This document shows positions 1 through 64,000 of a stretch of 64,000 nt of DNA, one piece after another. Under the pieces are notes generated by a model that made no database searches, was not told the DNA's origin, and saw nothing but the letters and a program-made list of their open reading frames with translations. This DNA is from Citromicrobium sp. (lineage in GTDB: Bacteria > Pseudomonadota > Alphaproteobacteria > Sphingomonadales > Sphingomonadaceae): contig QFNA01000006.1 in NCBI GenBank assembly GCA_003248395.1, positions 246-64,245 of the forward strand, given 5' to 3'. Position numbers and translations under genes: made by a program. Numbering within the stretch: the first letter of the stretch is position 1; every line of letters begins with the position of its first letter.

Positions 1-211
1 TGCAATAACCAATAAGGAGCATCCGGATCATCAACTCGGGATCAACCGAAGGCCGCCCGGTCGAGCTGTAAAACGGCTTCAGGTGCTCTCGGACACCCGT
101 CAGATCGACGAACCGGTCGACCGAACGCAGCAGGTGATCTTGCGGCACATGATCCTCGATGCGGAAGCTGTAGAACAGCGCCTCCTGCATCACCGTTCGC
201 TCGCCCATCAT
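1..211 (-). CDS. IS1182-family transposase, N-terminal part (runs off window start)
   Basis: Manual translation from ATG at 211: MMGERTVMQEALFYSFRIEDHVPQDHLLRSVDRFVDLTGVREHLKPFYSSTGRPSVDPELMIRMLLIGYC; the VPxDHLLR and YSxxGRPSxDP motifs are typical of IS1182 transposases. Not in the supplied ORF track. Confidence 0.88.
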   Translation of the reverse strand, partial: MMGERTVMQEALFYSFRIEDHVPQDHLLRSVDRFVDLTGVREHLKPFYSSTGRPSVDPELMIRMLLIGYC

Positions 212-288
212 CAGCCAATCTCCTGATTACGAAGATCACTGAATCAGCGGTTCGCCCTCTTCGCAAGAGGAGTTTTTCAACAGAATAG
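1..288 (-). mobile_element. Left end of IS1182-like insertion sequence; probable terminal inverted repeat at about 270-288
   Basis: Minus strand CTATTCTGTTGAAAAACTC about 60 bp upstream of the transposase ATG resembles IS1182 termini; the partner end lies outside the window. Confidence 0.7.
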
Positions 289-715
289 GCCCCTAAGCGG
301 ACCCTCAGCGGGCGCGGTTAAATGACCGCTCAGAGGTCTTAGCGACTGGAAAGCATTCAGGTTCATCGTCGCCAAAGCTGCGACTCGGCTAACAGACCGT
401 CGCTTGGCGAGTTTTACGCCCGATTTTAGATTGGTTGTAAGCGGGCAACTTTCATCGAGATGTGCCGGGTCTTTTTGGAGAAGTTGGGCCAATTTGTCAT
501 CGCGAAAGAAATAAAGCCACGACCGCACTAGACGATCAATCGCCGTCAGGCAGTTAGAGAAACAAGGCGGATTGGCCATGGCCTATAGCTTTTGCCTTCA
601 TGCTTGATGGCGAAAGACGCAACGTTACGGATACAGCAGCCGAAGCACTCCCGGAATTCGGCAGGATGCTTTCGCCATCCTAAACGACCCGGCGATGGAG
701 CAGCGGCTAGTAGGT

Positions 716-1258
716 TTAGAAGCGTCCGCCCGCCCAATGCGCGCGTCGGCTGTAGCGTTCACCATCAAATTCGAGATGATCTTGGTTGCGTTCACAGATG
801 CTTTCGACAAGCTGCCGCAAACCGTCCTCATCCCCGCGAGCGTAGAGTTCCTGCGCCTTTATCTTCGTCGCGGGAACGGTGCGGGAATCATATTCTTCAA
901 AGACATGCATTAGGCTTTCTAGGGGAGTCTGCGGTTCTGGTTTCTTGGGCAGCGTGCCTTTGGATCCTTGGGCGCCCTTATCCTTCCCATAAATCTCGGC
1001 TTGGGCTCGCTTTTCAGACCAAACTAAATATCCACAGACTACTGTTACGAGCAGAGCAACGCTACCTGCTAACCACGACCACTGCTCGGCAGTCATCCCT
1101 TGTGCGACAACAAACACCCCCACGAGAACGGCACCTAAGAGGAGCATCACGCAGCCATTAGCTAAGCCAGACTTCACGGCCTGAGCACCGAACATCAATA
1201 TCAATATGATCACGACGAGGAGTATGACCACCAGCAACATAGATACACCCATAGCCAT
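716..1258 (-). CDS. Hypothetical membrane protein (about 3 N-terminal TM helices), island cargo
   Basis: 180-aa ORF with hydrophobic N-half and charged C-half; lower GC than core genes. Confidence 0.55.
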   Translation of the reverse strand: MAMGVSMLLVVILLVVIILILMFGAQAVKSGLANGCVMLLLGAVLVGVFVVAQGMTAEQWSWLAGSVALLVTVVCGYLVWSEKRAQAEIYGKDKGAQGSKGTLPKKPEPQTPLESLMHVFEEYDSRTVPATKIKAQELYARGDEDGLRQLVESICERNQDHLEFDGERYSRRAHWAGGRF

Positions 1259-1394
1259 TCATTGTGCAGACGATCCAATTCTCGCCTGTTATTGAAACTA
1301 GCTCTCGCCGGTCGCGAACCATTGGGCAAGCTGATCAAGCGTTATCGTTGTAATTTTAACGATACCCGACGGATCCATGTTTCGCGCCCATTCT

Positions 1395-1665
1395 CTAGAT
1401 GCCAGCCTTAGCGCACCGCTCGCGGTGCTCCTACGCGACGTAATCGTTGCTATATGCTCGGTAGGCTGTTCCCAGCCATACTCTACTAACGTGGCATTCA
1501 CGTTCATTCCGTTTGCTGAGCATGTAGCTACGAGATGACCATGCTGGTCTTCCGCTCCCTGGTAGTATACTGTTTGGCCTGCGATCAGGCTCTCTAACTG
1601 CGTCTTTGCTTCTTCGCCGCATGCCATGATTGACCGTCTCGCTAGCAGAGTTGGTCACGCTTGGA
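1395..1665 (-). pseudogene. Thermonuclease (SNase-like) pseudogene
   Basis: Stitched frames read DQLC*RDGQSW/ACGEEAKTQLESLIAGQTV..DQHGHLVATCSANGMNVNATLVEYGW/TAYRAYSNDYVA*E..AKAGI*; two frameshifts and in-frame stops. Confidence 0.75.
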
Positions 1666-1757
1666 GGCCACAGCCCCCCGCTCAAGTCAGTGTGCTTCAG
1701 AAAACAACTGGACAATGTGGCGAAATATGGAGCAATATTCTTTGGTCCAAACGCGCG

Positions 1758-1805
1758 ATAAGGCAGGTGTGTGGGGTAAAATAAGGCAGGTGTGTGGGGT
1801 AAAAT
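1758..1805 (+). repeat. 23-bp tandem direct repeat (ATAAGGCAGGTGTGTGGGGTAAA x2), integrase arm-site-like
   Basis: Exact copies at 1758-1780 and 1781-1803, followed by partial ATGTGGG; about 70 bp from the att-like site. Confidence 0.8.
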
Positions 1806-1874
1806 GTGGGTTCGGATTTGGCGGCCATTTAAGTAAAAAATGATTTCAAATCATTAGGTTGATACTTAATAAGT

Positions 1875-1889
1875 CCACCCTGTCCGCCA
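1875..1889 (+). mobile_element. Putative attachment site (attR): duplicated 3' end of a tRNA-Ser
   Basis: CCACCCTGTCCGCCA = T-stem 3' side + CCTGTCC acceptor strand + G discriminator + CCA; no 5' tRNA half upstream; composition shifts to core-like just after it. Confidence 0.7.
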
Positions 1890-1896
1890 TTTAAGC

Positions 1897-2370
1897 CTAG
1901 TTGAACGAGAGCGAATCGGATGTGCAGCGGTGCATCTGGTAGGCGACCGTGCCCTGCCCTTCGCGGCCGTAACAGATGTTTCGCTCGGTCAGCGCCTGGG
2001 CGACGACATCGTCCCGCTCCGCACATGCGACGGCGACAGCTTCCTGGTCGGTACCGCCCCTGCATTCCGTGTTGAGTTCGCGCCAGCGGGCGATCAACTG
2101 CTGTTCCTCCGACGTCCAATCAGCCTCGCCGCGCGCCTGTGAAGCATCGCTCGTTTGTGGAGCGGGAGACGTCGCTTCAGTTTCGACCGGGGACGTGTCG
2201 AGGCTAATATCCTCACTCGGAGGGGACGATTGGGTCTGAGCCGGAGTGGCTTGTGTGGAGATATCTGAGGCTGGCTCAGGCTGGGGATCGTCACAGGCCG
2301 ATAGTGCCAGGACCATCAGAGCGGCGACGGCGATATAGCCACGGCGTGGTTCATGACAGCTGATTGTCAT
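1897..2370 (-). CDS. Hypothetical lipoprotein
   Basis: Lipobox LSAC, S/T/P/Q-rich linker, 4-Cys C-terminal domain; start uncertain. Confidence 0.7.
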   Translation of the reverse strand: MTISCHEPRRGYIAVAALMVLALSACDDPQPEPASDISTQATPAQTQSSPPSEDISLDTSPVETEATSPAPQTSDASQARGEADWTSEEQQLIARWRELNTECRGGTDQEAVAVACAERDDVVAQALTERNICYGREGQGTVAYQMHRCTSDSLSFN

Positions 2371-2521
2371 TCTCCTTCTCACCAGGTTGACGCGGTGCCG
2401 GACCGGGCTTGCGTCTCTTCGAATTCACGTCGGTCATGTCGTCGTCTTCCAGGCCGCCATCGCGATCACCGTCGATGCGCTCTGCATCGCCCTGCGGATC
2501 GTCTTCGATTTCATATTCCAT
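2351..2521 (-). CDS. Small acidic hypothetical protein (56 aa)
   Basis: ATG at 2521 preceded by GAGAGGA RBS; MEYEIEDDPQGDAERIDGDRDGGLEDDD... Confidence 0.45.
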   Translation of the reverse strand: MEYEIEDDPQGDAERIDGDRDGGLEDDDMTDVNSKRRKPGPAPRQPGEKENDNQLS

Positions 2522-2612
2522 TGCTCGATTCCTCTCGCAATAAAAACGCTCTGCCACCGGAATCGCCCCCTCGCCTAGCGACGAAGCGATTGATATTTAC
2601 GCCGAAAGCTTT

Positions 2613-4469
2613 TCAACGTCCGCGCTGGATGATCTCGTCCATCTGCTCGCGCAGGACGGGATCCCACTTCGCCCGCAATTCCTTGACCTTCGCGATTAGC
2701 GGCGCGTTTTCCATCGGCGGGGTCTCGATATCGTAAAGCTCGGCGACCTCGCGCATCGAACTGCGGTCCATGTCCTCGAAGGCGCTGGCCATCGCAATGG
2801 CATTCTGGCGATCGATACCGAGCGCTTCATACGCCGACCGACCGATGCGGATGCTGGCATCGTAGGTCTCGCGCACGATGTCGCGGCAGCCGTAGGCCCA
2901 CAATTCATAGACATGATTGCGGTCGATTGCGCGTGCAATGATGTGAACATGCGGATGATGCTGGAGTACGTAGCGCACGACCTTGTCGATCTGCTCGCGT
3001 TCGTCGAGCGCTACGATCAGAAGCTTGGCACGGCCAATCCCCGCGGCGTGCAACAGGTCAGGACGGGTCGCATCGCCATAATAGGTGCGAATGCCGAATT
3101 TCTGGAGGATTTCCAGATGGCTGCTGTCGTAATCGATGACGGTGGTGGAAAATCCTGCGGTCTGCAGCATGCGGTCGACAATGCCGCCGACCCGGCCCCG
3201 CCCGGCAATGATGATGTCGTTCTCTTCCTCGATGGAGTCCGGCTCGCGCTCGAGCCCCCTGCAATAGGCGGCTGCAATGACCTTGTCGTAGAGGATAAAC
3301 AGCAGCGGCGTCACCAGCATGGTCAAGGCCACGATCAGCAGCATCATGTCGGCGGTTGCGCTGTCGATCACCAGATTGGCGAGGGCAAAGGCGATGAGCA
3401 CGAAGGCGAATTCACCGGCCTGCGGCAGGCTGAGGCAGAACAGCCAGAGCGCCTGCTTGCGCAGCCCGTAAAGCCAACCGACGACGGCAAGAACGGCGAA
3501 TTTCGCCGCGATGGTCACGGCCGCCCAGAAAACGACGTCCTGCCATATCTGCGAGGCAAGACCGAAGTTGATGCCTGCCCCCACGGTGATGAAGAAAAGC
3601 CCCAGCAGCAGCCCCTTGATGGGATCGATGTCGCTTTCCAGTTCGTGACGGTATTCGCTGGTGGCGAGTACCACGCCAGCGACGAACGCGCCCAGTGCGG
3701 GTGACAGGCCGACGAGCGACATCAGCAGGGCGATTCCGATCACCACCAGCAAGGCCGCGCCGGTAAACAGTTCGCGCAGATGGGCGCCGGCGATAAAGCG
3801 AAACAGCGGACGAATGGCGTAAATGCCGATCGCCACCACCGCAGCGACGGCTCCGATCCGCGAGAGGGCCGCGAGCCACATCGGCATGGACGCGGTGAGA
3901 TCGATACCGTGATGGGCCCCCTCGCCTTCGTGCCCGCCGGTCGCGGAGTAGAGTTCCGGCATGGCAAGCAGCGGCAGCAGCGCGAGGATCGGGATGACCG
4001 CAACATCCTGGACCAGCAGGACGGAAAAGCTGGCTTCTCCGCCATCGGTCCGCAGCAGCTTCTTTTCGGTCAGCGACTGGACAATGATCGCGGTCGAGGA
4101 CAAAGCCAGGATCATGCCAATGGCAAGCGCGGTCTGCCATGGCTGCGCATCGAGGAGCGCGATGCCCATGATTACTAGCGTGGTCAGCACGACCTGCCCT
4201 CCGCCGAGGCCGAGCAGCTTGCCGCGCATCGCCCATAGTCGCTTGGGCTCCATCTCCAACCCGATGATGAACAGCATCATCACCACGCCGAATTCGGCAA
4301 AGACCTGCATCGCCTCGACATCGACGTTGAGCGCCGCCAGCATCGGACTGATCGCCATGCCGGCAAGCAGGTAGCCGAGCACCGAACCGAGGCCGAAACG
4401 CGTGGCCAATGGCACGGAAACGACCATGGCCACGAGGATGAGGAAGGCGAGAATCAGGAAGCTGGTCAT
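2613..4469 (-). CDS. kefC: Glutathione-regulated K+ efflux / CPA2 cation:proton antiporter (KefB/KefC-like)
   Basis: FAEFGVVMMLFIIGLEM, LLVQD, many TM helices, C-terminal KTN domain (GxGRVG, YYGDATRPDLL). Confidence 0.9.
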   Translation of the reverse strand: MTSFLILAFLILVAMVVSVPLATRFGLGSVLGYLLAGMAISPMLAALNVDVEAMQVFAEFGVVMMLFIIGLEMEPKRLWAMRGKLLGLGGGQVVLTTLVIMGIALLDAQPWQTALAIGMILALSSTAIIVQSLTEKKLLRTDGGEASFSVLLVQDVAVIPILALLPLLAMPELYSATGGHEGEGAHHGIDLTASMPMWLAALSRIGAVAAVVAIGIYAIRPLFRFIAGAHLRELFTGAALLVVIGIALLMSLVGLSPALGAFVAGVVLATSEYRHELESDIDPIKGLLLGLFFITVGAGINFGLASQIWQDVVFWAAVTIAAKFAVLAVVGWLYGLRKQALWLFCLSLPQAGEFAFVLIAFALANLVIDSATADMMLLIVALTMLVTPLLFILYDKVIAAAYCRGLEREPDSIEEENDIIIAGRGRVGGIVDRMLQTAGFSTTVIDYDSSHLEILQKFGIRTYYGDATRPDLLHAAGIGRAKLLIVALDEREQIDKVVRYVLQHHPHVHIIARAIDRNHVYELWAYGCRDIVRETYDASIRIGRSAYEALGIDRQNAIAMASAFEDMDRSSMREVAELYDIETPPMENAPLIAKVKELRAKWDPVLREQMDEIIQRGR

Positions 4470-4491
4470 CGCCTTCTCCTATTAAGCCGGG

Positions 4492-5837
4492 TCAGATGTG
4501 CAAGGCGCGTCCGTAGCTCGCAAGCACGCTCTCGTGCATGCTCTCGCTGATGGTCGGATGCGGGAAGACGGTCTGCATCAGTTCGGCCTCGGTCGTCTCC
4601 AGCGTCTTGCCGACGACGAAACCCTGGATCATCTCGGTCACCTCGGCGCCGACCATATGCGCGCCCAGCAGTTCGCCCGTCTTGGCGTCGAACACGGTCT
4701 TCACGAAGCCTTCCGCCTCGCCCAGCGCGATGGCCTTGCCGTTGCCGATGAAGGGGAAGGTGCCCGCCTTGACCTCGTGGGGATGTTGTTGCGATCGAGC
4801 GGGTGCGGATGGACATCTGTGTTGCCCAACTCCTTGGCAATCGCCTCGGCGGTGGTGACGCCCTCGTGGCTCGCCTTGTGCGCCAGCCAGGGGCCGGGGG
4901 TGCAGTCGCCGATGGCCCAGAGGCCCTTCGACTTGGTGCGGCCATAGGGATCGATCTGGATGAAACCGCGGTCCATCTCGGCGAGCTTGTCGAGGCCGAT
5001 ATTCTCGGTGTTCGGCACGATGCCGATGGCGGTGATGCAGTGGGTGAACTCGGTCTCTGCAACCTTGCCGTCCTTGGCCTTGATCTTGGCCTTCACGCCC
5101 TTGTCGGAGACCTTGATATCCTCGACGCCGGCGCCGGTCATGATGGTCATGCCCTGCTTGGTCAGGCTTTTCTCGAGGAAGGCTGAAACGTCCTTGTCTT
5201 CCACCGGCACAATACGGTCGAGCATTTCGACCACGGTAACATCGCAGCCCATGTCGTTGTAGAAGCTGGCGAACTCGATCCCGATCGCGCCACTGCCGAT
5301 CACGAGCAGCTTCTTCGGCATTTCGGGCGGGGTCATCGCATGGCGATAGGTCCACACGCGCTTGCCGTCGGCCTTAGCGAAGGGCAGGTCGCGGGCACGC
5401 GCACCGGTGGCAACGATGACGTGCTTGGCGGTGAGCTTCTCTTCACCCTTCTCGCCCTTCACGGTCAGCGAGGTCGGGCCGGTCAGCGTGCCCTCCCCCA
5501 TGTGCACCGCGATCTTGTTCTTCTTCATCAGATGCGTGACGCCCTGGTTGAGCTGCTTGGCCACCCCGCGACTGCGTTTCACGACAGCTTCGAGGTCCGC
5601 CTCGATCGCGCCGGCGATCTTGAGGCCATAGTCGCTCGCGTGCTGGGCATAGTGCAGGATCTCGGCGCTCCGCAGCAGCGCCTTGGTCGGGATGCAGCCC
5701 CAGTTGAGGCAGATGCCGCCCAGCAGCTCGCGCTCGACAATGGCGGTCTTCAGCCCCAGCTGCGCACAACGGATCGCCGCGACATAGCCGCCGGGTCCGG
5801 AGCCGAGAACGATGACGTCGTATTGCGAATCAGCCAT
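4492..5837 (-). pseudogene. lpdA: Dihydrolipoyl dehydrogenase (E3); frameshifted by an internal deletion at about 4780 (possibly artefact)
   Basis: GSGPGGY, GGICLNWGCIPTK, GSGAIG in 4701..5837; C-terminal FPHPTISE in another frame ending 4492; the join ..NNIP|HEVKAG.. lacks the conserved segment between. Confidence 0.9.
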
Positions 5838-6035
5838 TCGAATTAAGCCTTTCGAGCCTGGATGGGGGGAGACATGTTACACGTGTTACACGGTTCAGAA
5901 GGCAAAATGCCCGCCGGTACTTGAAGCGAAAAATGGCGGATTTTCCGGCTAAAGGTCATGGCGCGGGTCATGCCGTCACCATGGCATTGCCGGTGCAGTG
6001 TAGGACAGAACGAAATGGCTGGATGCTCATCATGG

Positions 6036-6446
6036 TCATCCCGCGATCACCAGCACGTAACGGTCCTCTATCCAGCCATATTCGCACGGGCCGGTATAGG
6101 GCCGGGCAGCTTCATAGGGCCCGGTCACGCCGCAATCGCTCGTTCCGCCCTCCGGGTCGAAATAGACGATCCCGGTCCAGTCGCCCGACCCGTCGCAAAC
6201 CCAGAAAAGATCGCCTGCCTCGAGCCGGTCCTTCTCACGCCCATTTGGCGATGGCGCTGACCGCACTGGCACAAAATCGCCGTCGCTCGCGCGAAGCCCA
6301 TCGACCCTGGCGAAGGATGGGCACGCATCGAGATCCATCCGGTGCGAGCCGGGGACCACCGGGACTTCGGCCGCCAGCTTGTCCATCGGTGCACAGGCCG
6401 CGTGGACGAGAAGCGAGGCGGTAAAGATTGCGCGGCCGATCATCAC
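6036..6446 (-). CDS. Secreted/lipoprotein with SH3-like domain
   Basis: Signal peptide ending AAC; VRSAPS..DRLEAGD..VCD..DWTGIVY..CEYGWI pattern. Confidence 0.7.
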   Translation of the reverse strand: MMIGRAIFTASLLVHAACAPMDKLAAEVPVVPGSHRMDLDACPSFARVDGLRASDGDFVPVRSAPSPNGREKDRLEAGDLFWVCDGSGDWTGIVYFDPEGGTSDCGVTGPYEAARPYTGPCEYGWIEDRYVLVIAG

Positions 6447-6853
6447 GCCATCCCCTCAGCGATTTGCACCGAGCGCGGCCGGTCATCTTCGTCGAGGAGC
6501 ACGAATTTGAACGTGCCTTCGGCCACCCTGGTCTCTGCCGTTCCATTGCGTGTCCGGGCGATGGCTTCGGCAGTGATGGTGAGCGAGGTCTTGCCGGTCG
6601 CCGCGATTGCGCAATAGACCGAGAGTTCGTCCCCCACCTGCATTGCGCCGGGAAAGGCAAAATCTGTTGCCGAGACAACCACCGCCTTGCCCTGCCCCTC
6701 ACGACTGGCGAGTGACCCTGCGCCAAGCGCCATCTGGCTCATCAGCCACCCGCCGAACACCCCGCCATAGGGGTTGAGGTCGGTCGGCATGGCCGTGACG
6801 CGGATTTGGGGGGAGCGGTCAGGCATCAGTTGATCCAAATGTGTTCTGCTCAA
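6443..6853 (-). CDS. Acyl-CoA thioesterase (hotdog fold, YciA-like)
   Basis: AMPTDLNPYGGVFGGWLMSQM and GKTSLTI motifs. Confidence 0.9.
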   Translation of the reverse strand: MSRTHLDQLMPDRSPQIRVTAMPTDLNPYGGVFGGWLMSQMALGAGSLASREGQGKAVVVSATDFAFPGAMQVGDELSVYCAIAATGKTSLTITAEAIARTRNGTAETRVAEGTFKFVLLDEDDRPRSVQIAEGMA

Positions 6854-7232
6854 CGTGACTGCCAGCCAAGAGATAGGTCAGAACGAACAAACCCGCAGTG
6901 AAGATGAAAGTGAGTGCGGCCAACCGTGCGAAGAAGTCGGCTTCAGCGAGGCCGAATGGGAGGCAGACCATTATCATCATGCCAATGCCGGAGCCGACCA
7001 TCGCATCGCCACCAATCTTGTCGAGAACGATCGTGACCGGGAAGCCGAACGCAAACAAGCCTAGTAACGTAACCAGATAGCTCGGCATTAGGATGAAGAG
7101 GAGAGCACTATTATCTGCACCGTCAGCAATGATCGGTTTACCGTCTAGCAACAGCGACGAGATGAGTGCGGCCGAAGGCGCGAGCAGCAATGCCGTCACA
7201 GATGCTAATCCGAATGAAGACCGAAGCCCCAT
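6819..7232 (-). CDS. Hypothetical membrane protein (about 4 TM)
   Basis: 137-aa hydrophobic ORF tightly packed between pdhC and the thioesterase gene; lower GC. Confidence 0.6.
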   Translation of the reverse strand: MGLRSSFGLASVTALLLAPSAALISSLLLDGKPIIADGADNSALLFILMPSYLVTLLGLFAFGFPVTIVLDKIGGDAMVGSGIGMMIMVCLPFGLAEADFFARLAALTFIFTAGLFVLTYLLAGSHVEQNTFGSTDA

Positions 7233-7238
7233 TGTTAA

Positions 7239-8558
7239 TTAAACCACCAGCCCCATCGGGTTCTCCACCAGGCTCTTGAACGCTTCCATCAGCTGCGCGC
7301 CGTCGGCGCCGTCGATGGCGCGGTGGTCGAAGCTGCCGGTGGCGCTCATCACGGTGGCGACGCCCAGTGCGCCGTCGATCACATGCGGGCGCTGCTCGCC
7401 CGCGCCGACGGCGAGGATCATCGCCTGAGGCGGGTTGATCACCGCGTCGAACTGCTTGGTGCCGAACATGCCGAGGTTGGAGAGCGAGGCGGTTCCGCCC
7501 TGGAATTCATGCGGCTGCAGCTTGCCGTCCTTGGCCTTGCCCGCGAGTTCCTTCATCTCGTTGCTGATCTGCGCAAGACCCTTGCGGCCCGCATCGCGGA
7601 TGATTGGCGTGATCAGGCCCGAAGGCGCGGCCACGGCGACCGAGATATCCTCGCGCGAGTACTGGAACAGCTCGTCGCCCTGGAAGCTGACATTGCAGCT
7701 CGGCACGCGCTGGAGCGCGCGGGCGAGTGCCTTGATGAGGAGGTCGTTGACCGAAAGTTTCACGCCATCGGCCTCGAGGCTCTTGTTGAGTTCGGCGCGC
7801 AGCTTGAGCAGCGCGTCGAGCCGTACATCCACGGTGAGGTAGATATGCGGGATGGTCTGCTTCGCTTCAGTCAGGCGCTTGGCGATGACCTTGCGAACAT
7901 TGTTGAGCTTGGTCGCTTCGTAAGGCGCATCGAGATCGCCACCCTGTGTGGCGGGTTTTGCAGGTGTTGGCGCGCGGTCTGCGACAGGCTCAGGCTGAGC
8001 GGAGGTGGTTGGCGAGGCACCCTCGACATCGGCCTTGACGATACGTCCATTGGGTCCGCTACCCTTTACGCCGGAAAGGTCGATCCCCTTCTGCTCGGCA
8101 ATGCGCTTTGCCAATGGTGACGCGATGATGCGGTCGCCGCTGGGTGCAACAGCCGCTCGCCCTGAGCTTGTCGAAGGGCTGCCACCAGCGTTTGCGGCGG
8201 GTGCCGGCGCAGGGGCTTCGACAGGCTCAGCCTGAGCGGGCGTGGGTGCGGATTTGGGTTCTTCCTTCGGCGCATCAGCCGCAGGCGCGGCCTTGGCCGC
8301 TTCGTCCACATCCTCGCCCTCTTCGGCCAGCATGGCGATGACCGTGCCGACCTTCACGCCCTCGGTGCCTTCTTCCACCTGGATCGAGGCGATCGTGCCT
8401 TCGTCCACCGCTTCGAATTCCATCGTCGCCTTGTCGGTCTCGATCTCGGCCATGATGTCGCCGGCGGACACTGTGTCTCCCGGTTTGACCAGCCATTTGG
8501 CGAGCGTGCCCTCTTCCATGGTGGGCGACAGGGCGGGCATCTTGATCGGCGTGGGCAT
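7239..8558 (-). CDS. pdhC: Pyruvate dehydrogenase E2, dihydrolipoamide acetyltransferase
   Basis: Lipoyl domain ETDKA, E3-binding [17 protein letters not shown], catalytic DHRAIDGA. Confidence 0.96.
8153..8239. repeat. REP-like palindromic element (87 bp) in frame in pdhC linker 1
   Basis: Arms CCGCTCGCCCTGAGCTTGTCGAAG (8153-8176) and CTTCGACAGGCTCAGCCTGAGCGG (8216-8239), 20/24 complementary; an extra half-copy at 7982-8002. Confidence 0.8.
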
Positions 8559-8688
8559 GTTCTGACGTTACGTCCTCGCTGGGGAGAGTGTTACGCGCGT
8601 CTCTGCCGACTTTGTGCTGGCCCCGCAAGGTCCTTGCATGGAATACGAATTAGCTTGTAACCCGCACCTGTTGGAGGGAGCCTCACCT

Positions 8689-9141
8689 ATGCGAATTTAC
8701 CTCGTCGTGATGGATGAAACCGAGGAGGCCAAGCAGGCGCTGCGCTTCGCATCCCTGCGCGCGATGAAGACGGGCGGTTCGGTCCATATCCTGGCGCTGG
8801 TGCCGCAGCAGACCTTCAACGCATTCGGCGGCGTGCAGGCCACGATCGAGCAGGAAGCGCGCGAGCGGGCCGAGGTGATGGCCAACAATGCCGCGGGCAA
8901 TATCTTCGGAGAAATGGGCAAGATGCCCGTCATCGCCGTGCGCCCCGGAAGCGCGACCGATGTGATCGCCAAATATCTGGACGAACACGGCGACATCGCC
9001 GCGCTGGTGCTGGGAACGGCGGCCGAAGGCGGGAAGGATCCGCTGGTCGCCCATTTCGCCGCGCGCGCCGCCAGCCTGCCTTGCCCGCTGTATCTCGTGC
9101 CGGGAGGCCTCAGCAGGGAAAGGCTCGAGGAACTCGCCTAG
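8689..9141 (+). CDS. Universal stress protein (Usp family)
   Basis: RIYLVVMDETEEAKQAL..LVLGT..CPLYLVP; RBS GGAGGGAG before ATG 8689. Confidence 0.88.
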   Translation: MRIYLVVMDETEEAKQALRFASLRAMKTGGSVHILALVPQQTFNAFGGVQATIEQEARERAEVMANNAAGNIFGEMGKMPVIAVRPGSATDVIAKYLDEHGDIAALVLGTAAEGGKDPLVAHFAARAASLPCPLYLVPGGLSRERLEELA

Positions 9142-11447
9142 CGCTTCTTGCCGCGCCCCTGGTGGCGGATGTTGCCGGGGCGGCCACGCTTGCCCTGGGT
9201 GTGGGCTTGGCGAGGGGCGCCCTGCCCCTTGCGTTGCGGCTTCTTCTTCGGTGGTGGGCGGTTGCCGCGCTTTTCGATCGGCGCACCCTCGCTGTCGGGC
9301 ACTTCGAACTTGAGCGCCCCGGTCAGGGCGTTCGCCTCGGCCAGCTTCAGTTTCAGGCGGTCGCCCACGGCATAGGTCGTGCCGCTGTCTTCGCCGACCA
9401 GTTCCTGCGCGCCTTCGTCATAGCGGAAATATTCGCGCCCTAACGTGGATACAGGGACCAGCCCGTCCCCACCCAGCTGCTCGATCGTGGCGAAGAAACC
9501 GAAGCCCTGCACGCCGGTGATGCGCGTGTCGAAGGTCTCGCCCACGCGGCCTGACAGCCATGCGGCGACATAGCGATCGATCGTGTCGCGCTCGGCCTCC
9601 ATCGCGCGGCGCTCGGTCTGGCTGATCGCGTCGGTGATCTGGCTGAGCGCGGACTTGTCGCGGTCGGAAAGCCCGGTGGCTTCGGGGATCGACTTGTCCT
9701 GCGGCTTTGGCTGTTCGAGCTTGTAGGCATCGACCAGCGCGCGGTGGACCAGAAGGTCGGCATAGCGGCGGATCGGCGAGGTAAAGTGGGCGTAGCTCCC
9801 GAGGGCCAGACCGAAGTGTCCGGCATTGGCAGGGCCATAATAGGCCTGCGTCTGGCTGCGCAGGACCGCTTCCATTATCAGAGCCTTTTCAGCGGGATCG
9901 GAGATATCTTTCAGCATCCGGTTGAAGAGACCCGGGGTGATCACCTGCCCCATCGCGAAGCTGCGACCCTGGCTGGCCAGATATTCCTTGAACGCCATCA
10001 GCTTCTCGCGGCTCGGCGTTTCGTGGACGCGATAGACCACCGGCGCGGCCTTTTCCTCCAGCGCCTTGGCCGCCGCGACATTGGCGGCGATCATGAAATC
10101 CTCGACCACGCGATGCGCGTCGAGCCGTTCGCGTACGGCGATTTCCTCGATCACGCCTTCGTCATTCAGCCGCACCTGCCGCTCGGGCAGTTCGAGGTCG
10201 AGCGGATCGCGCGCCTGTCGCGCCTTGTAGAGCAGCTTCCATGCGCCCCACAGGTTCTTCAGCCCATCGTCAGCGCTGCCATCGTCCATGGCCTTCTGCG
10301 CATCCTCATAGGCGATATTCGCTTCGAGCCGCACGATGGCGCGGGTGAAGCGCCACTTGGTGATCTTGCCCTCGGGCGAGATGTGCAGGTGGCAGGCCAT
10401 GGCTGCGCGGTCTTCGTTCTCGACCAGCGAGCAGGTGTCGGCGCTGAGGATTTCCGGCAGCATCGGCACGACACGATCGGGGAAATAGACCGAATTGCCG
10501 CGCTTCCTCGCCTCGCGGTCGAGCTTACCGCCGGGCCGAACGTAGAACGATACGTCGGCAATCGCGACGATGGCCTTGTAGCCGCCCTCGCCATCCGGCT
10601 CGGCCCAGATCGCATCGTCATGGTCGCGCGCGTCCGCGGGATCGATGGCCACGATAGGCACGTCGCGCAGATCCTCGCGCTTCTCTTCGCTCAGCGGAAG
10701 CTCGGCCACGGCTTGCGCCTCATCCAGCGCTTCTTGCGGGAAGATATGCGGGATGCCGTGTTTGGCGATAGCGATCAGGCTGAAGCTCTTGGGCGCCAGC
10801 GGATCGCCGATCACCTCGACCACCTTCACCTTGGCACGGGGCGATTTGCCCATGGGCTCGGCCAGCACAAGCTCACCTTCCTTCGCCTCGCCAAGATCGC
10901 CGATAGGTGAAGAATTCCGCACCCGCTTGTCGACCGGTGCGAGCCACGGCTTGCCGCTGCCATCCATCTCGACAACGCCCATCAGACCTTCAGTGCGGGC
11001 GGGCAGCTTCTTCGTCGGGTGGACAATCCAGCCCTTCCCGTGCTCTTCGGTCCGGCCAAGGAAGCGGTCGCCCCGCTTCAGTGCCGCGACCTTCTTGCCT
11101 TCCTTCACCACCAGGCGCGGTGGCTTTTCGCCGCTGTCCGGATCCCAGCTTTCGGGAACGGCAATGGGTTCGCCATCCTCTATCTCGACGACCTTGAGTA
11201 CCGTCACCTTGGGCAATCCGCCCATCTTGTGAAAGGCGGTTTTCTTGCCATCGATCAGGCCTTCTTCGGCCATGTCCTTGAGGCGCTTCTTCAGCGCTAT
11301 CTTTTCCTGCCCCTTGATGCCGAATGCCCTGGCGATTTCACGCTTGCCGGCCGGCTTGTCGGAGCTCTGGATGAATTCGATAATCTGTTCTTTGGAGGGC
11401 AGCCCCTGCGGCCGCCCGGTTCTGTTCTGTTTTGTCATGCGCCCCAT
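9138..11447 (-). CDS. rnr: Ribonuclease R
   Basis: IDPADARDHDDA catalytic motif, HFTSPIRRYADL, S1 domain, basic tail. Confidence 0.95.
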   Translation of the reverse strand: MGRMTKQNRTGRPQGLPSKEQIIEFIQSSDKPAGKREIARAFGIKGQEKIALKKRLKDMAEEGLIDGKKTAFHKMGGLPKVTVLKVVEIEDGEPIAVPESWDPDSGEKPPRLVVKEGKKVAALKRGDRFLGRTEEHGKGWIVHPTKKLPARTEGLMGVVEMDGSGKPWLAPVDKRVRNSSPIGDLGEAKEGELVLAEPMGKSPRAKVKVVEVIGDPLAPKSFSLIAIAKHGIPHIFPQEALDEAQAVAELPLSEEKREDLRDVPIVAIDPADARDHDDAIWAEPDGEGGYKAIVAIADVSFYVRPGGKLDREARKRGNSVYFPDRVVPMLPEILSADTCSLVENEDRAAMACHLHISPEGKITKWRFTRAIVRLEANIAYEDAQKAMDDGSADDGLKNLWGAWKLLYKARQARDPLDLELPERQVRLNDEGVIEEIAVRERLDAHRVVEDFMIAANVAAAKALEEKAAPVVYRVHETPSREKLMAFKEYLASQGRSFAMGQVITPGLFNRMLKDISDPAEKALIMEAVLRSQTQAYYGPANAGHFGLALGSYAHFTSPIRRYADLLVHRALVDAYKLEQPKPQDKSIPEATGLSDRDKSALSQITDAISQTERRAMEAERDTIDRYVAAWLSGRVGETFDTRITGVQGFGFFATIEQLGGDGLVPVSTLGREYFRYDEGAQELVGEDSGTTYAVGDRLKLKLAEANALTGALKFEVPDSEGAPIEKRGNRPPPKKKPQRKGQGAPRQAHTQGKRGRPGNIRHQGRGKKR

Positions 11448-11459
11448 ATGGGGACGCGC

Positions 11460-12818
11460 CTACTCGCTGTCATCCTCTTGCGTGGCGACAGGCGCATAGT
11501 CGCCGGCCGGCACGGCGCTCGAGACTGGGCCCATCACTCCATCGGCTCCGGTCGCGCTGACGCCGAAAATCCAGTCATCGCCGCGCACGCCTTCCAATCG
11601 GGCATTGGTGGCGACGACATTCTCCATCACCGGCTGGTCCCGCCAATAAGGCTCGTCGGTCCGGCGCTGCCAGACGGTATAGCCGACGGCTCCCGGCACT
11701 TCGGCCCAAGTGATATCGGTAAAGGTCTGGACCGCAGCTTTGGCAGCAGCAGCCGGTGGCGCGGGCGAACGCGCCAGCTTGTCGAGCGCGCGGATGTTGA
11801 ATTGAGTTACCTTGGCGAGATAGGCGAAATCCATCTCGTCCACGGTATCGCCATAGGTCACGCCCCCTTCGGTCCGCAGGTCCTGATGCTGGTGATCGTA
11901 ATCCTCTACCGCCACGGCGATACGGATCGCCGGAAAGCCTTTTTCCATGAAGGGGATCTGGTCACCGCCACGGCTCATGCGATCGACGCGCCAGATCTGG
12001 CGCACGTCGAGCCCGCCTTGGGTTTCATCGGCAAGATTATCGAGCCAGCGCGACAGGTTACGGCTCGGGCTGTCGTTCTCCCCGCCCTCGCGGCGTTGCA
12101 ACGCGCGGATCGCATCGGTCAGGTCGGCACGCGGGCCTTCCGAGAAAACGCGAACGTGATCGGGATCGCAGAAACCGTCGCTGCTGCAGCTGTTGCCGAC
12201 GATATCGTTGTTGAGCACCGCCTTGACTTGCCAGCCCTGTTCCGCAGCATAGTCCGCCAGCAGGCGCCCGCCGAACAGCCCCTGTTCTTCGCCAGAAAGC
12301 AGGGCGTAGACAATCGTAACCGGATAGCGGGTACGGCTGAGATTGCGCGCGGCTTCCAGCACCAGCACCGTGCCCGAACCATCGTCGTTTGCGCCGGGGG
12401 CATCGCTTTGCCAGTCCATGACATCGGTCACGCGGCTGTCGATATGGCCTTGCACGATGACGACTTCGTTGGGCCGTTCGGTGCCCCGCTGGATGGCAAC
12501 GGCGTTGCGGATGCGGGTCGGTTTGGGCAGCCGTCCGCCCTCGGGCTCCATGCGTTCCGGTGCGACCAACTCAAGGCAATCGCCGCACCCCGCCGAGATA
12601 TTCCGAAACTCGGCCAGTCCCCAGTCGACCGCAGCGCCGATGCCGCGCGTCGGATTGTCCTGTTCCGACAAGGTGTGCCGGGTGCCGAAGCCAACCAGCG
12701 TGTCGACATCGGCGCGAAGTCGTTCCTGCGAAACGCCTGCTGCGGGATCCGACGGCCCGGCTTCCTGCGCGGCGAGCGGCGTTGCGAAAAGAGCGACAAG
12801 CGGGATGAGGTTCTTCAT
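11460..12818 (-). CDS. Secreted M28 family metallopeptidase
   Basis: Signal peptide; GHIDS, GANDDGSG, GEEQGL, NNDIVG, GGDQ motifs. Confidence 0.9.
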   Translation of the reverse strand: MKNLIPLVALFATPLAAQEAGPSDPAAGVSQERLRADVDTLVGFGTRHTLSEQDNPTRGIGAAVDWGLAEFRNISAGCGDCLELVAPERMEPEGGRLPKPTRIRNAVAIQRGTERPNEVVIVQGHIDSRVTDVMDWQSDAPGANDDGSGTVLVLEAARNLSRTRYPVTIVYALLSGEEQGLFGGRLLADYAAEQGWQVKAVLNNDIVGNSCSSDGFCDPDHVRVFSEGPRADLTDAIRALQRREGGENDSPSRNLSRWLDNLADETQGGLDVRQIWRVDRMSRGGDQIPFMEKGFPAIRIAVAVEDYDHQHQDLRTEGGVTYGDTVDEMDFAYLAKVTQFNIRALDKLARSPAPPAAAAKAAVQTFTDITWAEVPGAVGYTVWQRRTDEPYWRDQPVMENVVATNARLEGVRGDDWIFGVSATGADGVMGPVSSAVPAGDYAPVATQEDDSE

Positions 12819-12854
12819 GCCGCCTGTCTCTAACAGTTTGGCGGTCAGTTCAAC

Positions 12855-14396
12855 CTAGTAAGCCTTTGCCAGCAAAACGCGTTCGACCGCCGGGTTGCCG
12901 GTGAAGATGCAGGTGCCGTCGATCGGGGCGGCATCCATCGGCACGTTGCGGATCGTGAGCTTGTGTTCTTTGAGTCGCTCGACGATCTTTTCCAATGCCT
13001 CGCCCGAAGGCTTGGACCACTGGACTTCGACCCACCCGGGATAGCGAGCTCCGTCGAAGTGTTTTTCCACCTCGGCGAAATCTGTGACGCCGCGCGTGAT
13101 GTTGGCATCGCGGCGCTCCTGCGCCTCGGCGAGAAGCGCATTTTGCATATCGGCGAGGACATCGGGAATGGTCTGGGCGGCGGTTTCGCGCGTCGGTGTC
13201 TCGAACGCGGGCTTGCCGGTTTCCTCGTCCCACAGGCGATCGCGCCGCAACAGCGATACCACGCCATTGTCCATGTCGCGGCTACCGACTTCGACGATCA
13301 CCGGCGCCCCTTTGCGGACATAGTCCCAACGCTTCTGCGCGGCCTTTCCGGGCCGCGTGTCGAGCAGGACGCGAACGGGTTCGCCGAGCACCTGCTGAGC
13401 CGCGAGCGTGGCACGCAGCGTTTCGCAGTAGTCGATCAACGCCTGATCTTCGGGCTTGTCGCGCAGCATGGGCAGGATCACCACCTGCTGCGGAGCAATC
13501 CTGGGCGGCAGGCGCAGACCGTCGTCGTCGCCATGGGTCATGATAACGCCGCCGACCATGCGGGTCGACACGCCCCAGCTGGTGGTGTGGGCGAGGCTTT
13601 CGCCGCCGTCCCTGTCCTGATATTTGATACCGCTCGCCTGCGCGAAGTTGGTGCCGAGATAATGGCTGGTCCCTGCCTGCAGGGCCTTGCCGTCCTGCAT
13701 CATCGCCTCGATCGACCATGTCTCGACCGCGCCGGGGAAACGCTCATTCTCCGGCTTCTCGCCCGCGATTACCGCCAGCGACAAATCCTCGTCGGCAAAG
13801 GCGCGATAGACTTCGAGCATGCGTAGTGTGTGCTCTTTCGCCTCCGCCTCGTCGGCATGCGCAGTGTGCCCTTCCTGCCAGAGGAATTCGCTGGTGCGCA
13901 GGAACATGCGTGTGCGCATTTCCCAGCGCACGACATTGGCCCACTGATTGAGCTTGAGCGGCAGGTCGCGCCAGCTCTGCACCCAGCGCGCCATAGCGTC
14001 GCCGATGATCGTTTCCGATGTCGGACGCACGACCAGCGGTTCTTCCAGCTTTGCTTCCGGATCGGGCACCAGCCCGCCGTCCTTGCTTGCAATCAGCCGG
14101 TGATGCGTGACGACGGCCATTTCCTTGGCAAAGCCTTCGACATGCTCCGCCTCACGCTCGAAATTGGACAGCGGGATGAAGATCGGGAAATAGGCGTTCT
14201 CGTGCCCCGTCGCCTTGATCCGGTCATCGAGCAGGCGCTGCATGCGTTCCCAGATGCCAAAGCCCCACGGCCGGATGACCATGCAGCCGCGCACGCCCGA
14301 TTCCTCTGCCATTTCGGCGGCGGATATGACTTCCTGATACCACGCGGCGAAATCGTCTGCGCGGCGAGCGTTCAGGGCATGGCGGATTTGGGCCAC
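12855..14396 (-). CDS. proS: Proline--tRNA ligase (archaeal/eukaryote-like type)
   Basis: VRPTSET, RWEMRTRMFLRTSEFLWQEGHT, LQAGTSHYLG, C-terminal CIFTG..AKAY. Confidence 0.95.
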   Translation of the reverse strand: MAQIRHALNARRADDFAAWYQEVISAAEMAEESGVRGCMVIRPWGFGIWERMQRLLDDRIKATGHENAYFPIFIPLSNFEREAEHVEGFAKEMAVVTHHRLIASKDGGLVPDPEAKLEEPLVVRPTSETIIGDAMARWVQSWRDLPLKLNQWANVVRWEMRTRMFLRTSEFLWQEGHTAHADEAEAKEHTLRMLEVYRAFADEDLSLAVIAGEKPENERFPGAVETWSIEAMMQDGKALQAGTSHYLGTNFAQASGIKYQDRDGGESLAHTTSWGVSTRMVGGVIMTHGDDDGLRLPPRIAPQQVVILPMLRDKPEDQALIDYCETLRATLAAQQVLGEPVRVLLDTRPGKAAQKRWDYVRKGAPVIVEVGSRDMDNGVVSLLRRDRLWDEETGKPAFETPTRETAAQTIPDVLADMQNALLAEAQERRDANITRGVTDFAEVEKHFDGARYPGWVEVQWSKPSGEALEKIVERLKEHKLTIRNVPMDAAPIDGTCIFTGNPAVERVLLAKAY

Positions 14397-14446
14397 GTCG
14401 TTCTTCCTGTATTCTGACTATGCGAAGGGCGCGCGGCCCGATGCCG

Positions 14447-15004
14447 TCATTTGCTCAGCTCGTCCAGCTTCTTCTGCATCGCCGCCATCTGTTCGCGCAT
14501 GGTGGCAAGTTCGTCGGACGGGCCGGGATCAGCATCCTTTTGCGTGGTGCTGCGAGAGCCGGGAATGAAGGCCTCGGCGGCGTTCTGCATCATCTTGATG
14601 TTGGCCTCCGCCATCTTTGCCAGCGGATTGGCCTCCATCCCTTTGGCAAAGGCGGCCTGCAACTGTTCGCGATTGCGCCGGAAATTGGCCATGCTCGCCT
14701 CGAGATAGTCGGGCATCATCGATTGCATCGAATTCCCATACATCGAGATCAGATCGCGCAGGAAGCTGACCGGAAGCATCTGCTGCGGACCGCTGCTTTC
14801 TTCCTCGACGATAATCTGCGTGAGGATGGTGTGCGTAATGTCGTCGCCGGATTTCGCATCGAGGACCTGGAAGTCGACATTCTCACGAACCATTTTCGCC
14901 AGATCGTCTAGCGTAATGTAGCTGCTCGTATCGGTGTTGTAGAGGCGCCGGTTGGCGTACTTCTTGATGATGATCGGTTCACCTTCCGCGGTACGCTTGG
15001 CCAT
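14447..15004 (-). CDS. phaR: Polyhydroxyalkanoate synthesis repressor PhaR
   Basis: IIIKKYANRRLYNTDTSSYITLDDL and ILTQII motifs. Confidence 0.93.
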   Translation of the reverse strand: MAKRTAEGEPIIIKKYANRRLYNTDTSSYITLDDLAKMVRENVDFQVLDAKSGDDITHTILTQIIVEEESSGPQQMLPVSFLRDLISMYGNSMQSMMPDYLEASMANFRRNREQLQAAFAKGMEANPLAKMAEANIKMMQNAAEAFIPGSRSTTQKDADPGPSDELATMREQMAAMQKKLDELSK

Positions 15005-15021
15005 TCGCTGCATCCCCATTC

Positions 15022-15068
15022 TTGTGCAATGCAATGTGCTTAGCACCTGCACAAGGCGCGGTGCAACA
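15022..15068 (-). promoter_or_regulatory. Putative PhaR autoregulatory boxes
   Basis: TGCATTGCACAA (minus, 15022-15033) plus two degenerate GCN3GCA-type copies just upstream of phaR. Confidence 0.55.
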
Positions 15069-15079
15069 TGACGCAAGGG

Positions 15080-16114
15080 TCAAGCGAACCGCCGACCCAG
15101 TGACGTGAGCAATTCATATTGCGAAAGAGCGGTTTGCTGCGCAGCAACGGGCAGCTCATAGGGAAGCTGGACCCAATCCCCCTCGTCTGTTTCGGGTGCA
15201 TTCGACATGTCCAGCACGATCATGTCCATCGAGACTTTTCCAAGGATCGGGAGCGGCTTCTCGCCGGCGAGGAAATGGCCCCCTGCCCAGCTCCGCATTA
15301 TCCCGTCGGCGTATCCGAGTGAGACGACGCCGACACGCATATTCGCAGGGGCCGTGAACGTGGAATTGTACCCCACCACTTCGCCCGCCTCGATCGTGCG
15401 GGTCTGGATGATGGCCGCTTCGGGGTAGGCAACCTGGCCAATCTGACCATCGAATTCATTCCGCGGAATTCCGCCGTAAAGGGCGAGACCGGGACGCGTA
15501 AGGTCGAAGTGATACGCAGCGCCGAGAGCGATGCCCGCGCTGTTCGCAAGACTGGCTCGTTTGTGCCGAACACGCGGAAGAGATTCCCGAAACCTGGCCA
15601 GTTGCCGCGCGTTCATACTGCTGTCTTCGTCGGCACAGGCGAGGTGGCTCATCAGCAGTTCGACATCGAGCGATTGCACGGCGAGATCGGAAAGGTCGCC
15701 GGGTGAAATACCGAGGCGGTTGATGCCCGTATCGATCATTAGATCGCATGGCCCCCCGCCGCTTTCATGCCAGAGCGTTGCCTGCCTCACGCTGTCGATG
15801 ACGGGGCGAACACCCGTCGCGCGGGCAAAGGCGGCCTCTTCGAGATTGAGCGGGCCGTGCAGCACGCTGATCTGCTGCGGCGGCAGATGAGCGAGCAATG
15901 CGGGCACTTCGCTCCAATGGGCGACGAAGTAATCGGCACAGCCGGTATCGCGCAGGATCGGCACGCATTTGTCGACGCCGAGACCGTAGCAATTGGCCTT
16001 GACCGCGGCGCCTGCCGACGCCTCTCCAGACATCCGGTCGAGCGTTCGCCAGTTCCTCTCCAAGGCCGAAACATCGATTCTAAGCCTCAGCGTAGGCGGC
16101 GGTAAATCAGCCAT
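15080..16114 (-). CDS. alr: Alanine racemase
   Basis: AAVKANCYG (PLP lysine), SHLACAD, RPGLALYG, GYADG, GKVSMD. Confidence 0.93.
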   Translation of the reverse strand: MADLPPPTLRLRIDVSALERNWRTLDRMSGEASAGAAVKANCYGLGVDKCVPILRDTGCADYFVAHWSEVPALLAHLPPQQISVLHGPLNLEEAAFARATGVRPVIDSVRQATLWHESGGGPCDLMIDTGINRLGISPGDLSDLAVQSLDVELLMSHLACADEDSSMNARQLARFRESLPRVRHKRASLANSAGIALGAAYHFDLTRPGLALYGGIPRNEFDGQIGQVAYPEAAIIQTRTIEAGEVVGYNSTFTAPANMRVGVVSLGYADGIMRSWAGGHFLAGEKPLPILGKVSMDMIVLDMSNAPETDEGDWVQLPYELPVAAQQTALSQYELLTSLGRRFA

Positions 16115-17744
16115 GCGTTTCTTCGAAATCCTTCGGCGGTCCGTCGGGGATGCCCCACCATGCGACGATCAGCCCGAAGCCGACCACTGCCATCGTATAC
16201 CACAGCCCCGCATAGGCGTTCCCGGTCATGGCCACGATGTAGCCGGCAATCAGCGGCAGGAAGCCGCCGAGGTATCCCGCGCCGATGTGATACGGGATCG
16301 ACATCGAGCTGTAGCGGATCCTCGGCGGAAACATTTCGGACAGCAGCGCCGCGACCGATCCATATGTCAATGCCGACAGCATGCCGAGAACCAGCAGGAG
16401 CGCGATGATCCCGACGATGCTCGTTATTGGCGGCGTCTGCCGGTCGAAATTGTAGCCTGCTGCTTCAAGCCATCCCTGCACGGTGGCCCGCCTGCTTGCC
16501 TCCGGAAGGCCGGCATAATCGTGGATTGATGGGCCGACCCGCAGGATTTTGTCCGTGGCTATCGGCAGGGTTTCGCTCGCCCGAATGTCGTAGGGCACGC
16601 CGAGCGAGGTGAGGTCCTGGAGGATGCGGCCACATTCGCTGGCCTGCACTTCTGCAAAGGGATCGTAAACACACGTGTCACCCTGCACTGTAACCGGTGC
16701 CGCTTCCGCGCTGGCCTTGAGACCAGGATTTGCAAGGGCCCCCATTCCCCAGAAAACCGGAAACAGCAGGGCCAATGTCGCAGCCGCTCCGATAATGATC
16801 GGCTTCTTGCGACCGACACGATCGGACCATTTGCCGACAATGAGGTAGAACCCCATCGCGATCGACCCCGCGATCAGCAGCATGAGCTCGACTAGCCCCT
16901 CGTCAACGCGCATCGGCCCGCGCAGGAAACTCAGGCCGGAAAAGAAGGCGGTGTACCAGATCGTGGTCAGGATGCCGGTAATCCCGAACAGGGCGACGAA
17001 AATGCGCTTGCCATTGCCGGGATAGGTGAGGCTTTCCTTGAACGGATTGGCCGATGTTTCGCCTGCCTCCTTCATTGCCTGAAAGACCGGGCTTTCGGAC
17101 AGTTTCAGCCGCATCCACAACGAGATGGCCAGCAGCAGGATCGAGAGCAGGAACGGTATGCGCCAGCCCCACGCGGCAAAGGCCTCGGGCGGAATGAGCG
17201 CCCTGCAGACGAGGACGACGATGATCGAGAGAACGAAACCGCCGACGACGCTCGCCTGGATAAAGCTCGTGTAGAAGCCGCGCTTTTCCGGCGGGGCATG
17301 TTCGGCGACGTAGATAGCGGCGCCGCCATATTCCCCGCCCAGCGCCAGGCCTTGCAGGATGCGCAGACCGATCACGATGACCGGTGCAGCAAAGCCGATG
17401 CTCGTGGCGCTCGGGATCAATCCGACGCCAGCGGTCGCGATGCCCATCAAGGTCACGGTCACGAGAAAGGTGTATTTACGACCCAGCCTGTCGCCCAGGA
17501 AACCGAAGAGGATGGCGCCCAGGGGGCGAAACCCGAACCCGACCGCAAATCCTGCCCAGACCAGAAGGATCTGCAGCGTCTCGTTGCCGCTGGGAAAGAA
17601 AGCGGCGCCGATCAGGCTGGCGAGTGTGCCGTAAATGAAAAAGTCGTACCATTCGAAGATGGTCCCCGCCGAACTGGCAGCAATGACCAAACGGATTTCC
17701 CTATCGGTCGGCTGGCGCTGTGCGATTGTTGCATCAGCGGTCAT
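16107..17744 (-). CDS. MFS transporter, metabolite:H+ symporter family
   Basis: GTIFEWYDFFIY, GDRLGRK, RILQGLALGGEYGG; start set at MTADAT after GGGGAGGG RBS. Confidence 0.9.
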   Translation of the reverse strand: MTADATIAQRQPTDREIRLVIAASSAGTIFEWYDFFIYGTLASLIGAAFFPSGNETLQILLVWAGFAVGFGFRPLGAILFGFLGDRLGRKYTFLVTVTLMGIATAGVGLIPSATSIGFAAPVIVIGLRILQGLALGGEYGGAAIYVAEHAPPEKRGFYTSFIQASVVGGFVLSIIVVLVCRALIPPEAFAAWGWRIPFLLSILLLAISLWMRLKLSESPVFQAMKEAGETSANPFKESLTYPGNGKRIFVALFGITGILTTIWYTAFFSGLSFLRGPMRVDEGLVELMLLIAGSIAMGFYLIVGKWSDRVGRKKPIIIGAAATLALLFPVFWGMGALANPGLKASAEAAPVTVQGDTCVYDPFAEVQASECGRILQDLTSLGVPYDIRASETLPIATDKILRVGPSIHDYAGLPEASRRATVQGWLEAAGYNFDRQTPPITSIVGIIALLLVLGMLSALTYGSVAALLSEMFPPRIRYSSMSIPYHIGAGYLGGFLPLIAGYIVAMTGNAYAGLWYTMAVVGFGLIVAWWGIPDGPPKDFEETHG

Positions 17745-17778
17745 GGCGTTCCCTCCCCCCACGAAATCGGAGGGCAGA

Positions 17779-18207
17779 TTAGCCCTCGTCTCGTTCCTTG
17801 GAAAGCGCGTCGAGCGCGGCCTTCCACGGGAGCATGATCGCGCCGTGACGTCCGGGAAAATCGCGCGCAGGCGCGAGAAGCTCGATATCGGGCCATTCGG
17901 GTCTTGCATCGCCTTGACCAAGCCAGGCGTCGAGCTGGTCGAGGACTGTATTGAGGTCTTGCAGATTGCGGTCAGCGACGTGGCGCGCGAATATCGCCGC
18001 TGCCGCCTGCCCCACGGCACAAGCCGAGACACGCAATCCGAGATTGTCGAAAGCGGCGTCTGCAGACAGCGCAATGACACTGCCGCAGGTGCGCGAGCGA
18101 GCCTCACCCTGCAGCGTTGCATCCAACTTGTACGGATAGGCGCCCAGTTCGACCGCGAGCGCGAGGAGGTCGGTGGAATACAGCGTATTCCGGCGTGGAT
18201 CACTCAC
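17779..18207 (-). CDS. Iron-sulfur cluster scaffold-like protein (IscU/NifU N-terminal)
   Basis: SRTCGS, SACAVGQAAA, FPGRHGAIMLPW. Confidence 0.8.
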   Translation of the reverse strand: MSDPRRNTLYSTDLLALAVELGAYPYKLDATLQGEARSRTCGSVIALSADAAFDNLGLRVSACAVGQAAAAIFARHVADRNLQDLNTVLDQLDAWLGQGDARPEWPDIELLAPARDFPGRHGAIMLPWKAALDALSKERDEG

Positions 18208-18737
18208 TCTGCATCGGCCTCGGCAGCTTCACGCTCGCCAAGCAATTGTGCGCGGCGTTCGGCAAGGACCTCGACCAGCGCCCGCGATCCGCTGTCAACC
18301 AGTTCATAGCTGCGGGCGGTGGTCATCCACACGGGACGGCCGCGATAATCCCATACGCTGTCATAGCCGAGCACGAGCAGGGAGAAGCCGATGATGACGA
18401 TGAGCATGCCCTTCAGGCCGCCAAACCCGAAGCCCAGAACGCGATCGATGGGGCCGAGGAAGGAGTCGCGCGAAACCTTGCCGACATTCGTCGCAATGAC
18501 CTTCATCGCGGCATAGGGAATGAGAAGCAGCAGGGCAAAGGCGAGTACGCTGGTCGAAACGCCACCTCCGATGTAATCCTGCATTGCGAGTGTCAGAGGC
18601 GTATGCAGGAACCGGATCGCCATCACCGCCAGCAGCCACGCGGCCAGCGAGAGCATTTCCTGCAAAAAGCCGCGCATGAAGCCGCCAATCGCGGCAACCG
18701 CGACTATCAGAAGTACAATGTAATCGAAGCCCGTCAT
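18204..18737 (-). CDS. cvpA: CvpA family membrane protein
   Basis: GFMRGFLQEMLSL, IDRVLGFGFG; downstream of radA. Confidence 0.88.
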   Translation of the reverse strand: MTGFDYIVLLIVAVAAIGGFMRGFLQEMLSLAAWLLAVMAIRFLHTPLTLAMQDYIGGGVSTSVLAFALLLLIPYAAMKVIATNVGKVSRDSFLGPIDRVLGFGFGGLKGMLIVIIGFSLLVLGYDSVWDYRGRPVWMTTARSYELVDSGSRALVEVLAERRAQLLGEREAAEADAE

Positions 18738-18753
18738 GATCCCGCAGCAACAT

Positions 18754-20121
18754 TTATGCTGCGCGCATCACCCGGTCAACGAGGTTCGATAGCTGGCCCA
18801 TCCCGGTGTAAGCGAGCGGACCTTCGCCGATCTTGGCATCGCTGGGTCCGAAGCCCTTGTCGAAACCCAGTTTTCCGGCCTCGCGCAGTCGCAATCCCGC
18901 ATGTGCGACAGGCCTTATTTCGCCAGACAGACTGACTTCGCCAAGCCATACGCTCGATTCGGGGAGCGGTTTGTCGGCCATCGCGCTGATGAGTGCCGCG
19001 GCAACAGCGACATCGGCTGCCGGGTCGGATAATCGATAACCGCCTGCAACATTGAGATACACTTCGGCGGAACTGAAGTTCAGACCGCAGCGCGATTCGA
19101 GAACCGCGAGCAACATCGCCAGACGGCCATTGTCCCAACCCACCACTGCCCGGCGGGGCGTGGCCCCCGACTGCAGGCGCACGATCAGCGCCTGTATCTC
19201 GAGCAGGACCGGCCGCGTTCCCTCGATTGCCGGAAAGACTGCGCTGCCTGCCAGGGCTTGCTCCCGGCCCGACAGGAAGAGCATCGAAGGGTTCTCGACT
19301 TCCTCGAGCCCCTCACCCGCCATTGCGAAGACACCGATTTCGTCGACGGCACCGAACCGGTTTTTGAGTGCGCGCAGAATGCGGTACTGGTGACTTCTTT
19401 CGCCCTCGAAACTCATCACGACATCAACCATGTGCTCCAGCACGCGCGGTCCGGCGATGTTGCCGTCTTTCGTGACGTGCCCGACCAGCACCAGGGCGAC
19501 CTCGTTTTCCTTCGCATAGCGAATGAGTTCGAAGGCACATCCGCGTACCTGGCTCACCGTCCCGGGCGCGCCTTCGATCGTGTCGGAATGCATTGTCTGG
19601 ATGGAATCGATCACCAGGAGATCGGGCGGCGGCATCGAACCCAATGTCGTGAGGATATCCCTGACGCCGGTCGCGGCCGCCAGCTTGACCGGCGCGTCGG
19701 ACAGGCCCAGCCTGGCCGCCCGCATGCGCACCTGACCGGCGGCTTCTTCTCCGCTGACATAGACCGTTCCGCGACCGCTTCGCGCTACCTTTGCGGCAGC
19801 CTGTAACAGCAAGGTGGACTTTCCGATTCCCGGGTCGCCACCCATCAGGATGGCGCTGCCCGGGACGAGACCGCCGCCAAGGGCGCGGTCGAATTCCGAC
19901 AGGCCGGTGCTTTGCCGAACGGGCATTTCCCCGGGCTTGTCCAGATCGACGAACTGGACCGTCTTCCCACCGCTCGACAGGTCGTGCTTCAGCGAAAACA
20001 CCGTTGCAGGAGCATCCTCGACAAGTGTGTTCCACTCGGCACAGTCTGCACATTGCCCCTGCCAGCGATGAGAGACGCTGCCACAGGCCTGGCAGACATA
20101 GCGTTTCTTGGGTTTCGCCAT
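18754..20121 (-). CDS. radA: DNA repair protein RadA/Sms
   Basis: C4 zinc finger, GDPGIGKST, KNRFG motif, Lon-like C-terminus; start at MAKPKKRY. Confidence 0.96.
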   Translation of the reverse strand: MAKPKKRYVCQACGSVSHRWQGQCADCAEWNTLVEDAPATVFSLKHDLSSGGKTVQFVDLDKPGEMPVRQSTGLSEFDRALGGGLVPGSAILMGGDPGIGKSTLLLQAAAKVARSGRGTVYVSGEEAAGQVRMRAARLGLSDAPVKLAAATGVRDILTTLGSMPPPDLLVIDSIQTMHSDTIEGAPGTVSQVRGCAFELIRYAKENEVALVLVGHVTKDGNIAGPRVLEHMVDVVMSFEGERSHQYRILRALKNRFGAVDEIGVFAMAGEGLEEVENPSMLFLSGREQALAGSAVFPAIEGTRPVLLEIQALIVRLQSGATPRRAVVGWDNGRLAMLLAVLESRCGLNFSSAEVYLNVAGGYRLSDPAADVAVAAALISAMADKPLPESSVWLGEVSLSGEIRPVAHAGLRLREAGKLGFDKGFGPSDAKIGEGPLAYTGMGQLSNLVDRVMRAA

Positions 20122-20138
20122 ACCCTCGCTGTTAACTG

Positions 20139-20153
20139 GAACATTACCGGAAC
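20139..20153 (-). promoter_or_regulatory. LexA SOS box (GTTC-N7-GTTC)
   Basis: Minus strand GTTCcggtaatGTTC, 17 nt upstream of the radA start; matches the alphaproteobacterial LexA consensus. Confidence 0.8.
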
Positions 20154-20193
20154 GCAATTGCCAAATCACAGCGCGATGTGCACAAGACGAGCG

Positions 20194-22509
20194 ATGCGGC
20201 AGAAGGAACTCAGGATCGCGCTGGTCTGCTACGGCGGGGTCAGTCTGGCTGTCTACATGCACGGTGTGACACGCGAATTGTGGCAACTTGCCAGGGCGAG
20301 CCGCGACTATCATTCCGGACAAGCGGCGCGAGACGGGGTCCATGCGGTCTATCTGGATCTGCTGTCGTCGATCGAACAGCAGAGCGGAGTTCGCCTGCGC
20401 ATCATTCCCGACATCATGAGCGGGGCGAGTGCCGGCGGGATCAACGCCGTATTTCTGGCGCAGGCAATCCATTCCGGCCAGAGCATCGAGCCGCTGACCG
20501 ATCTGTGGCTCGAAGTGGCCGATGTCGAAGTCCTGACCGACCCCGAAGCGAAGATCAGGTGGACGGGCGGAAAAATCTGGGCGCAACCGATCGCCAGCTG
20601 GATACTGAATCGGCCGGGAAACGAAATTTCGCAGGAGGTCGCGCCGGAAACACGTGACGAAGTGCGCCGCAAGGTCTCGCACCTGATCCGGGGTCGGTGG
20701 TTCGAACCGCCGTTTTCCGGGATCGGGTTTTCGAAACTGCTCGAAAACGCGCTTTCCGCCATGGCTGAGACTGCGACTGAAGCACCGCTTCTTCCGCCAG
20801 GCCATCCGCTCGATCTGTATGTCACCGCGACCGATTTTCACGGGCATCTCGAGCTTCTTCGCCTCAACAGCCCCGCCGTTGTCGAAGACACCGAGCACCG
20901 GCTGCCGATAAGTTTTCGTCGCAAGACGCCGGCCATGGGCGGGCAGACGCTCGCAGATCCGCTGGAACTGGTCTTCGCAGCGCGCGCGACGGCGAGCTTT
21001 CCGGGCGCGTTCCCACCGCTCCGGGTCAGGGAGATCGATCGTCTGGCCGAGAAAACCGGGCGAAAATGGCCCGGACGTTCGGAATTCCTTGAGCGCATAA
21101 TGCCGATTCAATCGAGCCAGAGCGACGTCGAGGACGTGTCGCTCATCGATGGTTCGGTCCTCGTCAACAAGCCGTTCGGCGGAGCCATTTCAGCCCTTCG
21201 CGGTCGACCGGCACAGCGCGAAGTGGATCGCCGCTTCGTTTATGTCGATCCGCGGCCGGACCGGATCGCCGATCGACAGGATCGCAAAGCGCGGGACGTC
21301 GGTTTCTTTTCCGCCATCTTTGGGTCGCTCTCCACTCTGCCACGCGAACAGCCGATCAGGGACAATCTCGAGCAGCTTCAGGAGCAGAGTCGCGAGGCCG
21401 AGCGCCTCACCCGCATCGTCGAATCCTTGCGACCCGAGGTCGAACGTGCGGTCGAAAAGCTGTTCGGGTTCACTCTTTTTCTCGACAAGCCCACCCCGCG
21501 CAGGCTGAAGGCATGGCGCCAGAAGGCGCAGCAGGCCGCCGCAGAGCAGGCGGGATACGCGTTCAATTCCTACGCGCAGGCGAAGTTCACCGGGATCGTT
21601 TCGCGACTTTCACGTATGATCTGGGAAGCGGCGCCCGCGCTGAAGCTGGCGGACGCGACGCCAGTAGAGATGGCGCTTCGCGATGAACTGGAACGTCGTG
21701 GTCTGGGGTCGCTGGCCTTGCCGTCCGGCGGGGCGACCGGGGCAGCGATCACATTCTTTCGCCAGCACGATATCGGTTTTCGTATCAGAAGATTGCGATT
21801 GCTGGCCCGACGACTGGCGCGCGATTGGGAGGCCGATCCGGAAATTCCAGACGACGCGCTCGAAACGGGTCGCGAGGCCGTTTACGATATTCTCGGCCTC
21901 TATTTCGAAAAGGAAGGCAAGGCTGCGCTCGGCGCGGAGTTCGAGGATATAGCCGACGATGTGCTTGGTGATCCGGGAACGGTGCTGGACTTTATCGAGG
22001 ACAAGCGGCTGCTTCCCGATATCGACGACCGCGCCGAAGCGATGCTTGCAGCCGCCATCGACCCTATGCCCGACAATCTCAAACGCAGGATGCTCTTCGC
22101 CTATCTCGGCTTCCCCTTTTACGACGTCGCGACGCTGCCCCTGCTGCGCAATGAAGGCCTGAGCGAATTCGACGCGGTCAAGGTCGATCGCATCAGCCCG
22201 GACGACGCCCGCAGCATTCGCGAAGGCGGCACGCGAGCGACATTGAGAGGCATCGAGTTCTACAATTTCGGGGCCTTTTTCAGCCGCGCTTACCGCGAAA
22301 ATGACTATCTGTGGGGCCGGCTGCACGGCGCCGAGCGCATGATCGATCTGGTATGTTCGACCGTGGAAAGCTCGCCGGCAGACCTTGGCTGCCGCGATTT
22401 CAAACGGCGCGCGTTCCTCGCTGTTCTCGACGAAGAGCGTGAAGCGAAACGTTGCGACGCGCATCTGCTGGAACAGATCCGCAAGGAAGTACTCGAACGG
22501 CTGGACTAG
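20194..22509 (+). CDS. Patatin-like protein with DUF3376-type C-terminal domain
   Basis: GGVSLAVY, GASAG nucleophile elbow, DGS, C-terminal FFSRAYRENDYLWGRLHGA. Confidence 0.88.
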   Translation: MRQKELRIALVCYGGVSLAVYMHGVTRELWQLARASRDYHSGQAARDGVHAVYLDLLSSIEQQSGVRLRIIPDIMSGASAGGINAVFLAQAIHSGQSIEPLTDLWLEVADVEVLTDPEAKIRWTGGKIWAQPIASWILNRPGNEISQEVAPETRDEVRRKVSHLIRGRWFEPPFSGIGFSKLLENALSAMAETATEAPLLPPGHPLDLYVTATDFHGHLELLRLNSPAVVEDTEHRLPISFRRKTPAMGGQTLADPLELVFAARATASFPGAFPPLRVREIDRLAEKTGRKWPGRSEFLERIMPIQSSQSDVEDVSLIDGSVLVNKPFGGAISALRGRPAQREVDRRFVYVDPRPDRIADRQDRKARDVGFFSAIFGSLSTLPREQPIRDNLEQLQEQSREAERLTRIVESLRPEVERAVEKLFGFTLFLDKPTPRRLKAWRQKAQQAAAEQAGYAFNSYAQAKFTGIVSRLSRMIWEAAPALKLADATPVEMALRDELERRGLGSLALPSGGATGAAITFFRQHDIGFRIRRLRLLARRLARDWEADPEIPDDALETGREAVYDILGLYFEKEGKAALGAEFEDIADDVLGDPGTVLDFIEDKRLLPDIDDRAEAMLAAAIDPMPDNLKRRMLFAYLGFPFYDVATLPLLRNEGLSEFDAVKVDRISPDDARSIREGGTRATLRGIEFYNFGAFFSRAYRENDYLWGRLHGAERMIDLVCSTVESSPADLGCRDFKRRAFLAVLDEEREAKRCDAHLLEQIRKEVLERLD

Positions 22510-23634
22510 CTAGCCGCTGAAGGCAGTTCTCAACTTGTCGAAAAACGACTGGCTGTCCGGGCACTCGTCACCCGTTTCCAGTTCGCGGAACTGTTCGAGC
22601 AGTGCTTTCTGCTCCTTGGTGAGCTTGCGGGGCGTTTCGACAGCAATTTCGACGACCATGTCGCCGCGTCCCCGCCCCTGAAGCACCGGCATGCCAGCCC
22701 CGCGCTGGCGCAATTGCTTGCCTGACTGGATCCCGGCGGGAATATCGAGCGAGAGTTCCTCACCGTCGATGCCGGGTATCTCGATCGATCCGCCGAGCGC
22801 AGCCGTGGTGAAACTGATCGGAACGCGCGTGGCCAAGGTGGTCCCCTCGCGCACGAAGATCGGGTGCGAACGGACATGCACGAAGATGTAGAGGTCCCCA
22901 GCGGGGGCGCCGTTAGGCCCCGCCTCGCCTTTACCAGACAAACGGATTCTCGTGCCGGTGTCGACGCCAGGCGGGATGTCGACCGAAAGGCGTTGCGGCA
23001 AATCGACAACGCCTTCGCCGCGACAATCGCGGCAAGGGCTGGTTATGACCTCGCCGCGCCCATGACAATTGGGGCATGGGCGCTCGACAACAAAAAAGCC
23101 CTGTTTGGCGCGGACATTCCCGCGCCCGCCGCACAAGTTGCAGCTTCGCGCTTGCGTTCCCGGTGTAGCGCCCGAACCATGACAGGTTTCGCAAGCCTGG
23201 CTTACTTCGATTTCTATTTCGGTCGATTTGCCATGAAACGCCTCGTCGAGACCGATTTCCATGTCGTAGCGCAGATCTGCGCCGCGCCGAGCTCGGGCCC
23301 TGCCGCCGCCGGCAAACGAACTTCCGAAGATAGTCTCGAAAATATCGCCGATGTCGCCGAAGTCTGCTCCGGGATGGCCACCCCCGCCGCCACTCATGCC
23401 CTGTTTGAATGCGGCGTGTCCGAACCGATCATAGGCTGCACGTTTCTGCGGATCCTTCAGGCAATCATACGCCTCGGAGACCGCCTTGAACTTGGCCTCG
23501 TTATCCTTGCATCCCTGATTACGATCAGGGTGAAACTGCATGGCGAGCTTGCGATATGCGGACTTGATGGTCGCCCCGTCCGCATCACGGCTGACGCCTA
23601 GCTGCTCATAATAGTCGATTTCGGTCGCTGACAT
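22510..23634 (-). CDS. dnaJ: Chaperone DnaJ
   Basis: J-domain HPD, G/F region, four CxxCxGxG repeats. Confidence 0.97.
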   Translation of the reverse strand: MSATEIDYYEQLGVSRDADGATIKSAYRKLAMQFHPDRNQGCKDNEAKFKAVSEAYDCLKDPQKRAAYDRFGHAAFKQGMSGGGGGHPGADFGDIGDIFETIFGSSFAGGGRARARRGADLRYDMEIGLDEAFHGKSTEIEIEVSQACETCHGSGATPGTQARSCNLCGGRGNVRAKQGFFVVERPCPNCHGRGEVITSPCRDCRGEGVVDLPQRLSVDIPPGVDTGTRIRLSGKGEAGPNGAPAGDLYIFVHVRSHPIFVREGTTLATRVPISFTTAALGGSIEIPGIDGEELSLDIPAGIQSGKQLRQRGAGMPVLQGRGRGDMVVEIAVETPRKLTKEQKALLEQFRELETGDECPDSQSFFDKLRTAFSG

Positions 23635-23711
23635 GTCGTTCCCGTCCGCTGAAAGTCCGACCGCCACCGGCGCCTTGCGCACCAGTGGCGGTTCCAGATT
23701 TCATCAGCAGC

Positions 23712-25640
23712 CTAGTTCTTCGCGTCTTCGTCGACTTCGGAGAATTCGGCGTCAACGACGTCTTCATCCGAAGCATTCTCGGCGCCAGCGTCACCTTGCG
23801 GCGCGTCTGCACCGGCACTCGCCTGCTCCTGCTCGTAAATCGACTGACCCATTTTCATCGCGCTTTGCGAGAGATCCTGCGCCTTGGCATTGATGTCGGA
23901 AGCATCATCGCCTTCGAGCGCAGTCTTGAGCGCAGCGACCTTTTCTTCCACCTCGCTCTTGAGCGATGCGTCGATCTTGTCGCCATGCTCCTCGAGCTGC
24001 TTCTCGGTGGCGTGAACAAGGCTATCCGCCTGGTTTCGCGCTTCGGCACCTTCGCGACGCTTCTTGTCCTCGTCGGCGAACTTTTCGGCGTCCTGCACCA
24101 TCTGATCGATATCGGCATCGGAAAGACCGCCCGACGCCTGGATCTTGATCGTCTGCTCCTTGCCGGTGCCCTTGTCCTTGGCCGAAACATTCACGATGCC
24201 GTTGGCGTCGATATCGAAAGTGACCTCGATCTGCGGCACACCGCGCGGTGCTGGCGGGATGCCGACCAGGTCGAAATTGCCGAGCAGCTTGTTGTCCGCG
24301 GCCATCTCGCGCTCACCCTGAAAGACGCGGATCGTCACGGCCTGCTGATTATCCTCGGCCGTCGAATAGGTCTGCGACTTCTTCGTCGGGATTGTCGTGT
24401 TGCGATCGATCATCCGGGTGAATACGCCGCCGAGCGTTTCGATGCCGAGCGAAAGCGGCGTAACATCGAGCAGGAGGACATCCTTCACGTCACCCTGCAA
24501 TACACCTGCCTGGATGGCAGCGCCCATGGCGACAACCTCGTCGGGATTGACCCCCGTGTGCGGCTTCTGACCGAAAAACTCTTCGACGACTTCGCGCACC
24601 TTGGGCATGCGAGTCATGCCGCCAACCAGCACCACCTCGTCAACGCCGCTCTTGTCGATACCCGCGTCGGCCAGTGCTTTCTTGCACGGCTCGAGCGTGC
24701 GCTTGACCAGATCGCCGACCAGCTGTTCCAGTTTCGACCGGCTGAGCGTTTCGACCAGATGGAGGGGAGTCGAGGACCCGCCTTCCATGCGCGCGGTGAT
24801 GAAGGGAAGATTGACTTCGGTCGACTGCGAGCTCGAGAGCTCGATCTTGGCTTTCTCAGCGGCTTCCTTGAGCCGCTGCAATGCAAGCTTGTCGGTCCGG
24901 AGATCCATGTTCTCCTTCTTCTTGAACTCGTCGGCCAGATATTCGACGATCGCGCTGTCGAAGTCTTCACCGCCGAGGAAGGTATCGCCATTGGTCGACT
25001 TCACCTCGAACACGCCGTCGCCGATTTCGAGGATGGACACGTCGAACGTGCCGCCACCAAGGTCGTAGACTGCGATCGTCTTGCCGTCGTCCTTCTCGAG
25101 ACCATAGGCGAGCGCAGCAGCAGTCGGTTCGTTGATGATGCGCAGGACTTCGAGACCGGCAATCTGGCCGGCATCCTTAGTCGCCTGGCGCTGGGCATCA
25201 TTGAAATATGCGGGGACCGTGATCACAGCCTGCGACACCGTCTCGCCGAGATAACTCTCGGCAGTTTCCTTCATCTTCTGGAGAATGAAAGCCGAAATCT
25301 GGCTGGGCGAATAATCTTCGCCACCGGCCTGAACCCATGCGTCGCCATTCTTGCCCTTGACGATCGTGTAAGGGACCAGTTCGGTATCCTTCTTGGTCAC
25401 CGGATCATCGAAACGACGACCGATCAGGCGCTTCACTGCAAACACAGTATTGTCAGGATTGGTGACGGCCTGCCTCTTGGCCGGCTGCCCGATCAGGCGC
25501 TCGCCATCCTTGGTGAACGCGACGATCGAAGGCGTGGTGCGTGCACCTTCGGAATTCTCGATAACCTTGGGTTTTCCACCATCCATTACAGCAACGCAGC
25601 TGTTGGTTGTGCCGAGGTCGATACCGATTACTTTAGCCAT
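23712..25640 (-). CDS. dnaK: Chaperone DnaK
   Basis: [27 protein letters not shown] tail. Confidence 0.98.
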
Positions 25641-25742
25641 GGTTTCCCCATCTGTTTCAATTCGTTGGACACCGCGCACTTGGCTTCCCTTTTCCGGCAA
25701 AGCCCGTCGGCGGCTCAATAGGAACGGTGTGTTACCGGGGCG

Positions 25743-25770
25743 ATATAGGTTCGCTTTCGCTTGGCACAAG
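25743..25770 (-). promoter_or_regulatory. RpoH (sigma32) promoter of dnaKJ
   Basis: Minus strand CTTG-N17-CCTATAT. Confidence 0.75.
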
Positions 25771-25821
25771 GGACACCCAACGCTAGATTCTTCCCCGGAT
25801 ATCGAGGAGGGAAACAGACCC

Positions 25822-26304
25822 ATGAGAAGCACGATTTTTCAAGCAGTTGTTCTTTCAGGCGCAGCGCTGGCACTGTCGGCTTGCAGCGCCGAGACATCGA
25901 CGGATCAGGCAGCAGCGGCAGCAACCGGGCTGCCATTGGAGATGAGCGATGCGCGCCTCGTCCTGCCGCCCGTGTCGGGCAATCCGGGGGCGGTTTACTT
26001 CGAGCTGACCAATACAGGCGAAAGAAACTACGCGATCCGCAACGCCGAAGTCGAGGGTGCGGGCAGCGCGGACATTCACGGCTCCATGGAAATGGACGGC
26101 GAAATCCACATGAGCACGGCTCCGCCCCAGCTTATAGAGGCGGGCCAGACCATCCGGTTCGAACCGGGCGATGTGCATGTCATGGCATTCGACCTTTCGC
26201 CCAAATTGAAGGCCGGTGGAACGACCGACCTCACGCTGATCGTGGCCGGTGGGAAGCGGGCGACTTTTCCGGTCGAGATCCGCGGCGCAGGAGATGATCG
26301 CTGA
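25822..26304 (+). CDS. Copper chaperone PCu(A)C lipoprotein
   Basis: Lipobox LSAC; GAVYFEL, H-x10-M..EPGDVHVM copper ligands. Confidence 0.85.
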
Positions 26305-26309
26305 GCGAT

Positions 26310-26840
26310 TTGCGTGATGAACTGGACGTCGAACTCAACGACGAAAAGGTTGCGGAAGGATGCGCGGCGGGCGGCGAGCGAGCACTGACTGCGGGAGAAA
26401 TCGCGCTTGCCCGCAGCGTCTTCGGCAATGTGATCGATTACGAGAAAGTGACGATCAGACGCCGCAAGTGGTTTCCGCTGCAGCCGAAGCGGGTGACGAT
26501 GGCGCCCCGTGGGCATCTGCATTTCCATCCCGCGTCGGAGGCCTATTGCGACGACTTTTCACGCGTGGGCTTGATCCGGCAAGGCCTTCTGATCCACGAA
26601 TTGACGCATGTCTGGCAGAGCCAAATGCGCGGCAAATGGTATCTGGTCACGCGCAGGATGCCATGGGCGCGGTATGATTACAGCCTGAGACCAGGCTGGG
26701 CGCTGGAAAGGTACGGGATCGAGCAACAGGCCGAAATCGTGAAGCACGCGTTCCTGCTGCGGAACGGTGTCAAGATAGCCGGCGCACCGGACGTTTCCGC
26801 ATACGATCTGCTGGTCCGGTTTCCCGGAGCGACGGGCTGA
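26310..26840 (+). CDS. Vgr-related protein with HExxH zincin-like motif
   Basis: ERALTAGE..MAPRGHLHF..LLIHELTHVWQ..YGIEQQAEIV. Confidence 0.75.
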   Translation: MRDELDVELNDEKVAEGCAAGGERALTAGEIALARSVFGNVIDYEKVTIRRRKWFPLQPKRVTMAPRGHLHFHPASEAYCDDFSRVGLIRQGLLIHELTHVWQSQMRGKWYLVTRRMPWARYDYSLRPGWALERYGIEQQAEIVKHAFLLRNGVKIAGAPDVSAYDLLVRFPGATG

Positions 26841-26846
26841 CCGCGC

Positions 26847-26880
26847 AAAAGAAAAGGGCCGCCCCATGACGGAGCGGCCC
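26847..26880 (-). terminator. Rho-independent terminator
   Basis: GGGCCGC stem-loop (26856-26880) followed by TTTTCTTTT on the minus strand, between convergent genes. Confidence 0.8.
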
Positions 26881-26900
26881 CGAATTCTATCTGGATTTGA

Positions 26901-27191
26901 CTACCAGTAACGACCGTAGCGATCGTCGTTGCGGCAATCGTCGTCGACATAGCGACCGTCGCCATAATATCCGTCGCAACGATTGTTCTTGTCCTTCGCG
27001 TAGCCGACCACGCCGCCGATGGCGGCTCCGGCAAGGGCGTAGGTTTCGATATCGTCACCGAGTACGGCAGCGAGGCCCGCTCCGGCAGCGGCGCCCAAAC
27101 CAGCGCCCTCCACCGCGTAATTCTCGGCGCAAGCGCCCAGGCTCAGCGTGGATAGTGCGAGCGCCGGGGCGAGGATCATCTTCTTATTCAT
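26901..27191 (-). CDS. Glycine-zipper lipoprotein
   Basis: Lipobox LGAC, GAGLGAAAGAG and GAAIGGVVG zipper helices. Confidence 0.85.
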   Translation of the reverse strand: MNKKMILAPALALSTLSLGACAENYAVEGAGLGAAAGAGLAAVLGDDIETYALAGAAIGGVVGYAKDKNNRCDGYYGDGRYVDDDCRNDDRYGRYW

Positions 27192-27224
27192 CGTTGTTCT
27201 CCGTCATATCCCTGTTGTTCGAAT

Positions 27225-27249
27225 TACGACTGACCGGGATACCCGTTCC
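27225..27249 (-). promoter_or_regulatory. Putative EcfG/SigT general-stress promoter
   Basis: Minus strand GGAAC-N16-CGTA (consensus GGAAC-N16/17-CGTT) upstream of the lipoprotein gene. Confidence 0.5.
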
Positions 27250-27253
27250 GGAA

Positions 27254-28926
27254 TCAATCGTAGGTCACGCCCGGAAGCCCCTGTCCGCCATCGGCGATGA
27301 AGGCGTCGATCCGGTCTTCCAGGGCAGGCAATGGCACCGATCCCAGCGAGAGCACGACGTCGTGAAACTTGCGAATGTCGAACCGGTCGCCGAGCGCCTT
27401 TTCTGCTTTTTCGCGCACACGACGGATGGTCAACTCGCCCAACTTGTAAGCAAGCGCCTGTCCAGGCCAGCTGATGTAGCGGTCGACCTCGGTCCCGACT
27501 TCGCGTTCGGACAGGGCGGTATGCGACGCGAGATAATCGACCGCCTGCTCGCGGCTCCAGCCATATTTATGTATGCCGGTGTCGATCACCAAACGGGCCG
27601 CACGCCACATCTCGTAGCTCAATCGTCCGAACTTCTCGTAAGGGGTGCGGTAGATGCCCATCTCCTCGCCGAGATATTCACTGCACCCTGAAAACTGTGC
27701 CCCGGCGCGCACTCGTGGAGCGTCAGCGCGGGGATGTTGTAAAGGGGTCGCGAGGGCAGGTCATAGGTGTTCATCTGGCAGGCATCGAGTCCGCCCCGGC
27801 CCGCCGTATAGAACGGTGCGATCGCCGGATCGACCGGACGAATGGTGTAGCGATGGCGAGGCAGGAATCCGAAGTAATCGGCCAGTTTTCCATCGACCCG
27901 TTTTGCGGTGTAGGCAGAAACCCCCATCAGTTCATCACCCGTGCGGGCGACGAACTGGGGATCGGTGCGCAGGAAGGTCACGAATTCGTCCAGCGTGCCG
28001 TCGAATCCCGCCTCGCCCTTTACCGTTTCCATCTCAGCCGTAATCCGCGCGACTTCCTCGAGGCCGATCTGGTGGATTTGCTCCGCTGTCAGGTCGAGGG
28101 TTGTGTACTGGCGGATTTGCTGTGCGTAATAGGCTTCGCCGTCGGGCATCTCGATCGCGGCCAGCGATGTGCGCGTCTGCGGCAGGTATTCGTCGCGAAA
28201 GAATGCCAGCAGTTCAGTATAGGCAGGTGTCACCGCCGACGATATGGCGTCACGTCCCTCCGCCATCAGCCGCCGCTGTTCGGCCTCCGGAATGCTGCGC
28301 GGCATCTCGGCAAACGGGCGCCAGAATGCGCTCTTTTCAGGGTCATCGACGACGTAGGAAGAGATCGAGACATCGCGCCCCTCGAGCGTAACACGAGGCA
28401 CGCTGAACCCGCGCGCCAGACCTGCACGGGCGTTGGCCTTGTGCTCTTCGAAATAGCGCGGAATATCGCGCATCCGCCCGATATAGCGTTCGTAATCCTC
28501 TACGGTCGTGAATCCGCCTGGCGCAGCGAGATAGGACCAGAAATTGCTGTCGCTATCGAATGGCATTTCCCATTCCGAAAACCGCGCATCCCCGATCTGC
28601 TCCTTCAGCAAGGTCTCCAGAACGGTCGCATTGATCTGCGCGTCGTCCGACAGACTGTCGCGGTCGATCCTGCCCAGTCGTTCGAGGAATTGCGCGGCGC
28701 TGGCGGCCCGCTCCTGCTCGGCTTCCGGAGTGACCGACCACAGCCGGGCGCCGGCTTCCGAATCCCCTTCCGGAGTCTCGATCATTCCGGATTCTGCGAG
28801 CCGATAATCGTGGTATTCTTCCGCGAGCGCGAACAGGGCCGCATCGCCGGAGGAGCCCTGCGCTGCCAGCGGAGTGGAAAGTGCCGTCGCAGCGAGGACC
28901 GCCGCGACCGTGATTGCAGTCCTCAT
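27254..28926 (-). pseudogene. DUF885 family secreted protein, frameshifted by an internal deletion at about 27682 (possibly artefact)
   Basis: Signal peptide..LHECAPGHSFQG in one frame, EYLGEEMGIY..WRAARLVIDTGIH..PGQALAYK in another; the intervening EGWxLY segment is absent. Confidence 0.85.
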
Positions 28927-28948
28927 GTTTCTCTCCCTTGGGAAAACG

Positions 28949-29542
28949 TCAGCCCGGCTTCTTGGCGACACCCACCATTGCGGGTCGCAGCAAGCGATCC
29001 TTGATCATGTAGCCCGCCTGCATTTCCTGGACGATGGTGCCCGGCTCGACGTCGTCGGTCGGCACTTCCATCATCGCCTGATGCTGGTTGGGGTCGAGCG
29101 GCATGCCCGTCGACGCAATCCGCGTTATGCCATTCTGGCTGAACACCTTTTCGAGTTCGCGCTGGGTCGCTTCGATCCCTGCGATGAATCCCTTGAGCTT
29201 TTCTTCTCCGCGAAGATCCTCGGGAATGGCGTCCAGCGCGCGCGACAAATTGTCGGCCACACTCAGGACATCCCGGGCAAATCCGGTCGCCGCGTAGTTG
29301 CGCGCGTCCTGGACGTCCTTTTCCATGCGACGGCGCACATTTTGCGTTTCGGCCTGGGCATAGAGCACGTCCTGCTTCGCCGCTTCGAGATCGCCGCGAA
29401 GGCTCGCTAGCGCATCGTCCAGCGCCTCCTCTGCCGTTTCGGCGCCATCGTCGCGCAGATGTTCGGGCACGCCTTCCATCTCGCGCGCCACTTCTTCATC
29501 GACCGCTTCGTCCTGCGGTTCGTTGGTCTTGTTCTCGGTCAC
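28949..29542 (-). CDS. grpE: Nucleotide exchange factor GrpE
   Basis: AETQNVRRR, LDPNQHQAM, GYMIKDRLLRPAMVGV. Confidence 0.96.
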   Translation of the reverse strand: MTENKTNEPQDEAVDEEVAREMEGVPEHLRDDGAETAEEALDDALASLRGDLEAAKQDVLYAQAETQNVRRRMEKDVQDARNYAATGFARDVLSVADNLSRALDAIPEDLRGEEKLKGFIAGIEATQRELEKVFSQNGITRIASTGMPLDPNQHQAMMEVPTDDVEPGTIVQEMQAGYMIKDRLLRPAMVGVAKKPG

Positions 29543-29554
29543 TTAAAAACCCTG

Positions 29555-30598
29555 TCAGCCAATTCTCTTGCCCAAGGATCGGGCGGTGAAATCCACCATG
29601 GGGACGACACGGGCGTAATTCAACCGAGTCGGGCCGATGACCCCGAGCACGCCGAGCACCTTGCCGTCGCGATCGCGATAGGGCGCCGCAATGACCGAGG
29701 AACCCGACAGGGCGAAAAGCCGGTTTTCGCTCCCGATAAAGATACGCATGGCTTCTGCCTCGCGCGCGCTTTCCAGCAGCGTCGAGACCGACTGCTTGCT
29801 TTCCAGATCGTCCAGTAGCGAGCGGACTCTCTCAATATCGCCCAAGGCTTCTTCGTCGAGCAGATTTGCCTGGCCACGTACGATGAGCACCGGACGTGCC
29901 GCGGCATCCTTCGTCCATGTGGCGATTCCGCGGGCGACAAGCTCGCGACTGGCTTCGTCGAGCGCGGTCATGCCGCTCGAAATTTCGTCGGTTACCAGAG
30001 CAGCCGCTTCGGCCAGCGTGCGTCCGGATGCGCGCGCAGTGAGGTAATTGCTTGCCGCTTCGAGCGACATCCCCAGCGAATCGACCGACAGCGACAATAT
30101 CCGATTCTCGACTTGGCCGTCTTCGCTCACGAGAACCGCCAGCACGCGCTGGGAATCGAGGCTGGTCAAGGCGATCTGTGCCAGCCTGGGTTCACGCCGC
30201 GGGACCGTGACCATGCCCGCCGCGCCTGACAGGTCGGACAGCAGCGCACTGGTCTCTTCGAGTGCTCGCTCGATCGGCCCCGGCTCACGAAGTCTCTGTT
30301 CTATCGCTTCGCGCTCGGCTTGCGTCGGTGTCGAGACCTGCATCATCGCGTCGACGAACAGCCTCAATCCGCTTTCGGTTGGCATGCGGCCGGCACTGGT
30401 ATGAGGTGCTGACAGCAGTCCGCGCTGCTCCAGCTCTGCCAGGACCGACCGGATCGACGCAGGAGACAGGTTCACCCCGCCCTCCCCTGCCAGCGATTTG
30501 GAGCCAACCGGAAATCCGCTTTCGAGATAGCCCTCTACCACGAGCCGGAAAATCTCGCGCGCGCGATCGGACATGTCGGTGAGTGGCGGGGAACGCAT
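29555..30598 (-). CDS. hrcA: Heat-inducible transcription repressor HrcA
   Basis: [27 protein letters not shown]. Confidence 0.96.
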
Positions 30599-30605
30599 CC
30601 TGCAT

Positions 30606-30633
30606 ATCTAGCCGATAGTCGATGCGCCACAAG
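30606..30633 (-). promoter_or_regulatory. RpoH-like promoter of hrcA-grpE
   Basis: Minus strand CTTG-N17-GCTAGAT directly upstream of hrcA. Confidence 0.55.
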
Positions 30634-30697
30634 GGTTGCGGGCTGGAAATCGTTGGGCCAAGGCGAGCGACGAGAATCGACTGGACTGGAGAATTTT

Positions 30698-31414
30698 ATG
30701 CGACCCTCAGGCCGCGCGCCCGACGAGATGCGCACGATTGCAATCGAGACTGGCTATACGCGTCACGCGGAAGGAAGCTGCCTGATTTCCTTCGGGGACA
30801 CCAAAGTCCTGTGCACGGCATCGGTCGAAGAAAGACTGCCGCCGTGGATGAAGGGCAAGGGTCAGGGCTGGGTCACAGGCGAATATTCGATGCTCCCGCG
30901 CGCCACCCACACGAGGGGGCAACGTGAAGCGGCCAAGGGCAAGCAAAGCGGCCGCACGCAGGAAATCCAGCGCCTGATCGGGCGTTCCTTGCGCGCGGTG
31001 GTCGACATGAAGAAGCTGGGCGAGCGGCAAATCACATTGGATTGCGATGTCATCCAGGCGGATGGCGGAACCCGGACTGCGGCGATCTCCGGGGCTTGGG
31101 TGGCCCTGCGACTGGCAGTCGATGGCCTCATGAAGTCCGGAGCAGTGGTCGAAGATCCGATTACCGCCAAGGTAGCGGCTATCTCGTGCGGAATCTATCA
31201 GGGCACACCGGTGCTCGACCTCGATTATCCGGAAGACAGCACCGCGGATGCCGATGCGAATTTCGTCCTGATCGAGGGAGGCAAGATCGCCGAAACGCAA
31301 GCGACTGCCGAAGGGGCGCCCTTCGACGAGGAAGGATTCTTGCGGCTGTTGCGATTGGCGCAAATCGGTTGCGGCCAGATTTTCAAGGCACAGGAGGCGG
31401 CGACCCGCACATGA
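30698..31414 (+). CDS. rph: Ribonuclease PH
   Basis: [33 protein letters not shown]. Confidence 0.96.
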
Positions 31415-32040
31415 CCCGGCGGCTCGGTTCCGGATCACTGGTCATCGCGACCCACAATGCCGGCAAGCTCGCGGAAATTTCCGCCTTGCTCGAACCGTAC
31501 GGATTGAAGTGCCTTTCGGCCGGGTCGCTCGGCCTTCCCGAGCCTGCAGAAACGGGTGAGAGTTTTGTCGAGAACGCGCTGATCAAGGCGCGCGCGGCCG
31601 CCGAAGCATCAGGATTGCCCGCATTGGCCGATGACAGTGGTCTTTCGGTCGATGCGCTCGACGGAAGGCCCGGTGTGTACACGGCGGACTGGGCAGAACG
31701 ACAGTGGTTCGAGGGAGAGCCAGGACGCGACTGGTATCTGGCGATGGGCAAGGTCGAGGGTCTGTTGCAGCAACGCGGCGAGGATACAGACCGGAGCGCA
31801 GCCTTCCATTGCGTTCTCGCACTTGCATGGCCCGAGGGCGATTACGCGATTTACGAAGGGATCGCGCGCGGATCGCTGGTGTGGCCTCCGCGTGGAGACC
31901 TCGGTTTCGGATATGATCCGGTCTTCGTGCCCGATGGGAGCGAGAAAACGTTCGCGGAAATCGAACCTGCGGAGAAGCATCGCATGAGCCACCGCGCCGA
32001 TGCGTTTGCGAAACTGGTTGCCGAACAGTTCGGTCAGTAA
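31411..32040 (+). CDS. rdgB: Non-canonical purine NTP pyrophosphatase RdgB/HAM1
   Basis: ATHNAGK, ADDSGL, FGYDPVF, SHRA. Confidence 0.93.
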
Positions 32041-32630
32041 GGGCTCCTGCCTATCACATTGCCCGCAGGGTAATAACGGCACACAAGCACGTCCCATTCG
32101 CCCCGGCTGACGACCGAACAGCCGACCTCCTGCGTGTCGCGCCAGACCACCTGGCTGTAATGCCCGGCATCGTACCAATTGCCCGTACGCGAAATTCTCG
32201 GGAAGCTGCCGCGACGGAAATGCCGCTTTTCGGCGATGAAGCTGCCGACCATCGAATCGACATCCCAGTGGCCGGCGGTGCCCATCCACAAATTCTCGCC
32301 CGCTTCGCCGCGCGTCCTCTCGTCCGCATGTTGCAGGACACCGCGCCGTGCGAGCACTTCGCCCCACTCGCGCGCGCCGCGTTCAAGCCTACTGTTCCAG
32401 CGCAGCGCGGGCAGGCCGAGCCTCTCTCGCTCGGCATTGTGGGAGGCCAGCATTCGCGATGCATCGTGGTGGAGCCGGGTCTCGCTGTGAGCGGTCGCTG
32501 CCGCCGCCGCACCTTCGCGCGCGCTTGCAGCCACGGCCAAACCCGTGGCACAAAGGGCTGCAACGGCAGCGCCAGTCGTCGCGACCTTTGGCCCGATCTC
32601 TCTACATTCACTGGCCCTTTTGTCTGGCAA
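32034..32630 (-). CDS. CAP (SCP) domain secreted protein; start uncertain
   Basis: [27 protein letters not shown]. Confidence 0.85.
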
Positions 32631-33742
32631 AGTGCCCCTATTGCGATTTCAACAGCCATGTTCGCGCCGGGATCGACATTGCGGCGTGGCGCGAAGCCTT
32701 GATTGCGGATCTCCGCGTCGAGAAAAACGCAGTCGGTGCCTCCGCGCCACTCGAAAGCATCTTCTTCGGCGGTGGAACGCCATCGCTCATGCCGCCCGCG
32801 CTCGTGGAAGATCTCCTGGCCGAGGCGGAGCGCCTGTGGGGGTTCGATCCGAATATCGAAATCACGCTCGAAGCCAATCCGTCCTCCGTCGAAGCCGATA
32901 ATTTCAGGGATATTGCGACGGCTGGCGTAAATCGGGTGTCTCTCGGCGTGCAAAGCCTGCGCGACGAAGCGCTTCGTTTTCTGGGCAGGTTGCACGGCGC
33001 GGACGAGGCGCGTGAAGCCGTCGACACGGCACAAAGCGTCTTCGACCGGGTTTCGATCGACCTGATTTACGCGCGGCCCGGGCAGACCGAGGCCGAGTGG
33101 GAAAGGGAACTGGCAGAAGCGCTTGCGATTGGCACCGACCACCTGTCGCTCTATCAATTGACGATCGAGCAGGCCACGCGCTTTGCAACCGATGTGCGGC
33201 GCGGGGTGTTCGTGCCGCTCGACGACGACAACGCAGCCGATCTCTTCGCACTCACGCGCACAATGACGTCAGCGTCGGGCATACCGGCTTACGAGGTCAG
33301 CAACCATGCGCGCCCCGGTCAGGAAAGCCGTCACAATCTCACCTACTGGCGATATAATGATTACGTCGGGATTGGGCCGGGCGCGCATGGGCGACGCGGC
33401 GGCGTCGCGACCGCGCGTCACAAGAAGCCGGAAAATTATCTCTCGGCCGTGCGCGACAAGGGCCACGGGATTGTCGAGGAAACTACGCTCGGCGCGCGCG
33501 AAATGGCATCCGAAGCTCTCTTGATGGGATTGCGCCTGCATGAGGGCGTTTGCCTCGACCACCTCTCCGCCCGCTTCGGGCTCTCACGTGAGGCGCTGAT
33601 CGATGACGAAAAGATACGTCTTTACAGTTCCTTGGGACTTATCTCTGAAATCGGCTCCCGTCTGACCGTGACCGAGGTCGGTATGCCGCTGCTCGACGCA
33701 CTGCTCGGTGAACTTGTCGCGCGCGATCTTGTCGAGGGATGA
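32588..33742 (+). CDS. hemW: Radical SAM heme chaperone HemW
   Basis: [37 protein letters not shown] start inferred. Confidence 0.92.
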   Translation: MARSLYIHWPFCLAKCPYCDFNSHVRAGIDIAAWREALIADLRVEKNAVGASAPLESIFFGGGTPSLMPPALVEDLLAEAERLWGFDPNIEITLEANPSSVEADNFRDIATAGVNRVSLGVQSLRDEALRFLGRLHGADEAREAVDTAQSVFDRVSIDLIYARPGQTEAEWERELAEALAIGTDHLSLYQLTIEQATRFATDVRRGVFVPLDDDNAADLFALTRTMTSASGIPAYEVSNHARPGQESRHNLTYWRYNDYVGIGPGAHGRRGGVATARHKKPENYLSAVRDKGHGIVEETTLGAREMASEALLMGLRLHEGVCLDHLSARFGLSREALIDDEKIRLYSSLGLISEIGSRLTVTEVGMPLLDALLGELVARDLVEG

Positions 33743-34635
33743 CGAGGCATGATCTCCTCGCGGCATGGCACCATCATCTGTCGCTCGGATTGAGGCGATC
33801 GGAGCACACTGTGCGGGCCTACGGCAAGGCGGCCGAACGCCTATTGTCCGGCAATAATCTCGACGATTGGCGGGGCGTTGCAGCGCTGGACAGCAAATCT
33901 CTCCGCGAACATCTCGCCAAGCGGCGTGCCGACGGCTTGTCGAACGCGTCGATTGCCCGCGAATTGTCTGCATTGAAGGCGTTCATCGCCTTTGCGAAAG
34001 TCCAGCACGGCGAAGACCGGGCAGACGCACCGCGCATGCGGGGGCCGCGCATCAAGAAGGGCCTGCCCCGCCCGGTCTCGCCAGACGATGCCATCGGCTT
34101 GGCCGAGACAGTCGATGCGCTTGCCGAGGACGACTGGATCGGTGCGCGAGACCGGGCGGTGTTGATGCTGCTCTACGGTGCCGGGATGCGGATCGCGGAA
34201 GCGCTGTCGCTGACCGGCAGCGTGCTCCCGCTCGGAGAGCGCCTCACGGTTACCGGCAAAGGCGGGAAGCAGAGGGTCGTGCCGCTGCTCCCGATCGTCT
34301 GCGAAGCCGTCGCGGACTATGTGGACAGATGCCCCTGGGCAATCCACAACGACGGACCGCTGTTTCTCGGTGCGAAGGGCGGACCATTGCGCCAAGGCGT
34401 GGTCCAGAAAGCGACGGCGAAGGCCAGAATGGCGCTTGGACTTCCCGCGACTGCGACGCCGCACGCGCTCCGCCACAGCTTCGCCACGCATCTGCTGAGC
34501 GCGGGTGCCGATCTGCGCAGCCTGCAGGAACTGCTTGGCCACGCCAGCCTCGGTTCGACACAGATCTATACCAAGGTCGACGCCGCGGCGATGCTCGAAA
34601 CCTACCGCAACGCGCATCCTCGGGAGCGTGATTAA
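33739..34635 (+). CDS. xerC: Tyrosine recombinase XerC
   Basis: LYGAGMRIAE, GKGGKQR, HALRHSFATH, LGHASLGSTQIY. Confidence 0.88.
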   Translation: MTRHDLLAAWHHHLSLGLRRSEHTVRAYGKAAERLLSGNNLDDWRGVAALDSKSLREHLAKRRADGLSNASIARELSALKAFIAFAKVQHGEDRADAPRMRGPRIKKGLPRPVSPDDAIGLAETVDALAEDDWIGARDRAVLMLLYGAGMRIAEALSLTGSVLPLGERLTVTGKGGKQRVVPLLPIVCEAVADYVDRCPWAIHNDGPLFLGAKGGPLRQGVVQKATAKARMALGLPATATPHALRHSFATHLLSAGADLRSLQELLGHASLGSTQIYTKVDAAAMLETYRNAHPRERD

Positions 34636-35237
34636 CGCTCGGAACGCGGCTTCCAGTTTGCGACCCTCCAGCCATACCACAGCAGGCCCGCAAAGATGAT
34701 GCCGCCGACAACATAGCCTGCCGCAGCATCATACTGTTCTATCAAGCCCGACAGTTTCCCGCCTCCCCAGATCAGCAATCCGTTCCAGATCAGCGAACCG
34801 AGGAAGGTGAACAAAAGGAACCGCCACATTTTCATGTGGGCCAGACCCGCGGGCAACGAAACAATCGTCCGGAGAAATGGCGAGAAGCGGAGGAGGAACA
34901 CGACCCAGTCCCCATGCTTGCGAAAGGCCAGCCGGGCTTTCTCGAAATCTTCCCATTCCAGGGTCAGCCAGCGCCCCCGCCGATCCACGAAGGCCTGGAG
35001 CTGCTGCTCGCTCCAGCGCCAACCGAGCCAGTACCACACGCAATTGCCGGCCACGGTGCCCAGCGTTCCGATCAGGAGCAGCGGCCAGAAGGAGAATGTG
35101 CCGCGCGCAACCAGCACGCCGCCATAGCCCATGATGATTTCGGACGGCACTGGCGGGAAGATATTCTCCAGCGCCATCAGCAGGAAAATCCCGGCATAGC
35201 CGCCGGTCTGGATCGCATTGAGGATAAACTGGTTCAC
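34632..35237 (-). CDS. DedA family membrane protein
   Basis: LENIFPPVPSE, RFSPFLRT, PAG motifs. Confidence 0.9.
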   Translation of the reverse strand: MNQFILNAIQTGGYAGIFLLMALENIFPPVPSEIIMGYGGVLVARGTFSFWPLLLIGTLGTVAGNCVWYWLGWRWSEQQLQAFVDRRGRWLTLEWEDFEKARLAFRKHGDWVVFLLRFSPFLRTIVSLPAGLAHMKMWRFLLFTFLGSLIWNGLLIWGGGKLSGLIEQYDAAAGYVVGGIIFAGLLWYGWRVANWKPRSER

Positions 35238-35261
35238 ATGCGTCGTAATGCGCTGGCGAGA

Positions 35262-36230
35262 CTAAAGCTCCGCATGTCGGCGTTCTATCGCATCCCAGAT
35301 GAGCCCGGCGGTGTCGGTCCCGTTGAACTTGTCGATCGCGACAATCCCGGTCGGACTGGTCACATTGATCTCGGTCAGCCATTTCCCGCCAATGACGTCG
35401 ATCCCGACGAAGACGAGACCGCGACGTTTGAGTTCGGGGCCCATGGCCGCACAGATTTCCTCCTCGCGCGGGGTGAGGCTTGCAGCCTCTGCGTGCCCGC
35501 CCTGAGCGAGATTTGACCGGAATTCTCCTTCACCCGGAAACCGATTAATGGCGCCGGCAAATTCGCCGTCCACCAGCACGATACGTTTGTCGCCTGCGGA
35601 AACCTCGGGGAGAAATGGCTGGATCATGTGCGGTTCCGGCCAGGTCTGGTCGAACACTTCGCTGAGCGCCGAAAGATTGGTTCCCTCGGCGTCGATCCGG
35701 AAGATCGCCTTGCCGCCATTCCCGTGAAGCGGTTTGACGACCACCGATCCATGCTCCCGCTGAAATTCTCTCAGGTCCGGCAAAGCGCGCGCAATCATCG
35801 TCGGCGGCATGAATTGCGCGTAATCGAGGACGAACATCTTTTCCGGCGCGTTGACCACTTCTCGGGGATCGTTAACCACCAGTGTCGTGCCCCGCAGGCG
35901 ATCGAGCAGCAATGCCGCGCTGATGTAGCCGAGATGAAACGGCGGATCCTGCCGCATCAGGACAACATCGATATCCTTTGCCAGATCGATAAGCCGACGC
36001 TCACCCGCCGAGAAGTGATCTCCTTCGACGCGCTGGACTTTTACCGGCGCGGCATGGGCGGTGATCTTCCCCCCGCGTGTGCCATCGCTTTGCCACGCAA
36101 GCGTGCCGACATCGTAATGCCAGAGCTCGTGACCGCGAGCCTGCGCCGAGAGCATCAGGGCAAAGCTGCTGTCGCCCGCAATATTGATATTTTCGAGCGG
36201 GTCCATCTGGACTGCGACGCGCAATGCCAT
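35262..36230 (-). CDS. gshB: Glutathione synthetase
   Basis: MRQDPPF, NAPEK, RSNLAQGG, EINVTSPTG. Confidence 0.96.
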   Translation of the reverse strand: MALRVAVQMDPLENINIAGDSSFALMLSAQARGHELWHYDVGTLAWQSDGTRGGKITAHAAPVKVQRVEGDHFSAGERRLIDLAKDIDVVLMRQDPPFHLGYISAALLLDRLRGTTLVVNDPREVVNAPEKMFVLDYAQFMPPTMIARALPDLREFQREHGSVVVKPLHGNGGKAIFRIDAEGTNLSALSEVFDQTWPEPHMIQPFLPEVSAGDKRIVLVDGEFAGAINRFPGEGEFRSNLAQGGHAEAASLTPREEEICAAMGPELKRRGLVFVGIDVIGGKWLTEINVTSPTGIVAIDKFNGTDTAGLIWDAIERRHAEL

Positions 36231-36263
36231 GTCTAACTCCGATTTACCGGCGGCCCCGAGATG

Positions 36264-36614
36264 TTACGGCTGCCAGGCGTTGGCGATGTGGCGCGGTAAT
36301 GCGCCCGGCGCAAGCAGGATCACATCGACCCGTATATCCTCTCCGCCGGTAACATAGTCATGCGCGACGGCTTCGACCGCGGCAGCGACGCGCCCGAGAC
36401 GATATTCGTCGATCGCAAAGTCGAGGTCCGCGTTCTTCTTGCGCCACTTTACCTCGATAAACGCGACGACCGACCCGCGCTTTGCAATCAGATCGATCTC
36501 CCCCGCCGGAGTACGCACGCGCTTTGCCAGGATGCGCCAGCCCTTGGCCCTCAGCCATAGGGCAGCGCGCGCCTCCCCGTCGCGCCCGCTTTTTTCGGCG
36601 AGGTACCTGTTCAC
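36264..36614 (-). CDS. yraN: YraN (UPF0102) family protein
   Basis: GEIDLIA..FIEVKWR, RVDVI. Confidence 0.9.
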   Translation of the reverse strand: MNRYLAEKSGRDGEARAALWLRAKGWRILAKRVRTPAGEIDLIAKRGSVVAFIEVKWRKKNADLDFAIDEYRLGRVAAAVEAVAHDYVTGGEDIRVDVILLAPGALPRHIANAWQP

Positions 36615-37465
36615 GAGCGACGCAATTCCATCGCGCGTGCATAGAGCGCTTTGCGATCGAGGCCCGTTTCTCTCGCAACCTTCGCGGCGGCTTGCGACGG
36701 TTTCAGCGTGACCAGCGCCTCGATCAGCAAACTGTCGGCTTCCGCCTCATCGGCAGGCATTGCAATTGGCGGGGCAACCAACAGGACAATTTCTCCCTTG
36801 GGCGGATTGGCCTCGTAATGCGCCGACAATTCTGCGGGCGTTCCACGGCGCAGCTCCTCATGCAGCTTCGTCAGTTCGCGCGCGACGGCAACGTCCCGAC
36901 CCGGCATGACATCGTCGATCGCCGCGAGCGCTTTCACCAGCCTCGGCGCGGTTTCGTAAAAGACCAGCGTCGTGTCGATTTCCGCCAGATTTTCCAATGC
37001 CTCGCGACGCGCCTTTTCCTTCGACGGGAGGAAACCTGCGAAGAGAAACCGATCGTTCGGCAGTCCGGATAGGGTCAGTCCGACCACTGCCGCGCAAGCC
37101 CCCGGGATGCTGGTGACGGCTATGCCTTCGGCGCGACAGTCGTTGACGAGTCGATAGCCGGGGTCGCTGATCATCGGCGTACCCGCATCTGTCACCAGAG
37201 CCACGGCACCGTGCCGCATGGTCTCGACCAGACGCGACCGGGCGCGCTGCTCGCTATGGTCGTCGTAACGCCACATCGGCTTGGAAATTGCTAGATGCTT
37301 GAGCAATTTGCCCGTCACGCGCGTATCTTCGCAGGCTACGCCATCACAGCGCGACAGAATGTCCACAGCCCGCATGGTGATATCGCCCAAATTCCCGATG
37401 GGGGTGGCGACGATGTACAGACCGGGTAATAGGGGTTCTAATCGTGGGGAGTGGCTGTCATTCAC
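36611..37465 (-). CDS. rsmI: 16S rRNA C1402 2'-O-methyltransferase
   Basis: ATPIGNLGDIT, CEDTR, DAGTPMISDPG, RELTKLHE. Confidence 0.95.
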   Translation of the reverse strand: MNDSHSPRLEPLLPGLYIVATPIGNLGDITMRAVDILSRCDGVACEDTRVTGKLLKHLAISKPMWRYDDHSEQRARSRLVETMRHGAVALVTDAGTPMISDPGYRLVNDCRAEGIAVTSIPGACAAVVGLTLSGLPNDRFLFAGFLPSKEKARREALENLAEIDTTLVFYETAPRLVKALAAIDDVMPGRDVAVARELTKLHEELRRGTPAELSAHYEANPPKGEIVLLVAPPIAMPADEAEADSLLIEALVTLKPSQAAAKVARETGLDRKALYARAMELRRS

Positions 37466-37503
37466 GCTTCCCTATTGGACGACAAAAGAGGGAAGCGGCA
37501 AGG

Positions 37504-38664
37504 ATGAAGCGTGCGATTGTGAACCGCCGGACGATTTTACTGACGGCAGCGGCAACGCTGATGGCCGGCTGCTCGATCATCCCCAAAACCGGCCCTACCG
37601 AAGCGCCCCCGTCCCCCAGTCCTGTGCCGAGCCCCGGACCGAGCAGCCTGCCGCAGGATGAGCGGCGGCATCGCGTGGCCCTGCTCGTGCCCCTGTCCGG
37701 AGACACTGCCGGAGCCGGTCAATCCATTGCCAACGCAACCACGATGGCGATTCTGGACACGAATGCGGAAAATTTGCGGATTACGACTTACGATACCGCG
37801 AAGGGGCCGGAGGCGGCAGCGCGAGAAGCGATCGCCGATGGCAATCGCCTCATCCTGGGTCCGCTGCTGGGTTCGAATGTCGCATCGGTTCGTCAACATG
37901 CCGCGGCCGCCGGTGTCCCGATCATCAGTTTCTCGAACGATACCAGCATCGCCGGGCCGGGCGTTTTCGTCATGGGACACGTACCCGAACAGTCGGTTGG
38001 CAGGAGCGTGGGCTACGCCCGGTCGAAAGGCGCGGATGCGTTCGCCGTGCTCGTTCCCGAAAGCGAATATGGCAAGCGCGCCGAAGCGAGTTTTCGCGCA
38101 GCACTGCGCGAGCATGGCGGTCGGGTGGTCGCAACGGAGCGTTACGATCGCGCAAATACCTCGGTCATCAGCGCTGCGGGTCGCTTGAAATCCTTTGGCG
38201 GCTACGACGCGGTTTTTATCGGCGACGGCGGTCAATCTTCGGTTCGCGCGGGCGAGGCGGTGTCGGCCGGCAGCGGTAACGCGCCCCAGTTGATCGGTAC
38301 CGAAAGGTGGGATGGCGAACTTGCCGCGCTGCGTTCGTCCGAATTGGACGGTGCAATCTTTGCCGCGGTCCGGGGCGACCGCTTCCCCGATTTCGTCAAG
38401 AGCTATGAATCGCGTTTCGGCGGGCGACCCTACCGCATCGCCACACTCGGTTACGACGCGGTGTTGCTGACCCTGCGCGCCTCGCGCGACTGGACGCCGG
38501 GACGGCCCTTTCCCGTAAACGTGCTTTTCCAGGACGGCGGTTTCGACGGGATGGATGGCATTTTCCGCTTCCAGCGCAACGGGGTCGTCCAGCGCGCGAT
38601 GGAGGTCCGCCAGATTCGCAATGGCGAAGCGAGAACGGTTTCCGCTGCTCCGTCGTCGTTCTGA
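37504..38664 (+). CDS. Penicillin-binding protein activator (LppC/LpoA-like) lipoprotein
   Basis: RR..LMAGC signal, VALLVPLSG, LILGPL; divergent from rsmI. Confidence 0.85.
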   Translation: MKRAIVNRRTILLTAAATLMAGCSIIPKTGPTEAPPSPSPVPSPGPSSLPQDERRHRVALLVPLSGDTAGAGQSIANATTMAILDTNAENLRITTYDTAKGPEAAAREAIADGNRLILGPLLGSNVASVRQHAAAAGVPIISFSNDTSIAGPGVFVMGHVPEQSVGRSVGYARSKGADAFAVLVPESEYGKRAEASFRAALREHGGRVVATERYDRANTSVISAAGRLKSFGGYDAVFIGDGGQSSVRAGEAVSAGSGNAPQLIGTERWDGELAALRSSELDGAIFAAVRGDRFPDFVKSYESRFGGRPYRIATLGYDAVLLTLRASRDWTPGRPFPVNVLFQDGGFDGMDGIFRFQRNGVVQRAMEVRQIRNGEARTVSAAPSSF

Positions 38665-38727
38665 CAGGCGGATAACCTTCTGCGAATGCTTGTGCCGCCG
38701 GATTCGCGCGCGATATAGCCTGTAACG

Positions 38728-40639
38728 ATGTCCGACGATCTTTTCGAAAACACACCCACCTCCAGCGGCGACTACGACGCGTCTTCGATCGAAGTGCTCG
38801 AAGGGCTCGAGCCTGTCCGCCGCCGCCCCGGCATGTATATCGGCGGGACCGACGATCGCGCCCTGCACCATTTGGTCGCCGAGGTGCTCGACAATGCCAT
38901 GGACGAGGCCGTCGCCGGCCACGCCAGCCGTATCGAGATGAAGGTCGAGGAAGGGAACAAGGTCACTGTCTCGGACAATGGCCGCGGCATTCCGGTCGGC
39001 GAGCATGCGAAATATCCCGGCAAATCCACGCTCGAGGTCATCCTCACGACGTTGCACTCCGGCGGCAAGTTTTCCGGCAAGGCCTATGCCACGAGCGGTG
39101 GCCTGCACGGCGTGGGCGTCAGCGTGGTCAACGCATTGAGCAGCCACACGCGGGTCGAGGTGGCCCGCGACAAGACACTCTATGCTCAGGAATTCGCAAA
39201 AGGGCACCCGACCGGCAAGCTGGAGGAAGTCGGTGCCGCTCCGAACCGGCGCGGCACGACTGTCAGCTTCGTGCCGGACACCGAGATTTTCGGCGATCGC
39301 AAATTCAGTCCCAAGCGCCTGTTCAGACTTGCGCGATCGAAAGCCTATCTCTTCGCCGGTGTCGAAATTCGCTGGAAATGCGCACCCTCGCTGACGAGCG
39401 ACGATGTGCCCGAAGAGGCGGTGTTCAAATTTCCGGGCGGGCTTGCCGATCACCTGGCCGAACAAATCAACGGTCGCGAATGCGTCACATCGCAGCCCTT
39501 TGCCGGCAGCCAGGATTTTCCGGAAATGGATGACGGCATCCAGCAGGGCCGCGTGGAATGGGCGATTGCCTGGCCGCTATTCTCGGACGGATCGACCAGT
39601 TGGTATTGCAACACCGTGCCTACGCCCGACGGGGGTACGCATGAACAGGGTCTTCGCGCGGCGCTGACCAAGGGATTGCGCGCCTTTGGCGACCTGACAG
39701 GGGCGAAGAAGGCAAAGGATCTCACCGCCGATGACGTCATGACCGGCGCCGAGGTCATGTTGAGCGTCTTTATCCGCGATCCGCAGTTCCAGAGCCAGAC
39801 CAAGGACCGGCTCACCTCGCCCGAGGCGGCAAAGCTGGTCGAAAGTGCCGTACGCGACCATTTCGATCATTTCCTCACCGACAATCAAACGCAAGACCGC
39901 GACCAATGCCAAGAAGCTTCGTCTTCCGGGCAAATTGACTGACTGTAGCGGCGAAGGCGACGGCGATACCGAACTTTTCATCGTCGAGGGCGACAGTGCA
40001 GGCGGCAGCGCCAAACAGGCGCGCGATCGCAAGACGCAGGCGATCCTGCCGATCCGCGGCAAGATCCTCAACGTCGCCAGCGCCACGGCAGACAAGATCC
40101 GCGCCAACAGCGAAATCGCCGACCTGACGCTCGCGATGGGGTGCAGCACTCGCAAGGACTGCAATCCCGAACACCTGCGCTATGACCGCATCATCATCAT
40201 GACCGATGCCGATGTCGACGGCGCGCATATCGCAACGCTGCTAATGACCTTCTTCTTCCAGGAGATGCCGGAAGTGGTGCGCGGTGGGCACCTCTATCTC
40301 GCGCAACCGCCCCTCTATCGCCTGACCGCGGGGAAGGAGAGCCGATATGCCCGCGACGACGAACATCGCAAGGAGCTCGAAGAGACCGTTTTCAAGGGGA
40401 AGAAGGTCGAGGTCGGTCGGTTCAAGGGCCTCGGCGAGATGAACCCGGCGCAGCTGCGCGAAACCACCATGAATCCCGATACGCGCAGCCTGATCCGCAT
40501 CACCCTGCCCGCTGAATTCGAGGATCGCGCGGTGGTAAAGGTGCTCGTCGATCAGCTGATGGGGCGCAATCCGGAACACCGGTTCAATTTCATCCAGAAC
40601 AATGCCGGCGAATTCGATCGCGAGATGATCGACGCCTAG
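38728..40639 (+). pseudogene. parE: DNA topoisomerase IV subunit B, frameshifted by an internal deletion at about 39884 (probably artefact)
   Basis: GHKL motifs (EVLDNAMDE, SGGLHGVG) in 38728..39942; TOPRIM motifs (EGDSAGG, PIRGK, DADVDG, RFKGLGEM) in another frame to 40639. Confidence 0.92.
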
Positions 40640-41850
40640 TCCGCCGCCACCGTGTGGATGTGAAGCTCACCCTCGAGCGTCTTGTGAACCGGGCACTTGT
40701 CGGCAATCTCCATCAGCTTGTCCTGCTGCTCCGCGCTCAGCGTTCCGCCTGAAAACGTGATCGTGCGATGGAGGGCCTGCAAATTCTCGCCCTTCGCCAT
40801 ATCCTCGGCATGCTCATGCTTGTGATCGCGCTCGTGCCGGACGTGGACACGCACGCGCCCTAGCGGCCATTCCTTGCGATCGGCATACATCTTCATGGTC
40901 ATGGCCGTGCATGTACCTAGGGCTGCCCCCAGAAGATCGTAAGGCGTGGGCCCGCTATCGTCACCGCCATAATCCTTGGGCTCGTCCACGATGAAGTGGT
41001 GCGACCGCGTATGGACTTCCGTGCCGAACTTGCCGTGGCCGGTGCACGCCACGATACCTTCCTCGGGATTGGGCCAATTGTTTCGCAGCGGCAGATAGCG
41101 GCGGGCCCATGACGTGATCACACCGGCAAGGAAATCGGCATCCTCTTCTTTCGTGAGGAGGTGATCCGCACCCGCCAGGCTGACAAAGCTCTTGGGATGC
41201 TTGGCGGCCAGAAATAGCTTTTCCGCATTGTTGATATCGACCGTATTGTCGGTCGGCGAATGGGCGAACAGCAAGGGTATGCGGAGTTGACGGACTTCTT
41301 GCTGGAGGTCGATCTCTCGCGTGCGGTCCAGAAAGCGTTTGCTCAGATGAAACGGGCGCCCGGCGATTTTGACATTGCCTTCGCCTTCGCGCTCGATGGC
41401 ATCCAGATCGCCGTCGATGTTGCCCAGCACATGCGGGACGTCTGCGGGCGCGCCGGCGGTCGCGATCGCGGCTATTCGTTCGACCCCGATATCGTCGGCA
41501 GCCGCCAGCACGGCGGCACCCCCCAGACTGTGCCCGACCAGCAGGATTCCGTCGCCATAGCGATCGCACATGAACTGCGCTGCCTGGACGAGATCCTCGA
41601 CATCGCCAGCGAACCCGGCGCTGCCGAAGTCACCACCGCTACCGCCAAGCCCGGCAAAATCGAACCGCAGCGTCACGATCCCGTTGCGGGCAAGCTCGCG
41701 CGAAACCGCGATCGCGGCGCGGCTCTGCTTTGTACAAGTGAAGCAATGGGCGAACAGCGCCGCGCCGCGGATCAGGCCGGTGGGCGTTTCCAGCGATCCA
41801 GCCAGTTCATGTCCGTGGGGCGTGGGGATTTTCACGTTCTCGGTCGGCAT
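40636..41850 (-). CDS. Bifunctional alpha/beta hydrolase / OsmC family protein
   Basis: AHCFTC, GHSLGG, HPKSFVSL, OsmC PYDLL..GTC..KCPVH. Confidence 0.9.
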   Translation of the reverse strand: MPTENVKIPTPHGHELAGSLETPTGLIRGAALFAHCFTCTKQSRAAIAVSRELARNGIVTLRFDFAGLGGSGGDFGSAGFAGDVEDLVQAAQFMCDRYGDGILLVGHSLGGAAVLAAADDIGVERIAAIATAGAPADVPHVLGNIDGDLDAIEREGEGNVKIAGRPFHLSKRFLDRTREIDLQQEVRQLRIPLLFAHSPTDNTVDINNAEKLFLAAKHPKSFVSLAGADHLLTKEEDADFLAGVITSWARRYLPLRNNWPNPEEGIVACTGHGKFGTEVHTRSHHFIVDEPKDYGGDDSGPTPYDLLGAALGTCTAMTMKMYADRKEWPLGRVRVHVRHERDHKHEHAEDMAKGENLQALHRTITFSGGTLSAEQQDKLMEIADKCPVHKTLEGELHIHTVAAD

Positions 41851-41951
41851 TTGTCCTCCGGCTGCACAGCTTGGTCTCTTCGCCCCCAACGCCCCCTTGC
41901 CCTCTTCGTGCCCGCCCCCTAACGCCAACGTAAAGTTTCAAGGGACAACCG

Positions 41952-42818
41952 ATGTCAGATAACGCCACCGACCAGACCCGTTTCGAAGGGACCCAATCCT
42001 ATATTGCGACCGAGGATCTAAAGGTCGCGGTCAATGCGGCGGTGACGCTGCGCCGCCCCCTGCTGGTCAAGGGCGAACCGGGCACGGGCAAGACCGTGCT
42101 GGCCCACGAAATTTCGAAGGCGCTCGATGCCCCGCTGATCGAATGGAACGTGAAATCCACGACCAAGGCGCAGCAGGGCTTGTACGAATATGACGCCGTG
42201 GCGCGCCTTCGCGATGGGCAGCTGGGCGACGAGCGCGTCCACGACATCGCGAACTACATCAAGAAGGGCAAGCTGTGGGAAGCCTTCACCAGCGAGAGAC
42301 TGCCTGTCCTGCTGATCGACGAAATCGACAAGGCCGATATCGAGTTTCCCAACGACCTGCTGCAGGAACTCGACCGGATGAGTTTCGACGTTTACGAAAC
42401 GCACGAGCGGATCGAGGCGCAAGAGCGGCCGATAGTCGTGATCACGTCGAACAACGAGAAGGAATTGCCCGACGCTTTCCTGCGTCGATGCTTCTTCCAC
42501 TACATCAAGTTCCCCGACCGCGAGACGATGCGCGACATTATCGAGGTCCATTTCCCCGGTATCCAGAAAAACCTCGTCAGCAAGGCGATGGAAATCTTCT
42601 ACGAAATCCGCGACGTGCCCGGGCTGAAGAAAAAGCCCAGCACCAGCGAGCTGCTCGATTGGCTGAAGCTGCTGCTCAACGAGGACATGCCGCTGGAGGT
42701 CTTGCAGGACAGCAATCCCAACGCGGCGATCCCTCCGCTGCATGGTGCGCTGCTGAAAAACGAACAGGATGTGATGATGTTCGAACGGCTGGCCTTCATG
42801 GCGCGCCGCCAGAGCTGA
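41952..42818 (+). CDS. MoxR-family AAA+ ATPase
   Basis: GEPGTGKT, LLIDEIDK, TSNNEKELPDAFLRRC. Confidence 0.92.
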   Translation: MSDNATDQTRFEGTQSYIATEDLKVAVNAAVTLRRPLLVKGEPGTGKTVLAHEISKALDAPLIEWNVKSTTKAQQGLYEYDAVARLRDGQLGDERVHDIANYIKKGKLWEAFTSERLPVLLIDEIDKADIEFPNDLLQELDRMSFDVYETHERIEAQERPIVVITSNNEKELPDAFLRRCFFHYIKFPDRETMRDIIEVHFPGIQKNLVSKAMEIFYEIRDVPGLKKKPSTSELLDWLKLLLNEDMPLEVLQDSNPNAAIPPLHGALLKNEQDVMMFERLAFMARRQS

Positions 42819-42821
42819 TCG

Positions 42822-44222
42822 TCAGCGGAAACTGTAAGCCAGTTCAAAATCGCCCCATCGACGGCCCTTGATGACGAGCGGCACGTAGACATTGCGAACC
42901 ACGACGTAATTCTTTCCGTCGCCTTCCTGGCGATAGACGGCCATCATGTAACCGTCGCGGCTCTTCTTGGCGCGCCTGTCGATCGGCTCGAGCATGATGC
43001 GGCCGTTGCGGCAATAGGTCGTGTCGTGCACGATATCCCCAGTCGGTGAGCGCGACCGGTCCGACACGTGGGTCGGCAGGAAGCCGTTCATGTCCGCTTC
43101 CGAACACATGAGAGTCGCCCCGCCTTCTGCCACGACGCGGTCGTTGATGGGGCGCCAGTTGGCATCGGCCCAGTCGCTCAATGTCGTGCGATACAGCTTG
43201 GGGTTCGAGCCTTCGACATAGCGATAGTCGGTATCGAACAGCGCATCTTCCGAAATCTCTCCGGCGTCGATCGCAGCTTCGGTCATCCGGACGATCTCGG
43301 CACCGACCTGCTGGGCCTTGTCGACCATGACGCTGTCCTGCGGCGACAGCCCGGCCTTGACGAGCCGGTCGAACATCTCGCTGGCGGTCATTTCCAGCTC
43401 TTCCATCCGGTTGTGCGCGGATTCGAGATTGCGTTCATTTTCGGTCGCGGCACGATCGAAACTTTCGATCACGTCCTGGACGCGGTCGACATGCGCCGTC
43501 ATCATGGCCGTTGCGCGGGTGATCTGGTCGTTCTGCTGATCGACTTCGCCGACGAGCTGGGTCACCCCGCTCAAGGTCTGGTCGATGCTGGCGACCGATG
43601 CCTTGGCTTCGTTGGACGCCTTCGCGCCGGCCTCGATCCTTCCGATGACGGACCCGGCCTCGTCGCTGAGGTTCTCGACGACTGTTGCGATTTCGTCGGT
43701 GGCCTTGCGCGTCTCGCCGGCGAGCGATTTCACTTCGTTCGCCACGACGGCAAAGGTCTTGCCCGCATCGCCTGCACGCATCGCTTCTATGGTGGCGTTC
43801 AGGGCAAGGATGTTGGTGGTATCGGCAATCTGCTCGATATCCTTCGAGCAACGCTTCACCTGGTCCATCGCCGCGGCAAATCCGGTGACGTGCGTCGCCA
43901 GCGCCTCGACGAGGTCCAGCAGACCGGTGATTTGCTGGAGCGACGCCTGAATTTGGCCCGCGCCCTGCCCCAGGCGCTCGATCGCGCGGGCGGAAAGCAG
44001 GCGCGCCTCGTCGCTCGCCTCGGCGACCTTGCGCTGGTCGCGTTCCAGCTCATGCACCGTGTTCTGCAACTCGGCGTGCTCGTCGCGAAGGACCGCGCTG
44101 CTTTCGATCACCGCCTGCACGATGCCCGCGACGTCGGAACAGCCGACCGTCACCTTGCCGCAGCTTTCCGGAATATCGCCCAGCGCTGCCGCGCTGTTTG
44201 CGTCGACCCTCATCTGTTCCAT
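42822..44222 (-). CDS. Soluble methyl-accepting chemotaxis protein with C-terminal sensor domain
   Basis: [37 protein letters not shown] hairpin tip; no TM segments. Confidence 0.9.
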
Positions 44223-44272
44223 CGCAACCTGACCCTCATTCTCCCGGACGGATCGTGACGTAAGCAAAAGCG

Positions 44273-44288
44273 GTTATCATGCGGTTAA
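44273..44288 (-). promoter_or_regulatory. Putative CtrA box upstream of the chemoreceptor gene
   Basis: Minus strand TTAA-ccgcatg-ATAAC versus consensus TTAA-N7-TTAAC. Confidence 0.6.
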
Positions 44289-44340
44289 AGACAGCGGTTG
44301 CGGCTGGCTGCTCGCGGATTTGCGCGCTATGCCCGAAAGC

Positions 44341-45522
44341 ATGTTTTTCAACTTCGTCGACGAACTCCGCGCTGCGGGAATTCCTGCAAGTTTCAAGGAA
44401 CACCTCCTGCTTCTCGAGGCGCTCGACAGGGATGTCATCGAACAATCGCCCGAAGCCTTCTACTACCTGTCACGCGCGACATTGGTGAAGGACGAAGGCT
44501 TGCTCGACCGGTTCGACCAGGTTTTCGCCAAGGTCTTCAAAGGCGTCCTGTCCGACTATGGCCAGAACCCGGTCGATATTCCCGAAGACTGGTTGAAGGC
44601 GGTCGCCGAGAAGTTCCTGACCCCGGAAGAAATGCAAAAGATCGAAAGTCTCGGAGACTGGGACGAGATCATGGAGACGCTGAAGAAGCGGCTCGAAGAA
44701 CAGGAGGGCCGTCATCAGGGCGGCAACAAGTGGATCGGCACCGGCGGCACATCGCCGTTCGGCAATTCGGGCTACAATCCCGAAGGCGTTCGGATCGGCG
44801 GCGAGAGCCGGCACAAGCGCGCGATGAAAGTCTGGGACAAGCGCGAGTTCAAGAACCTCGACAATACCAAGGAGCTTGGCACGCGCAACATCAAGATGGC
44901 GCTGCGCCGCTTGCGCCGCTTCGCCCGCGAAGGCGCGGCGGACGAGCTCGATATCGATGCCACTATCGCAGGCACGGCAAGGCAGGGCTGGCTCGATATT
45001 CACATGCGGCCCGAACGGCACAATGCGGTCAAGCTCTTGCTCTTCCTCGACGTTGGGGGATCGATGGATCCCTTCATCAAGACCACAGAGGAACTGTTCA
45101 GCGCCGCCACGAGCGAGTTCAAGAACCTCGAATTCTTCTATTTCCACAACTGCCTCTACGAAGGCGTGTGGAAGGACAACCGCCGCCGCTGGCAGGAACG
45201 GACCAAGACCTGGGACGTGCTCCACAAATACGGGCATGACTACAAGGTGGTCTTCGTCGGCGATGCGGCGATGAGTCCCTACGAGATCACGCATCCGGGC
45301 GGCAGCGTCGAACATATGAACGAGGAAGCGGGCGCGACCTGGATGCAGCGCGTAACGAACACCTATCCGGCGACCGTCTGGCTCAATCCGGTGCCAGAGA
45401 AGCAGTGGGGCTATTCCCAATCGACCAAGGTCATGAAGCACCTCGTCAACGATCGCATGTATCCACTCACGTTGGATGGGTTGGACGACGCCATGCGCGA
45501 ATTGAGCCGCAAACAGGGATAG
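44341..45522 (+). CDS. VWA domain protein (CoxE-like), partner of the MoxR ATPase
   Basis: WIGTGGTSPFG, MIDAS-like DVGGSM, VGDAAMSPYE, WLNP. Confidence 0.9.
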   Translation: MFFNFVDELRAAGIPASFKEHLLLLEALDRDVIEQSPEAFYYLSRATLVKDEGLLDRFDQVFAKVFKGVLSDYGQNPVDIPEDWLKAVAEKFLTPEEMQKIESLGDWDEIMETLKKRLEEQEGRHQGGNKWIGTGGTSPFGNSGYNPEGVRIGGESRHKRAMKVWDKREFKNLDNTKELGTRNIKMALRRLRRFAREGAADELDIDATIAGTARQGWLDIHMRPERHNAVKLLLFLDVGGSMDPFIKTTEELFSAATSEFKNLEFFYFHNCLYEGVWKDNRRRWQERTKTWDVLHKYGHDYKVVFVGDAAMSPYEITHPGGSVEHMNEEAGATWMQRVTNTYPATVWLNPVPEKQWGYSQSTKVMKHLVNDRMYPLTLDGLDDAMRELSRKQG

Positions 45523-45526
45523 CAGC

Positions 45527-46359
<833 letters not shown>

Positions 46360-46369
<10 letters not shown>

Positions 46370-47562
46370 AGCAAGTGCGGCGCGATCGTCGCGCGCCAGT
46401 CTTCTTCATCCCCGCCCGCGATCGTGTCCAGTTCGCCAGCCTCTGCGGCGCTATCGTCGACCCATTCGCGCAGCGACGGCCCACCGTTGATGACATCGAT
46501 GGCAAGCCGGTCGAATTCATATTCGTAGGGGAAATCGCGCCAGATGTCGTAGTCCGGATACAGTTCGCGGATCGCCTTGAACGCGAGCGCCTGCAACCGC
46601 CAGGGCCGGAACTGCCCATGATCGTAGAAGGGGCCTTCCGCATGGATCATCAACCCGTTGCACAGTTCGCCGGCATGCTTGTGGAAGGTCGGTTCGAACC
46701 AGCATTCGCGCAACCGGCAACCGCGTAGCCAATCGGATGAGAGGCGCTCCATCTCCATCCGGATCGCAGCGGCATCGATATCGGGCGCGCCGAACAGGAC
46801 TTCGAGCGGACGCGTCGTCCCCCTCCCCTCGCTCAGCGTCGTGCCTTCGAGCATCACCGTCCCGGCATAGGCGCGCGCCATGTTCAGGTTCGCGGCATTG
46901 GGGCTCGGATTGATCCAGACCCGGTCTTCGGGCCAGCCTGAACCCGGCGCTCTGGACGGTGCCCATCCCTCCATTTCGATGACGCGATAGTCGACGTCGA
47001 GGTCGAAATGCTCGATGAACCATTGGCCCATCTCGCCCATCGTCAGCCCATGCCGCATGGGCATCGGCGCCGCGCCGACGAAGCTTTCGTGGCCGGGCAG
47101 CAGCAAGGTCCCCTCCACGGGCCGCCCCGCGGGGTTGGGACGGTCGAGCACCCAGACCGATTTGCCCGATTTTGCCGCTTCCTCGAGAAGGTAGAGCAGC
47201 GTCGTGACGAAGGTATAGATACGGCAGCCCAGATCCTGCAGGTCGTACAGGAAGACGTCTGCGGTCGACATCATCTGCCCGGTCGGTCGCCGGACTTCGC
47301 CATACAGGCTGAATATCGGGATGCCGTAACGCGGATCGGTCTCGTCCGCTGTTTCGACCATATTGTCCTGCTTGTCGCCTTTCAGCCCATGCTGCGGCCC
47401 GAATGCGGAGGTCACGTTCACCCCCGCCTCGACCAGCGCATCCAGCGAATGGACAAGGTCGTGCGTGACCGAGGCAGGATGCGCGACGAGCGATACGCGT
47501 CGTCCCTCGAGCGGTGCGCGCAGCGCGGCGTCAGCCAGCAGGCGATCTATTCCGAATTTCAT
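46360..47562 (-). CDS. DUF1343 / NamZ-like exo-beta-N-acetylmuramidase family protein
   Basis: FGPQHG, DLQDLGCRIYT, DRPNP, RHGLTMGE, SEGRGTTRP. Confidence 0.88.
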
Positions 47563-48104
47563 GGCTTGTTCGGTGGCCCAAGCCTTGCCCTGAAGCAAGC
47601 CGCATCATGGAAATCGGCAGGGCCTTCTCCATGGGCCAGTGCCCAGTAGCTTTTCACGCCGCCCTCTTCTTCCAGCACGCAGGTCAGGCCCACCTCCGCC
47701 GGCAAATCCGGCAATGCGGCCAGTGGTATGGCTGCATCGAAGATCGCCATCTGTCCTCCCCTCCGCAGGCTGGCGACAGGCGCGCGCGTCACAGGGCGCT
47801 CGGTCATTCCGGCGCGATGGCCGGAAAAATCGTACGCATTCCACTGCTCCGACGGGGAGAGATTGAATTCGCAATATGCGCCATCGCCGCCCAGCGGGCG
47901 GAGGAAGATCTCGAAACAGCTTGTCTGCCAGAGCCCGTCGGCCCTCCCGCGTCCCGCGAAGTCCGGTATGACCAGCTTATCGCTACCCGCCAGTTTCCAC
48001 CGCAATTGCAACCACCCGTGATCGAAACCGACCAGCGACACCGAAACGGCCTGCAGGGCAGACGGTGGATGCGAGTGATGCGCGATGAGTTCATGCGTTT
48101 GCAC
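47559..48104 (-). CDS. DOMON-like domain protein
   Basis: DGLWQTSCFEIF, YCEFNLSPS..W, SYWALAH..DFH. Confidence 0.8.
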   Translation of the reverse strand: MQTHELIAHHSHPPSALQAVSVSLVGFDHGWLQLRWKLAGSDKLVIPDFAGRGRADGLWQTSCFEIFLRPLGGDGAYCEFNLSPSEQWNAYDFSGHRAGMTERPVTRAPVASLRRGGQMAIFDAAIPLAALPDLPAEVGLTCVLEEEGGVKSYWALAHGEGPADFHDAACFRARLGPPNKP

Positions 48105-48135
48105 GGTGGCACGTTCCTGCTAGCGCGCGGTGGAT

Positions 48136-49365
48136 ATGAGCAGCTTCACATCAGAACTTCTGCGCGTTCTCGACGAACGCGGTTACATCCACCAGGTCAC
48201 CGATGTCGAGGGGCTCGACACGCTGGCCGCCAGCCAGACCGTCCCCGGCTATATCGGCTTCGATGCGACGGCCCCGAGCCTGCATGTCGGCAGCCTCGTC
48301 CAGATCATGATGCTGCGCCGGCTCCAGCAGACCGGGCACAAGCCCATCGTGCTCATGGGCGGCGGGACGACGCGCATCGGCGATCCGACCGGGCGCGACG
48401 AGAGCCGCAAGATGCTGTCCGACGAAGAGATCGAAGCGAATATCGCCGGGATCCGGACCGTGTTCGAACGACTGCTTCGCTTCGGGGACGGGCCCACCGA
48501 CGCGGTGATGGTCGACAACCAGGACTGGCTCGGCGACCTCGGCTATATCGAATTGCTGCAAAACGTCGGCCCCCACTTCACCGTTAACCGCATGCTGACC
48601 TTCGATTCGGTCCGGCTGCGGCTCGAGAGGGAGCAGCCGATGACCTTCCTCGAATTCAACTACATGATTCTCCAGGGTTACGATTTCCGCCATCTCGCGC
48701 GCGAATACGATGTCCGGCTGCAGATGGGGGGGAGCGACCAGTGGGGCAATATCGTCAACGGCATGGAGCTCGGACGGCGGATGGACGGTGCCGATCTCTA
48801 CGGCCTGACGACGCCGCTGCTCACCACCGCCGACGGCGGGAAGATGGGCAAGACCGCTTCAGGCGCGGTCTGGCTTAACGAGAGCCAGCTTTCGAATTAC
48901 GATTTCTGGCAATACTGGCGCAATGTCGACGATCGCGATGTCGGACGTTTCCTGCGTCTCTTCACCGACCTGCCGCTCGACGAAATCGCCCGGCTGGAAT
49001 CGCTCGAAGGCGCCGCCATCAACGATGCCAAGGCCGTCCTGGCGAACGAGGTGACCGGGCTCGTCCGCGGCGAAGAGGTTGCGCAATCGGCCGCGCAGAC
49101 CGCTGCGGAGACCTTTGCCGAAGGCGGCAGCGGTGCCGATCTGCCGTCACTGAATGTCGGGGCGGACGGCATGCGGATCGCCGCCGTCCTGACCGAGATC
49201 GGCTTCACCGCATCGAATGGCGAAGCGAAACGAAAACTGGCCGAGGGCGCCGTCAGGCTCGACGGCGACGTCATCTCCGATCCGGGCCATCTGGTCGAAA
49301 TCGCAACCGGCGCCGAGGCGAAACTGTCGCTCGGAAAGAAGAAGCACGGCGTCTTGCGCCGCTGA
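48136..49365 (+). CDS. tyrS: Tyrosine--tRNA ligase
   Basis: [27 protein letters not shown]4-like C-terminus. Confidence 0.97.
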
Positions 49366-49470
49366 TTTCATGGCCCGCATTGCCAGCACCAACATCGGCT
49401 TTACCAAATCTTCGCTATTCTCTGAGAATATCCTGCAGTTCGTAAAGTGTTCTATAAAGGGATCGTAGCC

Positions 49471-49809
49471 ATGAGCGCGGGAGCACATCTGAGCGTAACC
49501 GATCAGCGGAGGCTGTCGCGGCATCCGGTCGATCATCCGGTTATTGCCGAACATCACGACAAGGGCGACATGCGCATGCATATCGCGAACCTGTCCGCGA
49601 ACGGATTCATGATCGACGACGCACGTGACCTGACGCGCGGCGAACGGGTCATCATCCGCTTGCCGGTGATCGGTCGCATCGAAGCCTATTGCATCTGGGA
49701 GCGTGACAATCGCGCCGGTTTCCAGTTCGAACGGATCATCCGCGTCGACGACTTCCTCGCGATGATCGATACGCTCCAGCCCAATCCGCGGCTGCGCAAG
49801 CTGCGCTGA
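49471..49809 (+). CDS. PilZ domain protein
   Basis: QRRLSRH (RxxxR) and NLSANG (D/NxSxxG) c-di-GMP motifs. Confidence 0.85.
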   Translation: MSAGAHLSVTDQRRLSRHPVDHPVIAEHHDKGDMRMHIANLSANGFMIDDARDLTRGERVIIRLPVIGRIEAYCIWERDNRAGFQFERIIRVDDFLAMIDTLQPNPRLRKLR

Positions 49810-49882
49810 ACGCAACATTCGTTTTTCGCCGGCCAAGCAGCCTTCTCTTCACAAGCGCGGGGACGGCTGCCATGCGGCATGA

Positions 49883-51193
49883 GTGGAACCCGCCAGCGCC
49901 CCTTCTCCCGAGACATCCCCCCTCCGCATAGCGAACTTCCGCGCCTACCTCGTCGCGCGGTTCGCGATGGTGATCGGGCAATATGCCATGATCCTGATCA
50001 TCGGCTGGCAGACCTACACCATCTCGCGCGAGAGCGGGATGGATGCCTTCGCCGCCTCGGGCCAGCTCGCACTGATCGGCCTGCTGCAATTCCTGCCCCT
50101 CTTCGTGCTCTCCCCCTTCTCCGGTCTCGCGGCGGACCGCTTCAATCGCAAGACGGTCGCGCGCCTGACCATCCTGCTCCAGCTGGTCGGGGCCGCAATC
50201 CTGGCCTGGCTGACCTGGACCGGAGGGCTGCGGATCGGATCGCTGTTCGCCGTCGCCGTACTGCTCGGCGTGGTGCGCGCCTTCAACGGCCCGGCGCTGT
50301 CCGCGCTGGCGCCCAACCTCGTGCCGAAGGCAATCTTGCCCAACGCCATCGCGCTTTCCTCGATCGCCTGGCAGACGGGCATGATCCTCGGTCCGGCGGT
50401 GGGCGGCTATGCCTACGATGCCGCGCCCGCCTTGCCCTATGCGATCGCCAGCGTCCTGTTCCTCGTCGCGATCATCGCCATCAGCACGATCGGCGCGGTG
50501 CCGCGCTCGCCCATCACCGGGGCGCAGCGCCCCATCGGCCAGGTGATCGATGGCTGGCGCTACGTCCTCCGCAACAGGATGGTGCTGGGCGCGATCACGC
50601 TCGACCTGATGGCGGTGTTCCTCGCCGGAGCGACCGCGCTGTTCCCGCCGTTCGCCTACGATATCCTCAAGGTCGGCGAGACCGGCCTCGCCCAGCTTGC
50701 CGCCGCCCCGGCGGTGGGCGCGGCGATCACCGCCATGTGGTTCAGCTTCCGCCCGCTGAAGACCGATGTCGGCCCCAAGATGCTCTGGGCGGTCGCGGTG
50801 TTCGGGCTGGCGACGATCGTCTTCGGCCTGTCACGCTCCATGCCGCTCTCGCTCGCCATGCTGGTGATCGTGGGCGCGGCGGACATGTTCAGCGTCTACA
50901 TCCGCCAGTCGCTGATCCAGCTGCATACGCCCGACGACAAGCGCGGGCGCGTCTCCTCCGCCAGCCTGCTGACGATCAGCGCCTCGAACGAAGGCGGCGA
51001 TGCCTTTTCCGGCTTCCTCGCCAGCATGTTCGGCCCCGCCATCGCGGTGATCGCAGGCGGCGCGGGCGCAATCGCGACGGTCGCCTTGTGGAGCCGGATT
51101 TTCCCCGTTTTGCGCACGACCCGGACCTTCGACCCGCCTGAAGAATTGCAAGACCATACACGGCAAGAAAAACCGCAGGAGCAGATCCCATGA
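49883..51193 (+). CDS. MFS transporter (EntS/DHA3-like)
   Basis: [10 protein letters not shown], about 12 [11 protein letters not shown]. Confidence 0.88.
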
Positions 51194-52107
51194 AAGCCCA
51201 GTCCGTCCTCGAAACCATCGGCGGTACGCCGCATATCCGCCTATCGCGCCTGTTCCCCGACCACGAGGTCTGGGTGAAGAGCGAGCGCGCAAATCCGGGC
51301 GGTTCGATCAAGGATCGCATCGGCCATGCCATGGTCGAGGATGCGGAAAAGGCCGGCAAGCTCAAGCCCGGCGGCACGATCATCGAACCGACCAGCGGCA
51401 ACACCGGCATCGGCCTCGCCATGGCCGCCGCGGTCAAGGGCTACAAGCTGGTGCTCGTTATGCCCGAAAGCATGAGCATGGAGCGCCGCCGCCTGATGCT
51501 CGCCTATGGTGCCACATTCGATCTCACGCCCAAGGAAGGCGGGATGAAAGGCGCGATCGAGCGTGCGCAGGAACTGGTCGAACAGACCGAAGGCGCCTGG
51601 ATGCCCAGCCAGTTCGACAACCCGTCCAACTTCGAAGTCCACCAGCGCACCACCGCGCGCGAAATCCTGGACGATTTTGCCGACGAACCGATCGACGTGC
51701 TCATCACCGGCGTCGGCACCGGCGGCCACCTCACCGGCTGCGCCGAGGTGCTGAAGGAAACATGGAGCGGGATGAAGGCCTACGCCGTCGAGCCCACCGC
51801 TTCGCCCGTCATCAGCGGCGGCCAGCCCGGCCCGCACCCGATCCAGGGCATCGGCGCCGGCTTCGTCCCCGAAAACCTCCACACCGCCGCCATCGACGGC
51901 GCCATCCAGGTCGAGCCCGAAGACGCCAAGCAATGGGCCCGCCGCTGCGCGGCCAAGGAAGGCCTGCTGGTCGGCATCTCCAGCGGCGCAACGCTGGCCG
52001 CGATCGCGAAGAAGTTACCCGAACTCGACGCAAACAGCCGCGTCCTCGGCTTCAACTACGACACCGGCGAGCGGTACCTGTCAGTGCCAGACTTTTTGCC
52101 GGAGTGA
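51190..52107 (+). CDS. cysK: Cysteine synthase A
   Basis: NPGGSIKDR (PLP lysine), [27 protein letters not shown]. Confidence 0.96.
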
Positions 52108-52168
52108 GGCGGTGCTGACTGTTCGCTGACGACCCTACAAACGACCTTTCGTCTTCGTGACTTTGATC

Positions 52169-52231
52169 GGCGGCTTCTGGGCCGGGAGGAGACGGTCAGC
52201 TTTCGGTGGCAAGTCGGCAAAAGCCGTCGTC
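52169..52231 (+). repeat. Degenerate repeat copy A flanking the two-gene cassette
   Basis: GGCGGCTTCTGGGCCG-N6-GACGGTCAGCTTTCGGTGGCA; 15/16 and 15/21 identical to the two blocks of copy B at 54104. Confidence 0.6.
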
Positions 52232-52307
52232 CAAGAGCAGTTTCTTGATGTCGCACGTCACATATATGCCCGGTGACACTCCGATCACACGATGTCAGAG
52301 TTGAATA

Positions 52308-53141
52308 ATGATAAACTTGGACCCGGTCATTGAGCGTATCGACGCGCTGCTGGATGAGGACACTGACCAGAGCGTGACCTATGCTGCCTTGGAGGCTCGG
52401 TTGGCGCTCGAACGGGTATGCTACGACCGACTCCGCCAGCGGCATGACTACATTTCCCACGAGCAGCTTCGGCGCTGGCAGCCCGGTGCCGTGGTCAACA
52501 TGCTCATCAAAGAGGTGGACGAGCATCTCGGCAAGACCCTCACCCTCAGTATCAGCAAGTCCTCAGTCTGCCCCGGTGTGAAGCTGGAAGATGAGGAGTA
52601 TGTGGAGGTCGGGACGGAAATCGGTTTCAGCCCGAAGAAGATTGCAAAGCTGTGGAACGCGCTGGCGAAGCTGGCGCTTCACGCCCACCTGCCCGAACAC
52701 CGCAACGATGCAATACCAGCATACGGTGATCGGCCGCGCATTCGTGCGAAGGTGGAGGAGGTGCAGTCGGAACTTCGGAGGCTCGCCAAGGGAACTATGA
52801 CATTTTCCGGCCTCGGAGAGGAAGTGAAGTTCGAATGCTCGTGCGGCGAATTGAACAAACGGCGCGCAGGTCTCTTGCGTGACGGGCAGCACGTCCACTG
52901 TCTGAACCCAGAGTGCAAGCAGACGTGGAAGGTTACGCGAGAGAACGACGGCTTCGGCTTCGAGCAGGTGACGGTCCCCGTGAACTGCGAAGAGTGCAGC
53001 GCCGCTAACCACATGCCCTGGCGCTTCTTTCTTGATATGAAGCACGACGAGGTTGGTTCATTCTCATGCCATTCCTGCCGCCATAAAAATTACGTGCAGT
53101 GGCGGTTGATGCAAATCCACCGAGAGATCAGCGTCGGCTGA
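52308..53141 (+). CDS. Hypothetical protein: HEPN-like helical N-domain plus two C-terminal zinc ribbons
   Basis: YAALEARLALER and LWNALAKLALH helices; Cys pairs CSC, CLNPEC, CEEC, CHSC. ORF is solid, fold call is inference. Confidence 0.7.
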   Translation: MINLDPVIERIDALLDEDTDQSVTYAALEARLALERVCYDRLRQRHDYISHEQLRRWQPGAVVNMLIKEVDEHLGKTLTLSISKSSVCPGVKLEDEEYVEVGTEIGFSPKKIAKLWNALAKLALHAHLPEHRNDAIPAYGDRPRIRAKVEEVQSELRRLAKGTMTFSGLGEEVKFECSCGELNKRRAGLLRDGQHVHCLNPECKQTWKVTRENDGFGFEQVTVPVNCEECSAANHMPWRFFLDMKHDEVGSFSCHSCRHKNYVQWRLMQIHREISVG

Positions 53142-53161
53142 CAAACTGATGAATGATGGCG

Positions 53162-53917
53162 TCAGTTGGAAAGCTTGGCGATCCTCTTGTTTAACCGTGC
53201 AATCCTCGTATCCCAGTCACCTTTCCACCCTTGTTCTCTTGCTTGCTCGGATAGGGCACCTGCGGCAACATAATCGCCGCGCTTCTCAAAGATGATAGCA
53301 AGCTGCTTGTAGCCATGGTGCGACGGCAACGTGTCTGGCGGATACCTGTCAAACGTCGCCTCACCCCTCTGGACGAGGTCGATCTTTCGCTGCGCCTCTT
53401 CCCTGCTGTCTTTGCCCCACCTGATCTCGATTAATGGTTTTTTTGCGGGTGCGAGGAAAGCCTCAGCAGCCAAAGGCGCTAGCTGAATCTGATCTCGGCA
53501 GGCTGTCTCAGCTCGTTGAAGAGCGAAGCAATCTGTGTCTCGCCATCTGTAGTAGACCATAGCCTTCGCCTGATATGTGAAGTGTTTCGTCAGAACATTC
53601 TCTGAGACGGCAAGCAGCTCCTCAGCCTTGTCGATTATTCGGAACCCGATGGTGCGGTCTGTCTCATGCTTGAACCAAGTTGCTAATGTAGAGAGTAGCT
53701 GACTGGGATTGCTAACGTCGCCACTAGTTTTCTCTTCGATCAGCATCCTTCCCCCATCGCTCGCTCCCATAGGCTGAAAAGTCGCTAGGATATGGGCGCG
53801 CTCGTCATCGTCGAATTCGGTCAACCACCAGTCGGTTAGACCCGACGCACCGATGAAGCCGTGAATTTGGTTCTTCTCTTTTCTGAATGGCCACATCGCT
53901 GGAATCACCTTTTTCAC
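53162..53917 (-). CDS. Hypothetical TPR-like helical protein
   Basis: 251-aa lower-GC ORF; LPSHHGYKQLAIIFEKRGDY..EQAREQGWKGDWDTRIARL C-terminus; may start at MWPF. Confidence 0.7.
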   Translation of the reverse strand: MKKVIPAMWPFRKEKNQIHGFIGASGLTDWWLTEFDDDERAHILATFQPMGASDGGRMLIEEKTSGDVSNPSQLLSTLATWFKHETDRTIGFRIIDKAEELLAVSENVLTKHFTYQAKAMVYYRWRDTDCFALQRAETACRDQIQLAPLAAEAFLAPAKKPLIEIRWGKDSREEAQRKIDLVQRGEATFDRYPPDTLPSHHGYKQLAIIFEKRGDYVAAGALSEQAREQGWKGDWDTRIARLNKRIAKLSN

Positions 53918-54103
53918 GCAGCGGCATTGCTATCGCATCTAGATCAAATCACCCAGCCCCGGCCCGATCATATGCGGTCGCTTGCCGCATTTCGAGTAAC
54001 GCAGGCGACGCGTATGTGTCAGCTTTTGGGGCAACGAGCCAATAAGCCAAGAGACTGGAACTGGGGCGCTTTGCTGACCGGCAACTCACACTGGTAGCGG
54101 CCT

Positions 54104-54168
54104 GGCGGCTTGTGGGCCGATTACGGACTGTCTGCTGTTGGGTGCACTGACGAGCGAAGCTGCCATTC
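54104..54168 (+). repeat. Degenerate repeat copy B (within a cluster at about 54014-54168)
   Basis: GGCGGCTTGTGGGCCG-N6-GACTGTCTGCTGTTGGGTGCA. Confidence 0.6.
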
Positions 54169-54199
54169 TTCTGACAATGCCATTGTCGCCAACTTCTGG

Positions 54200-54350
54200 G
54201 CTGTGAGAAAGCCTCTCCCGTCCCTGCAAGTTCCCACCCTTTCGAGCGATCCCCTACGATCTCGACTGCGAATCCGACTTGCGCCAGTGATTCAATAATG
54301 AATTTGCTCATCTGGGGGTCGTCCTGAATAATCAGAACAGTCTTTGCCAC
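54200..54350 (-). pseudogene. Truncated response-regulator receiver domain remnant
   Basis: MAKTVLIIQDDPQMSKFIIESLAQVGFAVEIVGDRSKGWELA matches a receiver N-terminus; similarity ends before the phospho-Asp. Confidence 0.6.
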
Positions 54351-54435
54351 GTGAGGCTTCGTGCTGGAGTCAACAGGAGTGCTTCAGCATAGGCCGCATT
54401 CGCGACAAGCTTGAGACATCGGCGTCTTAAGCTGA

Positions 54436-56760
54436 CTATCGCGGCGAGAGAGGCGCCACGTTAAAACGATTCATACCTGCACCGCCATCCGAACCTCCAT
54501 CGTAGATGAAACCATAGACGAGGCTGTTGTCTCTCAAGCTCAGAACGTTGCCGCGGACCCAAGACCCAAGGATTTTGTCCACGAGCAGTTCGGGCTTTTG
54601 CCATGCGCCACGGACGCAACGGACCGAGTAGATGCTCCGGCTATCTTCGTCGATAAACAAGAGCACAGGCGATCCAACATGAATCACGAGGTCGGCCGCG
54701 GGCTGCTGCGAATCGACCGCATCGGTGATCACCGGCCCCGGGGTGATGCGGGACGGGGCGCCGGGCGCTGCCAGCCCGACGATGCGCCGCTCCCACAGAC
54801 TGCCATCGGCGAGGCGATAGGCGATGATGACGGTGTCGGCCGCAGCGTCATAGGCAAGCGGGAGCACGGCGCCATATTCGGCCCGCCCGGTGCCCGCGCC
54901 GCGCGCGAGAAGCTGGCGCGCGGTGAGGCTGCCATCGGGCAGGATGCGCCGATACCAGATGCTGCCATCGTCGCTGAAATAGGCCAGGTGGACGACATCG
55001 CCGCGCCCGACGATCGCCTGCGGCCCGGCATTGACGAAGCCTGCCTCCGGATCGAGCTCCACCGGCGCGCTCCAGACCAGCTCGCCGATGCCCTCATCCG
55101 CCCGGTCACCGGGCCTCTGCCCGGTCCCGACCACGTAATGCAGCCGATCGGCCAGATAGACGGCGACGATCGACCCGTCCGAGCGCATCGCCATCGTCGC
55201 GGTCTGGGCGATCGCCTCGCCCCGTGCCGCCACCTCGTCGCGCACCGCCCAGCTGTCGGGGCGTTCGGCATTGTCCGAGGTCAGGAACATGTGCCGCCTG
55301 ACCGAAGAGGTAACCTGGTGGATGATCTCGATACGGTCGCCGACAAGCCGGCTGTCGACCGATTCGAGGTCGCCGGTGGCCGGCCGGTGGGCGCCATCCA
55401 TCTCGCGCCAGTGCCGACCGCCATCGACGGATTTCATCATCATGAAGCGATTGTCGGTCTCGGTCGGCTCCATGATGAAGTAGAGGTCGCCATTGGTGGC
55501 CTGCCATGGACCGATGCGGCCGGGATTCTCGACGAAGGTGCCGCCCAGATGGCCGGCGGCGATGGCCAGCTCGACCCGGCCCGTGGCGCTGGCCGGGCGA
55601 CCCTCGCCATCGACCATGCGAAAGGCAAAGCTGTCGCCGGCCTCGTTCGTCACCGGACCGTCGGCGTGGCGGCGGATGACGAGTGGCCATTCGAACTCGC
55701 TGTGCCCGTCGGCCGGCGCGGATGCGGAGACCTCTTCGGCCAGCGACACTCCTGCGCCGGGCGAGAACGGGCCGGGAGCGGCATGGATGAGGTCGGCGGT
55801 CGGCGCTCCGGCGGCATAGCCGCGCGTGGCCACGATGCTGGCGCGCGGCGTGCGGGCGACGCCCTCGAGCGTCCATTCGGCGATATCCACCCGGTCGCCA
55901 GCGGCAAGGCCGATCCCCGCCTGGCCGCGCGGCAGGCCATCGGCGAGCGGCAGCGTCAGTGAGAATGCGCCATCGCCGATCTCGATCTCGAGCGCGGCGT
56001 CCTCATATTGCAGCTCGACTTCCTGCCAGCCGGTGAGCGCCGGACCGGCATGCGCCTCGCCGAGCAGCGTCTCGTGCCCGTCGCGCTGGCGAACGACTCG
56101 GACCCGGCCCGAAGGCATGAAGTGCGCGGCCGCGTAATTGTCTTCATCGACATAGCCGAACAGCAGCGCCACGCCGCGCTCGTTGCCGGCCGGCAGCCGC
56201 AGCCGCGCCGCGATGGAGAATTCCGGCAGCGGCCAGGGCGCGCGCGAGAGCGCCCGCAGCTCCGCCCCGGCCGCTGCCGCGCGCAGCACCGCGCCTTCGT
56301 CCGTCATGGCCACGGCGAGCGTGCCGGTGGCGCCGGCGGCCATGCTCCAGCCCGGCGCCACCGTGCCAATCGCATCGTCGGCGAAGGTCTGCGTCCATTC
56401 GCGCATGGGATGGGGAAAATCCTGCGCCTCGACATGCTCCCAGGCGCCGGCATTGCGGCTGACCTGCAGGCTCAGCGGCCCCTCAGGCGGCCCGCCGATG
56501 GTCTCGAGACGGAGGCGGAACGGCCGGTCGGCCTCGACCACCACGTCTTCCCCCGCATCGCCCGCCCAGCCGCCGGGCGCGTTGAGCGGCGCATCGGCCT
56601 GCACGCGCACGCGGAAGCTCGGCTCCTGTGCCGCGGCCGGCGCGCTGGCGAGGGCGAGGGCGGCCAGGCCGGAAAGAACAGCCGAAACAGACCGGCCGCC
56701 TGCCCGCTGGCTGAAGGCGCGGCGGCCGGATGCGGGGTTGCCGCGCACCCGGTCAATCAC
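54436..56760 (-). CDS. Secreted multidomain protein: ConA/LamG-like domain plus Asp-box (BNR) beta-propeller
   Basis: GTG at 56760 overlaps the upstream stop; SGRRAF twin-arginine-like motif and AAA-Q cleavage site; SVDGGRHW Asp-box. Confidence 0.72.
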   Translation of the reverse strand: MIDRVRGNPASGRRAFSQRAGGRSVSAVLSGLAALALASAPAAAQEPSFRVRVQADAPLNAPGGWAGDAGEDVVVEADRPFRLRLETIGGPPEGPLSLQVSRNAGAWEHVEAQDFPHPMREWTQTFADDAIGTVAPGWSMAAGATGTLAVAMTDEGAVLRAAAAGAELRALSRAPWPLPEFSIAARLRLPAGNERGVALLFGYVDEDNYAAAHFMPSGRVRVVRQRDGHETLLGEAHAGPALTGWQEVELQYEDAALEIEIGDGAFSLTLPLADGLPRGQAGIGLAAGDRVDIAEWTLEGVARTPRASIVATRGYAAGAPTADLIHAAPGPFSPGAGVSLAEEVSASAPADGHSEFEWPLVIRRHADGPVTNEAGDSFAFRMVDGEGRPASATGRVELAIAAGHLGGTFVENPGRIGPWQATNGDLYFIMEPTETDNRFMMMKSVDGGRHWREMDGAHRPATGDLESVDSRLVGDRIEIIHQVTSSVRRHMFLTSDNAERPDSWAVRDEVAARGEAIAQTATMAMRSDGSIVAVYLADRLHYVVGTGQRPGDRADEGIGELVWSAPVELDPEAGFVNAGPQAIVGRGDVVHLAYFSDDGSIWYRRILPDGSLTARQLLARGAGTGRAEYGAVLPLAYDAAADTVIIAYRLADGSLWERRIVGLAAPGAPSRITPGPVITDAVDSQQPAADLVIHVGSPVLLFIDEDSRSIYSVRCVRGAWQKPELLVDKILGSWVRGNVLSLRDNSLVYGFIYDGGSDGGAGMNRFNVAPLSPR

Positions 56761-57973
56761 GCTCCCAGCCCCAGGCCTCGAGCATGATGGCGAACAGGCG
56801 GGTGTTGGGAAGATAGCCGCGCACCCGCTCGGCGCCGGCCCCGATCGCCAGCGCGGGCACCTCTTCGGCCGTGTGGGTGGCGTTGACGAAGACATTGTCC
56901 AGCCGCACGTGGTCGTCATCCTCGTCGTCGCTGGCCGCGGGCTGTGCCGCCTGCCACGCATCGTAGCCGGCCAGAAGATCCTCGCCGCGGCGCCCGCCAT
57001 CGACCTGCAGGCCGAAGGAATGGTCGGCGGTGAACAGCAGCAGCGTCTCGCCAAGATCGACGCGGGCCGCCACCTCGGCCATCAGGCCGTCGAACCGGGC
57101 GAGGTTTTCCAGCCCCTCGCGCACGTCGTCGGTGTGTGCGTCCCATTCGACCACCAGCAGATAGCCCTTGTCCGCCTGTTCGAGCCGGTCGAGCGCGGCC
57201 AGCGTGGCTGCGCGCACGTCGATCTCGTCGGCCACCACCACCGGGCGGGCATTGTCGGCCGGCATGTCGGCGAGCGTCGCGTAGATCGGGCGATCATGCG
57301 CGCTGGCGAGCTGGTCGAAGCCGGTGCCGAGCGCCGCGAGCTGCTCGCCGATCCTGCCGCGCCCGCGGCCGATCAGCACGTCCACCCCGTCGCCGAAGCG
57401 CGGTGCGAAGGCCTGCGGAAAGATGTTGCCCCAATCGCCGCGGTCATTGGCATGGGCATAGGTGGCCGCCGGCGTGGCATCGGCGATCGACTGGCTCGAG
57501 ACCACGCCGGTCAGCAGCCCGCGCTCCTCGGCATATTCCAGCAGGGTCTTGGTCGGCTGCCCGTCGCGCTCGCCGCGCACGGCATCAGGCCCCAGGCTGA
57601 TGACGCCGTTATGCGTTTTCACCCCGGTCATGATCGCCGACATGCCGTTTGCCGAATCCGACACGAAGCGATCGACCGGCGAGGTCTCGCTCAGGCCGAG
57701 ATGGGGCCATTGCTGGATGCTGAGCCGAAGCGGCTCCCCATGCGCAAGGATGCTGGCGGCATTGAGCGTGGCGACCCCGGCCGCATCGGCGAGGAACACG
57801 ATGACGTTGCGCGCCTGCCGTGTTTCTTGCGCCTGTTGCACGGGTGGCGGTGCCGCTGGAATATCCTGCCCGGATGCGGGCGCGGCCAGTATTGCAGCGA
57901 GGCCTGCGAAGGCCGCAGCAATCGGCGCGACCGGGCGAGGGGTGCGGATGGTCATGGCGAGCGGTGCTTTCAT
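56753..57973 (-). CDS. Alkaline phosphatase (PhoA-like), secreted
   Basis: NVIVFLAD, VSDSANG (Ser nucleophile), DATPAA, AHANDR, TADHS, HTAEEV. Confidence 0.88.
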   Translation of the reverse strand: MKAPLAMTIRTPRPVAPIAAAFAGLAAILAAPASGQDIPAAPPPVQQAQETRQARNVIVFLADAAGVATLNAASILAHGEPLRLSIQQWPHLGLSETSPVDRFVSDSANGMSAIMTGVKTHNGVISLGPDAVRGERDGQPTKTLLEYAEERGLLTGVVSSQSIADATPAATYAHANDRGDWGNIFPQAFAPRFGDGVDVLIGRGRGRIGEQLAALGTGFDQLASAHDRPIYATLADMPADNARPVVVADEIDVRAATLAALDRLEQADKGYLLVVEWDAHTDDVREGLENLARFDGLMAEVAARVDLGETLLLFTADHSFGLQVDGGRRGEDLLAGYDAWQAAQPAASDDEDDDHVRLDNVFVNATHTAEEVPALAIGAGAERVRGYLPNTRLFAIMLEAWGWERD

Positions 57974-57975
57974 GG

Positions 57976-60912
57976 TCAGAAGGTGTAGCCGAGGCCGAAG
58001 GTGAACTTGCGGCCGGTGAGGTTGGCGTCTTCGGCGAAAGGTTCATAACCCTGATAGGAGAACTGCGCCTCGTCGGTGACGTTGATCACGCTGGCAAACG
58101 CCCGCAGGCCGTTGTCGAGCGAGTAGGATGCCGACAGATCGAGGCGCTCTTCGGGGCCGAAGAACTCGTCGCTCTCGATGTCGCTGCCCAGGCCCTCCAC
58201 ATAGTCCGAGCGGTTGACATAGTCGCCGCGGAGCATGAAGCCGTCCCAGGCCCATTCCAGCGTGGCCGTGAACAGGAAGTCCGAAAAGCCGGGCAGGGGC
58301 AGATCATCGCGATCGGTGCGGTTGGGATAGGAGGCCTCGGTTTCAGTGAAGGTGGCGCTGACCCCGGCGGTCAGCCCGCTCAGCGCGCCCGGCAGGAACA
58401 CCAGCCGCTGGCGCGCGATCAGCTCGAGGCCATAATTCTTGGCGCTCGTGCCGTTCATCGGCACCTCGTATTCGAAGTCGCCGTCCTCCGCTGGGATGGG
58501 GATGCCATTGGCATCGAGCGCGTTGAAGTCGTAAACCAGATTATACGAGAAATTGTCGATGTCCTTGTAGAACACGCCGACCGAATAGAGACCGCCGCGA
58601 TCGGTGTAATATTCGAGCTGGGCATCGAAATTGTCCGACAGCGCCGGTTGCAGGTCCGGATTGCCGTCGGTGATGTCGCCGTCCTCGTTGATGAACCGGC
58701 CGCTGGCCAGCTCGCTGCGGCGCGGCCGGCCATAGGTGCGGTTGTAGCTTTCGCGCAGGATCAGGTTGGGCGTCAGCTCGTGGCGCAGGTGGACGCCCGG
58801 AAGCCAGAAATCATAGCTGTTGGCGTTGGTCACCGCATCCACGCTTGCCTCGCCGTCGAGATAGCTGACCGCATAATTGGTGTTGTCGAAATCGACCCGC
58901 TCGTAGCGCAGGCCGGCGATGATGGTGTGCGCGCCGGCGCGCAGCGTGCCCATGCCATAGCCGGCATAGGTCTGCTCGGTGCTGTCGAAATCGCCGACAT
59001 TGCTGTCTTCCAGCGTGTCTTCCTCGTTCAGTTCGAACAGTTCGGGATTCGAGGCGAGCAGCGCGGCACCGCGCTCGGGGAACACGTTGTAGACCTTGGC
59101 CCCGCCCATATAGACCTCGTCGGTCGGATCGAGGATCGAGGCATAGGGAAAGGCATCGTCCATCTCGTAGACCACGGCTGTCTCGTCGCGGGTCGCCTCG
59201 CTGCGGAAATACTTGGCGCCGGCCTTGAGCGTCAGGGCGCTGCTGCCGACATCGAAGCTGCGCTCGAAGTCGACCTTGGCGCTGTAGACGTCCTCGGTGG
59301 AAAGCGCGCTCGTCAGGGCCAGCTCGCCCTCGCTGACAAGCGCGAGATCGGTGCTGTCCTGCCCGCTGATCTCGGTGATGGCGACATCGCCGCGCGAGGT
59401 GTCGAACAGCTCGTATTCGAACAGCATCCACGGCGAATCCGGCTCCGACACGAAGTTGAGCTCGTTGTCGTTGACGGTGTTCACCTCGCTGCGCGAATAG
59501 AACAGGTCGTAGGTCAGCAGGCTGGCGCCGCCCTCGTGGCGGCCGCCGAAATTGACCGAATACAGCTCGGTCTCGCGATCCTGCTCGGTGCCGATCCACC
59601 CGCGCGAGCCTTGCGAGCCATCATCGCCCGGAGTGCCGCGGCCGTAATTCGGCGTCAGCTCGGCATAGGTCTTGCGGCCGTCGATGGCGTCCTGGAACCG
59701 CGTGTCGATGTCGATATCGGTCTCGAACACGTCGTTGCTGCGGTCGGCCTGGCTGTAGAAGCCGCGCAGATAGAAGGCGTTGAACTCGTCGGTGCGATAA
59801 TCGAGATCGACGTTGACGGTGTTGGTGCGGGTGGTCTGATAGTCGATTTCCCAGTGCGAGGATTCCATGAACCAGACCGGCCGGTCATATTGGCCGAGCC
59901 CAAGCTGCGGATTGTTGTCCGGCGTCACCTGAACCCAGTCCATGTCGCGATTGTTCGAGGTCCGATCGACCTCGTAGCTGCCGACCGAGATGCTCACGCC
60001 GAAATTGTCGTAATCGCCGCCGAGGCTGAAGATGTCCGAATAGCTGGCGCTGAGCGAATAGCCCCAATCCTCGGGCAGGTCGGAATAGACCCCGCCGGCC
60101 TCGATATTGATGCGCTGGCCGCTGCGCTCGAACGCGCTGCGGGTGACCACGTTGATGATACCGCCGAGCGCATCGCCGTCGCGGTCGGGCGTGGCGGCCT
60201 TGATGACCTCGATATTGGAGATCCCGTCGCCCGAGAACTGGTCTGTCGACAGGCCGCGGCTGCCGCCCGCCGTGGGCACGCGGTTGCCGTTGATCTGGAA
60301 CGAATTGTAGGCGCCCTCGATGCCGCGGATGTTGATGCCGGTCGGCTCGCCAGACTGGTTGGTGTTGACGCTGAGGCCGGGCAGGCGCTGCAGCGCATAG
60401 CCGATATTGCCATCAGGCGCGGGGCCGAACACCTCTTCGGAAAAGATGTTGACGATGCCATCGGCGGTGCGCTGCTGGTTGATCGCCAGCGCCTGCCCGA
60501 CCGCCGCGGCGCGTACGACAATAGGCTCGTGGCCAAGGGCCGTACTGTCGAGGCCGAAGTCTGCCACGGCGTTGGTATTCTCGGCGACGATAACGCGGCG
60601 CGTTGCCGGATCAAAGCCGACATACTCGACCTCGATGGTGTTGGTGCCGACAGGAACCTGTAGCTGGAAGCGGCCATCCTCGGTCGTGACATCGCGCTCA
60701 TTTGTTCCACTCACTCGGACAACCGCGCCGCGCAGCGATTCGCCGGTCTGCACATCGTAAACGCGGCCTGTTACCGTCGCCTGCTGCTCGGCAGTGACGG
60801 GAGAGGAGGAAGTTCCTGCGTCCTGGGCGTGAGCCGAAGTGGCAATCATGGCGACCAGCGCCGTAGATGTAAGCAAATGGCGCGATGCACGCATGGAAGA
60901 TGCAGTTATCAT
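57976..60912 (-). CDS. TonB-dependent receptor with N-terminal carboxypeptidase-regulatory-like extension
   Basis: Signal peptide, VTGRVYD..G.F, plug ALQRLPG..IRG..IEVIK..GGIINVVT, GNPDLQP, terminal GYTF. Confidence 0.95.
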   Translation of the reverse strand: MITASSMRASRHLLTSTALVAMIATSAHAQDAGTSSSPVTAEQQATVTGRVYDVQTGESLRGAVVRVSGTNERDVTTEDGRFQLQVPVGTNTIEVEYVGFDPATRRVIVAENTNAVADFGLDSTALGHEPIVVRAAAVGQALAINQQRTADGIVNIFSEEVFGPAPDGNIGYALQRLPGLSVNTNQSGEPTGINIRGIEGAYNSFQINGNRVPTAGGSRGLSTDQFSGDGISNIEVIKAATPDRDGDALGGIINVVTRSAFERSGQRINIEAGGVYSDLPEDWGYSLSASYSDIFSLGGDYDNFGVSISVGSYEVDRTSNNRDMDWVQVTPDNNPQLGLGQYDRPVWFMESSHWEIDYQTTRTNTVNVDLDYRTDEFNAFYLRGFYSQADRSNDVFETDIDIDTRFQDAIDGRKTYAELTPNYGRGTPGDDGSQGSRGWIGTEQDRETELYSVNFGGRHEGGASLLTYDLFYSRSEVNTVNDNELNFVSEPDSPWMLFEYELFDTSRGDVAITEISGQDSTDLALVSEGELALTSALSTEDVYSAKVDFERSFDVGSSALTLKAGAKYFRSEATRDETAVVYEMDDAFPYASILDPTDEVYMGGAKVYNVFPERGAALLASNPELFELNEEDTLEDSNVGDFDSTEQTYAGYGMGTLRAGAHTIIAGLRYERVDFDNTNYAVSYLDGEASVDAVTNANSYDFWLPGVHLRHELTPNLILRESYNRTYGRPRRSELASGRFINEDGDITDGNPDLQPALSDNFDAQLEYYTDRGGLYSVGVFYKDIDNFSYNLVYDFNALDANGIPIPAEDGDFEYEVPMNGTSAKNYGLELIARQRLVFLPGALSGLTAGVSATFTETEASYPNRTDRDDLPLPGFSDFLFTATLEWAWDGFMLRGDYVNRSDYVEGLGSDIESDEFFGPEERLDLSASYSLDNGLRAFASVINVTDEAQFSYQGYEPFAEDANLTGRKFTFGLGYTF

Positions 60913-60945
60913 AAGTCCCTCATTTGAATGGAAGGCCTGCCAGGC

Positions 60946-62400
60946 CTATTTGACGCTTTCGTAGGGCAAGGTGTTCTGGAATAGCCGCTGCTCGGGCAGC
61001 GTGTTTTCGGAAGGCTGGATCGACTTGGTGCCATTTGCCGATTTCATCAGGTCGACCTCGTCGTAGAGGGCGCCGTCGGCGGTGTAAGCAGCATAGGTCA
61101 ACTGGTCGCCATCGATCTCTATGACCTGGAAAAACTGTGTGTTTTCGCCCCGCCGGGCAAGCGCGACTCCGTTCGGCGCGTAAGCATCCCAGCCAGTAGC
61201 GCTGAACTCGTATTGCTTGGGGCCGGAGACCGAGTTGACGAACATCGTCGTCACCGTGCCCTCGTCCACTGCGGCGCTGCGGTTCGGCGTCATTTCCAGA
61301 TCGACCTCCCGCTCGCCAACCTGGCCGCGGGCATAGGTGTGATCGTGCCCTTGCAGCACAAGGTCGACCGAATGCTTGAGCAGCACCGGTAGAAGGACCT
61401 CGCGCCGCGACCGGTTATCCCGCTCGCGCCCGGAGGAGAACACCGGGTGGTGCATCGTCACGATTCGCCAACGCGCATCGCTGGCGGCGAGCCCGGAGTC
61501 GAGCCATTCGGCCTGTTCGGACATATCCGAAACGTTGCTATTGAGCACGAACACTTCGAGGTCGTTCGAGTAGCGTACCGAGTAAACTGTCTCCTGAATC
61601 TCATCCGGAAGCTCCGGCTCCTCGGGTAGGCGGAACTGGGGGCGCCATAGGATCGAAAGCAGCTTCTGCTTTTGCTCCTCGCCTAGTTTGTAGCTGTCGT
61701 ATTCGTGGTTGCCCGAAACCGGGATCGCCGGAATCATCCCGTTGATGAAGCTGCCGGCCCGGAACCAGTGCGCCCATTCCAGATCACGCGAACCGCGGTT
61801 TACAAGGTCGCCGGCGTGGAGGATGAAGCGGGCATCGGGAGCCTGCTGGAAGGCGGCCCGGATCACGCGTGGCCAATGCGAATCGAGGCCATTCTGGGCA
61901 TCACCGAGATAGATGAAGCGCAAGGGGCCGGAACTGGGAGCGGTCCGGGTCTGGAACCACTCGCTCCACTGACCCTCAGCGCCTTGCACCCGATAGGCAT
62001 ACAGGGTGTCGGGCTCCAGTCCGTCGAAGCGCACCGAGTGATGGCTGGTTGCAGGAAGGCCCGCATTGTGCGTAACCGGCAGGACGAGCCCCTCGTGAAC
62101 GACTTGGTCGAGGTCGAGCAGCTGGGTCTGTGCATCGACCGAGCGCGCAAGCTGGTCGAATCGTGCATCGGGCAATGCTAGTGTGATCTCGGCACGGGTC
62201 GCCTTAATTTCGGCGGAGGTGCGCCAGCTCACGCTGATTGAGGACGCCGGATCTCTCTCCATGGTCGCCACGATCCGGTCTGGCCACGTGCTCGCCTCCT
62301 GCCAGGGAACCTGAGCCGGGGTATGAGCACCCTCGTGCGCCATTGCTGGCATGACCGAGCCAAGCATCGCGCCCGTCATTAGCATCAACAAAAGTTTCAT
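60946..62400 (-). CDS. Secreted calcineurin-like metallophosphoesterase with FN3-like domain (purple acid phosphatase-like)
   Basis: GLEPDTLYAYRV, GDAQ, GDLVN, GNHE, HHP, GHDH motifs. Confidence 0.9.
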   Translation of the reverse strand: MKLLLMLMTGAMLGSVMPAMAHEGAHTPAQVPWQEASTWPDRIVATMERDPASSISVSWRTSAEIKATRAEITLALPDARFDQLARSVDAQTQLLDLDQVVHEGLVLPVTHNAGLPATSHHSVRFDGLEPDTLYAYRVQGAEGQWSEWFQTRTAPSSGPLRFIYLGDAQNGLDSHWPRVIRAAFQQAPDARFILHAGDLVNRGSRDLEWAHWFRAGSFINGMIPAIPVSGNHEYDSYKLGEEQKQKLLSILWRPQFRLPEEPELPDEIQETVYSVRYSNDLEVFVLNSNVSDMSEQAEWLDSGLAASDARWRIVTMHHPVFSSGRERDNRSRREVLLPVLLKHSVDLVLQGHDHTYARGQVGEREVDLEMTPNRSAAVDEGTVTTMFVNSVSGPKQYEFSATGWDAYAPNGVALARRGENTQFFQVIEIDGDQLTYAAYTADGALYDEVDLMKSANGTKSIQPSENTLPEQRLFQNTLPYESVK

Positions 62401-62748
62401 TGAGCGCCCCTTCCACCGCAATGCAATACGAAGGGCGCCTAGGCGCGCCGAGTTTCAGTTTTCAGTCGGTTTCATTAAATTTCGTTAATGTTCGCCAATC
62501 TGAGAGTTGGATTTCCCGCATAACCGGTTGGTTTGATCCAATTGATTAGGTCAGTTGGAGGTGTTTAGTCCGCTCTTAGATGCCCGGCGGATTATCTTGA
62601 ACGGCCGCAATTAGGGCGCAAAGCTGCTGTTGAAAGGCAAAAGGGCAAGCGGCAGAAAACCACCCCACCTCGCACATTCCATTTTCCTACACGCCGCGCC
62701 GTTGCTAGCTTCGCATCGGCTCTTTGAAACCTGAATACCACGGCAAAC

Positions 62749-62780
62749 CGCGGGGCACCCTTTGGAAAGGGCACCCCGCG
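62749..62780 (-). terminator. Terminator-like hairpin downstream of the acyl-CoA dehydrogenase gene
   Basis: Minus strand CGGGGTGCCCTTT-CC-AAAGGGTGCCCCG (two G-U pairs) followed by a weak T tract. Confidence 0.65.
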
Positions 62781-62828
62781 CATGTGTTTCATCAACTAAA
62801 GTCCCGGCGTGACGCCGCGACTCGGCGA

Positions 62829-64000
62829 TTATGCCGCCGTCTGGAAGGCCTCTTCGCCCAGCGCCATCATGCTGTCGCTGCCCGCCTCCAGCTTGCGGCG
62901 CAGCGCTCCGGCGTCGGGCAGGTAACGGTCCATGTAATAACGCGCGGTGGCGAGTTTCTGTTCGTAAAAAGCCTCGTCGTCGCCCGCATCGCCCAGCTTC
63001 GCCTGCGCCACCTTGGCCATCTTGAGCCACATCAGGCCCAGCGTCACGATGCCCATCATATGCATGTAGTGATGCGCGCCCGCACCCAGATGGTTGGGGT
63101 TCTGCATCGCGTTCTGCATGAACCACATGGTCGCGGCCTGCTGCTGGCCCAGCGCCTTTTCGAGCTGCTCCGCCATACCCTTGAGCTCTTCGACGTCCTT
63201 CGCCGCGGCGATTTCCTCGCCGACATGCTTGAAGAAGGCCTGCACGGCAGCCCCGCCCTTCTGCGCCAGCTTGCGGCCACACAGGTCCATCGCCTGCACG
63301 CCGTTGGTGCCTTCGTAAATCTGGGCAATGCGCGCATCGCGGACGAACTGGCTCATGCCCCATTCCTCGATATAGCCATGGCCGCCGAAGACCTGCTGCA
63401 TGTTGGTGGCGACCTCGTAACCCTTGTCGGTGCCATAGCCCTTGATGACCGGGGTCATCAGGCCGAGCAGCAAGTCGGCTTCCTCGCGCTCTTCCTCGGT
63501 CTGCGCCTTGTGCGTCAGGTCGACCAGCAATCCGCCCCACAGCGCCAGCGCGCGCATCCCTTCGGTAAAGGCCTTGGCGTCCATCAGCATCCGGCGGACA
63601 TCGGGGTGGACGAAGATTGGATCGGCCTGCTGCTCGGGTTCTGCCGGGCCAGTCAGCGCCCTGCCCTGGCGCCGATCGAGCGCGTAGGCGACGGCGTTCT
63701 GGTAGGCGACCTCGGCCTGGCTGAGGCCCTGGATACCGACACCGAGACGCGCGGCGTTCATCATGATGAACATGGCGGCGAGGCCCTTGTTCTCCTCGCC
63801 GACGAGCCAGCCTTTCGCTCCGTCGTAGTTCAGCACGCAGGTCGAATTGCCGTGGATGCCCATCTTTTCTTCGATGGAGCCGCACATCACGCCATTGCGC
63901 TCGCCCAGCGAACCATCTTCCTCGACCAGGAACTTGGGCACCACGAACAGCGAAATGCCCTTGCTGCTGTCGGGCGCGCCCGGCGTCTTGGCGAGGACGA
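62829..64000 (-). CDS. Acyl-CoA dehydrogenase, 3' part (5' end outside window)
   Basis: KGISLFVVPK, EEKMGIHG, QVFGGHGYIEE, IYEGTNGVQA. Confidence 0.93.
   Translation of the reverse strand, partial: VLAKTPGAPDSSKGISLFVVPKFLVEEDGSLGERNGVMCGSIEEKMGIHGNSTCVLNYDGAKGWLVGEENKGLAAMFIMMNAARLGVGIQGLSQAEVAYQNAVAYALDRRQGRALTGPAEPEQQADPIFVHPDVRRMLMDAKAFTEGMRALALWGGLLVDLTHKAQTEEEREEADLLLGLMTPVIKGYGTDKGYEVATNMQQVFGGHGYIEEWGMSQFVRDARIAQIYEGTNGVQAMDLCGRKLAQKGGAAVQAFFKHVGEEIAAAKDVEELKGMAEQLEKALGQQQAATMWFMQNAMQNPNHLGAGAHHYMHMMGIVTLGLMWLKMAKVAQAKLGDAGDDEAFYEQKLATARYYMDRYLPDAGALRRKLEAGSDSMMALGEEAFQTAA

Follow-up and report, generated by a model that had tools for sequence, protein, structure and literature searches.

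We wondered what substrate is served by four exported proteins whose genes lie together in a 64,000-nt stretch of Citromicrobium sp. DNA (the window), and what the last of them, G4, contributes. Four packed open reading frames run on the minus strand, at 62400-60946, 60912-57976, 57973-56753 and 56760 (or 56748)-54436, and were assigned as follows.

60946..62400, minus strand: exported calcineurin-like metallophosphoesterase, 484 aa (Pfam PF16656 and PF00149)
57976..60912, minus strand: TonB-dependent receptor, 978 aa (TIGR01782; plug and barrel, with an N-terminal CarboxypepD_reg-like domain)
56753..57973, minus strand: compact PhoA-family alkaline phosphatase, 400-406 aa (PF00245)
54436..56748 (alternative start 56760), minus strand: G4, 770 aa, exported, with no named family

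The four co-oriented, tightly packed genes of the original prediction were thus confirmed as four minus-strand frames with matched families. Its gaps of 33 nt (first and second genes) and 2 nt (second and third) also held, whereas the final overlap depends on the start of G4: a GTG at 56760 gives an 8-nt overlap with the third gene, and a GTG at 56748, where the database protein (P0002) starts, leaves a 4-nt gap. As predicted, all four proteins carry a hydrophobic, signal-like N-terminal stretch, judged by eye. The predicted setting between cysK and an acyl-CoA dehydrogenase gene was recovered as well, with a PALP-family gene at 51190-52107, which we take from its sequence to be cysK, on one side and the dehydrogenase gene (from 62829) on the other. 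Low-GC orphan genes and a regulator remnant adjoin the operon. There were no noteworthy flanking repeats at 51.9-54.6 kb and no tRNA was found in the window, nor were iol, phoB or other phytase genes seen among the window proteins scanned (26 of the 36 genes called to the left of 46 kb and a few others, the rest being judged by their first 50 residues).

The metallophosphoesterase combines an N-terminal domain of the purple acid phosphatase FN3 type with a calcineurin-like catalytic domain, as in purple acid phosphatases (1xzw, 1kbp and 6git), and its best PDB match was the sweet potato-type enzyme 1xzw (E 8.6e-12). Its motifs are GDAQ166, GDLVN197, GNHE230, MHHP316 and GHDH351, in line with the GNH(D/E), VxxH and GHxH motifs of that family. 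However, the GDxxY motif (GDLSY in 1xzw), which supplies the tyrosine ligand of purple acid phosphatases, is GDLVN in the window enzyme, so that Asn occupies the site of the tyrosine, which its eight closest orthologues lack as well. A second oddity of the operon, besides G4, is the compact PhoA with its shortened metal loop. Like other alkaline phosphatases of this family (1k7h, 2w5v and E. coli 1alk), it keeps the Ser nucleophile, the Arg and most metal ligands, but it measures only about 400 aa and its metal loop, E-x4-D-x3-H in the longer form, is cut to EWDAH, five residues shorter when aligned with shrimp alkaline phosphatase 1k7h. EWDAH was kept in 100/100 relatives and, at the sequence level, retains an Asp and a His after the Glu, spaced more closely than the four-residue separation of PhoA. 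Likewise invariant in 100/100 were D57, S101, T161, R172, E270, D272, H274, D311, H312 and H361; we assume the roles of the Ser nucleophile, the Arg, the Asp/Thr/Glu and the ADH/His ligands to be those of the E. coli enzyme.

The receptor scored 462.6 bits against TIGR01782 (cut-off 310) and contains plug (PF07715) and barrel (PF00593) domains. In the receptor tree it belongs to a 14-row clade of alphaproteobacterial and Opitutales receptors (SH-aLRT 100), and 12 of the 14 members lie beside G4, largely owing to the way in which the loci were found. G4 partners with several receptor clades, each <30% identical to the window's receptor, and receptor plus PhoA were found without G4 in L084 and L085. 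The receptor of one G4 locus (L006) groups with that of L107, an operon of receptor, phytase and compact PhoA.

G4 had no match in Pfam or NCBIfam, and searched alone against PDB sequences it had none at E 10; 295 relatives were recovered among 8000 candidates scored. An AlphaFold2 model (pLDDT 91.4, pTM 0.88) predicts an Ig-like domain, an optional CBM66-like insert and a seven-bladed propeller.

55564..56616, minus strand: N-terminal Ig-like beta-sandwich, residues 45-115 and 300-395 (conservation and model)
55858..56400, minus strand: CBM66-like beta-sandwich insert, residues about 117-297 (profile match to 4azz)
54451..55560, minus strand: seven-bladed beta-propeller, residues 397-766 (strand pattern of the predicted model)

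The Ig-like sandwich, rich in conserved Arg and split by the insert, resembled generic Ig-like domains (best Z 7.8) and had no Foldseek match at E 0.001. The insert is similar in sequence to the CBM66 module of levanase (4azz, E 1.4e-5, profile positions 167-279); modules of the CBM66 type bind fructosides. The lectin-like part expected of G4 is therefore present as a CBM66-like domain, but as an optional insert that is missing in 18/80 loci; the model of an insert-less homologue reached pLDDT 92.2. The expected Asp-box was also there, as one clear box (S440-W447, 55408-55431) that is invariant in alignment A1. Tat export, in contrast, gained no support: the window's G4 has a twin-arginine RRAF and no lipobox cysteine, whereas by eye the N-termini of its homologues were mostly lipoprotein-like or ordinary Sec-like, without RRAF.

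In the propeller, E407, E427, D460, E462, Q515 and D750 are conserved, as are H477, D679, Q682 and R732. Across 85 distant relatives, E407, Y423, E427, D460, E462 and Q515 were kept in 96-99% and D/E750 in 92%. Read from strand order rather than coordinates, the conserved carboxylates may form one pocket. The propeller aligned with 6gxr at Z 29.1 (rmsd 2.9, 322 aligned) and with the PL42 protein 7esk at Z 25.1. Its likeness to seven-bladed propellers (PLL/BP39L lectins, CylK, PL42/GH145, PL25 and BtuG) is one of fold only (Z 22-29, 7-13% identity), whereas G4 seems to have other conserved residues, and has a phosphatase-rich context and no significant propeller match in sequence; searched as a profile against the PDB, the best hit was the Asp-box alone, at E 0.02. 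The catalytic set of PL42/GH145 and PL25 is His/Tyr/Arg. Neighbours by fold and by language model were lectins, lyases and BNR/sialidase-like proteins, not phosphatases, which were absent from the 50 listed fold matches. Unlike GH33 sialidase/BNR proteins, G4 lacks a Pfam match and has one clear Asp-box instead of repeats; names such as 'sialidase family protein' on its relatives are automatic. The 39 long distant relatives carried repeats of the Ig, PKD, cadherin or RTX kind or no named domain at all; beyond the propeller, none had a phosphatase or glycosidase domain that scored above cut-off.

To place G4 in context, we used the best 80 of 209 G4 loci found. A TonB receptor lay within 4 kb of G4 in 41/80 loci and a phosphatase neighbour occurred in 35/80, with both in 28/80 and either in 48/80. 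In 44 loci the flanks cover 4 kb in each direction, and in 14 of these that distance contained neither a receptor nor a phosphatase nor an iol gene. The phosphatase neighbours belong to unrelated folds: purple acid phosphatase-like and other calcineurin-like enzymes, PhoX, PhoA, beta-propeller phytase and the inositol monophosphatase family. All four genes occurred together in 2/80 loci, in the window's order in L001 and rearranged in L002, and three-gene subsets in L003, L007, L012, L043 and L113. The predicted co-conservation thus stood, since these genes also adjoin one another in other genomes, but not as a fixed four-gene system: the operon is modular, with partners swapped between loci and subsets recurring elsewhere. 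A metagenome scan with G4 as single protein query gave 2 loci only.

Inositol genes were the only recurring substrate-specific neighbours of G4. Within the fetched loci, iol genes occurred in 6/80 (0.08 expected) and a phytase in 6/80 (0.10 expected), although these loci are partly non-independent (L047/L054; L011/L013/L066). The nine inositol-labelled rows require five changes on the G4 tree, each forced by well-supported branches. The L053 cluster contains IolG, a UhpC/GlpT-like antiporter, an inositol monophosphatase-family gene, G4, a receptor, IolA, IolE and IolD. In the G053 genome, no phytase exceeded the cut-off of PF02333, PF00328 or PF14566; the idea that G4 is the sole exported phosphoesterase there was rejected, as PhoD lies at the edge of the same cluster. 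Genome-wide, a phytase was present in 25/80 G4 genomes and IolD exceeded its cut-off in 24/80; it was not found in the other 56/80 (including G002-G007, G012, G016, G043 and G044). Many of the genomes are incomplete assemblies, so that this absence is weak evidence.

Upstream of the first gene lies a possible regulatory element.

62453..62495, no strand assigned: four TTTCA-like half-sites with a 10-bp period (sequence)

These half-sites could be a response-regulator site, judging by their letters. The region shares 19/22 bases with that upstream of the L085 receptor, whereas 100 shuffles never exceeded 18; the pair was chosen post hoc. A canonical 11-bp Pho box was not found in the window at up to 2 mismatches, and near-perfect Pho boxes stood upstream of 5/25 regions examined, four of them G4 loci (about 0.5 expected).

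What, then, does the operon do? Organophosphate scavenging, as originally predicted, is very probably its function, being supported by the phosphatase and receptor neighbours. Among the substrates proposed for it, the iol and phytase counts make phytate or other inositol phosphates the likeliest, whereas sugar phosphates and teichoic-acid-like polymers lost ground, as no gene of these types recurred among 199 neighbours scanned. Inositol phosphates are thus a probable substrate. As no inositol gene or phytase lies alongside G4 in the window's own clade (10 rows, the window operon included), this assignment would be carried over from loci on other G4 branches. On balance, we lean slightly towards a modular unit that obtains phosphorus from inositol phosphates (phytate, lower inositol phosphates or glycerophosphoinositol-type esters). 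The TonB receptor would bring the charged substrate into the periplasm, where the metallophosphoesterase and the compact PhoA, whose active-site motifs are intact, would strip phosphate. G4 may tentatively be viewed as a third, metal-dependent phosphoesterase, in which E407, E427, D460, E462 and D750, together with Q515, would hold divalent ions, acting on positions or linkages poorly handled by its partner phosphatases. Because IolD was not found in their relatives, these alphaproteobacteria would use the phosphate only; in other phyla, the same G4 module might feed the iol pathway.

Alternatively, the operon might scavenge organophosphates broadly (nucleotides, sugar phosphates, lipid head groups), without particular preference for inositol, the iol and phytase neighbours on other branches then reflecting clustering of phosphorus genes or specialisation of those branches. 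PhoA, PhoX and calcineurin-like enzymes are indeed broad, 71/80 loci lack an inositol-specific neighbour, leaving nine, none of them in the window's clade, and CHAD and pyrophosphatase genes each adjoin G4 once. However, iol genes act in carbon use rather than phosphorus supply, so that phosphorus-gene clustering does not explain why they repeatedly adjoin G4, at five places in the tree, and no other substrate-specific pathway recurs; we regard this reading as somewhat unlikely. With the function of the locus unchanged, G4 could instead be a capture protein that passes (metal-bridged) inositol phosphate to the receptor and phosphatases, in the manner of PusD or BtuG. Its frequent position directly after the receptor, its mostly lipoprotein-like homologues, its top fold matches to lectins, with BtuG lipoproteins at Z 22.8 and 22.6, and the other phosphatases always at hand where checked would suit such a role, and PusD binds inositol phosphate (bioRxiv 10.64898/2026.09.03.749221). 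Yet five carboxylates and a glutamine kept in distant relatives suit catalysis, and pairing with several divergent receptor clades fits a fixed docking surface poorly. As the window's copy also lacks a lipobox cysteine and the receptor occurs without G4, capture seems rather unlikely.

A glycosidase or lyase role for G4, which would remove sugars from glycosylated inositol phosphates (GIPC head groups of plants or algae, or GPI) or from a different phosphoglycan while the calcineurin-like enzyme frees the head group as a phosphodiesterase, appears doubtful. It would account for the Asp-box, the CBM66-like insert, the fold matches to PL42, PL25 and GH145 (Z 24-25) and the weak match of a single distant relative to GH62 (E 2e-5); the Pus1 calcineurin-like enzyme has also been likened to a GIPC phospholipase C. 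PIG-L deacetylases lie near G4 in L013, L017 and L028, but such genes are widespread, and two of these loci (L017 and L028) are related. Moreover, neither glycoside hydrolases nor sugar-catabolic genes recurred among the 199 neighbours, and head-group phosphate could be removed without removing the sugar. G4 is also kept by genomes in which no IolD was found, and this speaks for a role in phosphate rather than sugar release. A chance grouping of the four genes within a variable region is highly improbable: the operon does border on low-GC orphans and a regulator remnant, and partners differ among loci, but the gene set recurs whole or in threes elsewhere and codon GC3 of the four genes (0.76-0.84) is close to that of housekeeping neighbours (0.82-0.89).

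The phosphorus-scavenging reading matters because organic phosphorus includes a large, recalcitrant pool of inositol phosphates. By its context of phytases and iol genes and its putative conserved pocket, the G4 family is a direct candidate for an enzyme or a capture protein that is still missing. It is rather doubtful that G4 represents one more structural class among the inositol-phosphate phosphatases of bacteria, namely a metal-dependent propeller of seven blades spread over at least 7 phyla. If true, the class would be unrelated to histidine acid, six-bladed, tyrosine-phosphatase-like and purple acid phytases and missed by every phytase survey; together with its receptor, G4 would let proteobacteria, Opitutales and Acidobacteriota reach, without SusD, inositol phosphates left unfinished by known phytases. 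Receptor-phytase pairs were reportedly described by Lim et al. in 2007. Pairs of a TonB receptor and a beta-propeller phytase include a Citromicrobium example (PMC3400609) and Fjoh_1368 (PMC8115612); PMC1790865 does not mention phytase, phytate, phosphatase or inositol. There, a receptor stands beside an exported inositol-phosphate hydrolase, and phytases of this kind also occur in 6/80 G4 loci, but the window has no PF02333 gene. G4 itself has no PF02333 match and no profile similarity to beta-propeller phytase (hhalign E 0.42), whose phytate hydrolysis depends on calcium and which is six-bladed (PMC9414882), whereas G4 is predicted to be seven-bladed. According to PMC13674438, surveys count known phytase classes only.

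The closest parallel is with the phosphate utilisation systems of Bacteroidota, Pus1 and Pus2 with PusCD (Lidbury et al., PMC8115612; Connolly et al., bioRxiv 10.64898/2026.09.03.749221). There, a TonB transporter is encoded with a calcineurin-like phosphoesterase or PhoA, and the window likewise encodes a transporter plus phosphatases. Pus imports inositol-phosphate esters for phosphorus, with periplasmic hydrolysis proposed, to which the window can be likened from its genes. Phosphate depletion induces Pus, and growth on such esters requires it. In contrast to Pus, the window has no SusD-like lid (no SusD-family match among the four proteins), PI-PLC or ECF sigma pair, its receptor is TIGR01782 rather than SusC, its host is proteobacterial, and it carries G4; neither 'propeller' nor 'phytate' occurs in the main text of bioRxiv 10.64898/2026.09.03.749221. 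The original view that this combination had not been described thus needs qualifying: receptor-plus-phosphatase loci are already known, as Pus and as receptor-phytase pairs, and G4 is the new part. Overall, the locus would extend receptor-driven organophosphate import, so far shown in Bacteroidota, to other phyla without the SusD lid.

Four genes, with the spacing and flanking genes that the original prediction had described, were borne out by the sequence. Together with the features that follow them, they are:

60946..62400, minus strand, gene 1, metallophosphoesterase (Pfam PF16656 and PF00149)
57976..60912, minus strand, gene 2, TonB receptor (NCBIfam TIGR01782)
56753..57973, minus strand, gene 3, compact PhoA (Pfam PF00245)
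54436..56748 (alternative start 56760), minus strand, gene 4 (G4), 770 aa, no match in Pfam or NCBIfam
54225-54350, minus strand, start (42 codons) of an OmpR-type receiver domain, followed by unrelated sequence
53162-53917, minus strand, unnamed frame, 251 aa, no match in Pfam or NCBIfam
52308-53141, plus strand, unnamed frame, 277 aa, several CxxC pairs, no match in Pfam or NCBIfam

The closest relatives of the operon genes were mainly from sphingomonad-type alphaproteobacteria. The interval between cysK and G4 holds the convergent pair of low-GC frames without a family name, in a patch of 53-58% GC following cysK, and the receiver-domain remnant. This fragment matched (33%) the regulators that adjoin the receptors of two other loci, L085 and L109 (E-values between 2e-5 and 7e-5 over the fragment region), and is probably what is left of a regulator immediately downstream of G4. 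Compared with ∼0.85 elsewhere, GC3 is only 0.62 where G4 ends (3' end, 54436-54620) and 0.62-0.70 where the receptor gene begins (5' end, 60550-60912); these dips are possible recombination edges.

The synteny check, performed on the best 80 of 209 GTDB loci with G4, recovered the whole set in L001, in the same order, and in L002, with gene 1 displaced, while partners vary elsewhere. Receptor, PhoA and G4 are linked in L003 and in metagenome locus L113, where the contigs begin at or inside the receptor gene; in L007, L012 and L043, PhoA is missing and G4 is accompanied by gene 1 and the receptor. In 401 sampled genomes of one family (that of G005), close receptor orthologues occurred in three, two of them with PhoA and without G4. 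Compact PhoA occurred in 14, and no G4 was among the frames called in the 14 regions fetched around it; seven had a receptor nearby, one (L107) as receptor-phytase-PhoA. As full sets, subsets and PhoA/receptor loci without G4 all occur, the four-gene unit is real and modular. In the L003 cluster (L003:3-4667), the receptor is 81-90% identical to that of the window over its C-terminal part and G4 ∼54%, no nearer than other G4s; by these identities, modules seem to have been shuffled between loci. L001, the nearest four-gene copy, lies on a 12.7-kb contig under a Mycobacterium MAG and its genes group with alphaproteobacterial ones, so the contig is probably misbinned. Unnamed or barely named frames also adjoin G4 operons (L002:13795-16170, 792 aa; L055:12177-15269, 1031 aa), as does a 494-aa CehA/McbA-type metallohydrolase slightly under cut-off (L064:3891-5372).

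Scoring of 8000 candidates gave 295 G4 relatives, and a propeller profile search recovered 274 cluster representatives with the threshold set to E 1e-30, rising to 1450 with it set to 0.001. A distant tier (database proteins P0264 and P0277-P0382) has G4-like propellers built into large proteins (up to 2338 aa) that look secreted and also carry Ig, PKD, cadherin or RTX repeats; some of these proteins contain two stretches of propeller. The confident structural model of G4 (pLDDT 91.4, pTM 0.88) comprises an Ig-like sandwich with generic matches only (best Z 7.8), a CBM66-like insert (E 1.4e-5) that is missing from 18 of the 80 loci, and a C-terminal propeller with seven blades by strand pattern. 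The best fold matches of the propeller were lectins (Z 29.1, rmsd 2.9, 322 aligned), alongside CylK, PL42, PL25 and BtuG. Tat export, as originally predicted, would fit the twin-arginine of the window's copy, a motif that looks peculiar to it; homologues have mostly lipoprotein- or Sec-like N-termini (judged by eye).

Among full-length representatives (29 near and 85 far), E407, Y423, E427, D460, E462 and Q515 (numbering of the window's G4) were retained at 93-100%; in the far set (n=85), D/E750 was retained in 92%, with R732 and H477 down to 64% and 58%. Read from strand order, these conserved residues would lie at inner-strand starts and second-strand ends, the usual active face of a propeller. 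A similar carboxylate cluster is described for metal-dependent propeller hydrolases, in the case of phytase, in part of PMC9414882. We tentatively read G4 as a metal-dependent phosphoesterase, a reading somewhat short of even. A capture protein is less probable. Carboxylates at the same face also occur in propeller glycosidases, and with PL42 and PL25 among the fold matches a glycosidase or lyase is an unlikely but not negligible reading; something else takes the small remainder.

To define its context, 756 frames were called by a simple scorer in these loci and at the end of the window and then clustered, and 199 neighbours, one per cluster, within about 3.6 kb were scanned against Pfam with follow-ups, counts beyond that distance being lower bounds. 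Within 4 kb of G4, a receptor was present in 41 of the 80 loci, a phosphatase in 35 and both in 28; where 4 kb was available on each side (n=44), 30 loci had a receptor, phosphatase or inositol catabolism (iol) gene and 14 had none. The phosphatases have folds unrelated to one another, and inositol was the sole recurring substrate-specific pathway among the scanned neighbours and follow-ups. Six loci had iol genes and six a phytase (PF02333 beta-propeller type), together nine of 80. As IolD exceeded its cut-off in 24/80 genomes and phytase in 25/80, chance adjacency is expected in 0.08 and 0.10 loci, respectively. In a FastTree phylogeny covering 77 G4 propeller domains (four truncated or split loci excluded), the nine inositol rows require five changes. 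In the clearest case, L053, IolG, an organophosphate-antiporter-like MFS protein scoring below family cut-offs and an inositol monophosphatase-family gene lie with G4 on one side, facing a receptor, symporter, IolA, IolE, IolD, IolC and PhoD. The genes preceding G4 there (L053:6955-9679; UhpC/GlpT-like antiporter, small lipoprotein, inositol monophosphatase-family gene) suggest inositol monophosphate import across the inner membrane. Counting against the inositol reading, the window's own G4 clade (10 rows) had no inositol gene among its neighbours; nine rows had phosphatase neighbours. Its only apparent inositol link is the G4-adjoining receptor of L006, which clusters with the L107 receptor that lies next to a phytase (quick tree, 40 rows; receptors <800 aa excluded).

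Gene 1 retains GNHE, MHHP and GHDH and is predicted to work like a calcineurin-type dimetal phosphoesterase; because GDLVN replaces the GDxxY of purple acid phosphatases, it falls outside that family in the strict sense. Gene 3 retains the serine and arginine of PhoA along with most of its ligands, whose functions we take to be those of the E. coli enzyme; relative to shrimp AP, the metal loop has lost five residues, and EWDAH is invariant in 100/100 aligned relatives. Both predicted active sites look intact. As phytase activity has been reported in alkaline-phosphatase-superfamily and non-plant purple-acid-type enzymes (part of PMC6355987), both are plausible contributors to phytase-type hydrolysis. 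In the most probable scheme, the receptor would import an inositol phosphate into the periplasm, two or three enzymes would strip phosphate stepwise, and the cell would use what is freed. A search for IolD was negative in ten alphaproteobacterial carriers (G002-G007, G012, G016, G043, G044), which therefore probably do not catabolise inositol.

Paired TGTCA half-sites 11 bp apart (≤1 mismatch) lie upstream of 5/25 regions (L005, L055, L063, L069, L085). The window has no such pair at two mismatches; it has four TTTCA-like half-sites with a 10-bp period, in a region sharing 19/22 bases with that upstream of the L085 receptor, which adjoins a divergent OmpR-type regulator. As this pair was selected after the fact, the likeness is only a lead. 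The OmpR-type regulators L085:12637-13419 and L109:10936-11640 are 67% identical, each beside a receptor and compact PhoA, and a dedicated regulator for receptor-PhoA loci is possible.

Full-text literature searches, judged by title or abstract start, found no description of the operon or the G4 family; an unnamed family is hard to find by words. G4 was ruled out as a PF02333 phytase, having no family match or profile similarity; recognised phytase classes are set out in parts of PMC13674438 and PMC6355987. The operon is predicted to work like the Bacteroidota phosphate utilisation systems (Pus), a receptor with phosphoesterases, in which PusCD and adjacent phosphoesterases allow growth on phosphatidylinositol and glycerophosphoinositol (parts of bioRxiv 10.64898/2026.09.03.749221 and PMC8115612), and in a similar way to receptor-phytase pairs (part of PMC3400609). 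With no SusD-like partner among the four proteins, it was rejected as a Pus member. Overall, the locus is real, modular and of a known kind; what is new in it is G4, which the counted context now links to inositol phosphates.
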